42,825 bases of DNA from Deltaproteobacteria bacterium (GCA_020351915.1 CP070673.1:4986278-5029102), one strand, 5' to 3'. Counted from the first letter of the stretch, positions 1 to 42,825 are shown. The notes: a model not told the origin generated them from the letters alone. Numbers and translations: made by a program.

Positions 1-845
1 GGCACCCAGAGATTACTCCTCAGATAGACTGGCTTCAGTTTTGATAAGAGGTCTTGTGGGATCGGGTAATTGGGGTCGAAAGGGACGTACTGGCAATTGT
101 AGTAATCGGCAAGGGATCGTCCGACTTCCTCTTTTTTGGCCTTCATTTTGTTGATAATGATGGATTCAATGGTAGAGCTTTTGGTTCGGGCTATCTCGGT
201 GGCCTTCTGCAATTGCTTTTCGGTGATGATATGATTCCTGATCAGGTAGTTGAACTTGGTCTCTTTCGCTCTCCTTTTGGAAAGTTTGTTTTGATTGTAA
301 AAGGCGATTCCCAAGATCTTGGCCATTTCCACAGCAGAATTTTGGTCTTCAAGGATGAAACGATCGCCATTTTTCTTGTTAATGAGCTGGAGTACACCGA
401 TAACATACTTTTTGAAAAAGATAGGAACGCTTAATATCTGCTTTGTGACATAATCGTAATTTGTATCCCAGCTTCTGTCAAAGGAGATATCCTTATTGAT
501 CATGGCCAGTTGATGCTGATCATAAGCATTTGCAATGTTGGTTATATGGGCAGTGTTGGCGGTGTACCCCGCAATGCTGTTATTATTGATAGGGACTCGG
601 ATTTCCTTGGGGATATCCCCAACCTTAAACCGGGAGAAGATTTCCTTTGTTTTTCCATCCACCACATAAATGGTGATCCGATCGGCATCAAATAAACTCA
701 AGATGCTGCCTTTGAGGCTGATCAAAATCTCATCGATATCCTTGGCTGCATGAATCTGATTGGCAATATCATGAAGGGCCTTGTAATAGAGCAATCTCTG
801 TTTTTCTTTGTTGGGGTCCTCTTGTGCTTTTGTGTCTTTTTTCAT
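1..845 (-). CDS. GAF-domain-containing GspE/PilB-type ATPase, N-terminal part (runs off the window edge)
   Basis: Not in the ORF track because there is no stop in the window. Hand translation from ATG 845 is open to base 3: MKKDTKAQED...LFDADRITIYVVD...NNNSIAGYTA...SFDRSWD..YVTKQILSVPI...IGVLQLINKK (GAF signature), then KFNYLI...VGRSLADYYNCQYVPFDP...YLRSNLWVP (GspE N-terminal-like). The ATPase core is outside the window, so that part of the call is inferred. Confidence 0.7.
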   Translation of the reverse strand, partial: MKKDTKAQEDPNKEKQRLLYYKALHDIANQIHAAKDIDEILISLKGSILSLFDADRITIYVVDGKTKEIFSRFKVGDIPKEIRVPINNNSIAGYTANTAHITNIANAYDQHQLAMINKDISFDRSWDTNYDYVTKQILSVPIFFKKYVIGVLQLINKKNGDRFILEDQNSAVEMAKILGIAFYNQNKLSKRRAKETKFNYLIRNHIITEKQLQKATEIARTKSSTIESIIINKMKAKKEEVGRSLADYYNCQYVPFDPNYPIPQDLLSKLKPVYLRSNLWV

Positions 846-954
846 GCCCTTGCTCCTGACTCGGTGTTCTCTCTACCCTTATCGGTTTGCTCCAGTTAAC
901 ACTTTAGGAGGAAATGTTGGCTTTCGTTCGGAATACTATTGGGTCATAGCATGA

Positions 955-1153
955 CAGGATGTTGTCCAAACGGAAATCCCTTTGAGCGGTCATTAAAACG
1001 TTTTTTGCAAACAAATCTTGGCGAAGTGGAAGATAAGCGATGTCAACTATTTGAGCCCTAAGGCGAGTTTTGACATCGCCTGGAGTCCTGCCTAGATAGG
1101 CGGGATCAAAAAACGTTTTAGACCAAGAGAAAAGGGATTTTGGCAACGGCCTG
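955..1153. mobile_element. MITE copy 1 (199 bp, non-autonomous)
   Basis: Imperfect TIRs CAGGATGTTGTC / GGCAACGGCCTG, flanked by direct repeat ATGA at 951-954 and 1154-1157. Its reverse complement aligns along the whole length with 23136-23331. Confidence 0.85.
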
Positions 1154-1277
1154 ATGATATATGTCTGAGAAGAATTGCACTCTAAGGAAAAAATACTGGT
1201 AGAATGATAGGGGTGTGTCAATCTGAGCTCATAGCAGGTTTCCTCTGTTCTTCTGAGAACTGGTGGTTTGCGAGCGA

Positions 1278-2024
1278 TCAAGATCCTGCCGAATGAGAAT
1301 CTTCCTGCTTTTTTCGATAGGCTCCTCTGCTAATGAAAATGCTGAGCTCATAAAGGGTGATGATAGGCAGTGCCATCATTAGTTGGGTAGCAACATCCGG
1401 CGGGGTTAGGATTGCAGACAAGACAAATGAACCCAATATGGCAAACTTGCGGTATTTTTTCATCGACTCTGGCGTGATGAGGCCGATCTTGGTCAAGAAG
1501 AGGACGGCAACAGGCATTTCAAAAACCAAACCAAATGCCAAAAGTAGCCTAATGGCAAATGAGAAATACTGCTTTACAGACGGAAGTGCCTGGATGTCTT
1601 CAGTTGCAAAACCTATAAAAAACTTAAAACCATAAGGAAAAACAACAAAGTATCCGAATAGAGACCCGACAACAAAGAGGATGGTGGAAAACACGACAAA
1701 AGGGATAACATATCGTTTTTCTCTCCGGTAAAGGGCAGGTGCTACAAACATCCAGAGCTCATAGAAGATGACAGGTACAGCTAAGATAATACCAGCAATG
1801 AGGGCTACCTTGATATAGGCGATAAACATCTCGGGGAGACTGGTAAAGATAAGTGTGCTCTCATCAGGAAGGACTTTCGTTAGGGGCAGAATGAGAAGAG
1901 AGAACAGCTGTTTGGAAAAGATATAGGAAATAACAAATCCGGCACCTACAGCTATTGCACAGACGATTAGTCTTTTTCTGAGCTCATCTAAATGGGCCAA
2001 GAATGGCTGTTTTTCATCGGTCAT
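1278..2024 (-). CDS. tatC: Twin-arginine translocase subunit TatC
   Basis: [39 protein letters not shown] motifs; six hydrophobic segments. Start placed at ATG 2024, overlapping the upstream tat gene. Confidence 0.97.
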
Positions 2025-2346
2025 CCTCTTTTTTCTCCGTAACTCTATCGCTGCTTTCCTCTTCACTAGTTTCGGATGTTACCGGTTCTTTGGGTTTTGT
2101 TTCCTCCTCTATTTCGGATACGTCTAGTAGACCGCTCACAGAGTCGGCCAAATCCTCCTGCACCCCTTTAAGTTCGTCCTCAACGTCGTCCATATCAAGA
2201 TTTGCCTTTAACTGGTCAGTTGCTCTTCTGAACTCGGCCAATCCTTTACCGAGGGCTCTGGCCAAGTCAGGCAACTTTTTTGGTCCGATAATAATCAAGG
2301 CGATCACAAAAATAATGATCAATTCAGGCATGCCTATGCCGAACAT
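2014..2346 (-). CDS. tatB: Twin-arginine translocase subunit TatB (TatA/B family)
   Basis: [35 protein letters not shown], acidic tail, directly upstream of tatC. TatA versus TatB cannot be fully resolved. Confidence 0.85.
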
Positions 2347-2360
2347 AGGTGGTCTCCTGT

Positions 2361-2588
2361 TTAAAGTCCGCTGATAATTATCTCTGCTACCAAGACCGGC
2401 GGTGCGCCGAGCCTCCCGAAGAATCTCAGATCATTTCCCACCTCCCGTGATGACCGGAAATGATTCATCTGACCCTTATCAATTTCCAAAGATATTATCT
2501 TTTTCCGAGAGAGAAAAATCTCAAATTCCACTCCTGGCCACTTGTTCAGGCGATCAATTATGATTTCTGCTATCTCTGCCTTTTCCAT
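2361..2588 (-). pseudogene. Internally deleted PmbA/TldE-family gene (N- and C-termini fused in frame)
   Basis: 75 aa. The first ~50 aa (EFEIFLSRKKIISLEIDKGQMNHFRSSREVG) resemble a PmbA N-terminus; the last ~26 aa ([26 protein letters not shown]) resemble the PmbA C-terminus. Confidence 0.6.
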
Positions 2589-2775
2589 GGGAAATGCTCA
2601 GTTCTTTCTTGAAGGCAGTTTGTTGTTTGAAGATCTGCCAGGCTCACTACCGTATTGGTTTGTTCATTATTGCTGGGTTTCGGCGGAAACTCATCACTTG
2701 ATTAAAGGAACCATGTACTGCAATCTTTGCAGATTACCTGTTACTTGTTCTTCGTTTGAATGCACACAACAAGCA

Positions 2776-3396
2776 CTAGTCAGCTTTGTTCGGATATACG
2801 ACAAAGGGTTTGAGACCCTCTCTATCAGCCAGTCTTTTGGCATACTTTTTCGCCTCCCGTATGGTATAGAATGGACCGCAGCGAACCCTATAAAAGGTCT
2901 CACCATTAATCAGGGTTTGATAATAGTAAGCCTGATAGCCCGAGCTACTTAATCTCTCCACCATCTGTTCGGTTTTCTCTTTGTCTTTGAGTGCAATTAC
3001 CTGAACGCTATAGTGACGTGAGCCCTCTTCTCCTTGCCAGACCTGTGTCTGCTTTCTTTTCCTGTCGGGCTCTTTTACAGAGAGCTGTGAGGTTACACCT
3101 TCCTTGGCTCTCTCTTTTTTGTTAACGAGTTGATTATAGAAGGTAAGTTCCTCTTCTTTGATCGGCTCTACGTGATCAGTCGTTTCCTCTTCCTTAACCT
3201 CCACAACCGTTTCCTTGGTTCTGGAAAAGGTATCGAAGGTTATTGGCAGGTAGTTCCTGCCAACAACAACACCTAAGCAAAAGACCCAGGCCAGAACAAA
3301 GATCAGACCGAAGCAGAATAAAAGGAGAGAACCGAGAGTTGGTCGAAACGTATATCTCTTCTTTATTTTTTTTGAAGAGGATTTTTTGTTAGTCAT
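2776..3396 (-). CDS. SPOR-domain membrane protein (FtsN/DedD-like)
   Basis: Basic N-terminus, one TM helix, ELTFY motif, C-terminal SPOR domain (YSVQVIAL...FYRVRCGPF); typical position after argS. Confidence 0.88.
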   Translation of the reverse strand: MTNKKSSSKKIKKRYTFRPTLGSLLLFCFGLIFVLAWVFCLGVVVGRNYLPITFDTFSRTKETVVEVKEEETTDHVEPIKEEELTFYNQLVNKKERAKEGVTSQLSVKEPDRKRKQTQVWQGEEGSRHYSVQVIALKDKEKTEQMVERLSSSGYQAYYYQTLINGETFYRVRCGPFYTIREAKKYAKRLADREGLKPFVVYPNKAD

Positions 3397-3405
3397 TGTT
3401 TCCAA

Positions 3406-5064
3406 TTACATTATTTCAGGCGCACTGAGGCCCAAGAGGTTAAGACCATTTTTGATGAGAATCTTTACCCCTAAAGATAAGCAGAGCCTCGCCTGGCTTA
3501 AGGCCCTATCATCACTGATGACCCTATATTTATTGTAGTATCTATGAAAGCTACCGGCTAGCTCTATCAAGTAATAGGTGAGCCTGTGGGGTTCTGAGGT
3601 AGATGCAATCTCCTCGATCAGGGACGGAAATTCGCTCATTTTTCTAATGAGGGCGATTTCTTCATCTAAAACCAGTTTTTCGAGGCATGGGCCAGGGTCT
3701 TCAGGAAGATCCATGTTCGCCTCAGCTGCCTTCCTAAAGATGCTGCAGATTCGGGCGTGAGCATATTGGACGTAGTATACGGGATTTTCACTATCCTTCC
3801 TTTTGACCAGATCTATATCAAAATCAAGTGGGGAGCTGTGGTCTTTGCTCAAAAAGACAAATCGTACTGCATCGACACCAACGTCATCTACAAGTTCTTT
3901 CAACGCGACATACCTACCTGATCTCTTTGACATCTTTACTTCGGTTCCGCCTTCCCAAAGCTTGACCAATTGGATCAGGAGGACCTCCAGCCAACCCTGG
4001 GGAATTCCTTCTGCCAAGAGAGCAGCCTGAACCCTGTTTACATAGCCGTGATGATCTGCCCCCCAGATGTTTATTACCTTCTTAAACCCCCTTTCCCATT
4101 TATCAAGATGGTATGATATATCCGAAGCGAAATAGGTAAATTCACCATCTTTCTTGCGAAGGACCCGGTCTTTGTCGTCACCAAAAGGAGTGGTTTTAAT
4201 CCACAGTGCTCCACCCTCTTCAAAAAGCAGGCCCCTCTTTTTAATCAATTTGATTGTCTGATCGATTTTACCTGATGAGTAGAGATCGGTTTCCCTATAC
4301 CAGAGGTCAAAATTCACTCTGAAATCAGCAAGGTCTTCCTTGAGCTCCTTGAGCATCTTATCTTTTCCCAGTTCAGATAATAAATCTATTGCCTCATCAA
4401 CTGAGAGATTTTCAAGGTCTTGTTTCTGAGCAATCTCAAGGGCCAACTCCTCTATGTAGTCACCTCGATAACCATCTTCAGGGAAGGGATAGGATGGATC
4501 AGAGAACTGCCTCCACCTGCTATAAATGGATTCGCCAAGGAGCTTGATTTGTAGGCCTGCATCATTAATGTAGAATTCCCTCCTGGCATCATAACCACAA
4601 AAACTTAGGATTCGGCATAGGGTATCCCCTAAGGCTGCTCCACGACCATGGCCGAGATGGAGGGGGCCAGTAGGATTAGCACTTACAAACTCTACCATGA
4701 TTTTTTCCCCTTTTCCGATGGAGCTGCGACCATAATCATCCCCGAGCTCAGCAACCTGGGTAAGGAGACTATGCCATTGTTCTCTTGCTACAAAAAAATT
4801 AATAAAACCAGCACCACCTATGTCGGCCTTTAAGATGAAATGATCATGATCCATCAAATGCTGGATAATGATCTCAGCTATTTTCCGAGGCGAGTTCTTT
4901 TGTTCTCCAGCAAGGGTCATTGCCAGGTTAGTAGCAAAATGTCCATGATCAGGGTTATGAGGAACCTCAATGACAAACTCTGGGATGGGTGTCTGTTTAA
5001 GATACCCCTCCCTGAAACAGAGATCCAAGGTATCTTTAAGAATCGTACTCAACTTCTTTTTCAT
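3406..5064 (-). CDS. argS: Arginine--tRNA ligase
   Basis: VEFVSANPTGPLHLGHGR (HIGH), WGADHHGY, KMSKR, YYVQYAHARI. Start placed at ATG 5064 (MKKKL), overlapping alr by 29 nt. Confidence 0.98.
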   Translation of the reverse strand: MKKKLSTILKDTLDLCFREGYLKQTPIPEFVIEVPHNPDHGHFATNLAMTLAGEQKNSPRKIAEIIIQHLMDHDHFILKADIGGAGFINFFVAREQWHSLLTQVAELGDDYGRSSIGKGEKIMVEFVSANPTGPLHLGHGRGAALGDTLCRILSFCGYDARREFYINDAGLQIKLLGESIYSRWRQFSDPSYPFPEDGYRGDYIEELALEIAQKQDLENLSVDEAIDLLSELGKDKMLKELKEDLADFRVNFDLWYRETDLYSSGKIDQTIKLIKKRGLLFEEGGALWIKTTPFGDDKDRVLRKKDGEFTYFASDISYHLDKWERGFKKVINIWGADHHGYVNRVQAALLAEGIPQGWLEVLLIQLVKLWEGGTEVKMSKRSGRYVALKELVDDVGVDAVRFVFLSKDHSSPLDFDIDLVKRKDSENPVYYVQYAHARICSIFRKAAEANMDLPEDPGPCLEKLVLDEEIALIRKMSEFPSLIEEIASTSEPHRLTYYLIELAGSFHRYYNKYRVISDDRALSQARLCLSLGVKILIKNGLNLLGLSAPEIM

Positions 5065-6181
5065 AAATATATTCCCGTGTGTTTCTGCTTCCGAGGGAGC
5101 AAAAGATCTCATACGAGATCGTATTGGCCCAGCGGGCCATATCGTCAGCGGTGATCCTATTTCCTCTATCCTCACCCAAGAAAAGTACCTTGTCCCCCTT
5201 TTTTATTTCTTTGATTGAGGTTACATCAGCAATTGTCAGGTTCATACATACCCTACCTATAATCCTTACCTTTTGGCCGTGAATCAATACCTGCCCCGTA
5301 TTACTCATAGCTCTACTGAGGCCGTCACCGTACCCTGCTGATATTATGGCTATCTTTTTGACACCATCCGTGTAAAAGGTTCGGCCATAGCTAATTGGGG
5401 TTCCACCCCTAACCTCCCTCACCTGCACAACAGAGGAGTGAAATGTCATGAGGTGCTCCAAGGCCGGGGGATCTGCGAAGTCTGGACACGGGAGCCCACC
5501 ATAGAGCATGATACCTGGTCTCACCAGATCAAAATGGGCTTCTTTATACCCGATGATACCCGCACTGTTCGCCAAATTATTCATGGTAAGCTCAAGCCCA
5601 AGTCTTCTACCAACAGCAATGGCTTCCTTGAAATGCTTGATCTGAGTCTCGGTAAAGAGCGTATCCTCTTGATCAGCAGCAGAGAGGTGAGAGAAGAGGC
5701 CTTGAATTTTGATCCTCTTTATGCTCAGAAGCTGTTCAAGAAAAGGGCCCGTTTCTTTGAAGTCGATGCCGAGCCTCCCCATCCCTGTGTCAATCTTTAC
5801 AAAGACAGTGATTGATCTCCCGCTCTTTTTACCCTCCTCTGAGATCAACCGCGCAGAGTCTACATCGAAGACAACCGGAGTCAAGCTGTAGTCAACGACC
5901 TTCTTTGCCTCTTCAGATGTGCTTATTCCCAGTAACAATACGACTGGTATTTTTATTCCCTCGGCCCTTAGTTTTATAGCTTCAGGGATATAGTCCACTC
6001 CCAGAGATTCTATCTGTAGTTTCTCTAATTCCCGTGCTACCTGAACCAGTCCATGGCCATACCCATCTGATTTGACCATCCCCATGATTCTGGTCTGTTT
6101 CCCTACGAATTCCCGCACCTTGAATAGGTTATGCTGTAAGGCCGAAAGGTTAATTCTTACCGTGTTAGGTGACGAATTCAT
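5036..6181 (-). CDS. alr: Alanine racemase
   Basis: MVKSDGYGHG (PLP lysine), KIDTGMGRLG, VRPGIMLYG, GYGDG, GRVCMN, TISYEIF. Confidence 0.97.
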   Translation of the reverse strand: MNSSPNTVRINLSALQHNLFKVREFVGKQTRIMGMVKSDGYGHGLVQVARELEKLQIESLGVDYIPEAIKLRAEGIKIPVVLLLGISTSEEAKKVVDYSLTPVVFDVDSARLISEEGKKSGRSITVFVKIDTGMGRLGIDFKETGPFLEQLLSIKRIKIQGLFSHLSAADQEDTLFTETQIKHFKEAIAVGRRLGLELTMNNLANSAGIIGYKEAHFDLVRPGIMLYGGLPCPDFADPPALEHLMTFHSSVVQVREVRGGTPISYGRTFYTDGVKKIAIISAGYGDGLSRAMSNTGQVLIHGQKVRIIGRVCMNLTIADVTSIKEIKKGDKVLFLGEDRGNRITADDMARWANTISYEIFCSLGSRNTREYIYEKEVEYDS

Positions 6182-6418
6182 AATAACCTAATAAAATAGC
6201 CCATAACAAACCTGATTACAAGGACTATGTATGAGCCAGCCAATTTAGCTATGCCGATGGTCCAGGCTTGCAATACTGGTTAGGTAGTGATTCAGGGTGT
6301 GAAATATGAGAGATCCCTTTAGCTGGTATGTGTTGAGCAAAAGAGAAGGTGCTAAAGGCCCCCTGTCGCTATTCATGATTGATTATGGTATAAAAAAAAC
6401 CAAAAAACAGGCAAAGCC

Positions 6419-8593
6419 ATGAACATGTTTCTTCAGGGTCAGATTGAAAGAATAACATACGCCAACGATGAAACCGGTTTCACCGTTGCCAAGGTAAGGG
6501 TCCAGGGGCAGCGGGATCTCGTGACTGTGGTTGGAAACCTGATAGCGCCTACGCCTGGTGAAATCATTAAAATGAGCGGCGAGTGGATTAATCATCCCCG
6601 GTACGGTGAGCAGTTTAAAGTCATTCACTACAAATCCCTGGTCCCTGCATCCATTTACGGAATAGAAAGGTATCTTGGCTCTGGTCTCATCAAGGGCATC
6701 GGTCCTATTATGGCCAAGCGAATTGTAGAAAAATTTGGCAAAAAGACCCTCGATGTCATCGAAAACGAGGTCGAGAAACTGGGGGAGGTTGATGGTATTG
6801 GCACAAAGCGAATCGGGATGCTCAGAAAGGCCTGGGAGGAGCAGAAAGAGATCCGAGAGGTTATGATTTTTCTCCAAAGCCATGGGGTCGGTTCAGGCTA
6901 CGCTACGAAGATATTCAAACACTATGGAAACCGGTCAATTAGGGTTGTACAGGAAAATCCGTACCGCCTCGCAACAGACATTTTCGGTATCGGGTTTCTG
7001 ACTGCCGATCGTATTGCAGAGAAACTGGGGTTTCCCAAGGACTCTGGGGTAAGGGCGGAGGCAGGCATTCTCTATGCCCTTTACCAGCTCTCTGATGAAG
7101 GTCATGTCTATTATCCCTACGAATTACTGATTCAGAGGTGTCAGGAGATCCTCGAGGTGCATCGGGAGGTCATTGTCAAGGCACTTGATGTCATCAACTT
7201 TCACCAAATGATTGTCATGGAGGACCTAGGAAAGGAGGAAACCGGAGATTCCAGGAGAAACAACAAGGCCGTTTACCTTGCCAAGTTTCACCTTTCTGAA
7301 ACGAGTATTGTCACCCGGATGAAAACCCTGATAAAGACTCCCAAATTAATTCGGAAGATCGATTCAAATAAAGCCATAGAGTGGGTGCAACGGCAACTTG
7401 CTATCATCCTGGCAAAAAAGCAGGTGGAGGCGATAAGATGCGCAGTTGATAATAAGGTGATGGTCATCACAGGTGGGCCTGGTACCGGTAAAACAACCAT
7501 CATCAGCGCAATTCTTAAGATCTTTTCAAAGCTCGGGGTGAAGATTATGCTCGCTGCCCCCACCGGAAGGGCTGCCAAGCGTATGAACGAAGCTACCGGT
7601 CATGAGGCCAAGACTATTCACCGGATGCTGGAGTACAGCATTCAGAAGGGGCAATTCCTGAGGAATGAGGAAAAACCGCTCGACTGCGATATCTTGATCG
7701 TTGATGAGGCCTCAATGATCGATACCATCCTCATGTACCATCTCCTTAAGGCTATTCCTGCTGCGGCTACCTTTATCCTGGTAGGGGATGTAAATCAACT
7801 ACCCTCAGTTGGGGCTGGAAACGTTCTCCATGATATTATTTCATCTGGTTCAGTGCCAGTGGTGGAATTGAACGAGATCTTTCGCCAGGCCAAGGAAAGC
7901 CTGATTATCGTCAATGCCCATAAGATCAATCACGGCCTGGTTCCATCACTAAAGCCTTCTGGGCCGAAGGATGATTTCTATTTTATTGAGCAGGAAGACC
8001 CGGAAGAGGCGCTTAAAATTATAATTGAGCTTACCATGGAGCGCGTTCCCAGTCGCTTCGGGTTTGATCCTATTGATCACATACAAGTGCTTACCCCAAT
8101 GCATAAGGGCGTTGTGGGGGTTGGGAACCTCAATACGGAATTGCAAAACGCGCTCAACCCAGGGGGAGATGGAGTAATTCGGGGCACCAGAAACTTTCGC
8201 ATGGGCGACAAAGTGATGCAGGTTAGGAATGATTACGACAAAGAAGTCTTCAATGGTGATATTGGGAGGATAACCAGGATAGACACCGAGGACCAGGAGG
8301 TGATTATTTCTTTCGACGGCAGAGATGTACCGTATGGGTATCCGGATCTGGACGAAATAGTATTGGCCTATGCTGTGTCGGTACACAAATCTCAAGGCAG
8401 CGAGTATCCAGCCGTGATTATCCCCGTGTTCACCCAGCACTATGTGCTTCTGCAGCGCAATTTGATTTACACAGCCGTGACCAGAGGCAGGAAATTGGTG
8501 GTGATGATTGGCACCAGGAAAGCTCTGGCAATCGGGGTCAACAATAACAAGACCCAAAAAAGGTATACCTATTTGAGACAAAGGCTGAGCTGA
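6419..8593 (+). CDS. recD2: ATP-dependent RecD2-family DNA helicase
   Basis: N-terminal OB/HhH region (IKGIGP, GIGF.TAD), Walker A GGPGTGKT, VDEASM, GDVNQLPSVG, SVHKSQGSE, YTAVTR. Confidence 0.95.
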   Translation: MNMFLQGQIERITYANDETGFTVAKVRVQGQRDLVTVVGNLIAPTPGEIIKMSGEWINHPRYGEQFKVIHYKSLVPASIYGIERYLGSGLIKGIGPIMAKRIVEKFGKKTLDVIENEVEKLGEVDGIGTKRIGMLRKAWEEQKEIREVMIFLQSHGVGSGYATKIFKHYGNRSIRVVQENPYRLATDIFGIGFLTADRIAEKLGFPKDSGVRAEAGILYALYQLSDEGHVYYPYELLIQRCQEILEVHREVIVKALDVINFHQMIVMEDLGKEETGDSRRNNKAVYLAKFHLSETSIVTRMKTLIKTPKLIRKIDSNKAIEWVQRQLAIILAKKQVEAIRCAVDNKVMVITGGPGTGKTTIISAILKIFSKLGVKIMLAAPTGRAAKRMNEATGHEAKTIHRMLEYSIQKGQFLRNEEKPLDCDILIVDEASMIDTILMYHLLKAIPAAATFILVGDVNQLPSVGAGNVLHDIISSGSVPVVELNEIFRQAKESLIIVNAHKINHGLVPSLKPSGPKDDFYFIEQEDPEEALKIIIELTMERVPSRFGFDPIDHIQVLTPMHKGVVGVGNLNTELQNALNPGGDGVIRGTRNFRMGDKVMQVRNDYDKEVFNGDIGRITRIDTEDQEVIISFDGRDVPYGYPDLDEIVLAYAVSVHKSQGSEYPAVIIPVFTQHYVLLQRNLIYTAVTRGRKLVVMIGTRKALAIGVNNNKTQKRYTYLRQRLS

Positions 8594-9622
8594 TCATTTG
8601 TTAAAGATTTCCCTCACCTCAGGACACACGGATTCTGGGGGCATAACCGTGGCTGATTCCTTATGCAGCGTTTGCAGATAGGCCCGATCGCTATTGCCGA
8701 TGGGCCGTGGAAGGAGCCGAGGACAGATTTTGGCGTTGATCCTGAAATCTTCATCCTGCTTATGAGAGAAGATCGACATATTGAAGGAGGGAATATCCTT
8801 TTGGCCGAAGTATTGTAAGACCCTTGAAAGTCCTTGAAGAAATGCGCCAAGCTCTCCAATTCCTAATTGAATCAGGGAGTAGTGTTCAGGGAAAATGCAC
8901 CAGACATCGGGCAAAAAGGTCTGGGGCACGAAGCTCATGACCCAAAAAGTAGATCCAATCTCACCAATATAGCGCTCTCCAGATTTTTTCTCTGCACTTA
9001 TGAAATCCTTCCAGAAGCTTCTTCCATTTTCATTGAGGTATCTTGTGCATCCCTCAATCTGGACCCTGTGATGATTGGTAGGAACATATCCACAGTTCAC
9101 CTGCAGGTGAGGATGGACCAAACTTGATCCAGACTCAGGCATATAGTTCCAATTGACATAGAAGAACTGCACCCCAGGATCAAAATTGGCTACCCTTCGG
9201 ATAAACGCCAGTGCCACGGAGAATGCATCGTTCAATCGTTCGGGGGTTAAATTGGGCATTCCAAGGTAGTGCTCATTTGATATGATAGCAACCGCGGCAT
9301 AGGAATCAAAGGGAATCAAGTTTGGTATGAGGGTAGCCCTGCCTTCAGTTATCCTCCCCTCCGGAATAAACTCTTTTGGGAATAGAGGAGTTGATTTTTT
9401 TAGTGACTCAGGACAAAAAGGACAGAACATCTCCTTAGATCGTTGAATCGTCTGTTCCAGATCAGACCGCTCAGGAGGGTTGTACTGGAGCTCGTAGACG
9501 CGACCTGTCTCTCCTGTCAGAGGGTCAAAGCGTATCTCAAAAGGTATTTCATCCAGCACGAAATCCTTGAGCGGGTTAATCAAACGAGTTTTTGACCTTA
9601 TTCTTTTAAAGGTTATTTTCAT
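8594..9622 (-). CDS. GalT-like nucleotidyltransferase (HIT superfamily)
   Basis: RFDPLTG, CPFCP zinc motif, PNLIPF, GSSLVHPHLQ (HxHxQ catalytic motif). Start placed at ATG 9622. Confidence 0.85.
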   Translation of the reverse strand: MKITFKRIRSKTRLINPLKDFVLDEIPFEIRFDPLTGETGRVYELQYNPPERSDLEQTIQRSKEMFCPFCPESLKKSTPLFPKEFIPEGRITEGRATLIPNLIPFDSYAAVAIISNEHYLGMPNLTPERLNDAFSVALAFIRRVANFDPGVQFFYVNWNYMPESGSSLVHPHLQVNCGYVPTNHHRVQIEGCTRYLNENGRSFWKDFISAEKKSGERYIGEIGSTFWVMSFVPQTFLPDVWCIFPEHYSLIQLGIGELGAFLQGLSRVLQYFGQKDIPSFNMSIFSHKQDEDFRINAKICPRLLPRPIGNSDRAYLQTLHKESATVMPPESVCPEVREIFNK

Positions 9623-9769
9623 ATCGTTATTTGGACCTTTCTTTGTGCATTTGCCGACCACGTGTCATCTGTTAGTGATCCCCTGGTCTGAGTTCTAGAC
9701 TCCTGCGACCACCTATATAATCCCCTTTTCCAATCAGGACAAGGGCTATTTTAAGTTTTTATTACTGTT

Positions 9770-9843
9770 TTTAATACCCCGTCCGCTTGCGGCGGGGTTG
9801 CGGATTAAGATAGGGTCCAGGGCTTGCCCTGGGGTTTAATACC
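9770..9843. repeat. Two GC-rich REP/IS200-IS605-like hairpins bounded by a 9-bp direct repeat
   Basis: CCCCGTCCGC-TT-GCGGCGGGG (9777-9797) and CCAGGGC-TT-GCCCTGG (9817-9832); TTTAATACC at 9770-9778 and 9835-9843. Confidence 0.6.
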
Positions 9844-10076
9844 TTTTATTAAATATCTACGACGCTTACTATATCAGGCACCATATAGCCGGGCTGATAT
9901 TTTGGTAAAATGTAGTGGCCTTATTGCAGGTCATGTGGTATCCAGTAACGTCATAGGATATACGGCAGTTATGTGTTGCAAGGGAATGAAAGGCGCGCCA
10001 CCTCAAGCAAAGAGCAAAAAGGGAGAAATAATATTCTGGACTCTGAACCTGTAAACTATTGCCGCTGGCATAGGCT

Positions 10077-10673
10077 ATGGACCCGGCAATGAGATGCAAA
10101 GTCCCATCAATTGATCAATGCTATAGGCTGTTAAAGGGGTACCATGTTCCTGATCATATTGTTCAGCATAGCAAGACGGTTTGTAAGGTTGCAGTTTTAT
10201 TGGCAGAAGAGCTTAATAAGCAAGGGGAGAATCTGTGCATACCTGAGATTCAGGCAGCGGCATTTTTGCACGATATAACAAAGATGGAAGGTCTCAACAG
10301 AGGCCAAGACCACGCCAAAACCGGCAAAGAGCTTCTTTTGACACTTGGTTTTCAGAGGATTGGTGAAATCGTTGCGGAGCATATTAAGCTCCAAGAAGGA
10401 CGAAACTCCCCGCCTTTATCGGAAGAGGAGATCATTAATTATTCGGATAAGCGGGTGATGCATACCAAGCCGGTAACCCTTGCGGAGCGATTTGCCGATC
10501 TAAGAAAACGCTATAGAGTTAAGGGAATGGATAAGAATGCAATACAACAGATACTTGCACTTGAATATGAAATCTATGATCTTGAGAAGAGGATATTTGC
10601 CAAATTGGATTTCACTCCTCGAAAGCTGTCAGATTTGTTGGAGCGTAAATGGAGCGAGAAACACATATCATGA
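10077..10673 (+). CDS. HD-domain (HDIG-type) metal-dependent phosphohydrolase
   Basis: HIVQHS, AAFLHDITK, DHA..G, AEHI, INYSDKRV motifs. Confidence 0.88.
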   Translation: MDPAMRCKVPSIDQCYRLLKGYHVPDHIVQHSKTVCKVAVLLAEELNKQGENLCIPEIQAAAFLHDITKMEGLNRGQDHAKTGKELLLTLGFQRIGEIVAEHIKLQEGRNSPPLSEEEIINYSDKRVMHTKPVTLAERFADLRKRYRVKGMDKNAIQQILALEYEIYDLEKRIFAKLDFTPRKLSDLLERKWSEKHIS

Positions 10674-10730
10674 GAATAAAAGGTGAGTCATCTGCCTGCC
10701 ATAGAGCACATTTGCGGTGGATTTATGGCC

Positions 10731-12125
10731 CTATTCATTCTCAGCCATAGAAGAGCTTTCCATTTCATCCCCTAAACGGCCCTGGTTGTACTCTTCTCTC
10801 CAGATGCGATCAGCAAATCTGCCCCACCTGGCAGCATAAGCATCCATCCGTTCCTGGTATACAGTGTAGATCTCCTCAGCTCCTGGATGGGTAAACTTAG
10901 CATTCGTTTTCTTAACAACATCTCGCATAACATGAGGATTGTCGATAATCATACAGGGGCGCAAATGGTTAGGATTGTGAGGCTGGCAGGAACGGATATA
11001 TCGAAATAGAGGACTATTCAAGGCCTCGGCAAGGGGTTTTTCCATGATGTTATCTGTGGCGATGTGGGTATAGACACAGGGCTCCACATCCCCTTTTGCA
11101 TTCACATGAAAATACCTGCGGCCTCCAGCGATGCAGCCTTCAACATAGGGGCCATCATTCCAGAAATCCAGCACAAATATAGGACGTTTATTCCTAATGG
11201 CCAAAACCTGTCTCCTCAAATGATCCCTCTGCTCTGGTGTCACCATGAGGGAGAAGTCTGCCTGGCCGTTAACAGGAATGTAAAGGAAATACATCTGGGT
11301 CATTGAACCGAGAGATATCATGCGATCAATAAAGTGGTAAGAGGAAACCACTTGTACATTTTGGCGTGTAACCGTGGCAGAGGTGCCAATGATGACCCGG
11401 GCGTCATGGAGATATTCAAAGGCCTTCATGATTCGCCGATAAACCCCCGGTCCCCGCCACTCATCGGTCTCTCTTTCACCTCCTTCAAGGCTAATAATCA
11501 CTGCTGTATTGCCAAGCTCGGCAAAGCGCTCAGCCATTTCTCGGGTCATCAGAGTGCCATTGGTATAGACCTGGAAAAAGATTGAGGGATGCTTTTCAAG
11601 TATAGGAAAGAGATGAGGATAAACCAGGGGCTCTCCCCCAAGAATAGTGACGAAGTCTATGCCCAGTTCCTCGCATTCAGTGAGAAGACGATCCACCACT
11701 TCAAATGGAAGCTCCGGTTTCGTCCCATAACCCAATGTGTAACAGCCTTTACAGCGGAGATTACACCGAAGCGTAGGGCTTAGGATCATAATAAAAGGTG
11801 GACGGGCGCCTAACTTTGACTCCCACCTGTCCCTGAGCTTGCCTCCTTCAAACCAGGCCCCATTGAAGAGCGTCTCAAAAAGCCGGATTCTCCTTTTCGC
11901 TGGAAGATAGGTCAGAACGCGCCGGAACAGGTCTTTGGCAGGGTGCCCGGGGGTTTCAAGTAACCGCCTGACTTTTTCTATGCCGTAGAGGACTTCCGGG
12001 TCATTGCTGAGCCACTGCCCTAAATAGGTGAGACGCACGAGGTTATCGTCCGAGATCTTTGGCAACAGGCGGATGATCGCCCGTGCAGCTTGCTGGGCCG
12101 TCTGCTCTTTTAGCCTTGTCTCCAT
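10731..12125 (-). CDS. Radical SAM protein with SPASM/twitch-type C-terminal domain
   Basis: CNLRCKGC, GGEP, YTNGT, GCIAGGRRYFHVNAKGDVEPC, RPCMIIDNP; AAGGAGG SD before ATG 12125. Confidence 0.92.
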   Translation of the reverse strand: METRLKEQTAQQAARAIIRLLPKISDDNLVRLTYLGQWLSNDPEVLYGIEKVRRLLETPGHPAKDLFRRVLTYLPAKRRIRLFETLFNGAWFEGGKLRDRWESKLGARPPFIMILSPTLRCNLRCKGCYTLGYGTKPELPFEVVDRLLTECEELGIDFVTILGGEPLVYPHLFPILEKHPSIFFQVYTNGTLMTREMAERFAELGNTAVIISLEGGERETDEWRGPGVYRRIMKAFEYLHDARVIIGTSATVTRQNVQVVSSYHFIDRMISLGSMTQMYFLYIPVNGQADFSLMVTPEQRDHLRRQVLAIRNKRPIFVLDFWNDGPYVEGCIAGGRRYFHVNAKGDVEPCVYTHIATDNIMEKPLAEALNSPLFRYIRSCQPHNPNHLRPCMIIDNPHVMRDVVKKTNAKFTHPGAEEIYTVYQERMDAYAARWGRFADRIWREEYNQGRLGDEMESSSMAENE

Positions 12126-12640
12126 AGTTAGCCTCCTTTCTTTAGCGAGAGAAAGGGTCATTATGCTCTCACAACGATTTTTGAGCTATCTCTCTGGCCT
12201 TCTCTCTTTAATGTTTTCCGAACTAACCGTTTTTTTAGCTCTAGCAATCTTGTAACGCCCAATGATTCTATACAAGAGCTTTCTTTCGGTCTCGTTCCGG
12301 TTGGTGGGGTGCCCTTTCAAACAGCCTCTGATGACGTAGGTCACACGTGGCTTTCTTATGCGCTATGACACCAGGAATCTTATCCGGAGTGAATTGATCT
12401 TCTTATTCAGGAGGGTGGTGAGTGTTCTCTCACCGAGGTTTTGCTGAACGGCAAAACAAGGGAATTGGTGACTAACTTTAGTTCACGCTCCACTTCCTCA
12501 GGAGATGTAAACGCTGAAGTGTTCATAGCGGTCCCAACTATTTGAAATGCCTTATCTATTTATAATACAACCAAATTTCTTATTAGGCAAACAAAAAATT
12601 TCCGAATTCAGACATTAAGAAACTTTGAGTTAAATCTTGA

Positions 12641-12682
12641 CGGGCTGTTGCATAAGCGAAAAGGGATTTCGGCAACAGCCTT
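12641..12682. mobile_element. Minimal 42-bp MITE copy (both ends, interior absent)
   Basis: CGGGCTGTTGC...GAAAAGGGATTTCGGCAACAGCCTT matches both ends of the 23136-23331 element; flanked by TTGA at 12637-12640 and 12683-12686. Confidence 0.75.
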
Positions 12683-12829
12683 TTGAACAGTGGATCGAAC
12701 GATCCAAGATTTGGTGATTCGACTCGTCTGGAAGTATTTCCTGGCGGCACAGGACTCAATCTCTTGCCGTGGTTAAGAAACAAAAGCCAAAATAGCCAAT
12801 GTTTCATGAAACTGCTCTTTGAGAATCGA

Positions 12830-13528
12830 TCAAGGGGTCTTATCTCTGAGGCCTTCAGGATGTCCGATAGACTGAGCAACGCGTATCACCTGTGATTAAT
12901 ACAAGCCGGATAGAGATGCGCAATCACCCATGTGAGGATCATCAACGCCCTGTTCCACAAAATAACCCAGTGAAGCTTCTGTCATGTTGACACAGATTAC
13001 TAACATGAGTCCGTGCCTTGTGGCATATTCCCTGAGTTTGGCGATCCGCAACAGATGCAAAAGAGTAAGCAGGTGGTAATAAACGAGCACACAGTCAGGC
13101 ACTTTACCGGCCTTGATAGCTAATATCACCTGCCTTTTGGCCTTCATCGGAACCCATCTGAGTACCAGGTTCATCAGCCACACTGTCAACCAACGAGGCG
13201 GCATACCGAGGCGCTTTTCCATATCAATGGCATCAGTGGTAATATCAGTCTGTATCAGATCAGCGCCGAGGTACTTATATATTTCAGGATTGTAGAACTC
13301 GCCTTTGACCCTTGAGTCATTGATCTGAAACGCAACCACTGGCCATTTATCGCTTCTTTTTCTGGCCCTGACACAGAGGGCCATGGTAACCAAGCAGTCA
13401 ATGCCCCCACTTGCTCCGAGAACGAGCCCTTTGAATCCCTGGCGGCCCATTTCTGCTGCCAGGTTTTGCGCTGACCTTTCAACGAAGAGATCAACCGAAA
13501 ACTCCATCAGCTTTTTCTCTAATACCAC
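12830..13528 (-). pseudogene. NadE-like (NAD synthetase/PP-loop) pseudogene
   Basis: VLGASGGIDC (degenerate SGGxDS), N.TEASLGYF; reads SGLY*SQVIRVAQSIGHPE where NadE has LYK.QV (TAA at 12896-12898), then a second stop at 12830-12832. Confidence 0.72.
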
Positions 13529-13723
13529 GATACTGTATTCCGGTTATTGACGGGCTCGTCTTGTCCCTGTTTTTTTTCATCGGGCAATTAACCATTGCCC
13601 CTCCGTTTCCATGCAGATCCATAATGTGGAAAAAATCGGCCTATAGCGAAATTACCTTACTGTAGGCTATGGGTTTGGGTCAGTCAACTACTCTCCTATG
13701 AACCCTTTGATACATCCTTCATA

Positions 13724-13794
13724 GAAGGTTCAGAGGTTCAAAGTTCAGGGTCAGTGAAGGTTAGAAAACAACCCTGAACCTGTGAACGCCTACA
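13724..13794. repeat. Short tandem GGTTCA(G/A)-type repeats with an inverted counterpart
   Basis: AGGTTCAGAGGTTCAAAGTTCAGGG followed by AACCCTGAACCTGTGAACGCCTACA. Confidence 0.6.
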
Positions 13795-13970
13795 AAGATT
13801 TTATAGCCCCAGTTGCTGTAAGATTTGGTATAATGAAAAAACTTTTTGATCTCATTTTCACGTAAGGGTATTTGCCTTTTCTACGGATACTGTGAAATCG
13901 AGCGAAAAGGTGAGATTTTGGCTTTTTTCTACATTCACTAATTGTGTGTAAATACATATGCTAGCGACTA

Positions 13971-13999
13971 TTGACAAGATATCAGGGAGATTATAGTCT
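13971..13999 (+). promoter_or_regulatory. Putative sigma70 promoter
   Basis: TTGACA-17 nt-TAGTCT upstream of the + strand gene run starting at 14053. Confidence 0.5.
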
Positions 14000-14052
14000 T
14001 CTAAGCGGGAATAGATCTGATGATGAGGCTGAAGATTCAAAAGGAGGTGGCC

Positions 14053-14388
14053 GTGAATAAAGCCGCTACGAGTATATTGAATGCTTCTTGTAAGGAGGAG
14101 GGGGAAATGGTTTCGGAGGAAAGCTGTGAGAGTAAGACAATCCGAGAAAAAATGGCCGAAGAGGAGCTGGTCAAAGAGAAGATAGATGCTGAAGGAAACA
14201 GATGGAGAAAGGCCTATTTTGGTGGTGGTGAACATTTTGAGAACTGGTTGGCTCAATGCAGAGAGTTTGGAGAGGTTATGGTAGAAGAGGTCGACTCTGC
14301 AGGATATAAATGCTTTGAGGAAGGTGGAGAAAAACTCTACAGAATCTGGATAAAGCTGGATGAAGGAAAAGAAGACGGCCTTTTTTAG
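14053..14388 (+). CDS. Small acidic hypothetical protein
   Basis: AAGGAGGT SD before GTG 14053 (alternative ATG 14107 also has an SD); core WRKAYFGGGEHFENWLAQC...KCFEEGGEKLYRIW. Confidence 0.7.
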   Translation: MNKAATSILNASCKEEGEMVSEESCESKTIREKMAEEELVKEKIDAEGNRWRKAYFGGGEHFENWLAQCREFGEVMVEEVDSAGYKCFEEGGEKLYRIWIKLDEGKEDGLF

Positions 14389-14472
14389 ATTGAAGGCTCT
14401 CTCGGCAGTGGTCTTCAGCTTTATAATCGCCGCAGAAACTATTGAATAAAAGGAGAGCGACAAGGATCGGTA

Positions 14473-15294
14473 ATGAGGAAAGCGAGAGTTGCTTCTGTTA
14501 TATTCGCTGCGGGTTATGGAAGCAGGATAAAGGATTACTCTGGTAACAAGATACTCCTGCCTTTAGTCCCCGGATCAGATCCTTATAGAGGAGAGTATCC
14601 GATATTTTCTGAAATCATAAGAAATTTGCCAACAGGACCAAAGGCCTTGGTGGTGCACCACAGAAAGGAAGAAGTGATTAAGGCCACTTGTGATCTTGGC
14701 GTTTTTTATTGTGATCAACCTGTGCCCAATGGAACAGGGGGCGCCCTCATAGCTGCACAGGGTTTCTTAGAAGACATAGATCAGGAAAATCTCATTATTA
14801 CTATGGGCGATGTTCCCTTTGTAAAGGCATCAACCTATCGGAAGCTTCTCAGCCACCTGAGTTATCAGGATTTCGTTGTTCTGGGCTTTAAACCAAGGGA
14901 CAGAGCTCAGTATGGTGTTTTAGAGATAGAAAATGAGGCGGTCAAAAGGATTATCGAGTGGCGATATTGGAGGGAGTATCCAGGAGAGATGCAGAGCCGT
15001 TTTGAGATCTGCAACTCAGGCATATATGCAGCCAATAGAGCCATTCTCCTTGAATACCTTGAGAGGCTGAAACAAATACCTCACCAGGTAGAGAAGGAAA
15101 GAGATGGCCGGATAGTAGTTGTCGAGGAGTATTTTATTACTGATTTGGTTGAGCTGTTGAACAATGATGGGCTGGCGGTTGGTTTTGCCCTTGCCCAGCA
15201 GGAGCATGAGGTCCTGGGTATAGACACCCATGAGGATTTGATGGTAGCCCAGAGCATATTTGCCAAGAAAGACAGAGAGGTAAAAAGACTTTGA
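14473..15294 (+). CDS. Stand-alone GlmU-like sugar-phosphate nucleotidyltransferase
   Basis: IFAAGYGSRI, QPVPNGTGGA, MGDVPF, YG, IIEW, CNSGIY, EYFITDLV, GID; no hexapeptide acetyltransferase domain. Confidence 0.85.
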   Translation: MRKARVASVIFAAGYGSRIKDYSGNKILLPLVPGSDPYRGEYPIFSEIIRNLPTGPKALVVHHRKEEVIKATCDLGVFYCDQPVPNGTGGALIAAQGFLEDIDQENLIITMGDVPFVKASTYRKLLSHLSYQDFVVLGFKPRDRAQYGVLEIENEAVKRIIEWRYWREYPGEMQSRFEICNSGIYAANRAILLEYLERLKQIPHQVEKERDGRIVVVEEYFITDLVELLNNDGLAVGFALAQQEHEVLGIDTHEDLMVAQSIFAKKDREVKRL

Positions 15295-15439
15295 TTGCAG
15301 AACCAGGAAGTGATATCTATAGAGAGCAATTCACTTCTTTGCCCAGCATAGCTCATGAGATGAACAAGGGCCAATTCTGATTCAGAATAATGATGGTGGG
15401 ATTTCCATATAGCCGCTTATCATTAGAAAAGTATAAACC

Positions 15440-17266
15440 ATGAAAAAAGGTTCCACTTCCCCCCTGTTACCAGAAAATGTTTGTCGTATCCTTTTTGAAC
15501 AGGGGCTTATTTCAAAAGGGCAGAGAGAAGGGATTTTCCGGAAAAAGGATACCCTGCAGAAGAAGTTGGAGAAGCTGCGGATTATCAGGCACGCATCAGG
15601 AGGTTCCTCTTCCAGAATAACTAATCCCATAACGATTGTTGATATTATCTGCTTTTTGAGACTCAACCGAAAAGATGATCGAACACGGGAGCTCGATGAA
15701 GAAACCATCTACCAGGCCCTGGCTGAAGAGTGGGGAATAGAGTATAAGAAGGTAGATCCACTCAAGCTTGATCTCAAGTTGGTAACAACCATGATTCCCA
15801 GATCCTTTGCTATGAAACATCTCGTTCTTCCTACTAGTGTAAAAGATGGCTGGCTGACGGTAGCTACACCAAATCCCCATAATCTTGAGGTTATGGACGA
15901 TATCAGTAGGGTTACTCAACTAAAAGTAAGGCCCGTGGTTTCAAGCAAATCTGATATCATCAAGCTCATAGATGAATTCTATGGTTTCAGACGATCGATC
16001 GTTGCAGCTGATCAGCAGTTCTCGGGCCCTGGGATTGACCTCGGCAACCTGGAGCAGTATATGAGGCTCCGGAAAGCCAAGGATCTCCCCTCAGATGATC
16101 GCCACATTGTAAATGCCGTGGACCACCTCTTTAATTACGCCTTTGATCAGAGGGCCAGTGACATTCATATTGAGCCTAAGAGAAATATCACTTCGGTCAG
16201 GCTTCGGATTGATGGGATCTTACATTCCATCTACGAATTGCCAAAAAGCCTTCATGGGGCCCTTATTTCCAGAATCAAGAACCTCTCGCGCCTTGATATG
16301 ACGGAAAAGAGACGTCCCCAGGATGGGAGGATAAAGATTGACAGGGGCCAAGGACTTGAGGCGGAGATCAGGGTTTCAACAGTACCAACAGCCTTCGGTG
16401 AGAAAGCCGTTTTGCGCATACTGGATCCGGATATCCTGTTCCGGGATATCAGCCAGCTCGGCATGACATCACTGGACCAGGTGCGATACCAGCAGTTTAT
16501 TAGTCTTCCTTATGGCCTTGTCTTGGTATGTGGTCCTACTGGCAGCGGTAAATCGACCACCCTGTATTCCACCTTGAGGTATCTATCTACAAGGGAGAGA
16601 AACATCACCACTGTGGAAGATCCCATTGAGATGGTGTATGAGGATTTTAACCAGATAGCTGTGCAGCCAGCAGTGGGTATTACATTCGGAAGTATTTTGA
16701 GGAATATCCTACGGCAGGACCCTGACATAATCATGATTGGGGAGATGAGAGATCTGGAGACGGCGCAAAATGCTATTCAGGCATCTCTGACAGGGCACCT
16801 GGTGCTTTCAACCCTCCATACCAAAGATGCTCCTTTGAGCATTAACCGCTTGGTGGACCTTGGTGTTCCCCGTTTTCTTATCCATTCTAACCTCATTGGT
16901 GTTTTGGCCCAGCGACTCCTCCGCAAGATTTGCCCTTACTGCACCGAGACCTTTGAAATGAGCAGCGAAGAGCTTATGGCTATGGGAATCGAGACAGGAA
17001 AAGAGGGGATGATTGAGTTAACCAGGGGTAGGGGTTGTGTTAGATGCCGGGGGACCGGTTACTTGGGAAGGTTCGGTATTTTTGAAGTCCTACCGGTTAC
17101 AGAGACAATCAAGGATTTGATTGCCGAGGAAGGAAATGCCGATATGATCAGGCAGACTGCCTGCAAGGAAGATATGGTTACGCTCAGGGAAAATGCCATC
17201 AAAAAGATGCTCAACGGTGACACAACCTATCAGGAGGTAGTCAGGGTAACCTGGGGGCAGATCTGA
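15440..17266 (+). CDS. GspE/PilB-family secretion/pilus ATPase
   Basis: ASDIHIEP, PQDGRI, GPTGSGKST, TVEDPIE, LRQDPDIIMIGEMRD, TGHLVLSTLH, CPYC...CVRC. Confidence 0.95.
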   Translation: MKKGSTSPLLPENVCRILFEQGLISKGQREGIFRKKDTLQKKLEKLRIIRHASGGSSSRITNPITIVDIICFLRLNRKDDRTRELDEETIYQALAEEWGIEYKKVDPLKLDLKLVTTMIPRSFAMKHLVLPTSVKDGWLTVATPNPHNLEVMDDISRVTQLKVRPVVSSKSDIIKLIDEFYGFRRSIVAADQQFSGPGIDLGNLEQYMRLRKAKDLPSDDRHIVNAVDHLFNYAFDQRASDIHIEPKRNITSVRLRIDGILHSIYELPKSLHGALISRIKNLSRLDMTEKRRPQDGRIKIDRGQGLEAEIRVSTVPTAFGEKAVLRILDPDILFRDISQLGMTSLDQVRYQQFISLPYGLVLVCGPTGSGKSTTLYSTLRYLSTRERNITTVEDPIEMVYEDFNQIAVQPAVGITFGSILRNILRQDPDIIMIGEMRDLETAQNAIQASLTGHLVLSTLHTKDAPLSINRLVDLGVPRFLIHSNLIGVLAQRLLRKICPYCTETFEMSSEELMAMGIETGKEGMIELTRGRGCVRCRGTGYLGRFGIFEVLPVTETIKDLIAEEGNADMIRQTACKEDMVTLRENAIKKMLNGDTTYQEVVRVTWGQI

Positions 17267-17269
17267 TCC

Positions 17270-18964
17270 ATGCTGACTCACCTTGCTATCAATGATTTTG
17301 CAATTATAGACGCTCTGTCTGTCAGTTTTTCAGGAGGATCAAATATACTCTCTGGAGAGACTGGCGCGGGAAAGTCAATTATCATCAATGCCGTTAATCT
17401 CATCGTCGGGGGACGAGCATCCCCTGATCTTATCAGAACTGGTGCCGACAGGGCAGTAGTTGAGGCCCTGTTTCAGGTTCCTGCAGAATCTCCTCTTTCC
17501 AGACTATTGGCTGATATGGACATACCATTTAATGGAGAAGTGTTGATAAAGAGGACCATCTCTAAGGAGGGCAAGAGCAGGGTAAGGATCAATGGCTCTC
17601 TTGCCACACTCCACATGCTTTCCCAGCTAGGGCCCCATCTGATAAGTGTCTCCGGGCAAAACGAGCACCAGGTTTTACTGAGGCCTGACAACCATCTTTT
17701 TATCCTGGATGATTTTGGTGACCTAACAAAAGAGAGGCTTACATTTACTGGCCTCTACCGGGACTATTATGCTCATAAGGAGAGGTTAGAGAAACTACGG
17801 GACGATTTACAAAAAGAAGAGGAAAAACGGGAGCTTACACAATTCCAGATCCAGGAGATTGAAGAGACAAAGCTCGTTCCCGGTGAGGATATAGGGCTCG
17901 AGGAGGAGAGGCGCCGGCTTATGCATGCCGAGACCTTAATGGATATAGTGTTTAAAGGCTATCACACCCTCTATGAAAAAGATGAATCTGTCTTATCTAT
18001 CTTGAGCCTCCTCACCAAAGAAATGGGCAAGGGCGTTAGCATGGACTCTAATCTGGATCATTTTAAGAAAGAGTTGGAGTCGGTTGAGCTTCGGGTGGAG
18101 GATTTAGCCTTGGAGTTGCGGAATTTTTACGCTAAGCTCAGGGTTGACCCCAAAAGGCTAGAAGCAGTCGAGGAGAGATTGCAGCTCATCAGGCGATTGA
18201 AAAAGAAGTATGGTTCAACTATAGAAGAGATACTCTCTTTCAAGGAAGAGCTCTCTCAAAAGAGGTATCAACTGGCCCAGAAGCAGGAGGAACTCAAAAG
18301 GGGTGAGACCGAGCTTGAGGAAAAACGAGAACGGTTATTGAGAATGGCCACCAGCCTCTCTCAAAAGAGACGTGAAATAGCAGAGACACTGGAAAAGAGG
18401 GTATTAGAGGAACTCGATCAATTAGGTATGGCCGGGACCAGATTTAACATTGAGTGTGGCTCTATTTCATCAGTTGGTGGTATTCATTCGGCATACATGG
18501 TTGATTCTGCTATCAGCGCCGACGGCATCGATGTTGTGGAATTCCTGATATCACCGAATGTAGGTGAAGATTTGAGACCATTGGCCAAGATTGCCTCTGG
18601 TGGAGAACTGTCCAGGATCATGCTTGCCCTCAAGACTATATTGGCGCGATCTGGTTTGGTTGAAACCCTTGTGTTTGATGAGATTGATGCTGGCATTGCG
18701 GGAGCTACAGCTGCTATCATTGGTGAAAAACTGCGCTCCCTTGCCCAGTACCATCAGATTTTATGCATCACGCACCTACCTCAGATAGCATGCTCCGGTG
18801 AGAAACATTTTTTGGTTGAGAAGAGGGTTAGTAAAGGCAGGACCCGCACTCTCATAAGCTTGCTAAATAGGGAAGGCAGGGTCAATGAGATTGCCAGGCT
18901 TCTCGGTGGCAAAACTATATCCGGGAAGACCCTCGCCCATGCCAGGGAGATGCTCTCCTCCTAG
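17270..18964 (+). CDS. recN: DNA repair protein RecN
   Basis: SGETGAGKS, coiled coil, IASGGELSRIMLA, FDEIDAG, CITHLPQIA. Confidence 0.97.
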   Translation: MLTHLAINDFAIIDALSVSFSGGSNILSGETGAGKSIIINAVNLIVGGRASPDLIRTGADRAVVEALFQVPAESPLSRLLADMDIPFNGEVLIKRTISKEGKSRVRINGSLATLHMLSQLGPHLISVSGQNEHQVLLRPDNHLFILDDFGDLTKERLTFTGLYRDYYAHKERLEKLRDDLQKEEEKRELTQFQIQEIEETKLVPGEDIGLEEERRRLMHAETLMDIVFKGYHTLYEKDESVLSILSLLTKEMGKGVSMDSNLDHFKKELESVELRVEDLALELRNFYAKLRVDPKRLEAVEERLQLIRRLKKKYGSTIEEILSFKEELSQKRYQLAQKQEELKRGETELEEKRERLLRMATSLSQKRREIAETLEKRVLEELDQLGMAGTRFNIECGSISSVGGIHSAYMVDSAISADGIDVVEFLISPNVGEDLRPLAKIASGGELSRIMLALKTILARSGLVETLVFDEIDAGIAGATAAIIGEKLRSLAQYHQILCITHLPQIACSGEKHFLVEKRVSKGRTRTLISLLNREGRVNEIARLLGGKTISGKTLAHAREMLSS

Positions 18965-19863
18965 TCCTTCACTCTTACTATCTGCCCGGGTTGGTGGTCA
19001 GTTCCTCTCACTGGTTCAGCAAAGGAATGATGTGTCTTCAACGCAACGATTTTTATTTCCCCCACCTTCACGCCCGGTAACTCATAGGTTTGTCCGGTGC
19101 ACGAGGTAATGCATTCACCCGTGCAGAAGACCTCAAGAACAACGCCTGGCCTCAGTCCTACATCGCGGCCGGCATTGACCATGATTCCTTGCTGATCCAG
19201 AGAAACGATTCTCCCTGTCCATGCCTGCTGATTCAACGAACGGGTGGCAGACCTTGCTGCTTTCTTGAGGATTTCCGGCAAACATTCTTTAAGAGCCTTT
19301 CTCTTTTTTTCTGCATAAGGGGTTTCTTCTTTCTCCGTTCTAATCTCTTCACCTGAAAAGGTAATGTCTTTGGCAAGATCCTCACCAAGGATTACGGTTT
19401 GGGTGTTGACATCCACTATGTCTATATTCACTGATACAGTGAATCTTTGAGCTCTTCTCCTAAACGGCCATATCCCTTTTCTGACCAGATCGACTTCAAT
19501 GGGGTTTACCGTTTCAAAGATAAGAGCATTTATGTCCCTCTCCTGGGAAACTCTTAGCAATTCAGGATTAACTGGCTTACCAACCTGAAAGGAATAGGAC
19601 TGTTCCGTCTTATTGTACTGGTAAACAATAAACAATCCACTTTCTCGCAAAATGGTACTGACCTCCTCGCTCACCACATCAACTAATTCATCTGAAGTTA
19701 GTCCGGTAAGATTTATTACAGGCATCACCATAACCCGTTTCTTTGGCCAATCATTATGCGACAGTGCCCGTGAAAACATTGAGGGGCCTGTTGCGCATCT
19801 AACAAGAAGCATAAGGAGAAGCAGAAAAATCGTGCTCAGGAGGATATAGAATCTTGTCTTCAT
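18961..19863 (-). CDS. Putative lipoprotein, CsgG/FlgT-like
   Basis: Hydrophobic signal ending in Cys (LLVRC); KKRVMVMPVIN start; C-terminal GRIVS..IMVNAGRDVGLRPG.VLEVF beta domain. Confidence 0.65.
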   Translation of the reverse strand: MKTRFYILLSTIFLLLLMLLVRCATGPSMFSRALSHNDWPKKRVMVMPVINLTGLTSDELVDVVSEEVSTILRESGLFIVYQYNKTEQSYSFQVGKPVNPELLRVSQERDINALIFETVNPIEVDLVRKGIWPFRRRAQRFTVSVNIDIVDVNTQTVILGEDLAKDITFSGEEIRTEKEETPYAEKKRKALKECLPEILKKAARSATRSLNQQAWTGRIVSLDQQGIMVNAGRDVGLRPGVVLEVFCTGECITSCTGQTYELPGVKVGEIKIVALKTHHSFAEPVRGTDHQPGQIVRVKD

Positions 19864-19881
19864 CAGAGAATTCCTTTCTTG

Positions 19882-20160
19882 TTAGAACGTTACCCTGAAT
19901 GAGTCAAACTCCCCGGTATAATCTTCCCTGATTTCATGGACCTTTGTTACTCTGGCTATTGGAGGGCCATGATGGCACCACGCTATTAATGTTTCAACCT
20001 TTTCCCTGGAACCTTCAGCAACGACTTCAACGCTTCCATCAAGCCGGTTTTTTACCCAACCGTACAGGCCTAGTCTGGTTGCTTCCTGTCTCGTCGTTTC
20101 TCGAAACCAGACACCCTGAACCCTTCCTTCGATGATGAGATGAGCCCTGATAGTGTCCAT
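19882..20160 (-). CDS. acyP: Acylphosphatase
   Basis: GRVQGVWFR and GWVKNRLDGSVE signatures; ATG 20160 follows the ligA stop. Confidence 0.95.
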   Translation of the reverse strand: MDTIRAHLIIEGRVQGVWFRETTRQEATRLGLYGWVKNRLDGSVEVVAEGSREKVETLIAWCHHGPPIARVTKVHEIREDYTGEFDSFRVTF

Positions 20161-20161
20161 T

Positions 20162-22207
<2,046 letters not shown>

Positions 22208-22299
22208 CTAATGAACTCCCCTCCTATCCGTTACCCCATAGCGGGGGTCCGCCGGAAAGACGGGCTTTCGAAAGGCCATGTCCCAAAAAAGGCGAAGGC

Positions 22300-23055
22300 T
22301 TACCCGCCATTCATACACAAATCGAGGAGTAAGTGTCCAGCATCTCTGCATACCTTTTTTAAGGTTTGAGATCCAACTCCGTCACGCCAGTCCAGAGAAA
22401 AGAGTTCATCCGATACAAGCAGCAAACCTGCAATTTCTACTGAACGATAGGCAGCAACGGTAATAAGCGAAGACATTTCCATCTCAACGGCCAACAAACC
22501 TCTTTTTCCATACGCTAGAACCTTTTTCTCTGTTTCGCGGTAAATGGCATCCGTTGTCCAAACCGGCCCCTTTTTGAAAGGGAGCTCGGCTTTTACCAGG
22601 GCATCTTCAAGCCGCTTGTTGAGAAGAGCACTTGTCTGTTTTTTTTCTCCGTCCACAGGATAATGTGCTGAGGTACCTTCTTCTGAGAGAGCGGTGGTGG
22701 GAATCACTATGTCACCTACAAGAAGATGCGGCTGTAAAGAACCACACCATCCTAATACCCAGACCCTCTTTGCACCTAAGGCTATGAGTTTTTCCATGAC
22801 CATCACCCCTTGGGGTGCACCTAAGAGAGGGCCTGCCAGCGCAAGGGGAGGATTTTTCCCTCTTTTGGCTAAAAAGAGCTTGAAGGGGCTCAGGGTTTTT
22901 GGGGCAACTCTCTCAGCATGAGCGAGATCAACCATAAACATAAGATCAGATGGAATGGCAACCATAATAGCGTCTGGACCAAGGAGCGGTTCCCCTTTTC
23001 CCCTCCTCGGCCTAATTATTGCCTTGTCATTGCTCAAAGCGTTTCTCTTCCTCAT
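22300..23055 (-). CDS. Nucleoside phosphorylase (PNP/UDP family)
   Basis: GAP, LGWCGSL, EEGTSAHY, WTTDAIYRET, VEME, VSD; exact start uncertain. Confidence 0.88.
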   Translation of the reverse strand: MRKRNALSNDKAIIRPRRGKGEPLLGPDAIMVAIPSDLMFMVDLAHAERVAPKTLSPFKLFLAKRGKNPPLALAGPLLGAPQGVMVMEKLIALGAKRVWVLGWCGSLQPHLLVGDIVIPTTALSEEGTSAHYPVDGEKKQTSALLNKRLEDALVKAELPFKKGPVWTTDAIYRETEKKVLAYGKRGLLAVEMEMSSLITVAAYRSVEIAGLLLVSDELFSLDWRDGVGSQTLKKVCRDAGHLLLDLCMNGG

Positions 23056-23135
23056 AACAGTACTGTACGATTGTAAAACCAATGGTAGCCAAAATGCAAC
23101 CGGAAACAGGACACTTCAGAGATGTCACTCGTCAA

Positions 23136-23331
23136 CAGGCTGTTGCCGAAATCCCTTTTCTCATGGTCTAAAACGTTTTCTGATAAATCTAAGGCTCGCT
23201 CCAGGCGATGTAAAAACTCGCCTTTAGGGCTCAAACAGTTGACAGCGCTTATCTTCCACTTCGCCAAGGGTTTTTTGGCAAAAAACGTTTTAATGACCGC
23301 CCAAAGAGATTTCCGTTTGGGCAACAGCCCG
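23136..23331. mobile_element. MITE copy 2 (196 bp, opposite orientation to copy 1)
   Basis: TIRs CAGGCTGTTGCC / GGCAACAGCCCG; direct repeat TCAA at 23132-23135 and 23332-23335; internally quasi-palindromic. Confidence 0.88.
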
Positions 23332-23498
23332 TCAAGGCCTTTCCAATGGCTCCGCCTTGGGGTGGAACCATGACTGAGGGACGCCACCGATACTCACGCC
23401 ACATCGTTGAAAAAGAGAGATCCGTTTTGCTCAATCACCACCGGCGAGTTGCATTTGCTCAAGGGTTCGTGGATTTCCTTTCCCCGAGCAGTAATCAT
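23332..23498 (-). other. Candidate small protein with in-frame TGA (possible selenoprotein), 3' end interrupted by the MITE
   Basis: ATG 23498: MITARGKEIHEPLSKCNSPVVIEQNGSLFFNDVA-TGA(23396-23394)-VSVASLSHGSTPRRSHWKGLD; removing the MITE restores ...GLDE-stop. Confidence 0.35.
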
Positions 23499-23516
23499 AG
23501 ATACCAGAGGATTTTG

Positions 23517-23545
23517 TTGACAAAAATGAGAAAAAACAATAGCAT
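23517..23545 (+). promoter_or_regulatory. Putative sigma70 promoter of ffh
   Basis: TTGACA-17 nt-TAGCAT, ending 29 nt before the ffh ATG. Confidence 0.6.
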
Positions 23546-23573
23546 GAACAAAGAATATCAATGATTTTCGACT

Positions 23574-24905
23574 ATGTTTGAACTGTTAACTGAAAAACTG
23601 AGTCGCGTGTTCAGAGATTTGACGGGCCGGGGGAGATTGAGCGAAAAGAATATTCAAGACGCCCTGAAGAGCATCCGGCTTGCCCTTCTTGAAGCAGATG
23701 TAAACTATAAGGTGGTGAAGAGTTTCCTTGAAGAAATAAGGCAGCGGGCTCTCGGACAAGAGGTAAGGGAAAGCCTTACCCCTGGTCAACAGGTAATAAA
23801 GATAGTAAATGAAGAGCTTAGCAAGCTCATGGGAGGCGGAAGGAGGGATCTGGAGCTCAGTGGTAAGAGGCCCCTGAGTTTGATGCTTGTTGGTCTTCAG
23901 GGTTCTGGTAAGACAACAACTGCCGGTAAGTTGGCCATCCACCTCAGAAAACAGGGATACCACCCCTATCTGGTGCCAGTAGATGTCAACAGGCCAGCTG
24001 CCGTTGAGCAACTTTCCCGGATAGGGGAAGAGATCAATATCCCGGTTCATCCTTCAGATACGAGGCAAAGTGCTGAAGACATCTGTCAGAGCGCCGTCAA
24101 TAAAGCATCAGAGACTGGGACGGATATATTGATTATCGATACCGCTGGCAGACTCCACATCGACGAACAGTTAATGGAAGAGCTTTCCAGGATGAAGGAT
24201 GCGGTCCATCCTTCGGAGACTCTTTTGGTTGCTGATGCTATGACTGGGCAAGACGCCGTGAACTTGGCGAAAAAATTTGACGAGGATCTTGATATCAGTG
24301 GAGTTATTCTATCAAAGATGGAAGGGGATGCCAGGGGGGGAGCAGCCCTTTCCATAATGGCGGTGACCAACAAGCCCATAAAATTTGTGGGTATGGGCGA
24401 AAAGCTGGATGCACTTGAGCCTTTCTATCCGGACAGGATGTCTTCTCGGATCCTGGGAATGGGGGACATCCTATCCCTGATTGACAAGGCAGAGGCTGAA
24501 TTTGACCAAAAGGAGGCACTGGAACTTGCAGAGAAGATCAGGAATGCTGAGTTTGATTTGGAGGATTTCAAAAAGCAACTTGCTGCTATCAAGAAGATGG
24601 GATCACTGGAACAGGTGCTCGGGATGATGCCCGGCATTGGGCAGATGATGAAGTTAGGGAAGGTGAATGCCGATAAAAAGGAGCTGATCAAGTCTGAGGC
24701 CATAATTAACTCTATGACCCCGGCGGAGAGAAGGGATTACCGGATCATAAGTGGCAGCAGGCGAAAAAGGATTGCACGGGGAAGTGGAACACGAGTTGAA
24801 GATGTGAATCGGCTCCTTAAGAATTTTGCTCAGACAAGAAGCATGCTTAAAAAACTGAAACGAGGGGGTTTAAGAGATTTATCTTCATTGGTGAGCCTCA
24901 GGTAA
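23574..24905 (+). CDS. ffh: Signal recognition particle protein Ffh
   Basis: GLQGSGKTT, DTAGR, DARGGAALS, M domain (IINSMT..ER, SRRKRIARGSG). Confidence 0.98.
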   Translation: MFELLTEKLSRVFRDLTGRGRLSEKNIQDALKSIRLALLEADVNYKVVKSFLEEIRQRALGQEVRESLTPGQQVIKIVNEELSKLMGGGRRDLELSGKRPLSLMLVGLQGSGKTTTAGKLAIHLRKQGYHPYLVPVDVNRPAAVEQLSRIGEEINIPVHPSDTRQSAEDICQSAVNKASETGTDILIIDTAGRLHIDEQLMEELSRMKDAVHPSETLLVADAMTGQDAVNLAKKFDEDLDISGVILSKMEGDARGGAALSIMAVTNKPIKFVGMGEKLDALEPFYPDRMSSRILGMGDILSLIDKAEAEFDQKEALELAEKIRNAEFDLEDFKKQLAAIKKMGSLEQVLGMMPGIGQMMKLGKVNADKKELIKSEAIINSMTPAERRDYRIISGSRRKRIARGSGTRVEDVNRLLKNFAQTRSMLKKLKRGGLRDLSSLVSLR

Positions 24906-25000
24906 ACCTCGGCCATAGTGCGGGCTGAAGGTGTGATGAAAAAGGGAAGGCACGAAAGAGCGTTTTCCTTGTCTCACATTTTTTCACAAATTCTTTCAGA

Positions 25001-25029
25001 TTGCACCATTCACAATTTTAGCGTATGAT
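25001..25029 (+). promoter_or_regulatory. Putative sigma70 promoter of the rpsP operon
   Basis: TTGCAC-17 nt-TATGAT upstream of rpsP. Confidence 0.6.
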
Positions 25030-25063
25030 AGTAATCTAACTAAACGGGGTGAGAACAGTAGAT

Positions 25064-25327
25064 ATGCCGGTGAGAATACGATTGACCAGGAAAGGGGCAA
25101 AAAAGAGACCATTTTACCGTATTGTGGCAGCAGATTCAGAGGCACCCAGGGATGGTAGGTTTCTTGAGGTTATAGGACACTACAATCCACAGACGGATCC
25201 AGCTCAAATAAGCATTGATGAAGAGAAGGTTACTAAGTGGCTTAGGAGGGGCGCAAAGGTCTCTGAAACGGTGAGGTCTCTTTTGCGGAAGAAGGAGATA
25301 TCCAAGGTTTCTTCGCAAACAAGCTAA
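25064..25327 (+). CDS. rpsP: 30S ribosomal protein S16
   Basis: [40 protein letters not shown]. Confidence 0.98.
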
Positions 25328-25367
25328 CTGGGTTTAATCAGAAATCGAGGTGAGGGGAATGATCGAG

Positions 25368-25598
25368 ATGAAAGACCTGATTGAATACATTGCAAAGGTT
25401 CTTGTGGATAATCCGGATGAGGTGAGGGTAACTGAACTTGAGGGAAAGCAGACCGCTGTGATTGAGCTGAGGGTCGCCAAAGAGGATTTGGGGAAAGTAA
25501 TCGGCAAGCAGGGAAGAACGGCCAGGGCAATGAGAACAATACTTGGTGCTGCCTCAACCAAGATGAAAAAGAGATCTGTCCTGGAGATCTTGGAGTAG
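25368..25598 (+). CDS. khpA: KH-domain RNA-binding protein KhpA (YlqC)
   Basis: [17 protein letters not shown]; position between rpsP and rimM. Confidence 0.93.
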
Positions 25599-26126
25599 TT
25601 GAGCAAAGAAAAGCTTAGAGACCTAATTCTAATAGGTCATGTTATCCGTGCACACGGGTTGACCGGTCTACTCAGGATAGTTTCTTATGCTCAGTCACAG
25701 GAAACATTCCTCCAGGCCGGTTCTGTGTTTCTGAAGACAGGCCAAAACGAGCTGCATGAGGCCAAGGTTGTGTCTGTACGGCCCCACCGTTCCTGGTATC
25801 TTCTGCAATTGTCAGGCCTGGATTCAGTTGAGCAGGTTGAAATTTTTAAGGGCGCCGAGATACTAATCCGGAAAGACTCTCTGATTGAAACAGGTGAGAA
25901 TGAGTTTTTTTGGTACGAACTTTTAGGATTGGAGGTATATCTGACGACCGGTGAATACCTTGGGGCTCTTAAGGAAATATTTCCTACAGGGAGCAATGAC
26001 GTGTACGTGGTTGAAAATCAGGGCAAAGAATTCCTAATCCCCGCCATTCACCAGGTTGTTAAGGAGATTGACATACCTCAAAAGCGAATGGTTATTTCAC
26101 CTATGAAGGGCTTGTTAGATCTCTAA
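25599..26126 (+). CDS. rimM: Ribosome maturation factor RimM
   Basis: IGHVIRAHGLTG, EFFWYELLG, TGSNDVYV, LIPAI; synteny. Confidence 0.96.
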   Translation: MSKEKLRDLILIGHVIRAHGLTGLLRIVSYAQSQETFLQAGSVFLKTGQNELHEAKVVSVRPHRSWYLLQLSGLDSVEQVEIFKGAEILIRKDSLIETGENEFFWYELLGLEVYLTTGEYLGALKEIFPTGSNDVYVVENQGKEFLIPAIHQVVKEIDIPQKRMVISPMKGLLDL

Positions 26127-26902
26127 TGAGATTTGATATTCTTTCAATATTTCCGGAAATGTTTGCGTCCCTGATTGATTATGGAATCATTGGGCGAGCT
26201 CTAAAACGGGGGCAGATACAGATAAACTTGGTTAATTTAAGAGATTTTGCTGAAGAGCCCCATTTAGTGACTGATGACAGGCCCTTTGGAGGTGGCGACG
26301 GTATGGTTATGAAACCGGAGCCAATTGTCCGAGCCCTGGAATCAATTTCCACAGGTAAGGGAGAAAAAAGGGTCATCTTGCTGACACCTCAGGGTCAGCC
26401 TTTTACCCAATCAATAGCCCGGTGTCTAGCTACGCTTAAACAGATAGTGTTAGTGTGTGGACGATATGAGGGTGTGGATGAGCGAGTAAGATCCAGGTAT
26501 GTGGATACTGAAGTATCCATTGGCGACTACATTTTAACCGGAGGTGAGTTGCCAGCAATGGTTGTTGTAGATGCTGTAAGTCGATTGATCCCCGGTGTGC
26601 TTGGTGGGGCACGATCTAATCGTGAGGAATCCTTTGAGGATCACTTCCTGGAATATCCTCACTATACGAGGCCCCGGGTCTTTCAAGGGTTAGAAGTTCC
26701 GTCTGTCTTGCTGTCAGGTGATCACAGGAGGATCCAGCTTTGGAGAAGAACCCAGTCTATAAAGAGGACATTGGAGAGAAGACCTGATCTGTTGGAAAAG
26801 GCCTTTCTCAGTGAGGCAGACAAATGCATACTGGAGGAGCTAAAACAGAAACACGGGAAATCTTCGCACATTGGCGACCAGGAATCTGACCATGATCAAT
26901 AG
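26126..26902 (+). CDS. trmD: tRNA (guanine37-N1)-methyltransferase
   Basis: DDRPFGGGDGMVMKPEP, CGRYEGVDER, SIGDYILTGGE, YPHYTRP. Confidence 0.98.
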   Translation: MRFDILSIFPEMFASLIDYGIIGRALKRGQIQINLVNLRDFAEEPHLVTDDRPFGGGDGMVMKPEPIVRALESISTGKGEKRVILLTPQGQPFTQSIARCLATLKQIVLVCGRYEGVDERVRSRYVDTEVSIGDYILTGGELPAMVVVDAVSRLIPGVLGGARSNREESFEDHFLEYPHYTRPRVFQGLEVPSVLLSGDHRRIQLWRRTQSIKRTLERRPDLLEKAFLSEADKCILEELKQKHGKSSHIGDQESDHDQ

Positions 26903-27097
26903 ATGAAACCGGTGAAGGTTAGGCGAAGATTAACGAGATTCCGAATCCACACGAAGGCTCCAAACAGAGCCCCAGTAATGTACAGTCTATCCGGAATTCT
27001 TTTTGGGTTCAGAACACTCGTGACAGAGGTAAGGTTACTCGAGCGCGATAATAGGAGAGACGCCGGATACTGACCGCTCAATGAAGGCGGAAAAACC

Positions 27098-27676
27098 ATG
27101 ACATTTTATATTGGGCTCTTACATTATCCCGTGTATAACAAGAGGGGAGAGATCATTGCCTCAGCAATAACAAACCTAGATCTCCATGATTTGGCTCGGC
27201 TGGCAAAGACCTATGGAGCTGGAAGGTTCTACGTCATCACTCCTCTCGCCGACCAGCAAGATCTGGCTGAACGCATTTGTCAGCATTGGGTAAGCGGTTT
27301 TGGGGCACTCTACAATAAGGACAGGCAAGAGGCAATGTCTTTGATCTCAGTTGTTCCATCCCTTGAGAAATCGATGGAAGAGATCAAAGATAGGGAGGGT
27401 GAGCTACCGGCTCTAATGGTCACCGATGCAGGGAAAAACAAAAGAGAAAGAATCACCTACGAGATGGCGCGAGAGATAGTTGCTTCCACAAGGGTGATAA
27501 TGCTACTATTCGGTACTGCCTGGGGTATAGCTCAAGAGCTTATGAGAAAGGCAGATTATGTTTTAGCACCTATTGTGGGTGTATCTCAGTACAATCACCT
27601 TTCAGTCAGGGCAGCCGCTGCAATAACCTTGGATCGTTTGTTTTCCCGTTTTGCAGAGTCGCAAGGTGGTAGATGA
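27098..27676 (+). CDS. SPOUT-family RNA methyltransferase (DUF2168-like)
   Basis: LLHYPVYNK, TNLDLHDLAR, LLFGTAWG, YNHLSVRAA; usual neighbour of trmD. Confidence 0.9.
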   Translation: MTFYIGLLHYPVYNKRGEIIASAITNLDLHDLARLAKTYGAGRFYVITPLADQQDLAERICQHWVSGFGALYNKDRQEAMSLISVVPSLEKSMEEIKDREGELPALMVTDAGKNKRERITYEMAREIVASTRVIMLLFGTAWGIAQELMRKADYVLAPIVGVSQYNHLSVRAAAAITLDRLFSRFAESQGGR

Positions 27677-27700
27677 TTTAGAGTAAAGGAGAAACGTACA

Positions 27701-28045
27701 ATGGACCCGATAGAAATGGTGGAGAAACAAGAGATGAGAGTGGATCTTCCTCCCTTCAGGACGGGCGATACAGTCAGGGTACACAGTCGAATCAGAGAGG
27801 GGGACAAAGAGCGAATCCAGGTGTTTAAGGGAGTAGTTATTAGAAAAAGAAAGGGTAACACAGGAGCTACCTTCACTGTACGTAAGGTGTCGTACGGTGT
27901 GGGGGTTGAGAAGATCTTTGCTTTGCATTCTCCAACCATTGATAAAATAGAGGTGGTTTTCAAGGGAAAGGTAAGGAGATCACGGCTTTACTATTTGCGC
28001 GGCTTGAGAGGTAAGGCAGCTCGGCTCAAGGAACGAAGAACCTGA
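27701..28045 (+). CDS. rplS: 50S ribosomal protein L19
   Basis: [39 protein letters not shown]. Confidence 0.98.
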
Positions 28046-28056
28046 TCCATATTTGC

Positions 28057-28653
28057 ATGGATAATCGCTTCTATGAATGTCAGGCCAGGCACGCAGGTTA
28101 TTCTTTAGTGGCTGGTATTGATGAAGCGGGGCGTGGCCCCTTGGCTGGCCCGGTCGTTGCTGCTGCTGTCATACTGCCCGAACATAGTGTGCTGGAAGGT
28201 GTTACCGATTCCAAAAAGATGTGTGAGAGGGCTCGCGAGCAGGCCTTTTCCTTTGTTGAAAGAGAGGCAATAGATATTTCCCTCTCGGTGGTAGGCTCAA
28301 AAGAGATTGACAGCATTAATATCCTTCAGGCTACTCGCAAGGCTATGAGGCAAGCAGTTTTGACGCTAGATCCGCAGCCTGACTATTTACTGATTGACGG
28401 AACTCACCCTGTTGATCTTCCCATTCACCAAAGGTGTATCACAAAAGGCGATCAGCTCTCTCTATCCATATCGGCTGCTTCTGTTTTGGCAAAGGTTTAC
28501 CGCGATAGCATTATGCGCAGCTACCATGTGCTGTATCCTCGGTATGGGTTTTCTTCGAACAAGGGGTATGGTACCTCCAGGCACATAGAGGCTCTCATGA
28601 GATATGGTCCCTGTCGTATTCATAGATTAAGCTTTAGACGTGTCCTCACATGA
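28057..28653 (+). CDS. rnhB: Ribonuclease HII
   Basis: GIDEAGRGPLAGPVVAAA, DSKK, LIDG, AASVLAKV, NKGYGT. Confidence 0.97.
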   Translation: MDNRFYECQARHAGYSLVAGIDEAGRGPLAGPVVAAAVILPEHSVLEGVTDSKKMCERAREQAFSFVEREAIDISLSVVGSKEIDSINILQATRKAMRQAVLTLDPQPDYLLIDGTHPVDLPIHQRCITKGDQLSLSISAASVLAKVYRDSIMRSYHVLYPRYGFSSNKGYGTSRHIEALMRYGPCRIHRLSFRRVLT

Positions 28654-29018
28654 CCAAAGAGAGAATTATCCTTGGAAAAATTGGCGAGGATCTGGCAAGG
28701 CAAAGACTTAAAGATCTTGGTTACCGGATCATCAAGGCAAACTATACGTGTGCCTTAGGTGAAATCGATTTGATTGCACGAGATGGTGATGTGCTGGTTT
28801 TTGTGGAGATCAAGACACGAAAAAAACAATCCCTGGGCTTTGCTAAAGAAGCGGTTACCAAGAGAAAACAGGTGAAACTTTCAAAGGTGGCTTTGGCCTA
28901 TATGAAGTACAACAATCTTTTGGGTAGTAAGGCGCGATTTGATGTGGTGGCCGTAGGAGTCAGTGAAGGAAAAAAGGAAATTGAGATCGTAAAGGATGCG
29001 TTTGAATTGGCCTACTAA
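28650..29018 (+). CDS. YraN (UPF0102) family protein
   Basis: GEDLA, GEIDLIA, FVEIKTR, RFDVV. Confidence 0.93.
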   Translation: MTKERIILGKIGEDLARQRLKDLGYRIIKANYTCALGEIDLIARDGDVLVFVEIKTRKKQSLGFAKEAVTKRKQVKLSKVALAYMKYNNLLGSKARFDVVAVGVSEGKKEIEIVKDAFELAY

Positions 29019-29094
29019 TCAAACGTCTTGGAATTTCTACAACTTACTGAAATTAGATGAGTTTTTTGAGGCTTGGTGTTTTTTGCCTCGTACC

Positions 29095-29421
29095 TGGAAT
29101 AATGGAGTATTGGAATGTCGAAGATCCCGTCTTTAGCGGGGTTGATTATGCAAGGAACTTTCACATTTAGTAACCCCTCTGCCAAGAGTTATCTTGCCAC
29201 CAAAAAAAACATTGCATTTCCCCCAAAACCCAGTATTCCAGAACTCCACCAATATTCCAATTGGGGCGAAGCCCCTCAGTTCTCTAAAGTGCCCTCAGTG
29301 ATCTAAAGTTGAAGGTGAGATGAAGTCAAAATGATTTGTTTCCACAATCTTAGGCACTTTAGGCCTGCCCGTCCCGCTCTACGGGACGAGGCGGGCGGGC
29401 ACTTGTAACTTTAGGCACTTA
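29095..29421. repeat. Composite intergenic repeat tract (two inverted short-tandem arrays plus hairpins)
   Basis: TGGAATAATGGAGTATTGGAATG ... TATTCCAGAACTCCACCAATATTCCA; CTAAAGTGCC...CTAAAGTT ... TTAGGCACTTTAGGC...AACTTTAGGCACTT; GC hairpin GCCCGTCCCG-CTCTA-CGGGACG near 29367-29388. Confidence 0.65.
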
Positions 29422-29424
29422 TCA

Positions 29425-30129
29425 ATGGTTTTCAAGAGAGGAAAAAACGGGTTAGCACCGGGCACCCTCTATATCGTTTCTACGCCCATAGGCAATCTTG
29501 AGGATATCACTTTGCGGGCCCTGAGGATTTTGAAGGAAGTGGCGTTGATCGCCGCTGAGAGTAGAGATCATAGCAGGAAGCTCTGCACGCATTACGGTAT
29601 CAAGACCCCTCTGACCAGCTATAATAGCCACAACCAGCACCATAAGGGACGTGTACTCCTCGAGAAGCTACACTCAGGGCTTGACATTGCCCTGGTGAGT
29701 GACGCAGGAACACCCGGGTTGTCAGATCCTGGTTCCAGGTTAATTTGGGAAGCCATCGATGCTGGCGTACCACTGGTGCCGGTTCCAGGTGTATCGGCTC
29801 CACTAACAGCACTCTGCATTTCAGGTTTGCCCACACACAGATTTGTGTTTGTTGGTTTTCTCTCCAACAAGAAAGGCAGACGCAGAAAAGAACTGGAAGG
29901 TCTAAAGCAGGAATGCCGTACCATGATTTTCTTTGAATCACCGCATCGATTGATCAAGATGCTGACTGATGTGTATGATATCCTGGGTGATAGGAAAATT
30001 GCCCTAGCCAAGGAGATGACCAAGATTTTTGAGGAGGTAAAGCGGGGATCAATCAGCGCTATCTTGTCCTCACTCGAGGACAAGGAGATTAGGGGTGAAT
30101 ATACAATAATTGTACAGGGGGCTGAGTAA
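29425..30129 (+). CDS. rsmI: 16S rRNA (cytidine1402-2'-O)-methyltransferase
   Basis: LYIVSTPIGNLEDITLRA, VSDAGTPGLSDPG, FFESPHR, KEMTKIFEE. Confidence 0.96.
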   Translation: MVFKRGKNGLAPGTLYIVSTPIGNLEDITLRALRILKEVALIAAESRDHSRKLCTHYGIKTPLTSYNSHNQHHKGRVLLEKLHSGLDIALVSDAGTPGLSDPGSRLIWEAIDAGVPLVPVPGVSAPLTALCISGLPTHRFVFVGFLSNKKGRRRKELEGLKQECRTMIFFESPHRLIKMLTDVYDILGDRKIALAKEMTKIFEEVKRGSISAILSSLEDKEIRGEYTIIVQGAE

Positions 30130-30151
30130 GGTGATAAACCCATCTCTGTTA

Positions 30152-30180
30152 TTGACAATCAATGATATTCCTATTAGATT
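30152..30180 (+). promoter_or_regulatory. Putative sigma70 promoter of the HPr-EI gene
   Basis: TTGACA-17 nt-TAGATT, ending 9 nt before ATG 30190. Confidence 0.55.
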
Positions 30181-30189
30181 TGAGACGTT

Positions 30190-32259
30190 ATGAAAGAAGT
30201 TAGATACTTAAAAGTAACTAATGAGCTTGGCATGCATGCCCGGGCAGCTGGCCAGATAGTAGCCTTGGCTGGCAAATATGACGCCAGATTGTTTCTAAAG
30301 AAAGACACTCGAGAGGCCGATGGTTCAAGCATCCTGTCGATTCTTTCCCTGGCTGTGCCCAATGGGGAGGAGATCGAGGCCAGGATAGTCGGTAGGAAGG
30401 CAAAAGAGTTCATGGATGAGCTGGAAAGCCTCTTTATCAATAATTTTGGAGAAACCGAAAGTCGGCCGTATCGCCCTAAAAAGAAGGTAATGAAGGGATT
30501 TTCCGTTTCTCCGGGTATTGTTATTGGTAAAGCGTACCACCTTGATAGATCTAAGGCCCAGGTTTTTCACCGGAAACTGATCAATGAAGAAGAGGTACAA
30601 AGAGATCTTGCTCGTTTCAGGCAGGCTGTGGACATGGCAAAGGAGCAGATCCAGAAGTTTAAATCCAGTATCCCAGAGCGGGTAGAGGGCTATGCCTTCG
30701 TGCTGGATACCCATTCAATGATCCTGGATGATGCAATGCTCTTTGATGCAACCTTAAAGAGAATCCAGAAGGAGAAGATCAATGCCGGGTGGGCGTTGGA
30801 AAAATCGGTAAAAAATATCCATGTGCTTTTCAAAGAGGTCGAGGATGACTACATTGGGCGAAGAATGGACGATGTTGATAGCGTTAGTGAAAGGGTACTG
30901 CGGAACTTAGCAGGAGTAGAAGCAGAGAGCCTGGCTGACATTCAAGGCGAGGTTATTGTAGTAGCCCATACCCTTTCGCCGGTTGACATTGTTGAGATCG
31001 ATGTAGACCATGTGCTCGGCATTTTGACTGATGTTGGGGGCCGAACGTCACACATGGCTATTATGTCTGAAGCCCTGGACATACCAGTTATTGTTGGGTT
31101 GGAAAGGGCCACCGATGCGATCCTGCAGGGCGACATTTTGATCGTTGATGGCAATACTGGCGAGGTTATTGTTAACCCTGACCCCAAAACCATTCTTTCT
31201 TATGAGGATGAGATAAGGCGTTATGCCAATTACAAATCGGCCATAGATAGGGTCAAACATCTACCGGCCGAAACTCTGGACGGACACAAGATAACCGTCA
31301 AAGCCAATATTGAGTTTTTGGCGGAGGCTCAGGTAGCAATTGAGAGCGGTGCAGAGGGCATAGGACTCTATCGGACAGAATACCTCTACCTGCTTAAGAG
31401 AGATTTTCCAGATGAACAAACCTTGTTTCAGGATTACGACCAGATTGCCAGAATGGTGGCTCCAAATCCGGTTACCATAAGGACCCTGGATATTGCAAGC
31501 GACAGGATGGAATCAGAAATGGACGGGAGCAGGGAGGATAATCCTGCTTTAGGTTTAAGATCTATTCGATTTTGCTTGAAGGAGCGAAAGGTATTTAAGA
31601 CCCAGTTGAGGGCTATTCTAAGGGCCAGCAGATATGGCAATTTCAGATTGATGTTCCCCATGATATCAGGTTTGGAGCAATTTCTAGAGGCAAAGAAGGT
31701 GTTACGGAGTGTTATGCGCTCTCTCGACAAAGAGGGCATTGAGTATGATAGAGGGATTCCTGTTGGCATTTTGATCGAGATTCCCTCTGCAGTATCTATA
31801 GCAGATATTCTTGCAAAGCATGCTGATTTCTTTTCAATAGGAACGAATGACCTTATTCAATATGCCCTCGCCATAGACAGGGATAATCAACAGGTTGCCG
31901 GTCTCTACGATCCCTTTCATCCCGCTGTCATAAAGATGGTACATCAGGTGGTCAAGGCAGGCGAAAAGGAAGGAATTGATGTATCCCTGTGCGGCGAAAT
32001 AGCCGGTGATCCCCTCTCTATTTTGATACTGCTTTCTTTGGGATTGGAGGAATTCAGTATGAATATCGGCGCCATTCCCCTGGTCAAGAAAATGATCAGA
32101 ATGGTACCATTGCAAAAAGTGAAGGAGGGTTTTAAGGATATAATTTCTTTACCTACCAGTAAGAAGGTTGAGGATTTTGTCTTGAAAAGGGCAAAGGCTC
32201 ACCTGCCCGATATCTTTGAGGAAGATGTCTTTAGGTACCGGACCCCTGGCACTGCCTAA
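30190..32259 (+). CDS. ptsI: Fused HPr - PEP:protein phosphotransferase (Enzyme I)
   Basis: Residues ~1-88 are HPr (GMHARAA, DGSSILSILSL); then EI (GGRTSHMAI, GIGLYRTE, NPALGLRSIR, SIGTNDLIQY, CGEIAGD). Confidence 0.95.
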   Translation: MKEVRYLKVTNELGMHARAAGQIVALAGKYDARLFLKKDTREADGSSILSILSLAVPNGEEIEARIVGRKAKEFMDELESLFINNFGETESRPYRPKKKVMKGFSVSPGIVIGKAYHLDRSKAQVFHRKLINEEEVQRDLARFRQAVDMAKEQIQKFKSSIPERVEGYAFVLDTHSMILDDAMLFDATLKRIQKEKINAGWALEKSVKNIHVLFKEVEDDYIGRRMDDVDSVSERVLRNLAGVEAESLADIQGEVIVVAHTLSPVDIVEIDVDHVLGILTDVGGRTSHMAIMSEALDIPVIVGLERATDAILQGDILIVDGNTGEVIVNPDPKTILSYEDEIRRYANYKSAIDRVKHLPAETLDGHKITVKANIEFLAEAQVAIESGAEGIGLYRTEYLYLLKRDFPDEQTLFQDYDQIARMVAPNPVTIRTLDIASDRMESEMDGSREDNPALGLRSIRFCLKERKVFKTQLRAILRASRYGNFRLMFPMISGLEQFLEAKKVLRSVMRSLDKEGIEYDRGIPVGILIEIPSAVSIADILAKHADFFSIGTNDLIQYALAIDRDNQQVAGLYDPFHPAVIKMVHQVVKAGEKEGIDVSLCGEIAGDPLSILILLSLGLEEFSMNIGAIPLVKKMIRMVPLQKVKEGFKDIISLPTSKKVEDFVLKRAKAHLPDIFEEDVFRYRTPGTA

Positions 32260-32270
32260 GCAGGTTGTTG

Positions 32271-32726
32271 ATGGAGAAGAAGATTGTTTGCCAGAACAGA
32301 AAGGCCAGACACGATTACTTTATTGATGAGATCTATGAGGCAGGCATCGTTCTTGCTGGCTCGGAGGTCAAATCACTAAGGGAGGGGCGTGCTAGCCTGA
32401 TGGATAGCTATGCGCGGGTCAAGAAAGAGGAGCTCTTTTTGCACAATATGCACATCACACCCTATCCCTTTGCACACCACGTAAATCTTGATCCTAAGAG
32501 GACCAGAAAGCTTCTCATGCATAAGAAAGAGATCAAACGGCTGATCGGAAAAACAGAGGAAAAGGGGTATTCGCTCATCCCCCTGTCGGTATATCTTTTG
32601 AGAGGGATCATCAAGGTTGAGCTGGCTCTGGCCAAAGGGAAGAGAAAATATGATAAGAGACATGCCCTGAAAGAAAGGGAGACGAAACGGGAGCTCGACG
32701 AGTTGAAAAAGAGAGATCGCTCTTGA
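32271..32726 (+). CDS. smpB: SsrA-binding protein
   Basis: NRKARHDY, EAGIVLAGSEVKSLR, RKLLMHK, AKGKRKYDKR; adjacent to tmRNA. Confidence 0.98.
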   Translation: MEKKIVCQNRKARHDYFIDEIYEAGIVLAGSEVKSLREGRASLMDSYARVKKEELFLHNMHITPYPFAHHVNLDPKRTRKLLMHKKEIKRLIGKTEEKGYSLIPLSVYLLRGIIKVELALAKGKRKYDKRHALKERETKRELDELKKRDRS

Positions 32727-32752
32727 AAAATAAGATATATGTGTGTTATAAT
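32723..32752 (+). promoter_or_regulatory. Putative promoter of ssrA
   Basis: TTGAAA-18 nt-TATAAT with TG extended -10. Confidence 0.6.
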
Positions 32753-32790
32753 AAAATATATGGTTTCCTAACCAAGGTTCCTTGAAAATT

Positions 32791-33144
32791 GGGGGCGAAA
32801 CGGCTTCGACGGGGATAAAGAAGCTTAGGTTGCATATCGAGGTTCTGTTTGCTCGTTAAACAGGCAGAAATAAAATAAACGCAGATGATTATGCGTACGC
32901 TTTAGCTGCTTAAGCGGCTAACGTCCTGCCGTTCTTTCCTGCGAGGATGGATTTGGGCGTCGACGAGCAGGATAGCCAATCTGAGAGACCTGAATCTCAG
33001 GGAGGCGAATTTCTAATCAGGTTAGCCCTCTAGTCAGCTTGCCCGAAAGGTGTCTTGAGGGCGAACATTGAACATCGGGATATGTATGTAGAGGCCTAAG
33101 TGGACTATTTTCGGACGGGGGTTCGACTCCCCCCGCCTCCACCA
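32791..33144 (+). ncRNA. ssrA: tmRNA (transfer-messenger RNA)
   Basis: 5' GGGGGCGAAACGGCTTCGAC; 3' T-arm GGGGGTTCGACTCCCCC and CGCCTCCACCA; tag frame 32881-32913 encodes ADDYAYALAA-stop. Confidence 0.97.
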
Positions 33145-33180
33145 GACTTCGCTTCGAAACGAAGTGAAGATGCGAAGTCT

Positions 33181-33216
33181 GCCCGCAGAAGCCTTGAGCG
33201 ATGGCGGGCTTTTTTT
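33181..33216 (+). terminator. Putative intrinsic terminator after ssrA
   Basis: GCCCGC...GCGGGC stem followed by T7; preceded by a second hairpin AGACTTCGC...GCGAAGTCT (33144-33180). Confidence 0.6.
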
Positions 33217-33302
33217 GGCGTGCTCCATTTTATCATCCCGTGACCGCACTAGAGGTGAAATCTGCTTGAATCCCCCATCGAGGCGGGGTATATTTTCCTT
33301 TA

Positions 33303-34301
33303 ATGGACACGGCAACACACGCACTAACCGGGTATGTCATCGCGCGGGCGGGATTGAGCAAAGGTACGGGAAAGTGGGGTACCATAGCAGCAGTGACTGC
33401 TTCTATCTTTCCAGACGTTGATGTTCTGCTGGGAATATTTGGATCAGAATTCGCCCTCAAGTACCACCGGGGCCTGACCAATTCGGTTTTTCTGATCATC
33501 CCGTTTTCTTTTCTCTTTTCTTTTCTCTTTGTGAAGATCTCTAAGGTGAGAAAATTCTGGAGATTCTTTGTGATATGTGTGGTGGTGATTGTCGCCCATG
33601 ACTTTCTCGATCTGGCCACATCTTACGGCACTATGATCCTGAGTCCTTTTTCGGATTACCGGTTCAAGTTGGATTGGCTCTTTATCATTGATCCTTATTT
33701 TGTCGCTGCACTCCTATTTCCTCTTATCGCTTTATTCTTCTGGAAGCAAAAGGGCATAACCCCTGGCAGGGTTTCGCTTATAATAGCCACCCTTTATGTT
33801 GGGTTGTGTGCCTTTAATCACTCCCGAGCTCTCTCTTTGGCAAAAGGTTTTGCACAGGAAGAGGGGTTGGCGCCAACTGCCGTTGCGTCGTTGCCACAAC
33901 CCCTGTCTCCTTTCAATTGGGGGAATTACATCCTTACAGACCAAAGCATCTATCAAGGGTTCGTAAGCCTGATTGCCTCCGAGGATCGGAACCCAGGCAA
34001 GGAGAAGAACTTCTTGAGCCGTTTTCTGGCCCGCTATAAGCCTATCCGCCTGGCTCAGTACCAGGAAATACAGAGGTTTGATGACTCCCCGTGGGTCGAG
34101 AAGGCCTTAGAACTCGAAGAGGTGAAAACGTTCTTCTGGTTTGCGCGATTTCCTATTGTCAGAGATAGAGGGTTTGTAGACGGGAAACGGCGAGTAGAGT
34201 TCTTTGACCTTCGCTTTGGTTCGATCAATCAGAGAAGGCCGTTCTTATATGCAGTGGACTATGATGAAGCAGGAAGGGTAGTGTTTCAAGGGTTTCTGTA
34301 A
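33303..34301 (+). CDS. Membrane-bound metal-dependent hydrolase (YdjM/YfhP-like)
   Basis: MDTATHALTG, PDVD, HRGLTNS, HDFLD..TSYGT, IIDP, FFDLRF; several TM helices. Confidence 0.9.
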   Translation: MDTATHALTGYVIARAGLSKGTGKWGTIAAVTASIFPDVDVLLGIFGSEFALKYHRGLTNSVFLIIPFSFLFSFLFVKISKVRKFWRFFVICVVVIVAHDFLDLATSYGTMILSPFSDYRFKLDWLFIIDPYFVAALLFPLIALFFWKQKGITPGRVSLIIATLYVGLCAFNHSRALSLAKGFAQEEGLAPTAVASLPQPLSPFNWGNYILTDQSIYQGFVSLIASEDRNPGKEKNFLSRFLARYKPIRLAQYQEIQRFDDSPWVEKALELEEVKTFFWFARFPIVRDRGFVDGKRRVEFFDLRFGSINQRRPFLYAVDYDEAGRVVFQGFL

Positions 34302-34369
34302 GCACAGGGCACATCCCCCATTCTTTCCGGAATATACTCATTATCTGAATATTGCCCTCTATCAATTTG

Positions 34370-34642
34370 TTAGTGTCTCCGTTTGAAAAGTTCTGGATAG
34401 AGTATCTTTGCGCATGTTGGACAGATGGTATGAGTATATTTGCCCTCAAAATGATTTCCGAAGTACTTTAGCCGATCTTGCCAATTGTCATTACTATCAC
34501 GAATTTTTTTGCAATTTGCGCATGTAGGAAACAATGCGCTCAAGGTTTTGACACTTTGCAGCACATTTTCATGTTCTCTGTCAAATAATTGTCGCGGCCC
34601 TTGTGCCTGGTTATCGACCGATAATATCTTGTGTTTTCTCAT
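34370..34642 (-). CDS. Small protein with CxxC...H..CxxC domain typical of deltaproteobacterial signalling-protein C-termini (possibly a truncated response regulator)
   Basis: VKTLSALFPTCANCKKIRD..NW...YTHTICPTCAKILYPE; start MRKHKILSVDN. Confidence 0.7.
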   Translation of the reverse strand: MRKHKILSVDNQAQGPRQLFDREHENVLQSVKTLSALFPTCANCKKIRDSNDNWQDRLKYFGNHFEGKYTHTICPTCAKILYPELFKRRH

Positions 34643-35038
34643 TGTGTTTCGTTGAAGTTGGAATACCAATAAAATCGTGACTCCATTGGATGAATTCTCT
34701 GCTAATAATGTATATGTCTGGGTTTCGATGATTTTGTCTCCTAAAAGATATTGATGATCGTGCCTCTATAGCCAATGGAGCACCCCGTCTAGAAATTGAG
34801 AAATTGCTATTAAGAGTTTATAAATATAATATATAATAAACATATTGACATATAATTATGCAAGAATTATACCTGAATTAATAAAATATATGTAACTGAT
34901 GTTATTATTATAAAAAGAGGGAACAGAAGGATTCTTTTTTGGTAGCTGCTTATCTATTTCTCAGTTTAAGGACTAGCCACTCTTTTCCGAAATATCTTGT
35001 GAAACAAACTGAGAAACATCCCCCCGCCAGTATGAGTC

Positions 35039-35758
35039 CTAGCTGTAGAGCAACCAGTCCCGGAGCAAGGCAGTTACTGCCTGAGGCTGTTCCATGGCCG
35101 ACATGTGGCCACAATCCTCAATGATTGCGAGGCGAGCGTTGGAGATACGAGCCACCATCTCCTCATGGAGCTCTAGTGGAGTCAAGGTGTCCTGCCGGCC
35201 GCACAGGACCAGGGTCGGGCATTTAATTCTGCGCAGGTCATCGCGGCTATCTGGTCGAGCCATGATTGCTGTCTCCTGGCGCACAAACGCATCTTGACCA
35301 ACGCGCCCTGCCATCGACACGATCGCGTTGGTCAGCTGGCGGTCCTGGCGCCGGTTGGGATGAACAAGCTGCGGCAAAAGTCGCGGCATCACCTGATTGA
35401 ACCTCCCCTTCAGAGTCAGCTCAATCAATTCCATGCGGCCCTTGGTCTTTTCTTTGGTGTCAGCTCGGGCTGAGGTGTCGAGTAAGGCCAGCTTGGTTAC
35501 TCGCTCTGGTGCCCTACGCATAATTTCCAGCACCACATAACCACCCATCGAAAGCCCCGCTAGAGCAAAGCGTTCTGGCGCCTGGATCAGCAGTGCTTCG
35601 GCAATGCTGGCCATCGAGTCGTGCTGCGTTACATCAGCAACGGTGATCTCAGCGAGTTCGACCAAGTGCTTGGATTGATGCTGCCACAGGACACGGTCAC
35701 ACAAAAGGCCGGGCACTAGTATCAGGTTCTGTCTGCCCATCACCAATGGTTCCTCCAT
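35039..35758 (-). CDS. Alpha/beta-fold hydrolase
   Basis: LVPGLLCD, GLSMGG nucleophile elbow, CGRQD, DCGHMS. Confidence 0.93.
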   Translation of the reverse strand: MEEPLVMGRQNLILVPGLLCDRVLWQHQSKHLVELAEITVADVTQHDSMASIAEALLIQAPERFALAGLSMGGYVVLEIMRRAPERVTKLALLDTSARADTKEKTKGRMELIELTLKGRFNQVMPRLLPQLVHPNRRQDRQLTNAIVSMAGRVGQDAFVRQETAIMARPDSRDDLRRIKCPTLVLCGRQDTLTPLELHEEMVARISNARLAIIEDCGHMSAMEQPQAVTALLRDWLLYS

Positions 35759-35871
35759 TCTTAGGGTGGGTCGACCAGTCCCATTTTCCCCATTTTATAT
35801 GAACTAACGCTTTTCGAAAAGCAAAGATATTGCATAATAAAATCAAAATATTTTCAATAGACTCAAACTGT

Positions 35872-35914
35872 AAAAAAGAAATAGGGTCAAACTCAAACCA
35901 TTAGGGGTTGACCC
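35872..35914 (-). terminator. Putative intrinsic terminator downstream of the MFS pseudogene
   Basis: Minus strand AGGGTCAACCCC-loop-GAGTTTGACCCT followed by ATTTCTTTTTT. Confidence 0.45.
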
Positions 35915-36000
35915 TCCATATCATATAAGTGATTTTTAAATTGATCCATTCACTTTCGAGAGGGGATCGAGGGATTTCAGATCTACGGAGAAATTCTTCT

Positions 36001-37138
36001 TTAGATCTTTCCAAGTTCTCTCAATAAAACGCAAGAAAGAACCGTAAGTACCCCCAGAAAGAGAACGCCAATCTGGAAATTCCAGGCATCGGCTACTGCA
36101 CCCAAGATCGCTGGGGTGAACCCAAGTCCAACCGCGACCCCGGTGGCCATGTGGTTGCTCCAGTAAAGGTACCTCGTTCGTGTACTGTTGTAAGTTTTGA
36201 GATTGCCACGAGGACAGCCGGAAAGAATCCGGGGGAAAAAGTTGCCTGAAGAATGAGCATTGTCACCAAGAGGGGAAAAGTCTGGGAAACAGCCACGCCA
36301 ATCGTTGAAAGACCTGTAGCTACCAATGAAAAGAGGAGAATCCTTTTGACCCCAAACCGATCCACAAGAAACCCGGCTATGAGTGTCACAAAAAAACCGC
36401 CGATCCGCGAAAAGCCAAAGCCGGTATTGGCCATTTCCAGCTCGATTCCCTTCTCCTTGACGAGAAATAGAGGCATCATATCGTAGAGGCCGAGACTGCT
36501 TGACGCAGCAAAAATCAAGAGGATGGCTATGATCCAGAAATCCCTGCGACGAAGCACCCGTGAGAACCGAACCCGTTTTTCCTCCCGGGGACGAGGGTCT
36601 GGAGAAAGCGCCCAGAAAAAGATACCGACAATTACGCAGGCTGCACTCAGAACGAAAAAAAGGTCCTTCAATAGAAAAAAGGCAGGGCAAGGGCTGTGAA
36701 AAGTGGGATGGAGAGAATGCTAAAAGAGGCAGCCGTTTCATGAAATGCGATGGCCTTTCCCCAGTTTTCACCCCTAAAGATTGTGGTTAAAAGGGGAAGG
36801 GCGCTTGGCACGTATAGACGCGTACCAATCCCGACAAATACGGCAGCAGTTGCAAGTGAAGAAAAGGTTGTGGTGTATCTTAAGGAAAATAGGGCTGTCG
36901 CCAGAATAGCGAACCCTAATGCAATGGAACGTTTGTAGCCAATACGGAAGGATAGCAATCCATCTAAGGCCAAGGTTATGCTATAGCCTATGGACAGAAA
37001 AGAGAATATGCTGCCTGCCAGAGCATGGCTAATGGCGAGCTCATCTTCGATAAGGGGTAGAAGGGGAGAAATAACTGTTCTGCTGGAAAAGTAAACATAC
37101 CACAGACCCCAGAAGAGCAAGAGAAGCAAAGCTTTCAT
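36001..37138 (-). pseudogene. MFS transporter with two frameshifts
   Basis: MFS sequence continues across three ORFs (36668-37138, 36093-36671, end of 36001-36771); motif-A-like GLLSFRIGYKR and GFLVDRFGVKR; shifts near 36670 and 36150. Confidence 0.85.
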
Positions 37139-37504
37139 GCCTAAACTCTAAGCAGTCCTCAGATATTTTACAATCCCTTTATCCTGAATATTCGGACTGA
37201 AACCTCATTCTTTCCCCAGAAATAGGGAAAATGAATATCATATTTAGTGCCCTTGCTGAAGGCTTCGAACTGAGAGCTCACCTTAGAGTGCGCCTACTTC
37301 GTACTGAGAGCTTCATGGAACAATCAGGTGCGGGTTTACTAAGCAGAGCCTCGTAAGAAGGATCAGTAAAGAGATTGAAAACAAGGTGGAATCATCAATA
37401 AGATCGCAAAAAGGACTGCCTGAATAACGCAACCCCTTGACCGGAAAATACTTGAAATTTTTCTATGATGTTTAGGCTAAGATCTTTACACTTTTTGCAA
37501 ATCG

Positions 37505-37942
37505 TCAATCAAGAGTCTTTTCCAAGTTAACAAAGTCAGATCTATCAAAGCCAAGGGACTTAAAAAAGGACAAGAGGTCAGTTGAATCCCACTTGACTGA
37601 GGAGTAAACATTTCGTACATCCATTTTCTTAAATTCCTTGAAAACCTCCTGGGCCATCTTCTTTCCAATCCCCTGTCCCATATATTTGGGGTCAACACCA
37701 AAAAGCCCAATCCAGGCACTTTTTTCCAGACCAAATCCACCGTAGAGAATATAGGTGATCAGAAATCCTACCACGTTACTATCAAGTTCAGCCACAAAGC
37801 TAACTCTATTCTTATTCTTTACCTCTTCTTCAACAGCCCTCCGATAATCTATGATGCCGCGTTTCTCGGTAATTGCTTTCAGGATTTTGGAAATATCGGC
37901 GAGGTCCTGTTTCCCTAACCTTCTTATAATCAGCTTTTCCAA
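37505..37942 (-). CDS. GNAT-family N-acetyltransferase
   Basis: FVAELDSNVVGF, GVDPKYMGQGIGKKM, FFKSLGF; AGGAGG SD before TTG 37942. Confidence 0.9.
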   Translation of the reverse strand: MEKLIIRRLGKQDLADISKILKAITEKRGIIDYRRAVEEEVKNKNRVSFVAELDSNVVGFLITYILYGGFGLEKSAWIGLFGVDPKYMGQGIGKKMAQEVFKEFKKMDVRNVYSSVKWDSTDLLSFFKSLGFDRSDFVNLEKTLD

Positions 37943-37980
37943 TGCGATAGACCTCCTGCCATCTATATATAGTTTGTTGG

Positions 37981-38157
37981 TTAATCTGTCCTGATTATCT
38001 TTACGTGTTTTCCGACCCACTCTGGTGGAAGATAGATCCGACCGCTGTTACCGCTCAATTTCACCTCTTTTTCGAGCATTTCTTCTCCAAAGACCTCAAA
38101 TTTGACCTTTCTTACCTTCTCATCTGAGGCGGTCTCGTTTTTTCTTTTACTGTTCAT
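37981..38157 (-). CDS. DUF2080-family small protein (58 aa)
   Basis: Below the ORF-track cutoff. MNSKRKNETASDEKVRKVKFEVFGEEMLEKEVKLSGNSGRIYLPPEWVGKHVKIIRTD contains the EK.VK..GNSG.IYLP..W.GK.V pattern. Confidence 0.8.
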   Translation of the reverse strand: MNSKRKNETASDEKVRKVKFEVFGEEMLEKEVKLSGNSGRIYLPPEWVGKHVKIIRTD

Positions 38158-38548
38158 CAGTTATCCATCATCCATCTACTGTAACATCAAGATTGATTAA
38201 AGAAAATGGCCCTTACTAAGGTGCAGTTTTCAGAGATGCCTCTCATTGAGGCCGTACTATACTATATAATATCATAAAATATGATTATTTTCTAGCCACA
38301 ATGTGACTATTCTTTATCATTAAGAAAAGCGATATGGGATTGCAGTAAAGGATAGAGATGCTTGTGGCTCGATTCAAAAAGAATCACAGAGAAGAAAGGT
38401 GAAACCTGATCACGGTGGAGGTTGAATTTGGGGCTGTCAGACTGAAGTTCTAGTTTCTTTGCCACAGTAGGTAACAAGACCGTTCTTTCATAGCGATAAG
38501 TCTCATTCTGTATTAAAGGGGGGAAGGCTGGTTTTGAGGAACTTGCTC

Positions 38549-38578
38549 AAAGAAAAGAAGGGGCATGGCCCCTTCTTT
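38549..38578 (-). terminator. Intrinsic terminator of the ECF/CBM operon
   Basis: Perfect 11-bp stem AAAGAAGGGGC-ATG-GCCCCTTCTTT with T-rich tail on the minus strand, 27 nt past the stop at 38605. Confidence 0.75.
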
Positions 38579-38604
38579 ATGAAGTGTGCTTTATCCTAGC
38601 GCTC

Positions 38605-39462
38605 TTATTTATGCCCACCTCCGCCACCGTGACCTGAGCCTCCTTCATGGCCAGAGCTACTTGGCCCGCCAATTCCGCCCATACTGCCTGGTCCACTTGT
38701 ACTTGAAGATTCAAGGCTTTCAGCACCTATTCCTTGTTTGATTGCGCTAGAGTACATCCTTGCAAGGTCGGTGGGTGCAGTGGTTCTAGAGCGGGTCATA
38801 AACGAGGTTCTCATTGCTTTCATCTCTTTTGTACTATAACGGTGTTTCAGGGCCTGACAAACAACATCTGCGGCATCCTTGGAGGAGGCACCGAGGCGTG
38901 CCATATCCCTTGCAGCCCTGAACGTCTCTGTGGCAAGTTCAATTGTTTGAGCTTTCCTCATCTGTTGGGCCCTCTGTTGTAACCTCTCCATGATTTCGCC
39001 TACATCGTTATCATTCACACCCGCTGCAAGTCCCTTGGCTATCGCATTCCCGAGACTCCACATCTGGGCTTTCTCCTCTGTGAGTTTTCTAGCTTGCTCA
39101 TAGGCGAAGGCATAGCGAGACCTAACGTTTTCCATTGCTTGCACGATATCCCTGTCCTGCACCTGCTTGGACATTCCTTCATATGCCTTGTTCATGATGG
39201 GTGCTACAGGCAATCCTTTCTCTTGGGCGCTCATTATGATCGCATGCGCTCTCAGGGCATGCTCCTCTCTGAAGTGATGGTTCAGCATGAGCCGGGTCAT
39301 CTTTATGGCATCATCACTTTCTATGCCAGCGCGTATCACCTGTCTGGTACTTACTCTGAGTCGGTCTGTAACCTGATTCGATAGCTCTTCGTCCACCTCA
39401 TCCGCAAATGCCACGGCGGCACCAAATAAGAAGACAAAGGCTACTATGCATATACTTTTCAT
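38605..39462 (-). CDS. Secreted alpha-helical hypothetical protein with Gly/Ser/His-rich tail
   Basis: AAAGGAG SD; signal peptide MKSICIVAFVFLFGAAVAFA; tail GPSSSGHEGGSGHGGGGGHK. Confidence 0.85.
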   Translation of the reverse strand: MKSICIVAFVFLFGAAVAFADEVDEELSNQVTDRLRVSTRQVIRAGIESDDAIKMTRLMLNHHFREEHALRAHAIIMSAQEKGLPVAPIMNKAYEGMSKQVQDRDIVQAMENVRSRYAFAYEQARKLTEEKAQMWSLGNAIAKGLAAGVNDNDVGEIMERLQQRAQQMRKAQTIELATETFRAARDMARLGASSKDAADVVCQALKHRYSTKEMKAMRTSFMTRSRTTAPTDLARMYSSAIKQGIGAESLESSSTSGPGSMGGIGGPSSSGHEGGSGHGGGGGHK

Positions 39463-39493
39463 GTTCGCTTTCTCCTTTCCTGTTGATTTAATC

Positions 39494-39523
39494 TTATAAC
39501 GTATGATCACTAGAAAGGTTACA
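39494..39523 (-). promoter_or_regulatory. Putative ECF sigma promoter, internal copy
   Basis: TGTAACCTTT-CTAGTGATCATA-CGTTATAA; boxes and spacing identical to 40892-40921. Confidence 0.75.
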
Positions 39524-39845
39524 TGTCTGGCACATATATGCAGCTCTCGGAGCCGAAATCGTCACTTTCCTTGACTCTGCAGTGTGGTAGGTACACAACC
39601 CCGTCCACGATATAGAAATATTTGAATTCCCTGTGTGCTGGAGCTGTGGCTTCCCAAATCCTATCATTGCCATGTTTTGCTTTGTGAAGCTCGTAACGAT
39701 CCAGGGAAGATACAAAGAAGACATCCTTGGCATTGGGCCTTTTGAGATAAATATGAATCGTGTCCTCTTTCACTTTGTAATAATGGCTTGTGCATCCTGA
39801 AAGGATAAGCATGATGGCACCTATGAGTAGGACGTGGGTTTTCAT
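39519..39845 (-). CDS. Lipoprotein with CBM48/AMPK1-type glycogen-binding domain
   Basis: Lipobox LSGC; PNAKDVFFVSS...IWEAT...EFKYFYIVDG...ESDDFGSESC. Confidence 0.8.
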   Translation of the reverse strand: MKTHVLLIGAIMLILSGCTSHYYKVKEDTIHIYLKRPNAKDVFFVSSLDRYELHKAKHGNDRIWEATAPAHREFKYFYIVDGVVYLPHCRVKESDDFGSESCIYVPDM

Positions 39846-39847
39846 GT

Positions 39848-40411
39848 CTATGACTCGACCAAGATGATTGAATTCTGACCACCGAAATCATCTCGCTCCC
39901 TGGTCGGTACGGTTGGGTCAGCAAATCTCTCCTGACCCTCGAGGATATAAGTGAACCGGTGTTCTCCCTCTGGGAGATTAAGGGTAATCTCCCAGTAGCC
40001 GGTGGAGCCAGTCCTTTTCATAGGGATCTTCTTCCATTCGGTGAAACTACCGGTGATCTCTGCCCTGATCACATCAGGCCGGTAAAAGACGAACCTGTAG
40101 GGGACAGCGGTGTGCACTTGAGAAGGCATGGAAAAGAACAAAATGATAAGCACTCCTGCAACTGCTGAGGCAACCAGGCCCATGGGACGCAAGAGAGGCG
40201 TGAACAGGGAAGAGAAAAAGCCTTTGCTCACTTTTAACTTAACTGGCGGAACATGGTCCACCACTTCCGAGCGGATTACCCTTTCCTGATTCAAAAGCTC
40301 AACGGACTCTTCCTTAAAGGTCTTGTCGGAATGTACCCTTTCAACAAATTCTATCTTGTCGTCGATGCCTAGCTCGTTGTCGATGAACATGCTAATCATA
40401 TCATCCATCAT
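39848..40411 (-). CDS. Putative anti-sigma factor: N-terminal cytoplasmic domain, one TM helix, CBM48/AMPK1-type domain
   Basis: ISMFIDNEL (anti-sigma-like, no HxxxCxxC); TM GLVASAVAGVLIILFF; AEITGSFTEW..IPM..GYWEITLNLPEGEHRFTYIL..ADP...DDFGGQNSIILV; ATGA-type 4-nt overlap with the sigma gene. Confidence 0.8.
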   Translation of the reverse strand: MMDDMISMFIDNELGIDDKIEFVERVHSDKTFKEESVELLNQERVIRSEVVDHVPPVKLKVSKGFFSSLFTPLLRPMGLVASAVAGVLIILFFSMPSQVHTAVPYRFVFYRPDVIRAEITGSFTEWKKIPMKRTGSTGYWEITLNLPEGEHRFTYILEGQERFADPTVPTRERDDFGGQNSIILVES

Positions 40412-40884
40412 AATTCTCCTGTTTGGAGGATTTCTTTTAGTTTGCGGCGGGCACGGTGAACCTTTACCTTCACATTGGCCTCGCTTATGCCCGCAATTAA
40501 GGCAATTTTCCGGTAGGTGAACTCCCCAGTTACGACAAGGGCCAGTATATCTCTTTCACTTTTGTCCAGCCTCTGCATGGCCGAAAGGACCCGGCGATAT
40601 TCCTCACGAATCATAAGGACATTTTCCTGATCACGAGAGCAGTCCTCTTGGCCTGCCTCAAACTGGGGGTTGTTCCAGTGTCTTCCTGTATTATCGAAAA
40701 GTGCATTCCGCGCTATGGTGTACAGGAGTGCGGAGCTCTGTGCTTCACGTCCGTAATGCTCCAGGTAGCGTGTGAAACTCTCCTGCATAATATCGCTCGA
40801 TAGGTAGTAGTCCCCTGTCATTCGCATGAGGTATGCGAAGAGCTTGCCCCTTTGTTCCTCGTAGAATGACCCGTATTCATCCAT
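40408..40884 (-). CDS. ECF (sigma-70 group 4) RNA polymerase sigma factor
   Basis: Region 2 DIMQESFTR...LLYTIARN; region 4 FTYRKIA...SEANVKVKVHRARRKL. Confidence 0.95.
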   Translation of the reverse strand: MDEYGSFYEEQRGKLFAYLMRMTGDYYLSSDIMQESFTRYLEHYGREAQSSALLYTIARNALFDNTGRHWNNPQFEAGQEDCSRDQENVLMIREEYRRVLSAMQRLDKSERDILALVVTGEFTYRKIALIAGISEANVKVKVHRARRKLKEILQTGEL

Positions 40885-40891
40885 ATCTTTT

Positions 40892-40921
40892 TTATAACGC
40901 ACCGGAAATAAAAAGGTTACA
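40892..40921 (-). promoter_or_regulatory. Putative autoregulatory ECF sigma promoter
   Basis: TGTAACCTTT-TTATTTCCGGTG-CGTTATAA; contains the AAC (-35) and CGT (-10) cores common to ECF promoters. Confidence 0.75.
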
Positions 40922-41393
40922 CAATTTTACAAATATTTTTGAGCCTGCCATATGCTTCATTGGATAAGCTCAGGGTGAATCACCCCCAATAGGAATAGGG
41001 AGTTTCTTTCAATGGAGTTTCAAAGATCAAAGGTAATGAATGACTACGGTCAAAGGGCTTTGTGCCGGTGATTTTTCGAGGGTGAAAATTTTTTCCGGAA
41101 AATTTTTGATATACTCTTAACACAAAGTGGCCAGATCGTAGAGCCGAAAATTCCAGATTGTGTGCCACTACCCAGAGTTTTTGGAAAGTAGGTATATCAC
41201 TGGGAAATCAAGAACCTAACCAGCTTGCAATTTCGATTCTCTTTGTCACTCTTTTGCGAAGCACCCCGCGGACTATTCTCGGTTTCCAGTATCGGTATGC
41301 AGTCACCAAGGGTCGCTGCTATTTCATTTTCTATTATAAAAGATGGGTAGGGTTATGAAGGGAGCGGCTCATGTTCCCCAATGTCCGCTTTCC

Positions 41394-42825
41394 TCACCGC
41401 GGAGAAGAGCTCCCCTCGGATTCTTCAAAAAATAAATTCTCAATAAGGTGGACTACTGCCTCTGCTTTTTTCAGGTCTAAAACCGTGGCATGAGCAAAAA
41501 TCTTGATGGGAGTGGACAGTGCCTTTTCTATCATTGTTTCACGGAGTGGTTCGATCCTGGCCTGAGCCTCAGCAAAGCTCTTTTGAGAAGCAAATTGCTG
41601 AAAGATCTCTTGCTCAGTGTCTATGTAGTGTTCTCTCTGTGTGGTCTTGAAATCCCGCCAGAGGTTCTTATCCTTCTGAACCTTTGCCAATGATGCCCTC
41701 ACGAGATTGGCAATTTCATTTTTAAAGATAGGGAACCGCTGCTGTGCAATTGTTTTTTCATCTTCCCCTAATGTCGCCAGTAGATCCATGAAGAGCTCTC
41801 TGGTAACGGAGTCGTGTATTTTTTCCTTTATGGTTCCTGAGTCCAGGTCGAATAACAATTCACTGTAGTCAGGTCGTACAATGCACAAAAGGGAGCTTGC
41901 AAAAAAGCTCTGATGCCCACGGCATTTCTGTCCGGCATCATCGATAGCCTCAACATCAAATGTCAACGAGATACGGTCACAATAGTCCTGTTCGGTAAAT
42001 CCGTCGAACATGAGGCAGCTTTTAAGGGGAAGATCATTTGCGATGCTCTGCTCTAGTATCTTTGTTTCCTGGCCTTTGGTTATGGTGGCGGACAAGTTGA
42101 CCGGAGCAACCAGAGCATTAGTACGCATGTTACAAAAGATGGGTTCAGCAACGTAGCCCAATTTATAATTGATGACAAATCCAACGATGAGTGAGTTGGG
42201 ATCATTAGGATCTCCAATGGGTCTACCATGAACAAACACGCGTCGGTCCCAAAGGGCTTCAATTTCGTCCTGAGTGGGATTTTCGTCGATTACCTGCACA
42301 TCTTTGTAGGCTTCTGTAACACCTTGAATGAATTGTCCTTGGTTTTGAGTGCCCATAGCCGTATATGCGTATCCTTGGTGTAAAAAGGGAAACACTTCGA
42401 TTGCTGGTCTGCCGAGTTGAATACCAATGGTCCTGGAGCAGTCCGGCCTTTCTAATTCAACCGTAACAGTGCGAGCATAGGAATTTTCGGAAATAAGGAA
42501 GTGCACAGGCACGGAGATTGACCCGGTATTCTGAGGACATAATCTGTGTGCAAAGCTGGAATTATCTCGCGGATCGTGGTAGGGATGTCCATCAACTAAT
42601 ACCGTAAAGCGCGGTATGTAGTTACATGCCCAGGAAAATTTGAGCTCATAGCGATCACATCTCACTTTAGGTTGGGAACCGAGGGCAAATCTGCTCTGGA
42701 AATTACAGTGATCAATGGTCAAGTCACGAACATCGGGCCCCGGCGTTAGGAGCTCAACATAGCAGACGGAATAATCCGACAATCCAGTGCTGTCACTGTC
42801 AAATACCCCTAAGTTTTCATAACGC
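41394..42825 (-). CDS. Hypothetical protein, C-terminal part (frame open to the window edge)
   Basis: At least 462 codons open; the frame has no stop upstream of TTG 42782 up to the edge; no recognised motif. Confidence 0.7.
   Translation of the reverse strand, partial: RYENLGVFDSDSTGLSDYSVCYVELLTPGPDVRDLTIDHCNFQSRFALGSQPKVRCDRYELKFSWACNYIPRFTVLVDGHPYHDPRDNSSFAHRLCPQNTGSISVPVHFLISENSYARTVTVELERPDCSRTIGIQLGRPAIEVFPFLHQGYAYTAMGTQNQGQFIQGVTEAYKDVQVIDENPTQDEIEALWDRRVFVHGRPIGDPNDPNSLIVGFVINYKLGYVAEPIFCNMRTNALVAPVNLSATITKGQETKILEQSIANDLPLKSCLMFDGFTEQDYCDRISLTFDVEAIDDAGQKCRGHQSFFASSLLCIVRPDYSELLFDLDSGTIKEKIHDSVTRELFMDLLATLGEDEKTIAQQRFPIFKNEIANLVRASLAKVQKDKNLWRDFKTTQREHYIDTEQEIFQQFASQKSFAEAQARIEPLRETMIEKALSTPIKIFAHATVLDLKKAEAVVHLIENLFFEESEGSSSPR

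Follow-up and report, generated by a model that had tools for sequence, protein, structure and literature searches.

An ECF sigma factor cassette whose CBM48-type sensor domains are proposed to receive its secreted helical-repeat protein

Few signalling devices are commoner in bacteria than the pairing of an ECF sigma with its anti-sigma, and an input has been assigned to only a minority of such pairs. Four minus-strand genes at positions 38549-40921 of the DNA stretch analysed here (42,825 nucleotides from a Deltaproteobacteria bacterium, hereafter the window) encode an ECF sigma factor, an anti-sigma factor, a lipoprotein and a secreted protein, named H; the set is closed by a terminator, and a CBM48-type domain is found in both the anti-sigma factor and the lipoprotein. 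The original prediction for this locus was an alpha-glucan-sensing system, with protein contacts through the Ig-like domains as a fallback. The sequence evidence presented below points to a concrete input, the cassette's own secreted H, on the face of a domain annotated as "glycogen-binding".

The sigma gene (40408..40884, minus strand; 158 aa from ATG) has a longer frame, with a GTG start at 40902, which extends into the promoter P1 described below. It shares a 4-nt ATGA overlap with the gene of the single-pass anti-sigma factor (39848..40411, minus strand; 187 aa), followed after a gap of 2 nt by the lipoprotein gene (39519..39845, minus strand; 108 aa) and, after another 56 nt, by the gene of the helical-repeat protein H (38605..39462, minus strand; 285 aa). 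An intrinsic-terminator-like hairpin with a T run (38549..38573, minus strand; stem 38573-38558, then CTTTTCTTTG) ends the cassette. All of these parts, including the overlap, the 2-nt gap and the terminator, lie where they had originally been placed. An Rfam scan of positions 37000-42825 returned no RNA family at E<=0.1. RNA-library contigs of four runs match parts of the H, lipoprotein and anti-sigma genes at 85-99% identity; these contigs are probably from relatives, are maybe DNA carry-over, and carry no start, strand or level information. They are not taken as a sign of expression, and the absence of contigs over the sigma gene is likewise uninformative.

The same order of the four genes was kept in all of the further related loci (9/9), with anti-sigma identities down to 34-36%, so the set recurs beyond chance and the proposed check of order conservation came out in its favor. 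The window and its nine relatives make up ten loci, of which L001-L003 are near-identical, leaving about eight independent lineages. When flanks of 14-16 kb were compared where contigs allowed (two contigs were shorter than 6 kb), only the four cassette genes were common to all 8 loci, the remainder being isolated pairwise matches. Genes for glycoside hydrolases, sugar transporters or glucan synthesis were neither linked in the window nor common to the 8 loci, as had been remarked before for the first two. The four genes are a real, self-contained stress-switch cassette of sediment sulfate-reducer-type bacteria.

The product of the first gene matched the Pfam families Sigma70_r2 (27.6 bits, cut-off 24) and Sigma70_r4_2 (44 bits, cut-off 25.7), with regions 2 and 4 only and no region 1 or 3, as well as the NCBIfam model TIGR02937 sigma70-ECF (70 bits, cut-off 42.9), and its nearest solved chain was the ECF sigma SigL (6dv9_F, E 3.4e-9), strongly supporting an ECF (group IV) sigma-70 factor. 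The specific NCBIfam sigma models all remained under their cut-offs, the best being SigM_subfam (79.6 vs 147.95). The main text of the ECF classification 2.0 paper (PMC7826278) never mentions CBM, glycogen or AMPK.

The anti-sigma factor consists of a short N-terminal anti-sigma domain lacking zinc ligands, one hydrophobic, membrane-spanning stretch (77-95, by hydropathy) and, from about 105 to 187, a CBM48/AMPK1_CBM-like domain in the periplasm. This last domain matched Pfam AMPK1_CBM at residues 116-186 (E 1.2e-11, 45.1 bits, cut-off 26.8) and CBM_48 (E 6.6e-5, 23.6 bits, cut-off 22.4), and its profile found the AMPK beta1 CBM (1z0n, E 9.2e-9) among PDB sequences. In hhalign, the cassette anti-sigmas aligned with distant anti-sigmas composed of zf-HC2, membrane span and CBM48 (99.5%, E 4.9e-23) over columns 6-186, thus including the N-terminus. 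Pfam zf-HC2 was present in the five distant anti-sigmas scanned (5/5; all six rows of that alignment except L025), whereas the window protein had no Pfam zf-HC2 match, starts about 14 residues later than the zf-HC2-bearing relatives, and holds R25, D29 and F32 at the H-x3-C-x2-C zinc ligand positions of the alignment. Full-length homology to the zf-HC2 anti-sigmas is strongly supported by this alignment, even though the zinc ligands are absent. The genome also encodes a Peptidase_M50 site-2 protease homologue (222 bits).

The lipoprotein has a hydrophobic N-terminus by hydropathy and a lipobox, L-S-G-C, at residues 15-18, with C18 conserved in all of 43 sequences and G17 in nearly all. The remainder is a single domain in which, by column counts, an invariant cysteine pair (C89, C102) flanks the E-x-DDFG loop. 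No Pfam family matched it, nor did its profile match the PDB sequences (best E 0.73). However, it aligned with the anti-sigma domain profiles in hhalign (98%, E 1.4e-13, 75 columns), and its AlphaFold2 model (pLDDT 86.5) gave 22 Foldseek matches at E<=1e-3, headed by the CBM48 domains of AMPK beta, SEX4 and TreZ, with a target-normalised TM of 0.81 to 1z0n_B (rmsd 2.1 A over 78 columns); because of these matches to the anti-sigma domain and to the fold, the domain is assigned to the CBM48 type despite the missing Pfam match. By the E. coli lipoprotein sorting rules, a lipoprotein without Asp at the +2 position goes to the outer membrane; the +2 position here is not Asp, so the protein would be destined there.

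Whether these two domains could bind a glucan was judged from the residues that do so in AMPK beta1, where L146 and N150 belong to the carbohydrate-binding set. According to PMC6274970, W100G and K126Q abolish glycogen binding, W133L weakens it, and G147 has a carbohydrate-binding role as well. The W100 position was W in all of the anti-sigmas (W126; 49/49) and Y/F in all of the lipoproteins (43/43). Among the anti-sigmas, the K126 position holds T/S/I/V/A, and the W133 position holds Q/E/R/K in 47/49, with H and I in the other two; among the lipoproteins, F stands at the K126 position, and V or some other aliphatic or small residue at the W133 position. As tallied against the glucan reading, the two positions are non-basic and non-aromatic, respectively, in the anti-sigmas (n = 49) and lipoproteins (n = 43). 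L146 is replaced by F, and G147 and N150 are kept (N150 as N180 in the anti-sigma). Neither domain thus holds the full carbohydrate-binding set of AMPK beta1 (W100, K126, W133; L146, G147, N150), and the kept W100 and N150 positions (W126, N180) may confer some glycan affinity. The DDFG motif that had been pointed out in both domains is indeed shared, as D174-D175-F176-G177 in the anti-sigma and D95-D96-F97-G98 in the lipoprotein, and is nearly invariant in both.

Protein H starts with a hydrophobic stretch ending in A-F-A (..AFA|DE), as in a signal peptide, continues as a helical solenoid from about 30 to 250, and finishes in a disordered Gly/Ser(/His) tail whose last residue is basic; its AlphaFold2 model was all-helical (pLDDT 88, pTM 0.79). 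In Pfam searches with H and 51 relatives, no family was found in more than 5 of the 52 sequences, all of those hits being weak, and the RseB/MucB family was absent from all 52. Foldseek of the model against the PDB gave nothing at E<=1e-3 (best a designed nanocage, 8.6e-3, TM 0.2), and in a wider structure search the best match was the designed repeat DHR10, with a Z of 9.7 that is below the meaningful level for helical repeats. These searches list helical-repeat proteins only, mostly designed, and H is left with no nameable natural fold relative, from which novelty of the fold does not follow. One automatic ESM Atlas label, "DUF5667", was not confirmed by Pfam; the other ESM Atlas matches were unnamed Thermodesulfobacteriota clusters. 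The H family comprises 814 clusters at 50% identity and has no Pfam model.

Genes of the H family were detected in 18/301 genomes of the phylum, and in 16 of those 18 the gene lies less than 1 kb from a CBM48 anti-sigma gene. Distant loci pair anti-sigmas that carry both zf-HC2 and CBM48 with shorter H homologues (hhalign 98.4%) that keep K-x2-E-G-x-A-K, and at some of them the homologue lies inside the operon, between sigma and anti-sigma. H therefore accompanies CBM48 anti-sigmas across the phylum, and this adjacency, sometimes within the operon itself, is more easily understood if H is a partner in signalling than if it is just a target.

Complex prediction between the CBM domain and the secreted protein, which had been suggested as a check, gave a high score. 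For anti-sigma residues 98-187 with H residues 22-252 the ipSAE was 0.85, 0.84 and 0.83, against 0.00 for the best of three controls, with 48-49 contacts, a partner pLDDT of at least 89 and at least 97% of contacts agreeing between runs. The mark used for such scores was reached by 58/80 solved complexes and 2/110 mismatched pairs, and is a rough one here, own alignments having been used. Six of the 12 invariant H residues (K92, E95, G96, K99, A109 and R189) lie in the interface, where H is more conserved than in the rest of the domain (0.779 vs 0.607, permutation p 0.0001), whereas the CBM side of the interface is no more conserved than the rest of that small domain (0.714 vs 0.705, p 0.44). 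In the predicted complex, the invariant K-x2-E-G-x2-K helix and neighbouring repeats of H dock on the former carbohydrate-binding face of the anti-sigma, a face that includes W126, which stands at the W100 position of AMPK, and the E-x-DDFG hairpin, which corresponds to the L146 loop of AMPK. The contact residues recur in the lipoprotein, with an aromatic Y/F in 43/43 sequences together with E93, D95, D96, F97 and G98, so it probably binds H too, as a competitor or a second anchor.

A promoter motif of the ECF type precedes both the sigma and the H gene. P1 (40896..40921, minus strand) has the exact form TGTAACC-N15-CGTT and is also a copy of D1, the top direct repeat; the sigma start codon follows 11 nt downstream of its CGTT core, and the P1 mRNA is probably leaderless or nearly so. 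P2 (39498..39523, minus strand) is the second D1 copy, its -35 part overlapping the lipoprotein stop codon, and between it and the H gene lie about 35 nt of leader that include the ribosome-binding site GGAGA. The other repeats of the region are short two-copy matches, taken as chance. Upstream of the sigma gene, TGTAACY-N15-CGTT was found in 10/10 loci; upstream of the H gene, the exact form was found in six of the ten and the core form, GTAACC-N15-CGTT, in eight, both forms being absent there from L005 and L009 (2/10). The window has exactly two motif matches (0.01 expected), a number reached by none of 100 shuffles. In the 5.09-Mb genome, five matches to TGTAACY-N15-CGTY were present, a count that by itself is not an enrichment (about 8.8 expected from composition); of these five, only the two cassette copies share the longer form of the motif. 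No further target was found in the genome by the exact-motif search, and weaker sites may exist.

The co-transcribed anti-sigma, with its 4-nt overlap, and a putative autoregulatory promoter of the AAC...CGT type are traits of ECF systems. Because an ECF sigma, an anti-sigma and one conserved motif at both P1 and P2 occur together, the sigma factor would be expected to drive its own operon and, separately and more strongly, H. The original prediction thus stands in its gene calls, in the ECF sigma and membrane anti-sigma pair (Pfam and TIGR02937 matches, the single hydrophobic span and the hhalign match to zf-HC2 anti-sigmas), in the CBM48 nature of both extracytoplasmic domains (Pfam and the PDB profile for the anti-sigma; hhalign and Foldseek for the lipoprotein) and in a secreted protein as output, H having its own copy of the sigma-type promoter. 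Its headline does not: alpha-glucan sensing by the CBM48 domains is not supported by their sequences, the K126 and W133 positions being replaced in both domains and no glycan genes being linked. Its fallback, Ig-like domains used for protein contacts, fits best, as the predicted complex lays H on the former sugar face.

We give about an even chance to a self-contained, self-activating ECF cassette in which the periplasmic CBM48 sensor domains are protein receptors, not sugar binders, and in which the loop senses and replenishes H. While H is bound, the anti-sigma would stay intact and the sigma sequestered; a drop in free H, whether through consumption, degradation or capture (by the lipoprotein or by a target in the envelope), would lead to cleavage of the anti-sigma, a step that fits the site-2 protease homologue in the genome. 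The freed sigma would then fire P1 and P2, H would be replenished and the loop shut off. The direction of control, H as brake or as trigger, is one that we purely infer. More tentatively, and with some leaning against it as a whole, the CBM48 fold may have changed, throughout a family of ECF modules, from binding glycans to being the dedicated receptor of a hitherto unrecognised family of periplasmic helical-repeat proteins, the cassette being a closed homeostat with its own ligand as sole transcriptional output, the lipoprotein a competing receptor, and the whole a Psp/Cpx-like effector titration on an ECF sigma.

Binding of a periplasmic or extracellular glucan, or another glycan, by both CBM48 domains could instead release the sigma, H being merely a response protein. 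Both Pfam matches above cut-off, a fold like that of glycogen- and starch-binding CBM48 domains, the conserved W100, G147 and N150 positions and the precedent of SigI/RsgI of Acetivibrio thermocellus for anti-sigmas with CBM sensors speak for this, but the K126 and W133 positions are replaced in 49/49 anti-sigmas and 43/43 lipoproteins, glycoside hydrolase, sugar transporter and glucan-synthesis genes are lacking from the window and from the set common to the 8 loci, the genome has no further exact-motif target, and the same face is predicted to carry H, making this reading very unlikely. Another alternative, which we consider unlikely, makes H an effector only, such as a periplasmic chaperone or protective envelope protein that never touches the sensor, while the CBM48 domains sense another envelope component, be it peptidoglycan or an outer-membrane or lipid intermediate, or else contact between the two of them across the periplasm (RcsF/IgaA-type). 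It would agree with the sigma-type promoter and strong ribosome-binding site of H, with a conserved loop common to both CBM paralogues that could serve a non-protein ligand or a heterodimer, and with a lipoprotein sorted to the outer membrane; it is at odds with the high complex score, the zero-scoring controls and the invariant H residues at the interface, and with the H homologues beside the CBM48 anti-sigma in 16/18 genomes.

Lysozyme binding to RsiV exposes RsiV to site-1 cleavage, and H might likewise bind the anti-sigma domain as a trigger exposing site-1 cleavage, giving positive feedback and bistable commitment, with the lipoprotein buffering basal H. The evidence for binding is the same as for H as a brake, and a co-expressed competitor with the same contact residues would suit a threshold-setter; we nevertheless regard a trigger as quite improbable, as P1 autoregulation plus positive feedback by H, with no evident off-switch, would lead to runaway, and in known three-part ECF systems the periplasmic partners, RseB and MucB, are brakes.

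Literature searches found no published description of such a cassette and no paper on AMPK1_CBM anti-sigmas or on ECF sigmas with glycogen-binding domains; by titles and abstracts, the papers found on anti-sigmas with CBM48, glycogen-binding or AMPK were CAZyme or gut-glycan surveys or unrelated. If H is the ligand, a misleading annotation would be corrected across hundreds of environmental genomes, and a new protein family, a protein-binding use of the CBM48 fold and a new sensor-ligand pair for extracytoplasmic signalling would be added; the minimal orthogonal set of sigma, anti-sigma, ligand and promoter might also be put to use as a switch in synthetic biology. Should glucan prove to be what the domains bind, Gram-negative sediment bacteria would have their first ECF glucan sensor in this cassette.

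Among known systems, RpoE-RseA-RseB of E. coli and AlgU-MucA-MucB of Pseudomonas each combine an autoregulated ECF sigma and its co-transcribed, single-pass anti-sigma with a partner in the periplasm that binds the periplasmic part of the anti-sigma and controls its proteolysis. The cassette is alike in logic, not a member, with its ECF sigma, single-pass anti-sigma, predicted periplasmic partner and a site-2 protease in the genome. In contrast to RseA and MucA, however, the periplasmic part of its anti-sigma is a folded CBM48 domain; its partner is the helical-repeat H, for which Pfam gave no family and the searches no RseB/MucB match; it adds a lipoprotein paralogue of the sensor domain and a putative sigma-dependent promoter for H; and the exact-motif search found no regulon beyond it. 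The class I zf-HC2 anti-sigmas (RsiW, RslA type; PF13490) resemble the window protein in full-length homology and one membrane span, whereas the latter lacks the H-x3-C-x2-C motif and the Pfam match, and starts later.

The SigI/RsgI pairs of Acetivibrio (Clostridium) thermocellus sense polysaccharides through an anti-sigma with a CBM, and share with the cassette a membrane anti-sigma with an outward C-terminal domain of carbohydrate-binding-module fold. Here, however, the sigma is of the ECF type and not sigma-I, the anti-sigma N-domain is of zf-HC2 lineage, the envelope is of the Gram-negative type with a lipoprotein, key sugar-binding positions are lost and there are no linked glycan-degrading targets. 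In CpxP/CpxA and PspA/PspF a helical envelope protein that acts on the sensor is the product with the strongest induction, so that the main induced product is also the brake, and in CnrH-CnrY-CnrX a helical periplasmic partner, CnrX, serves an ECF/anti-sigma pair. Pfam and structure searches found no sequence or fold relation of H to CpxP, PspA or CnrX; the feedback logic of CpxP, PspA and RseB on RseA resembles the proposed H loop, although signalling chemistry and sensor domains differ. The AMPK beta CBM (CBM48; PDB 1z0n/1z0m) is alike in fold, gives the best sequence and structure matches and shares the kept W100, G147 and N150 positions, whereas in the cassette the K126 and W133 positions are replaced, the setting is periplasmic and a protein is predicted to occupy what corresponds to the glycogen site. 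New here are the promoter motif pair P1/P2, the replaced AMPK K126 and W133 positions and the predicted docking of H on the former sugar face of the anti-sigma domain.

The four open frames of the cassette lie on the minus strand (window 38549-40921), and the original prediction was right in every descriptive item, that is, the four genes, their identities and the terminator-like hairpin, as judged from coordinates, Pfam, NCBIfam and structural models. The sigma gene (40408-40884, minus strand) encodes 158 aa counted from its ATG; the anti-sigma gene (39848-40411, minus strand; 187 aa) overlaps the sigma stop codon by 4 nt with its own ATG, the lipoprotein gene (39519-39845, minus strand; 108 aa) begins 2 nt past it, and the gene for the secreted helical-repeat protein H (38605-39462, minus strand; 285 aa) follows after a 56-nt gap. 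Beyond the H gene lies a G+C-rich hairpin with a T run (38573-38558, minus strand). The first product matched Sigma70_r2 and Sigma70_r4_2 in Pfam and TIGR02937 in NCBIfam (70 bits, cut-off 42.9), while every specific sigma model in NCBIfam stayed under its cut-off; by these domain matches it is an ECF sigma. The second product has a single hydrophobic span (residues 77-95) and a C-terminal domain that matched AMPK1_CBM in Pfam (E 1.2e-11, over the cut-off) as well as CBM_48, and a profile of nine anti-sigma orthologues retrieved the AMPK beta1 CBM from the PDB (E 9.2e-9). The anti-sigma and H are each present in one copy in the genome.

The lipoprotein carries the lipobox LSGC and had no match in Pfam. 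Its profile aligned with that of the anti-sigma domain at 98% probability (E 1.4e-13), and its AlphaFold2 model (pLDDT 86.5) gave 22 Foldseek matches at E<=1e-3, the best being AMPK beta CBMs, SEX4 and TreZ CBM48 domains (1z0n_B, target-normalised TM 0.81, rmsd 2.1 A). The DDFG motif originally noted as common to both CBM domains was borne out by the family alignments. Besides the lipobox cysteine, C89 and C102 are invariant in the lipoproteins (43/43) and flank the E-x-DDFG hairpin on both sides, at positions where the anti-sigma has V and S; a C89-C102 disulfide stapling the lipoprotein hairpin is likely. One lipoprotein relative, P0273 (186 aa), had a precomputed Pfam match to PF01797, which a fusion or an error in gene calling may explain; the other 37 relatives measure 96-111 aa and have no Pfam match.

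The search for anti-sigma relatives yielded 231 matches at E<=1e-3 among 332 candidates; the named ones are annotated as "glycogen-binding domain-containing protein" and trace to MAGs of Desulfobacterales, Thermodesulfobacteriota or Deltaproteobacteria, with a single entry labelled Spirochaetales. Of 301 sampled genomes of the phylum, 30 had an anti-sigma match at E<=1e-5, which was full-length in eight, this genome included. The four-gene order proved to be conserved, the same order and tight spacing being found in all nine further loci with a full-length match (L002-L010), where anti-sigma identity goes down to 34-36%; two of the nine share >90% identity with the window. Flanks of 14-16 kb were compared around seven of the loci where contigs allowed (two contigs were <6 kb): all eight compared loci have only the four cassette genes in common, the remaining matches being isolated and pairwise. 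The cassette is conserved and self-contained. Several coded studies include metagenome runs, from sediment and marine sediment, with near-identical DNA; RNA-library contigs, which do not permit a statement on expression, cover parts of the cassette.

The neighbours of the cassette in the window are unrelated genes, and no glycan enzyme was found among them; their products are a GNAT acetyltransferase, a DUF2080 protein, an MFS transporter in two frames, an alpha/beta hydrolase and a 476-aa frame without a Pfam match. Directly downstream (37505-38157, minus strand), a 58-aa DUF2080 ('putative transposon-encoded') frame runs about 40 nt into the start of the GNAT frame, and together the two resemble a small module. 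The MFS transporter (36093-37138, minus strand) consists of two frames overlapping by 4 nt, one (36668-37138) covering MFS_1 profile positions 8-144 and the other (36093-36671) positions 154-335; a frameshift, a split of the gene or faulty assembly may account for this. The 476-aa frame (41394-42824, minus strand) lies upstream on the same strand, is open at the window end and is not conserved beside the cassette in relatives; the 470-nt gap between it and the promoter motif preceding the sigma gene had no Rfam match. Farther away (30190-32259, plus strand), a 689-aa frame joins a PTS HPr domain to an enzyme I that is complete, having the N, mobile and C domains of PEP-utilisers, and is followed by smpB.

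Motifs of the AAC...CGT type are typical of ECF sigma promoters. In the aligned upstream regions, TGTAACY-N15-CGTT was found at a fixed place before the sigma gene in all ten loci (P1), and the CGTT core lies 9-12 nt from the sigma start codon in nine of them, a spacing that fixes the ATG at 40884 as the sigma start and from which we infer a leaderless or nearly leaderless sigma mRNA. A second copy (P2) stands after the lipoprotein gene and before that of H; its -35 part shares nucleotides with the lipoprotein stop codon, and about 35 nt of leader follow it, carrying a strong ribosome-binding site. The exact motif precedes H in 6/10 loci and the core GTAACC-N15-CGTT, read by eye, in 8/10, being absent from L005 and L009. 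Thus a sigma-type motif is conserved both before the sigma gene and before H. The window contains exactly two matches (0.01 expected; two reached in 0/100 shuffles), and the P1/P2 pair is the top direct repeat listed by the repeat finder. The slightly wider TGTAACY-N15-CGTY has five matches in the whole 5.09-Mb genome, a count unremarkable in itself because about 8.8 are expected from composition; a longer form of the motif is shared by the two cassette copies alone in the genome. The sigma would activate its own operon and, separately, H, with no other strong target in the genome by exact-motif search, weaker targets being possible.

A phylum search gave 22 more distant loci, which were scanned with HMMs of the four cassette proteins within 1.5 kb of flank, some being cut by contig ends. 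An ECF sigma adjoins the CBM48 protein in 14 of them and an H homologue is present in 13, with a variable gene order: H comes last, after sigma and anti-sigma, in L011, L015, L019 and L022, but stands between sigma and anti-sigma in L014 and L021. CBM48-only proteins of 125-145 aa (one Pfam-positive) are encoded upstream of the sigma gene in L018, L020 and L028, so that the extra CBM48 copy recurs in differing positions, being downstream of the anti-sigma in the cassette. All five distant CBM48 proteins tested in Pfam have an N-terminal zf-HC2 anti-sigma zinc finger, and the window anti-sigma family aligns full-length to such relatives (hhalign 99.5%, E 4.9e-23, columns 6-186), which confirms, by profile alignment, that the second cassette product is an anti-sigma. 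In this alignment the window protein is without the first ~14 residues, and R25, D29 and F32 replace the H-x3-C-x2-C ligands.

H has a signal peptide ending in AFA, a confidently modelled all-helical solenoid (pLDDT 88, pTM 0.79, helices across residues 30-250) and a disordered Gly/Ser/His tail at its C-terminus. The G+S-rich tail is a family trait (median G+S fraction 0.69 over the last 40 residues), and 44 of 52 relatives end in K, H or R. Among 1.84 billion representative proteins, the H profile matched 814 at E<=1e-3, 485 at E<=1e-10 and 306 at E<=1e-30, and no Pfam family covers the relatives. Distant homologues measure about 200 aa, match H over its first two-thirds (hhalign 98.4%, E 4.6e-15) and have an invariant K-x2-E-G-x-A-K. 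Eighteen of the same 301 genomes had an H match, which in 16 lay <=1 kb from a CBM48 anti-sigma match; the two exceptions, with no such match in the genome at E<=1e-5, are G201 (G201:C146:202-1095, where the H match is 200 nt from a contig end) and G099 (G099:C78:9694-9993). Of the 30 CBM48-positive genomes, on the other hand, 14 had no H match at E<=1e-5, several of the 14 being positive at a laxer HMM threshold.

The state of the sugar-binding site was assessed from a HMMER alignment of the anti-sigma domain to rat AMPK beta1, with columns counted in 49 anti-sigmas and 43 lipoproteins; the mapping agrees with the residue numbers S108, T134, G147 and T148 in the passages on AMPK of the review PMC6274970. 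According to the same passages, W100G and K126Q abolish glycogen binding by AMPK beta1, and W133L and G147R weaken it. W100 corresponds to anti-sigma W126 (W in 49/49; Y/F in 43/43 lipoproteins), K126 to position 154 (T33, S6, I5, V3, A2; lipoprotein F in 43/43) and W133 to position 161 (Q26, E12, R5, K4, H1, I1; lipoprotein V35, the rest A, P, I, M, L), while L146, G147 and N150 correspond to F176, G177 and N180; the E-x-D-D-F-G-x-x-N hairpin hardly varies in either domain. Judged by these mutant effects, one essential and one contributing glycogen-binding residue are gone from the aligned sequences of both CBM paralogues. By this mapping the AMPK-type site is no longer intact in the cassette domains, which does not disprove glycan binding, since CBM48 sites vary.

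Because H so constantly accompanies the CBM48 anti-sigma, a complex of the anti-sigma domain (98-187) with H (22-252) was predicted, each given its own alignment. The ipSAE values were 0.85, 0.84 and 0.83 (best of three controls, 0.00), with 48-49 confident contacts, partner pLDDT >=89 and runs agreeing in at least 97% of contacts; the score mark, passed by 58/80 solved complexes and 2/110 mismatched pairs, is rough here, as self-made alignments were used. On the CBM side the predicted interface comprises residues 120-122, 125-128, 154, 156, 159-160, 162, 169-176 and 182, and includes W126, the K126- and W133-equivalent positions and the DDFG hairpin; the predicted H-binding face corresponds to the glycogen site. 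On the H side it comprises 91-92, 94-101, 105, 109, 112-113, 146-148, 186, 189-191 and 225-226, holding six of the 12 invariant family residues (K92, E95, G96, K99, A109 and R189). Conservation of this H surface is 0.779 versus 0.607 for the rest of the domain (permutation p 0.0001); the CBM-side interface is no more conserved than the rest of its domain (0.714 versus 0.705, p 0.44). These scores express the confidence of a model and are no measurement; we consider binding of H by the CBM48 domain quite probable. Because the lipoprotein retains the aromatic residue together with E93, D95, D96, F97 and G98, we infer that it could bind H in the same manner.

A mechanism can be proposed in which the cytoplasmic N-domain of the anti-sigma would, by homology, hold the sigma, and the periplasmic CBM48 domain would hold H. 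The H-bound anti-sigma would be stable and the H-free form degraded; the genome encodes a Peptidase_M50 site-2 protease homologue (222 bits). Freed sigma would then fire P1 and P2, and fresh H would close the loop. The lipoprotein, made from P1 in step with the anti-sigma, might compete for H or keep it at another membrane, thereby setting a threshold, and the physiological stimulus would be whatever depletes free H, a solenoid whose tail is rich in glycine. For this proposal as a whole, in which the loss of H from the CBM48 anti-sigma releases the sigma and H acts as a brake, we consider the chances about even.

The rival readings are each less probable. H might be no more than an effector while the sensor responds to some other ligand in the envelope, a doubtful reading that the second promoter copy favours and the predicted complex speaks against. 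Somewhat less probable still is that H acts as the trigger, giving positive feedback; the same predicted complex would serve it. A true glycan sensor, as originally proposed, would accord with the fold and the invariant W126, and the altered binding positions and the surrounding genes speak against it; we regard it as the least likely of the three.

Literature searches found no published description of an anti-sigma with an AMPK1_CBM/CBM48 domain. The main text of the ECF re-classification paper (PMC7826278) does not mention one; group contexts are tabulated in its supplements, and the cassette sigma may already have an ECF group number. The cassette is real, conserved and uncharacterised, with a specific, testable hypothesis for its input. 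Its sigma belongs to the ECF family, its anti-sigma to the zf-HC2 lineage without the zinc site and both its domains to the CBM48 fold family, and it does not seem to belong to the RseB or RsgI families. The nearest systems by logic are RpoE-RseA-RseB and AlgU-MucA-MucB, the nearest for an anti-sigma that bears a CBM is SigI/RsgI, and the nearest for an induced product that acts as a brake are CpxP and PspA.
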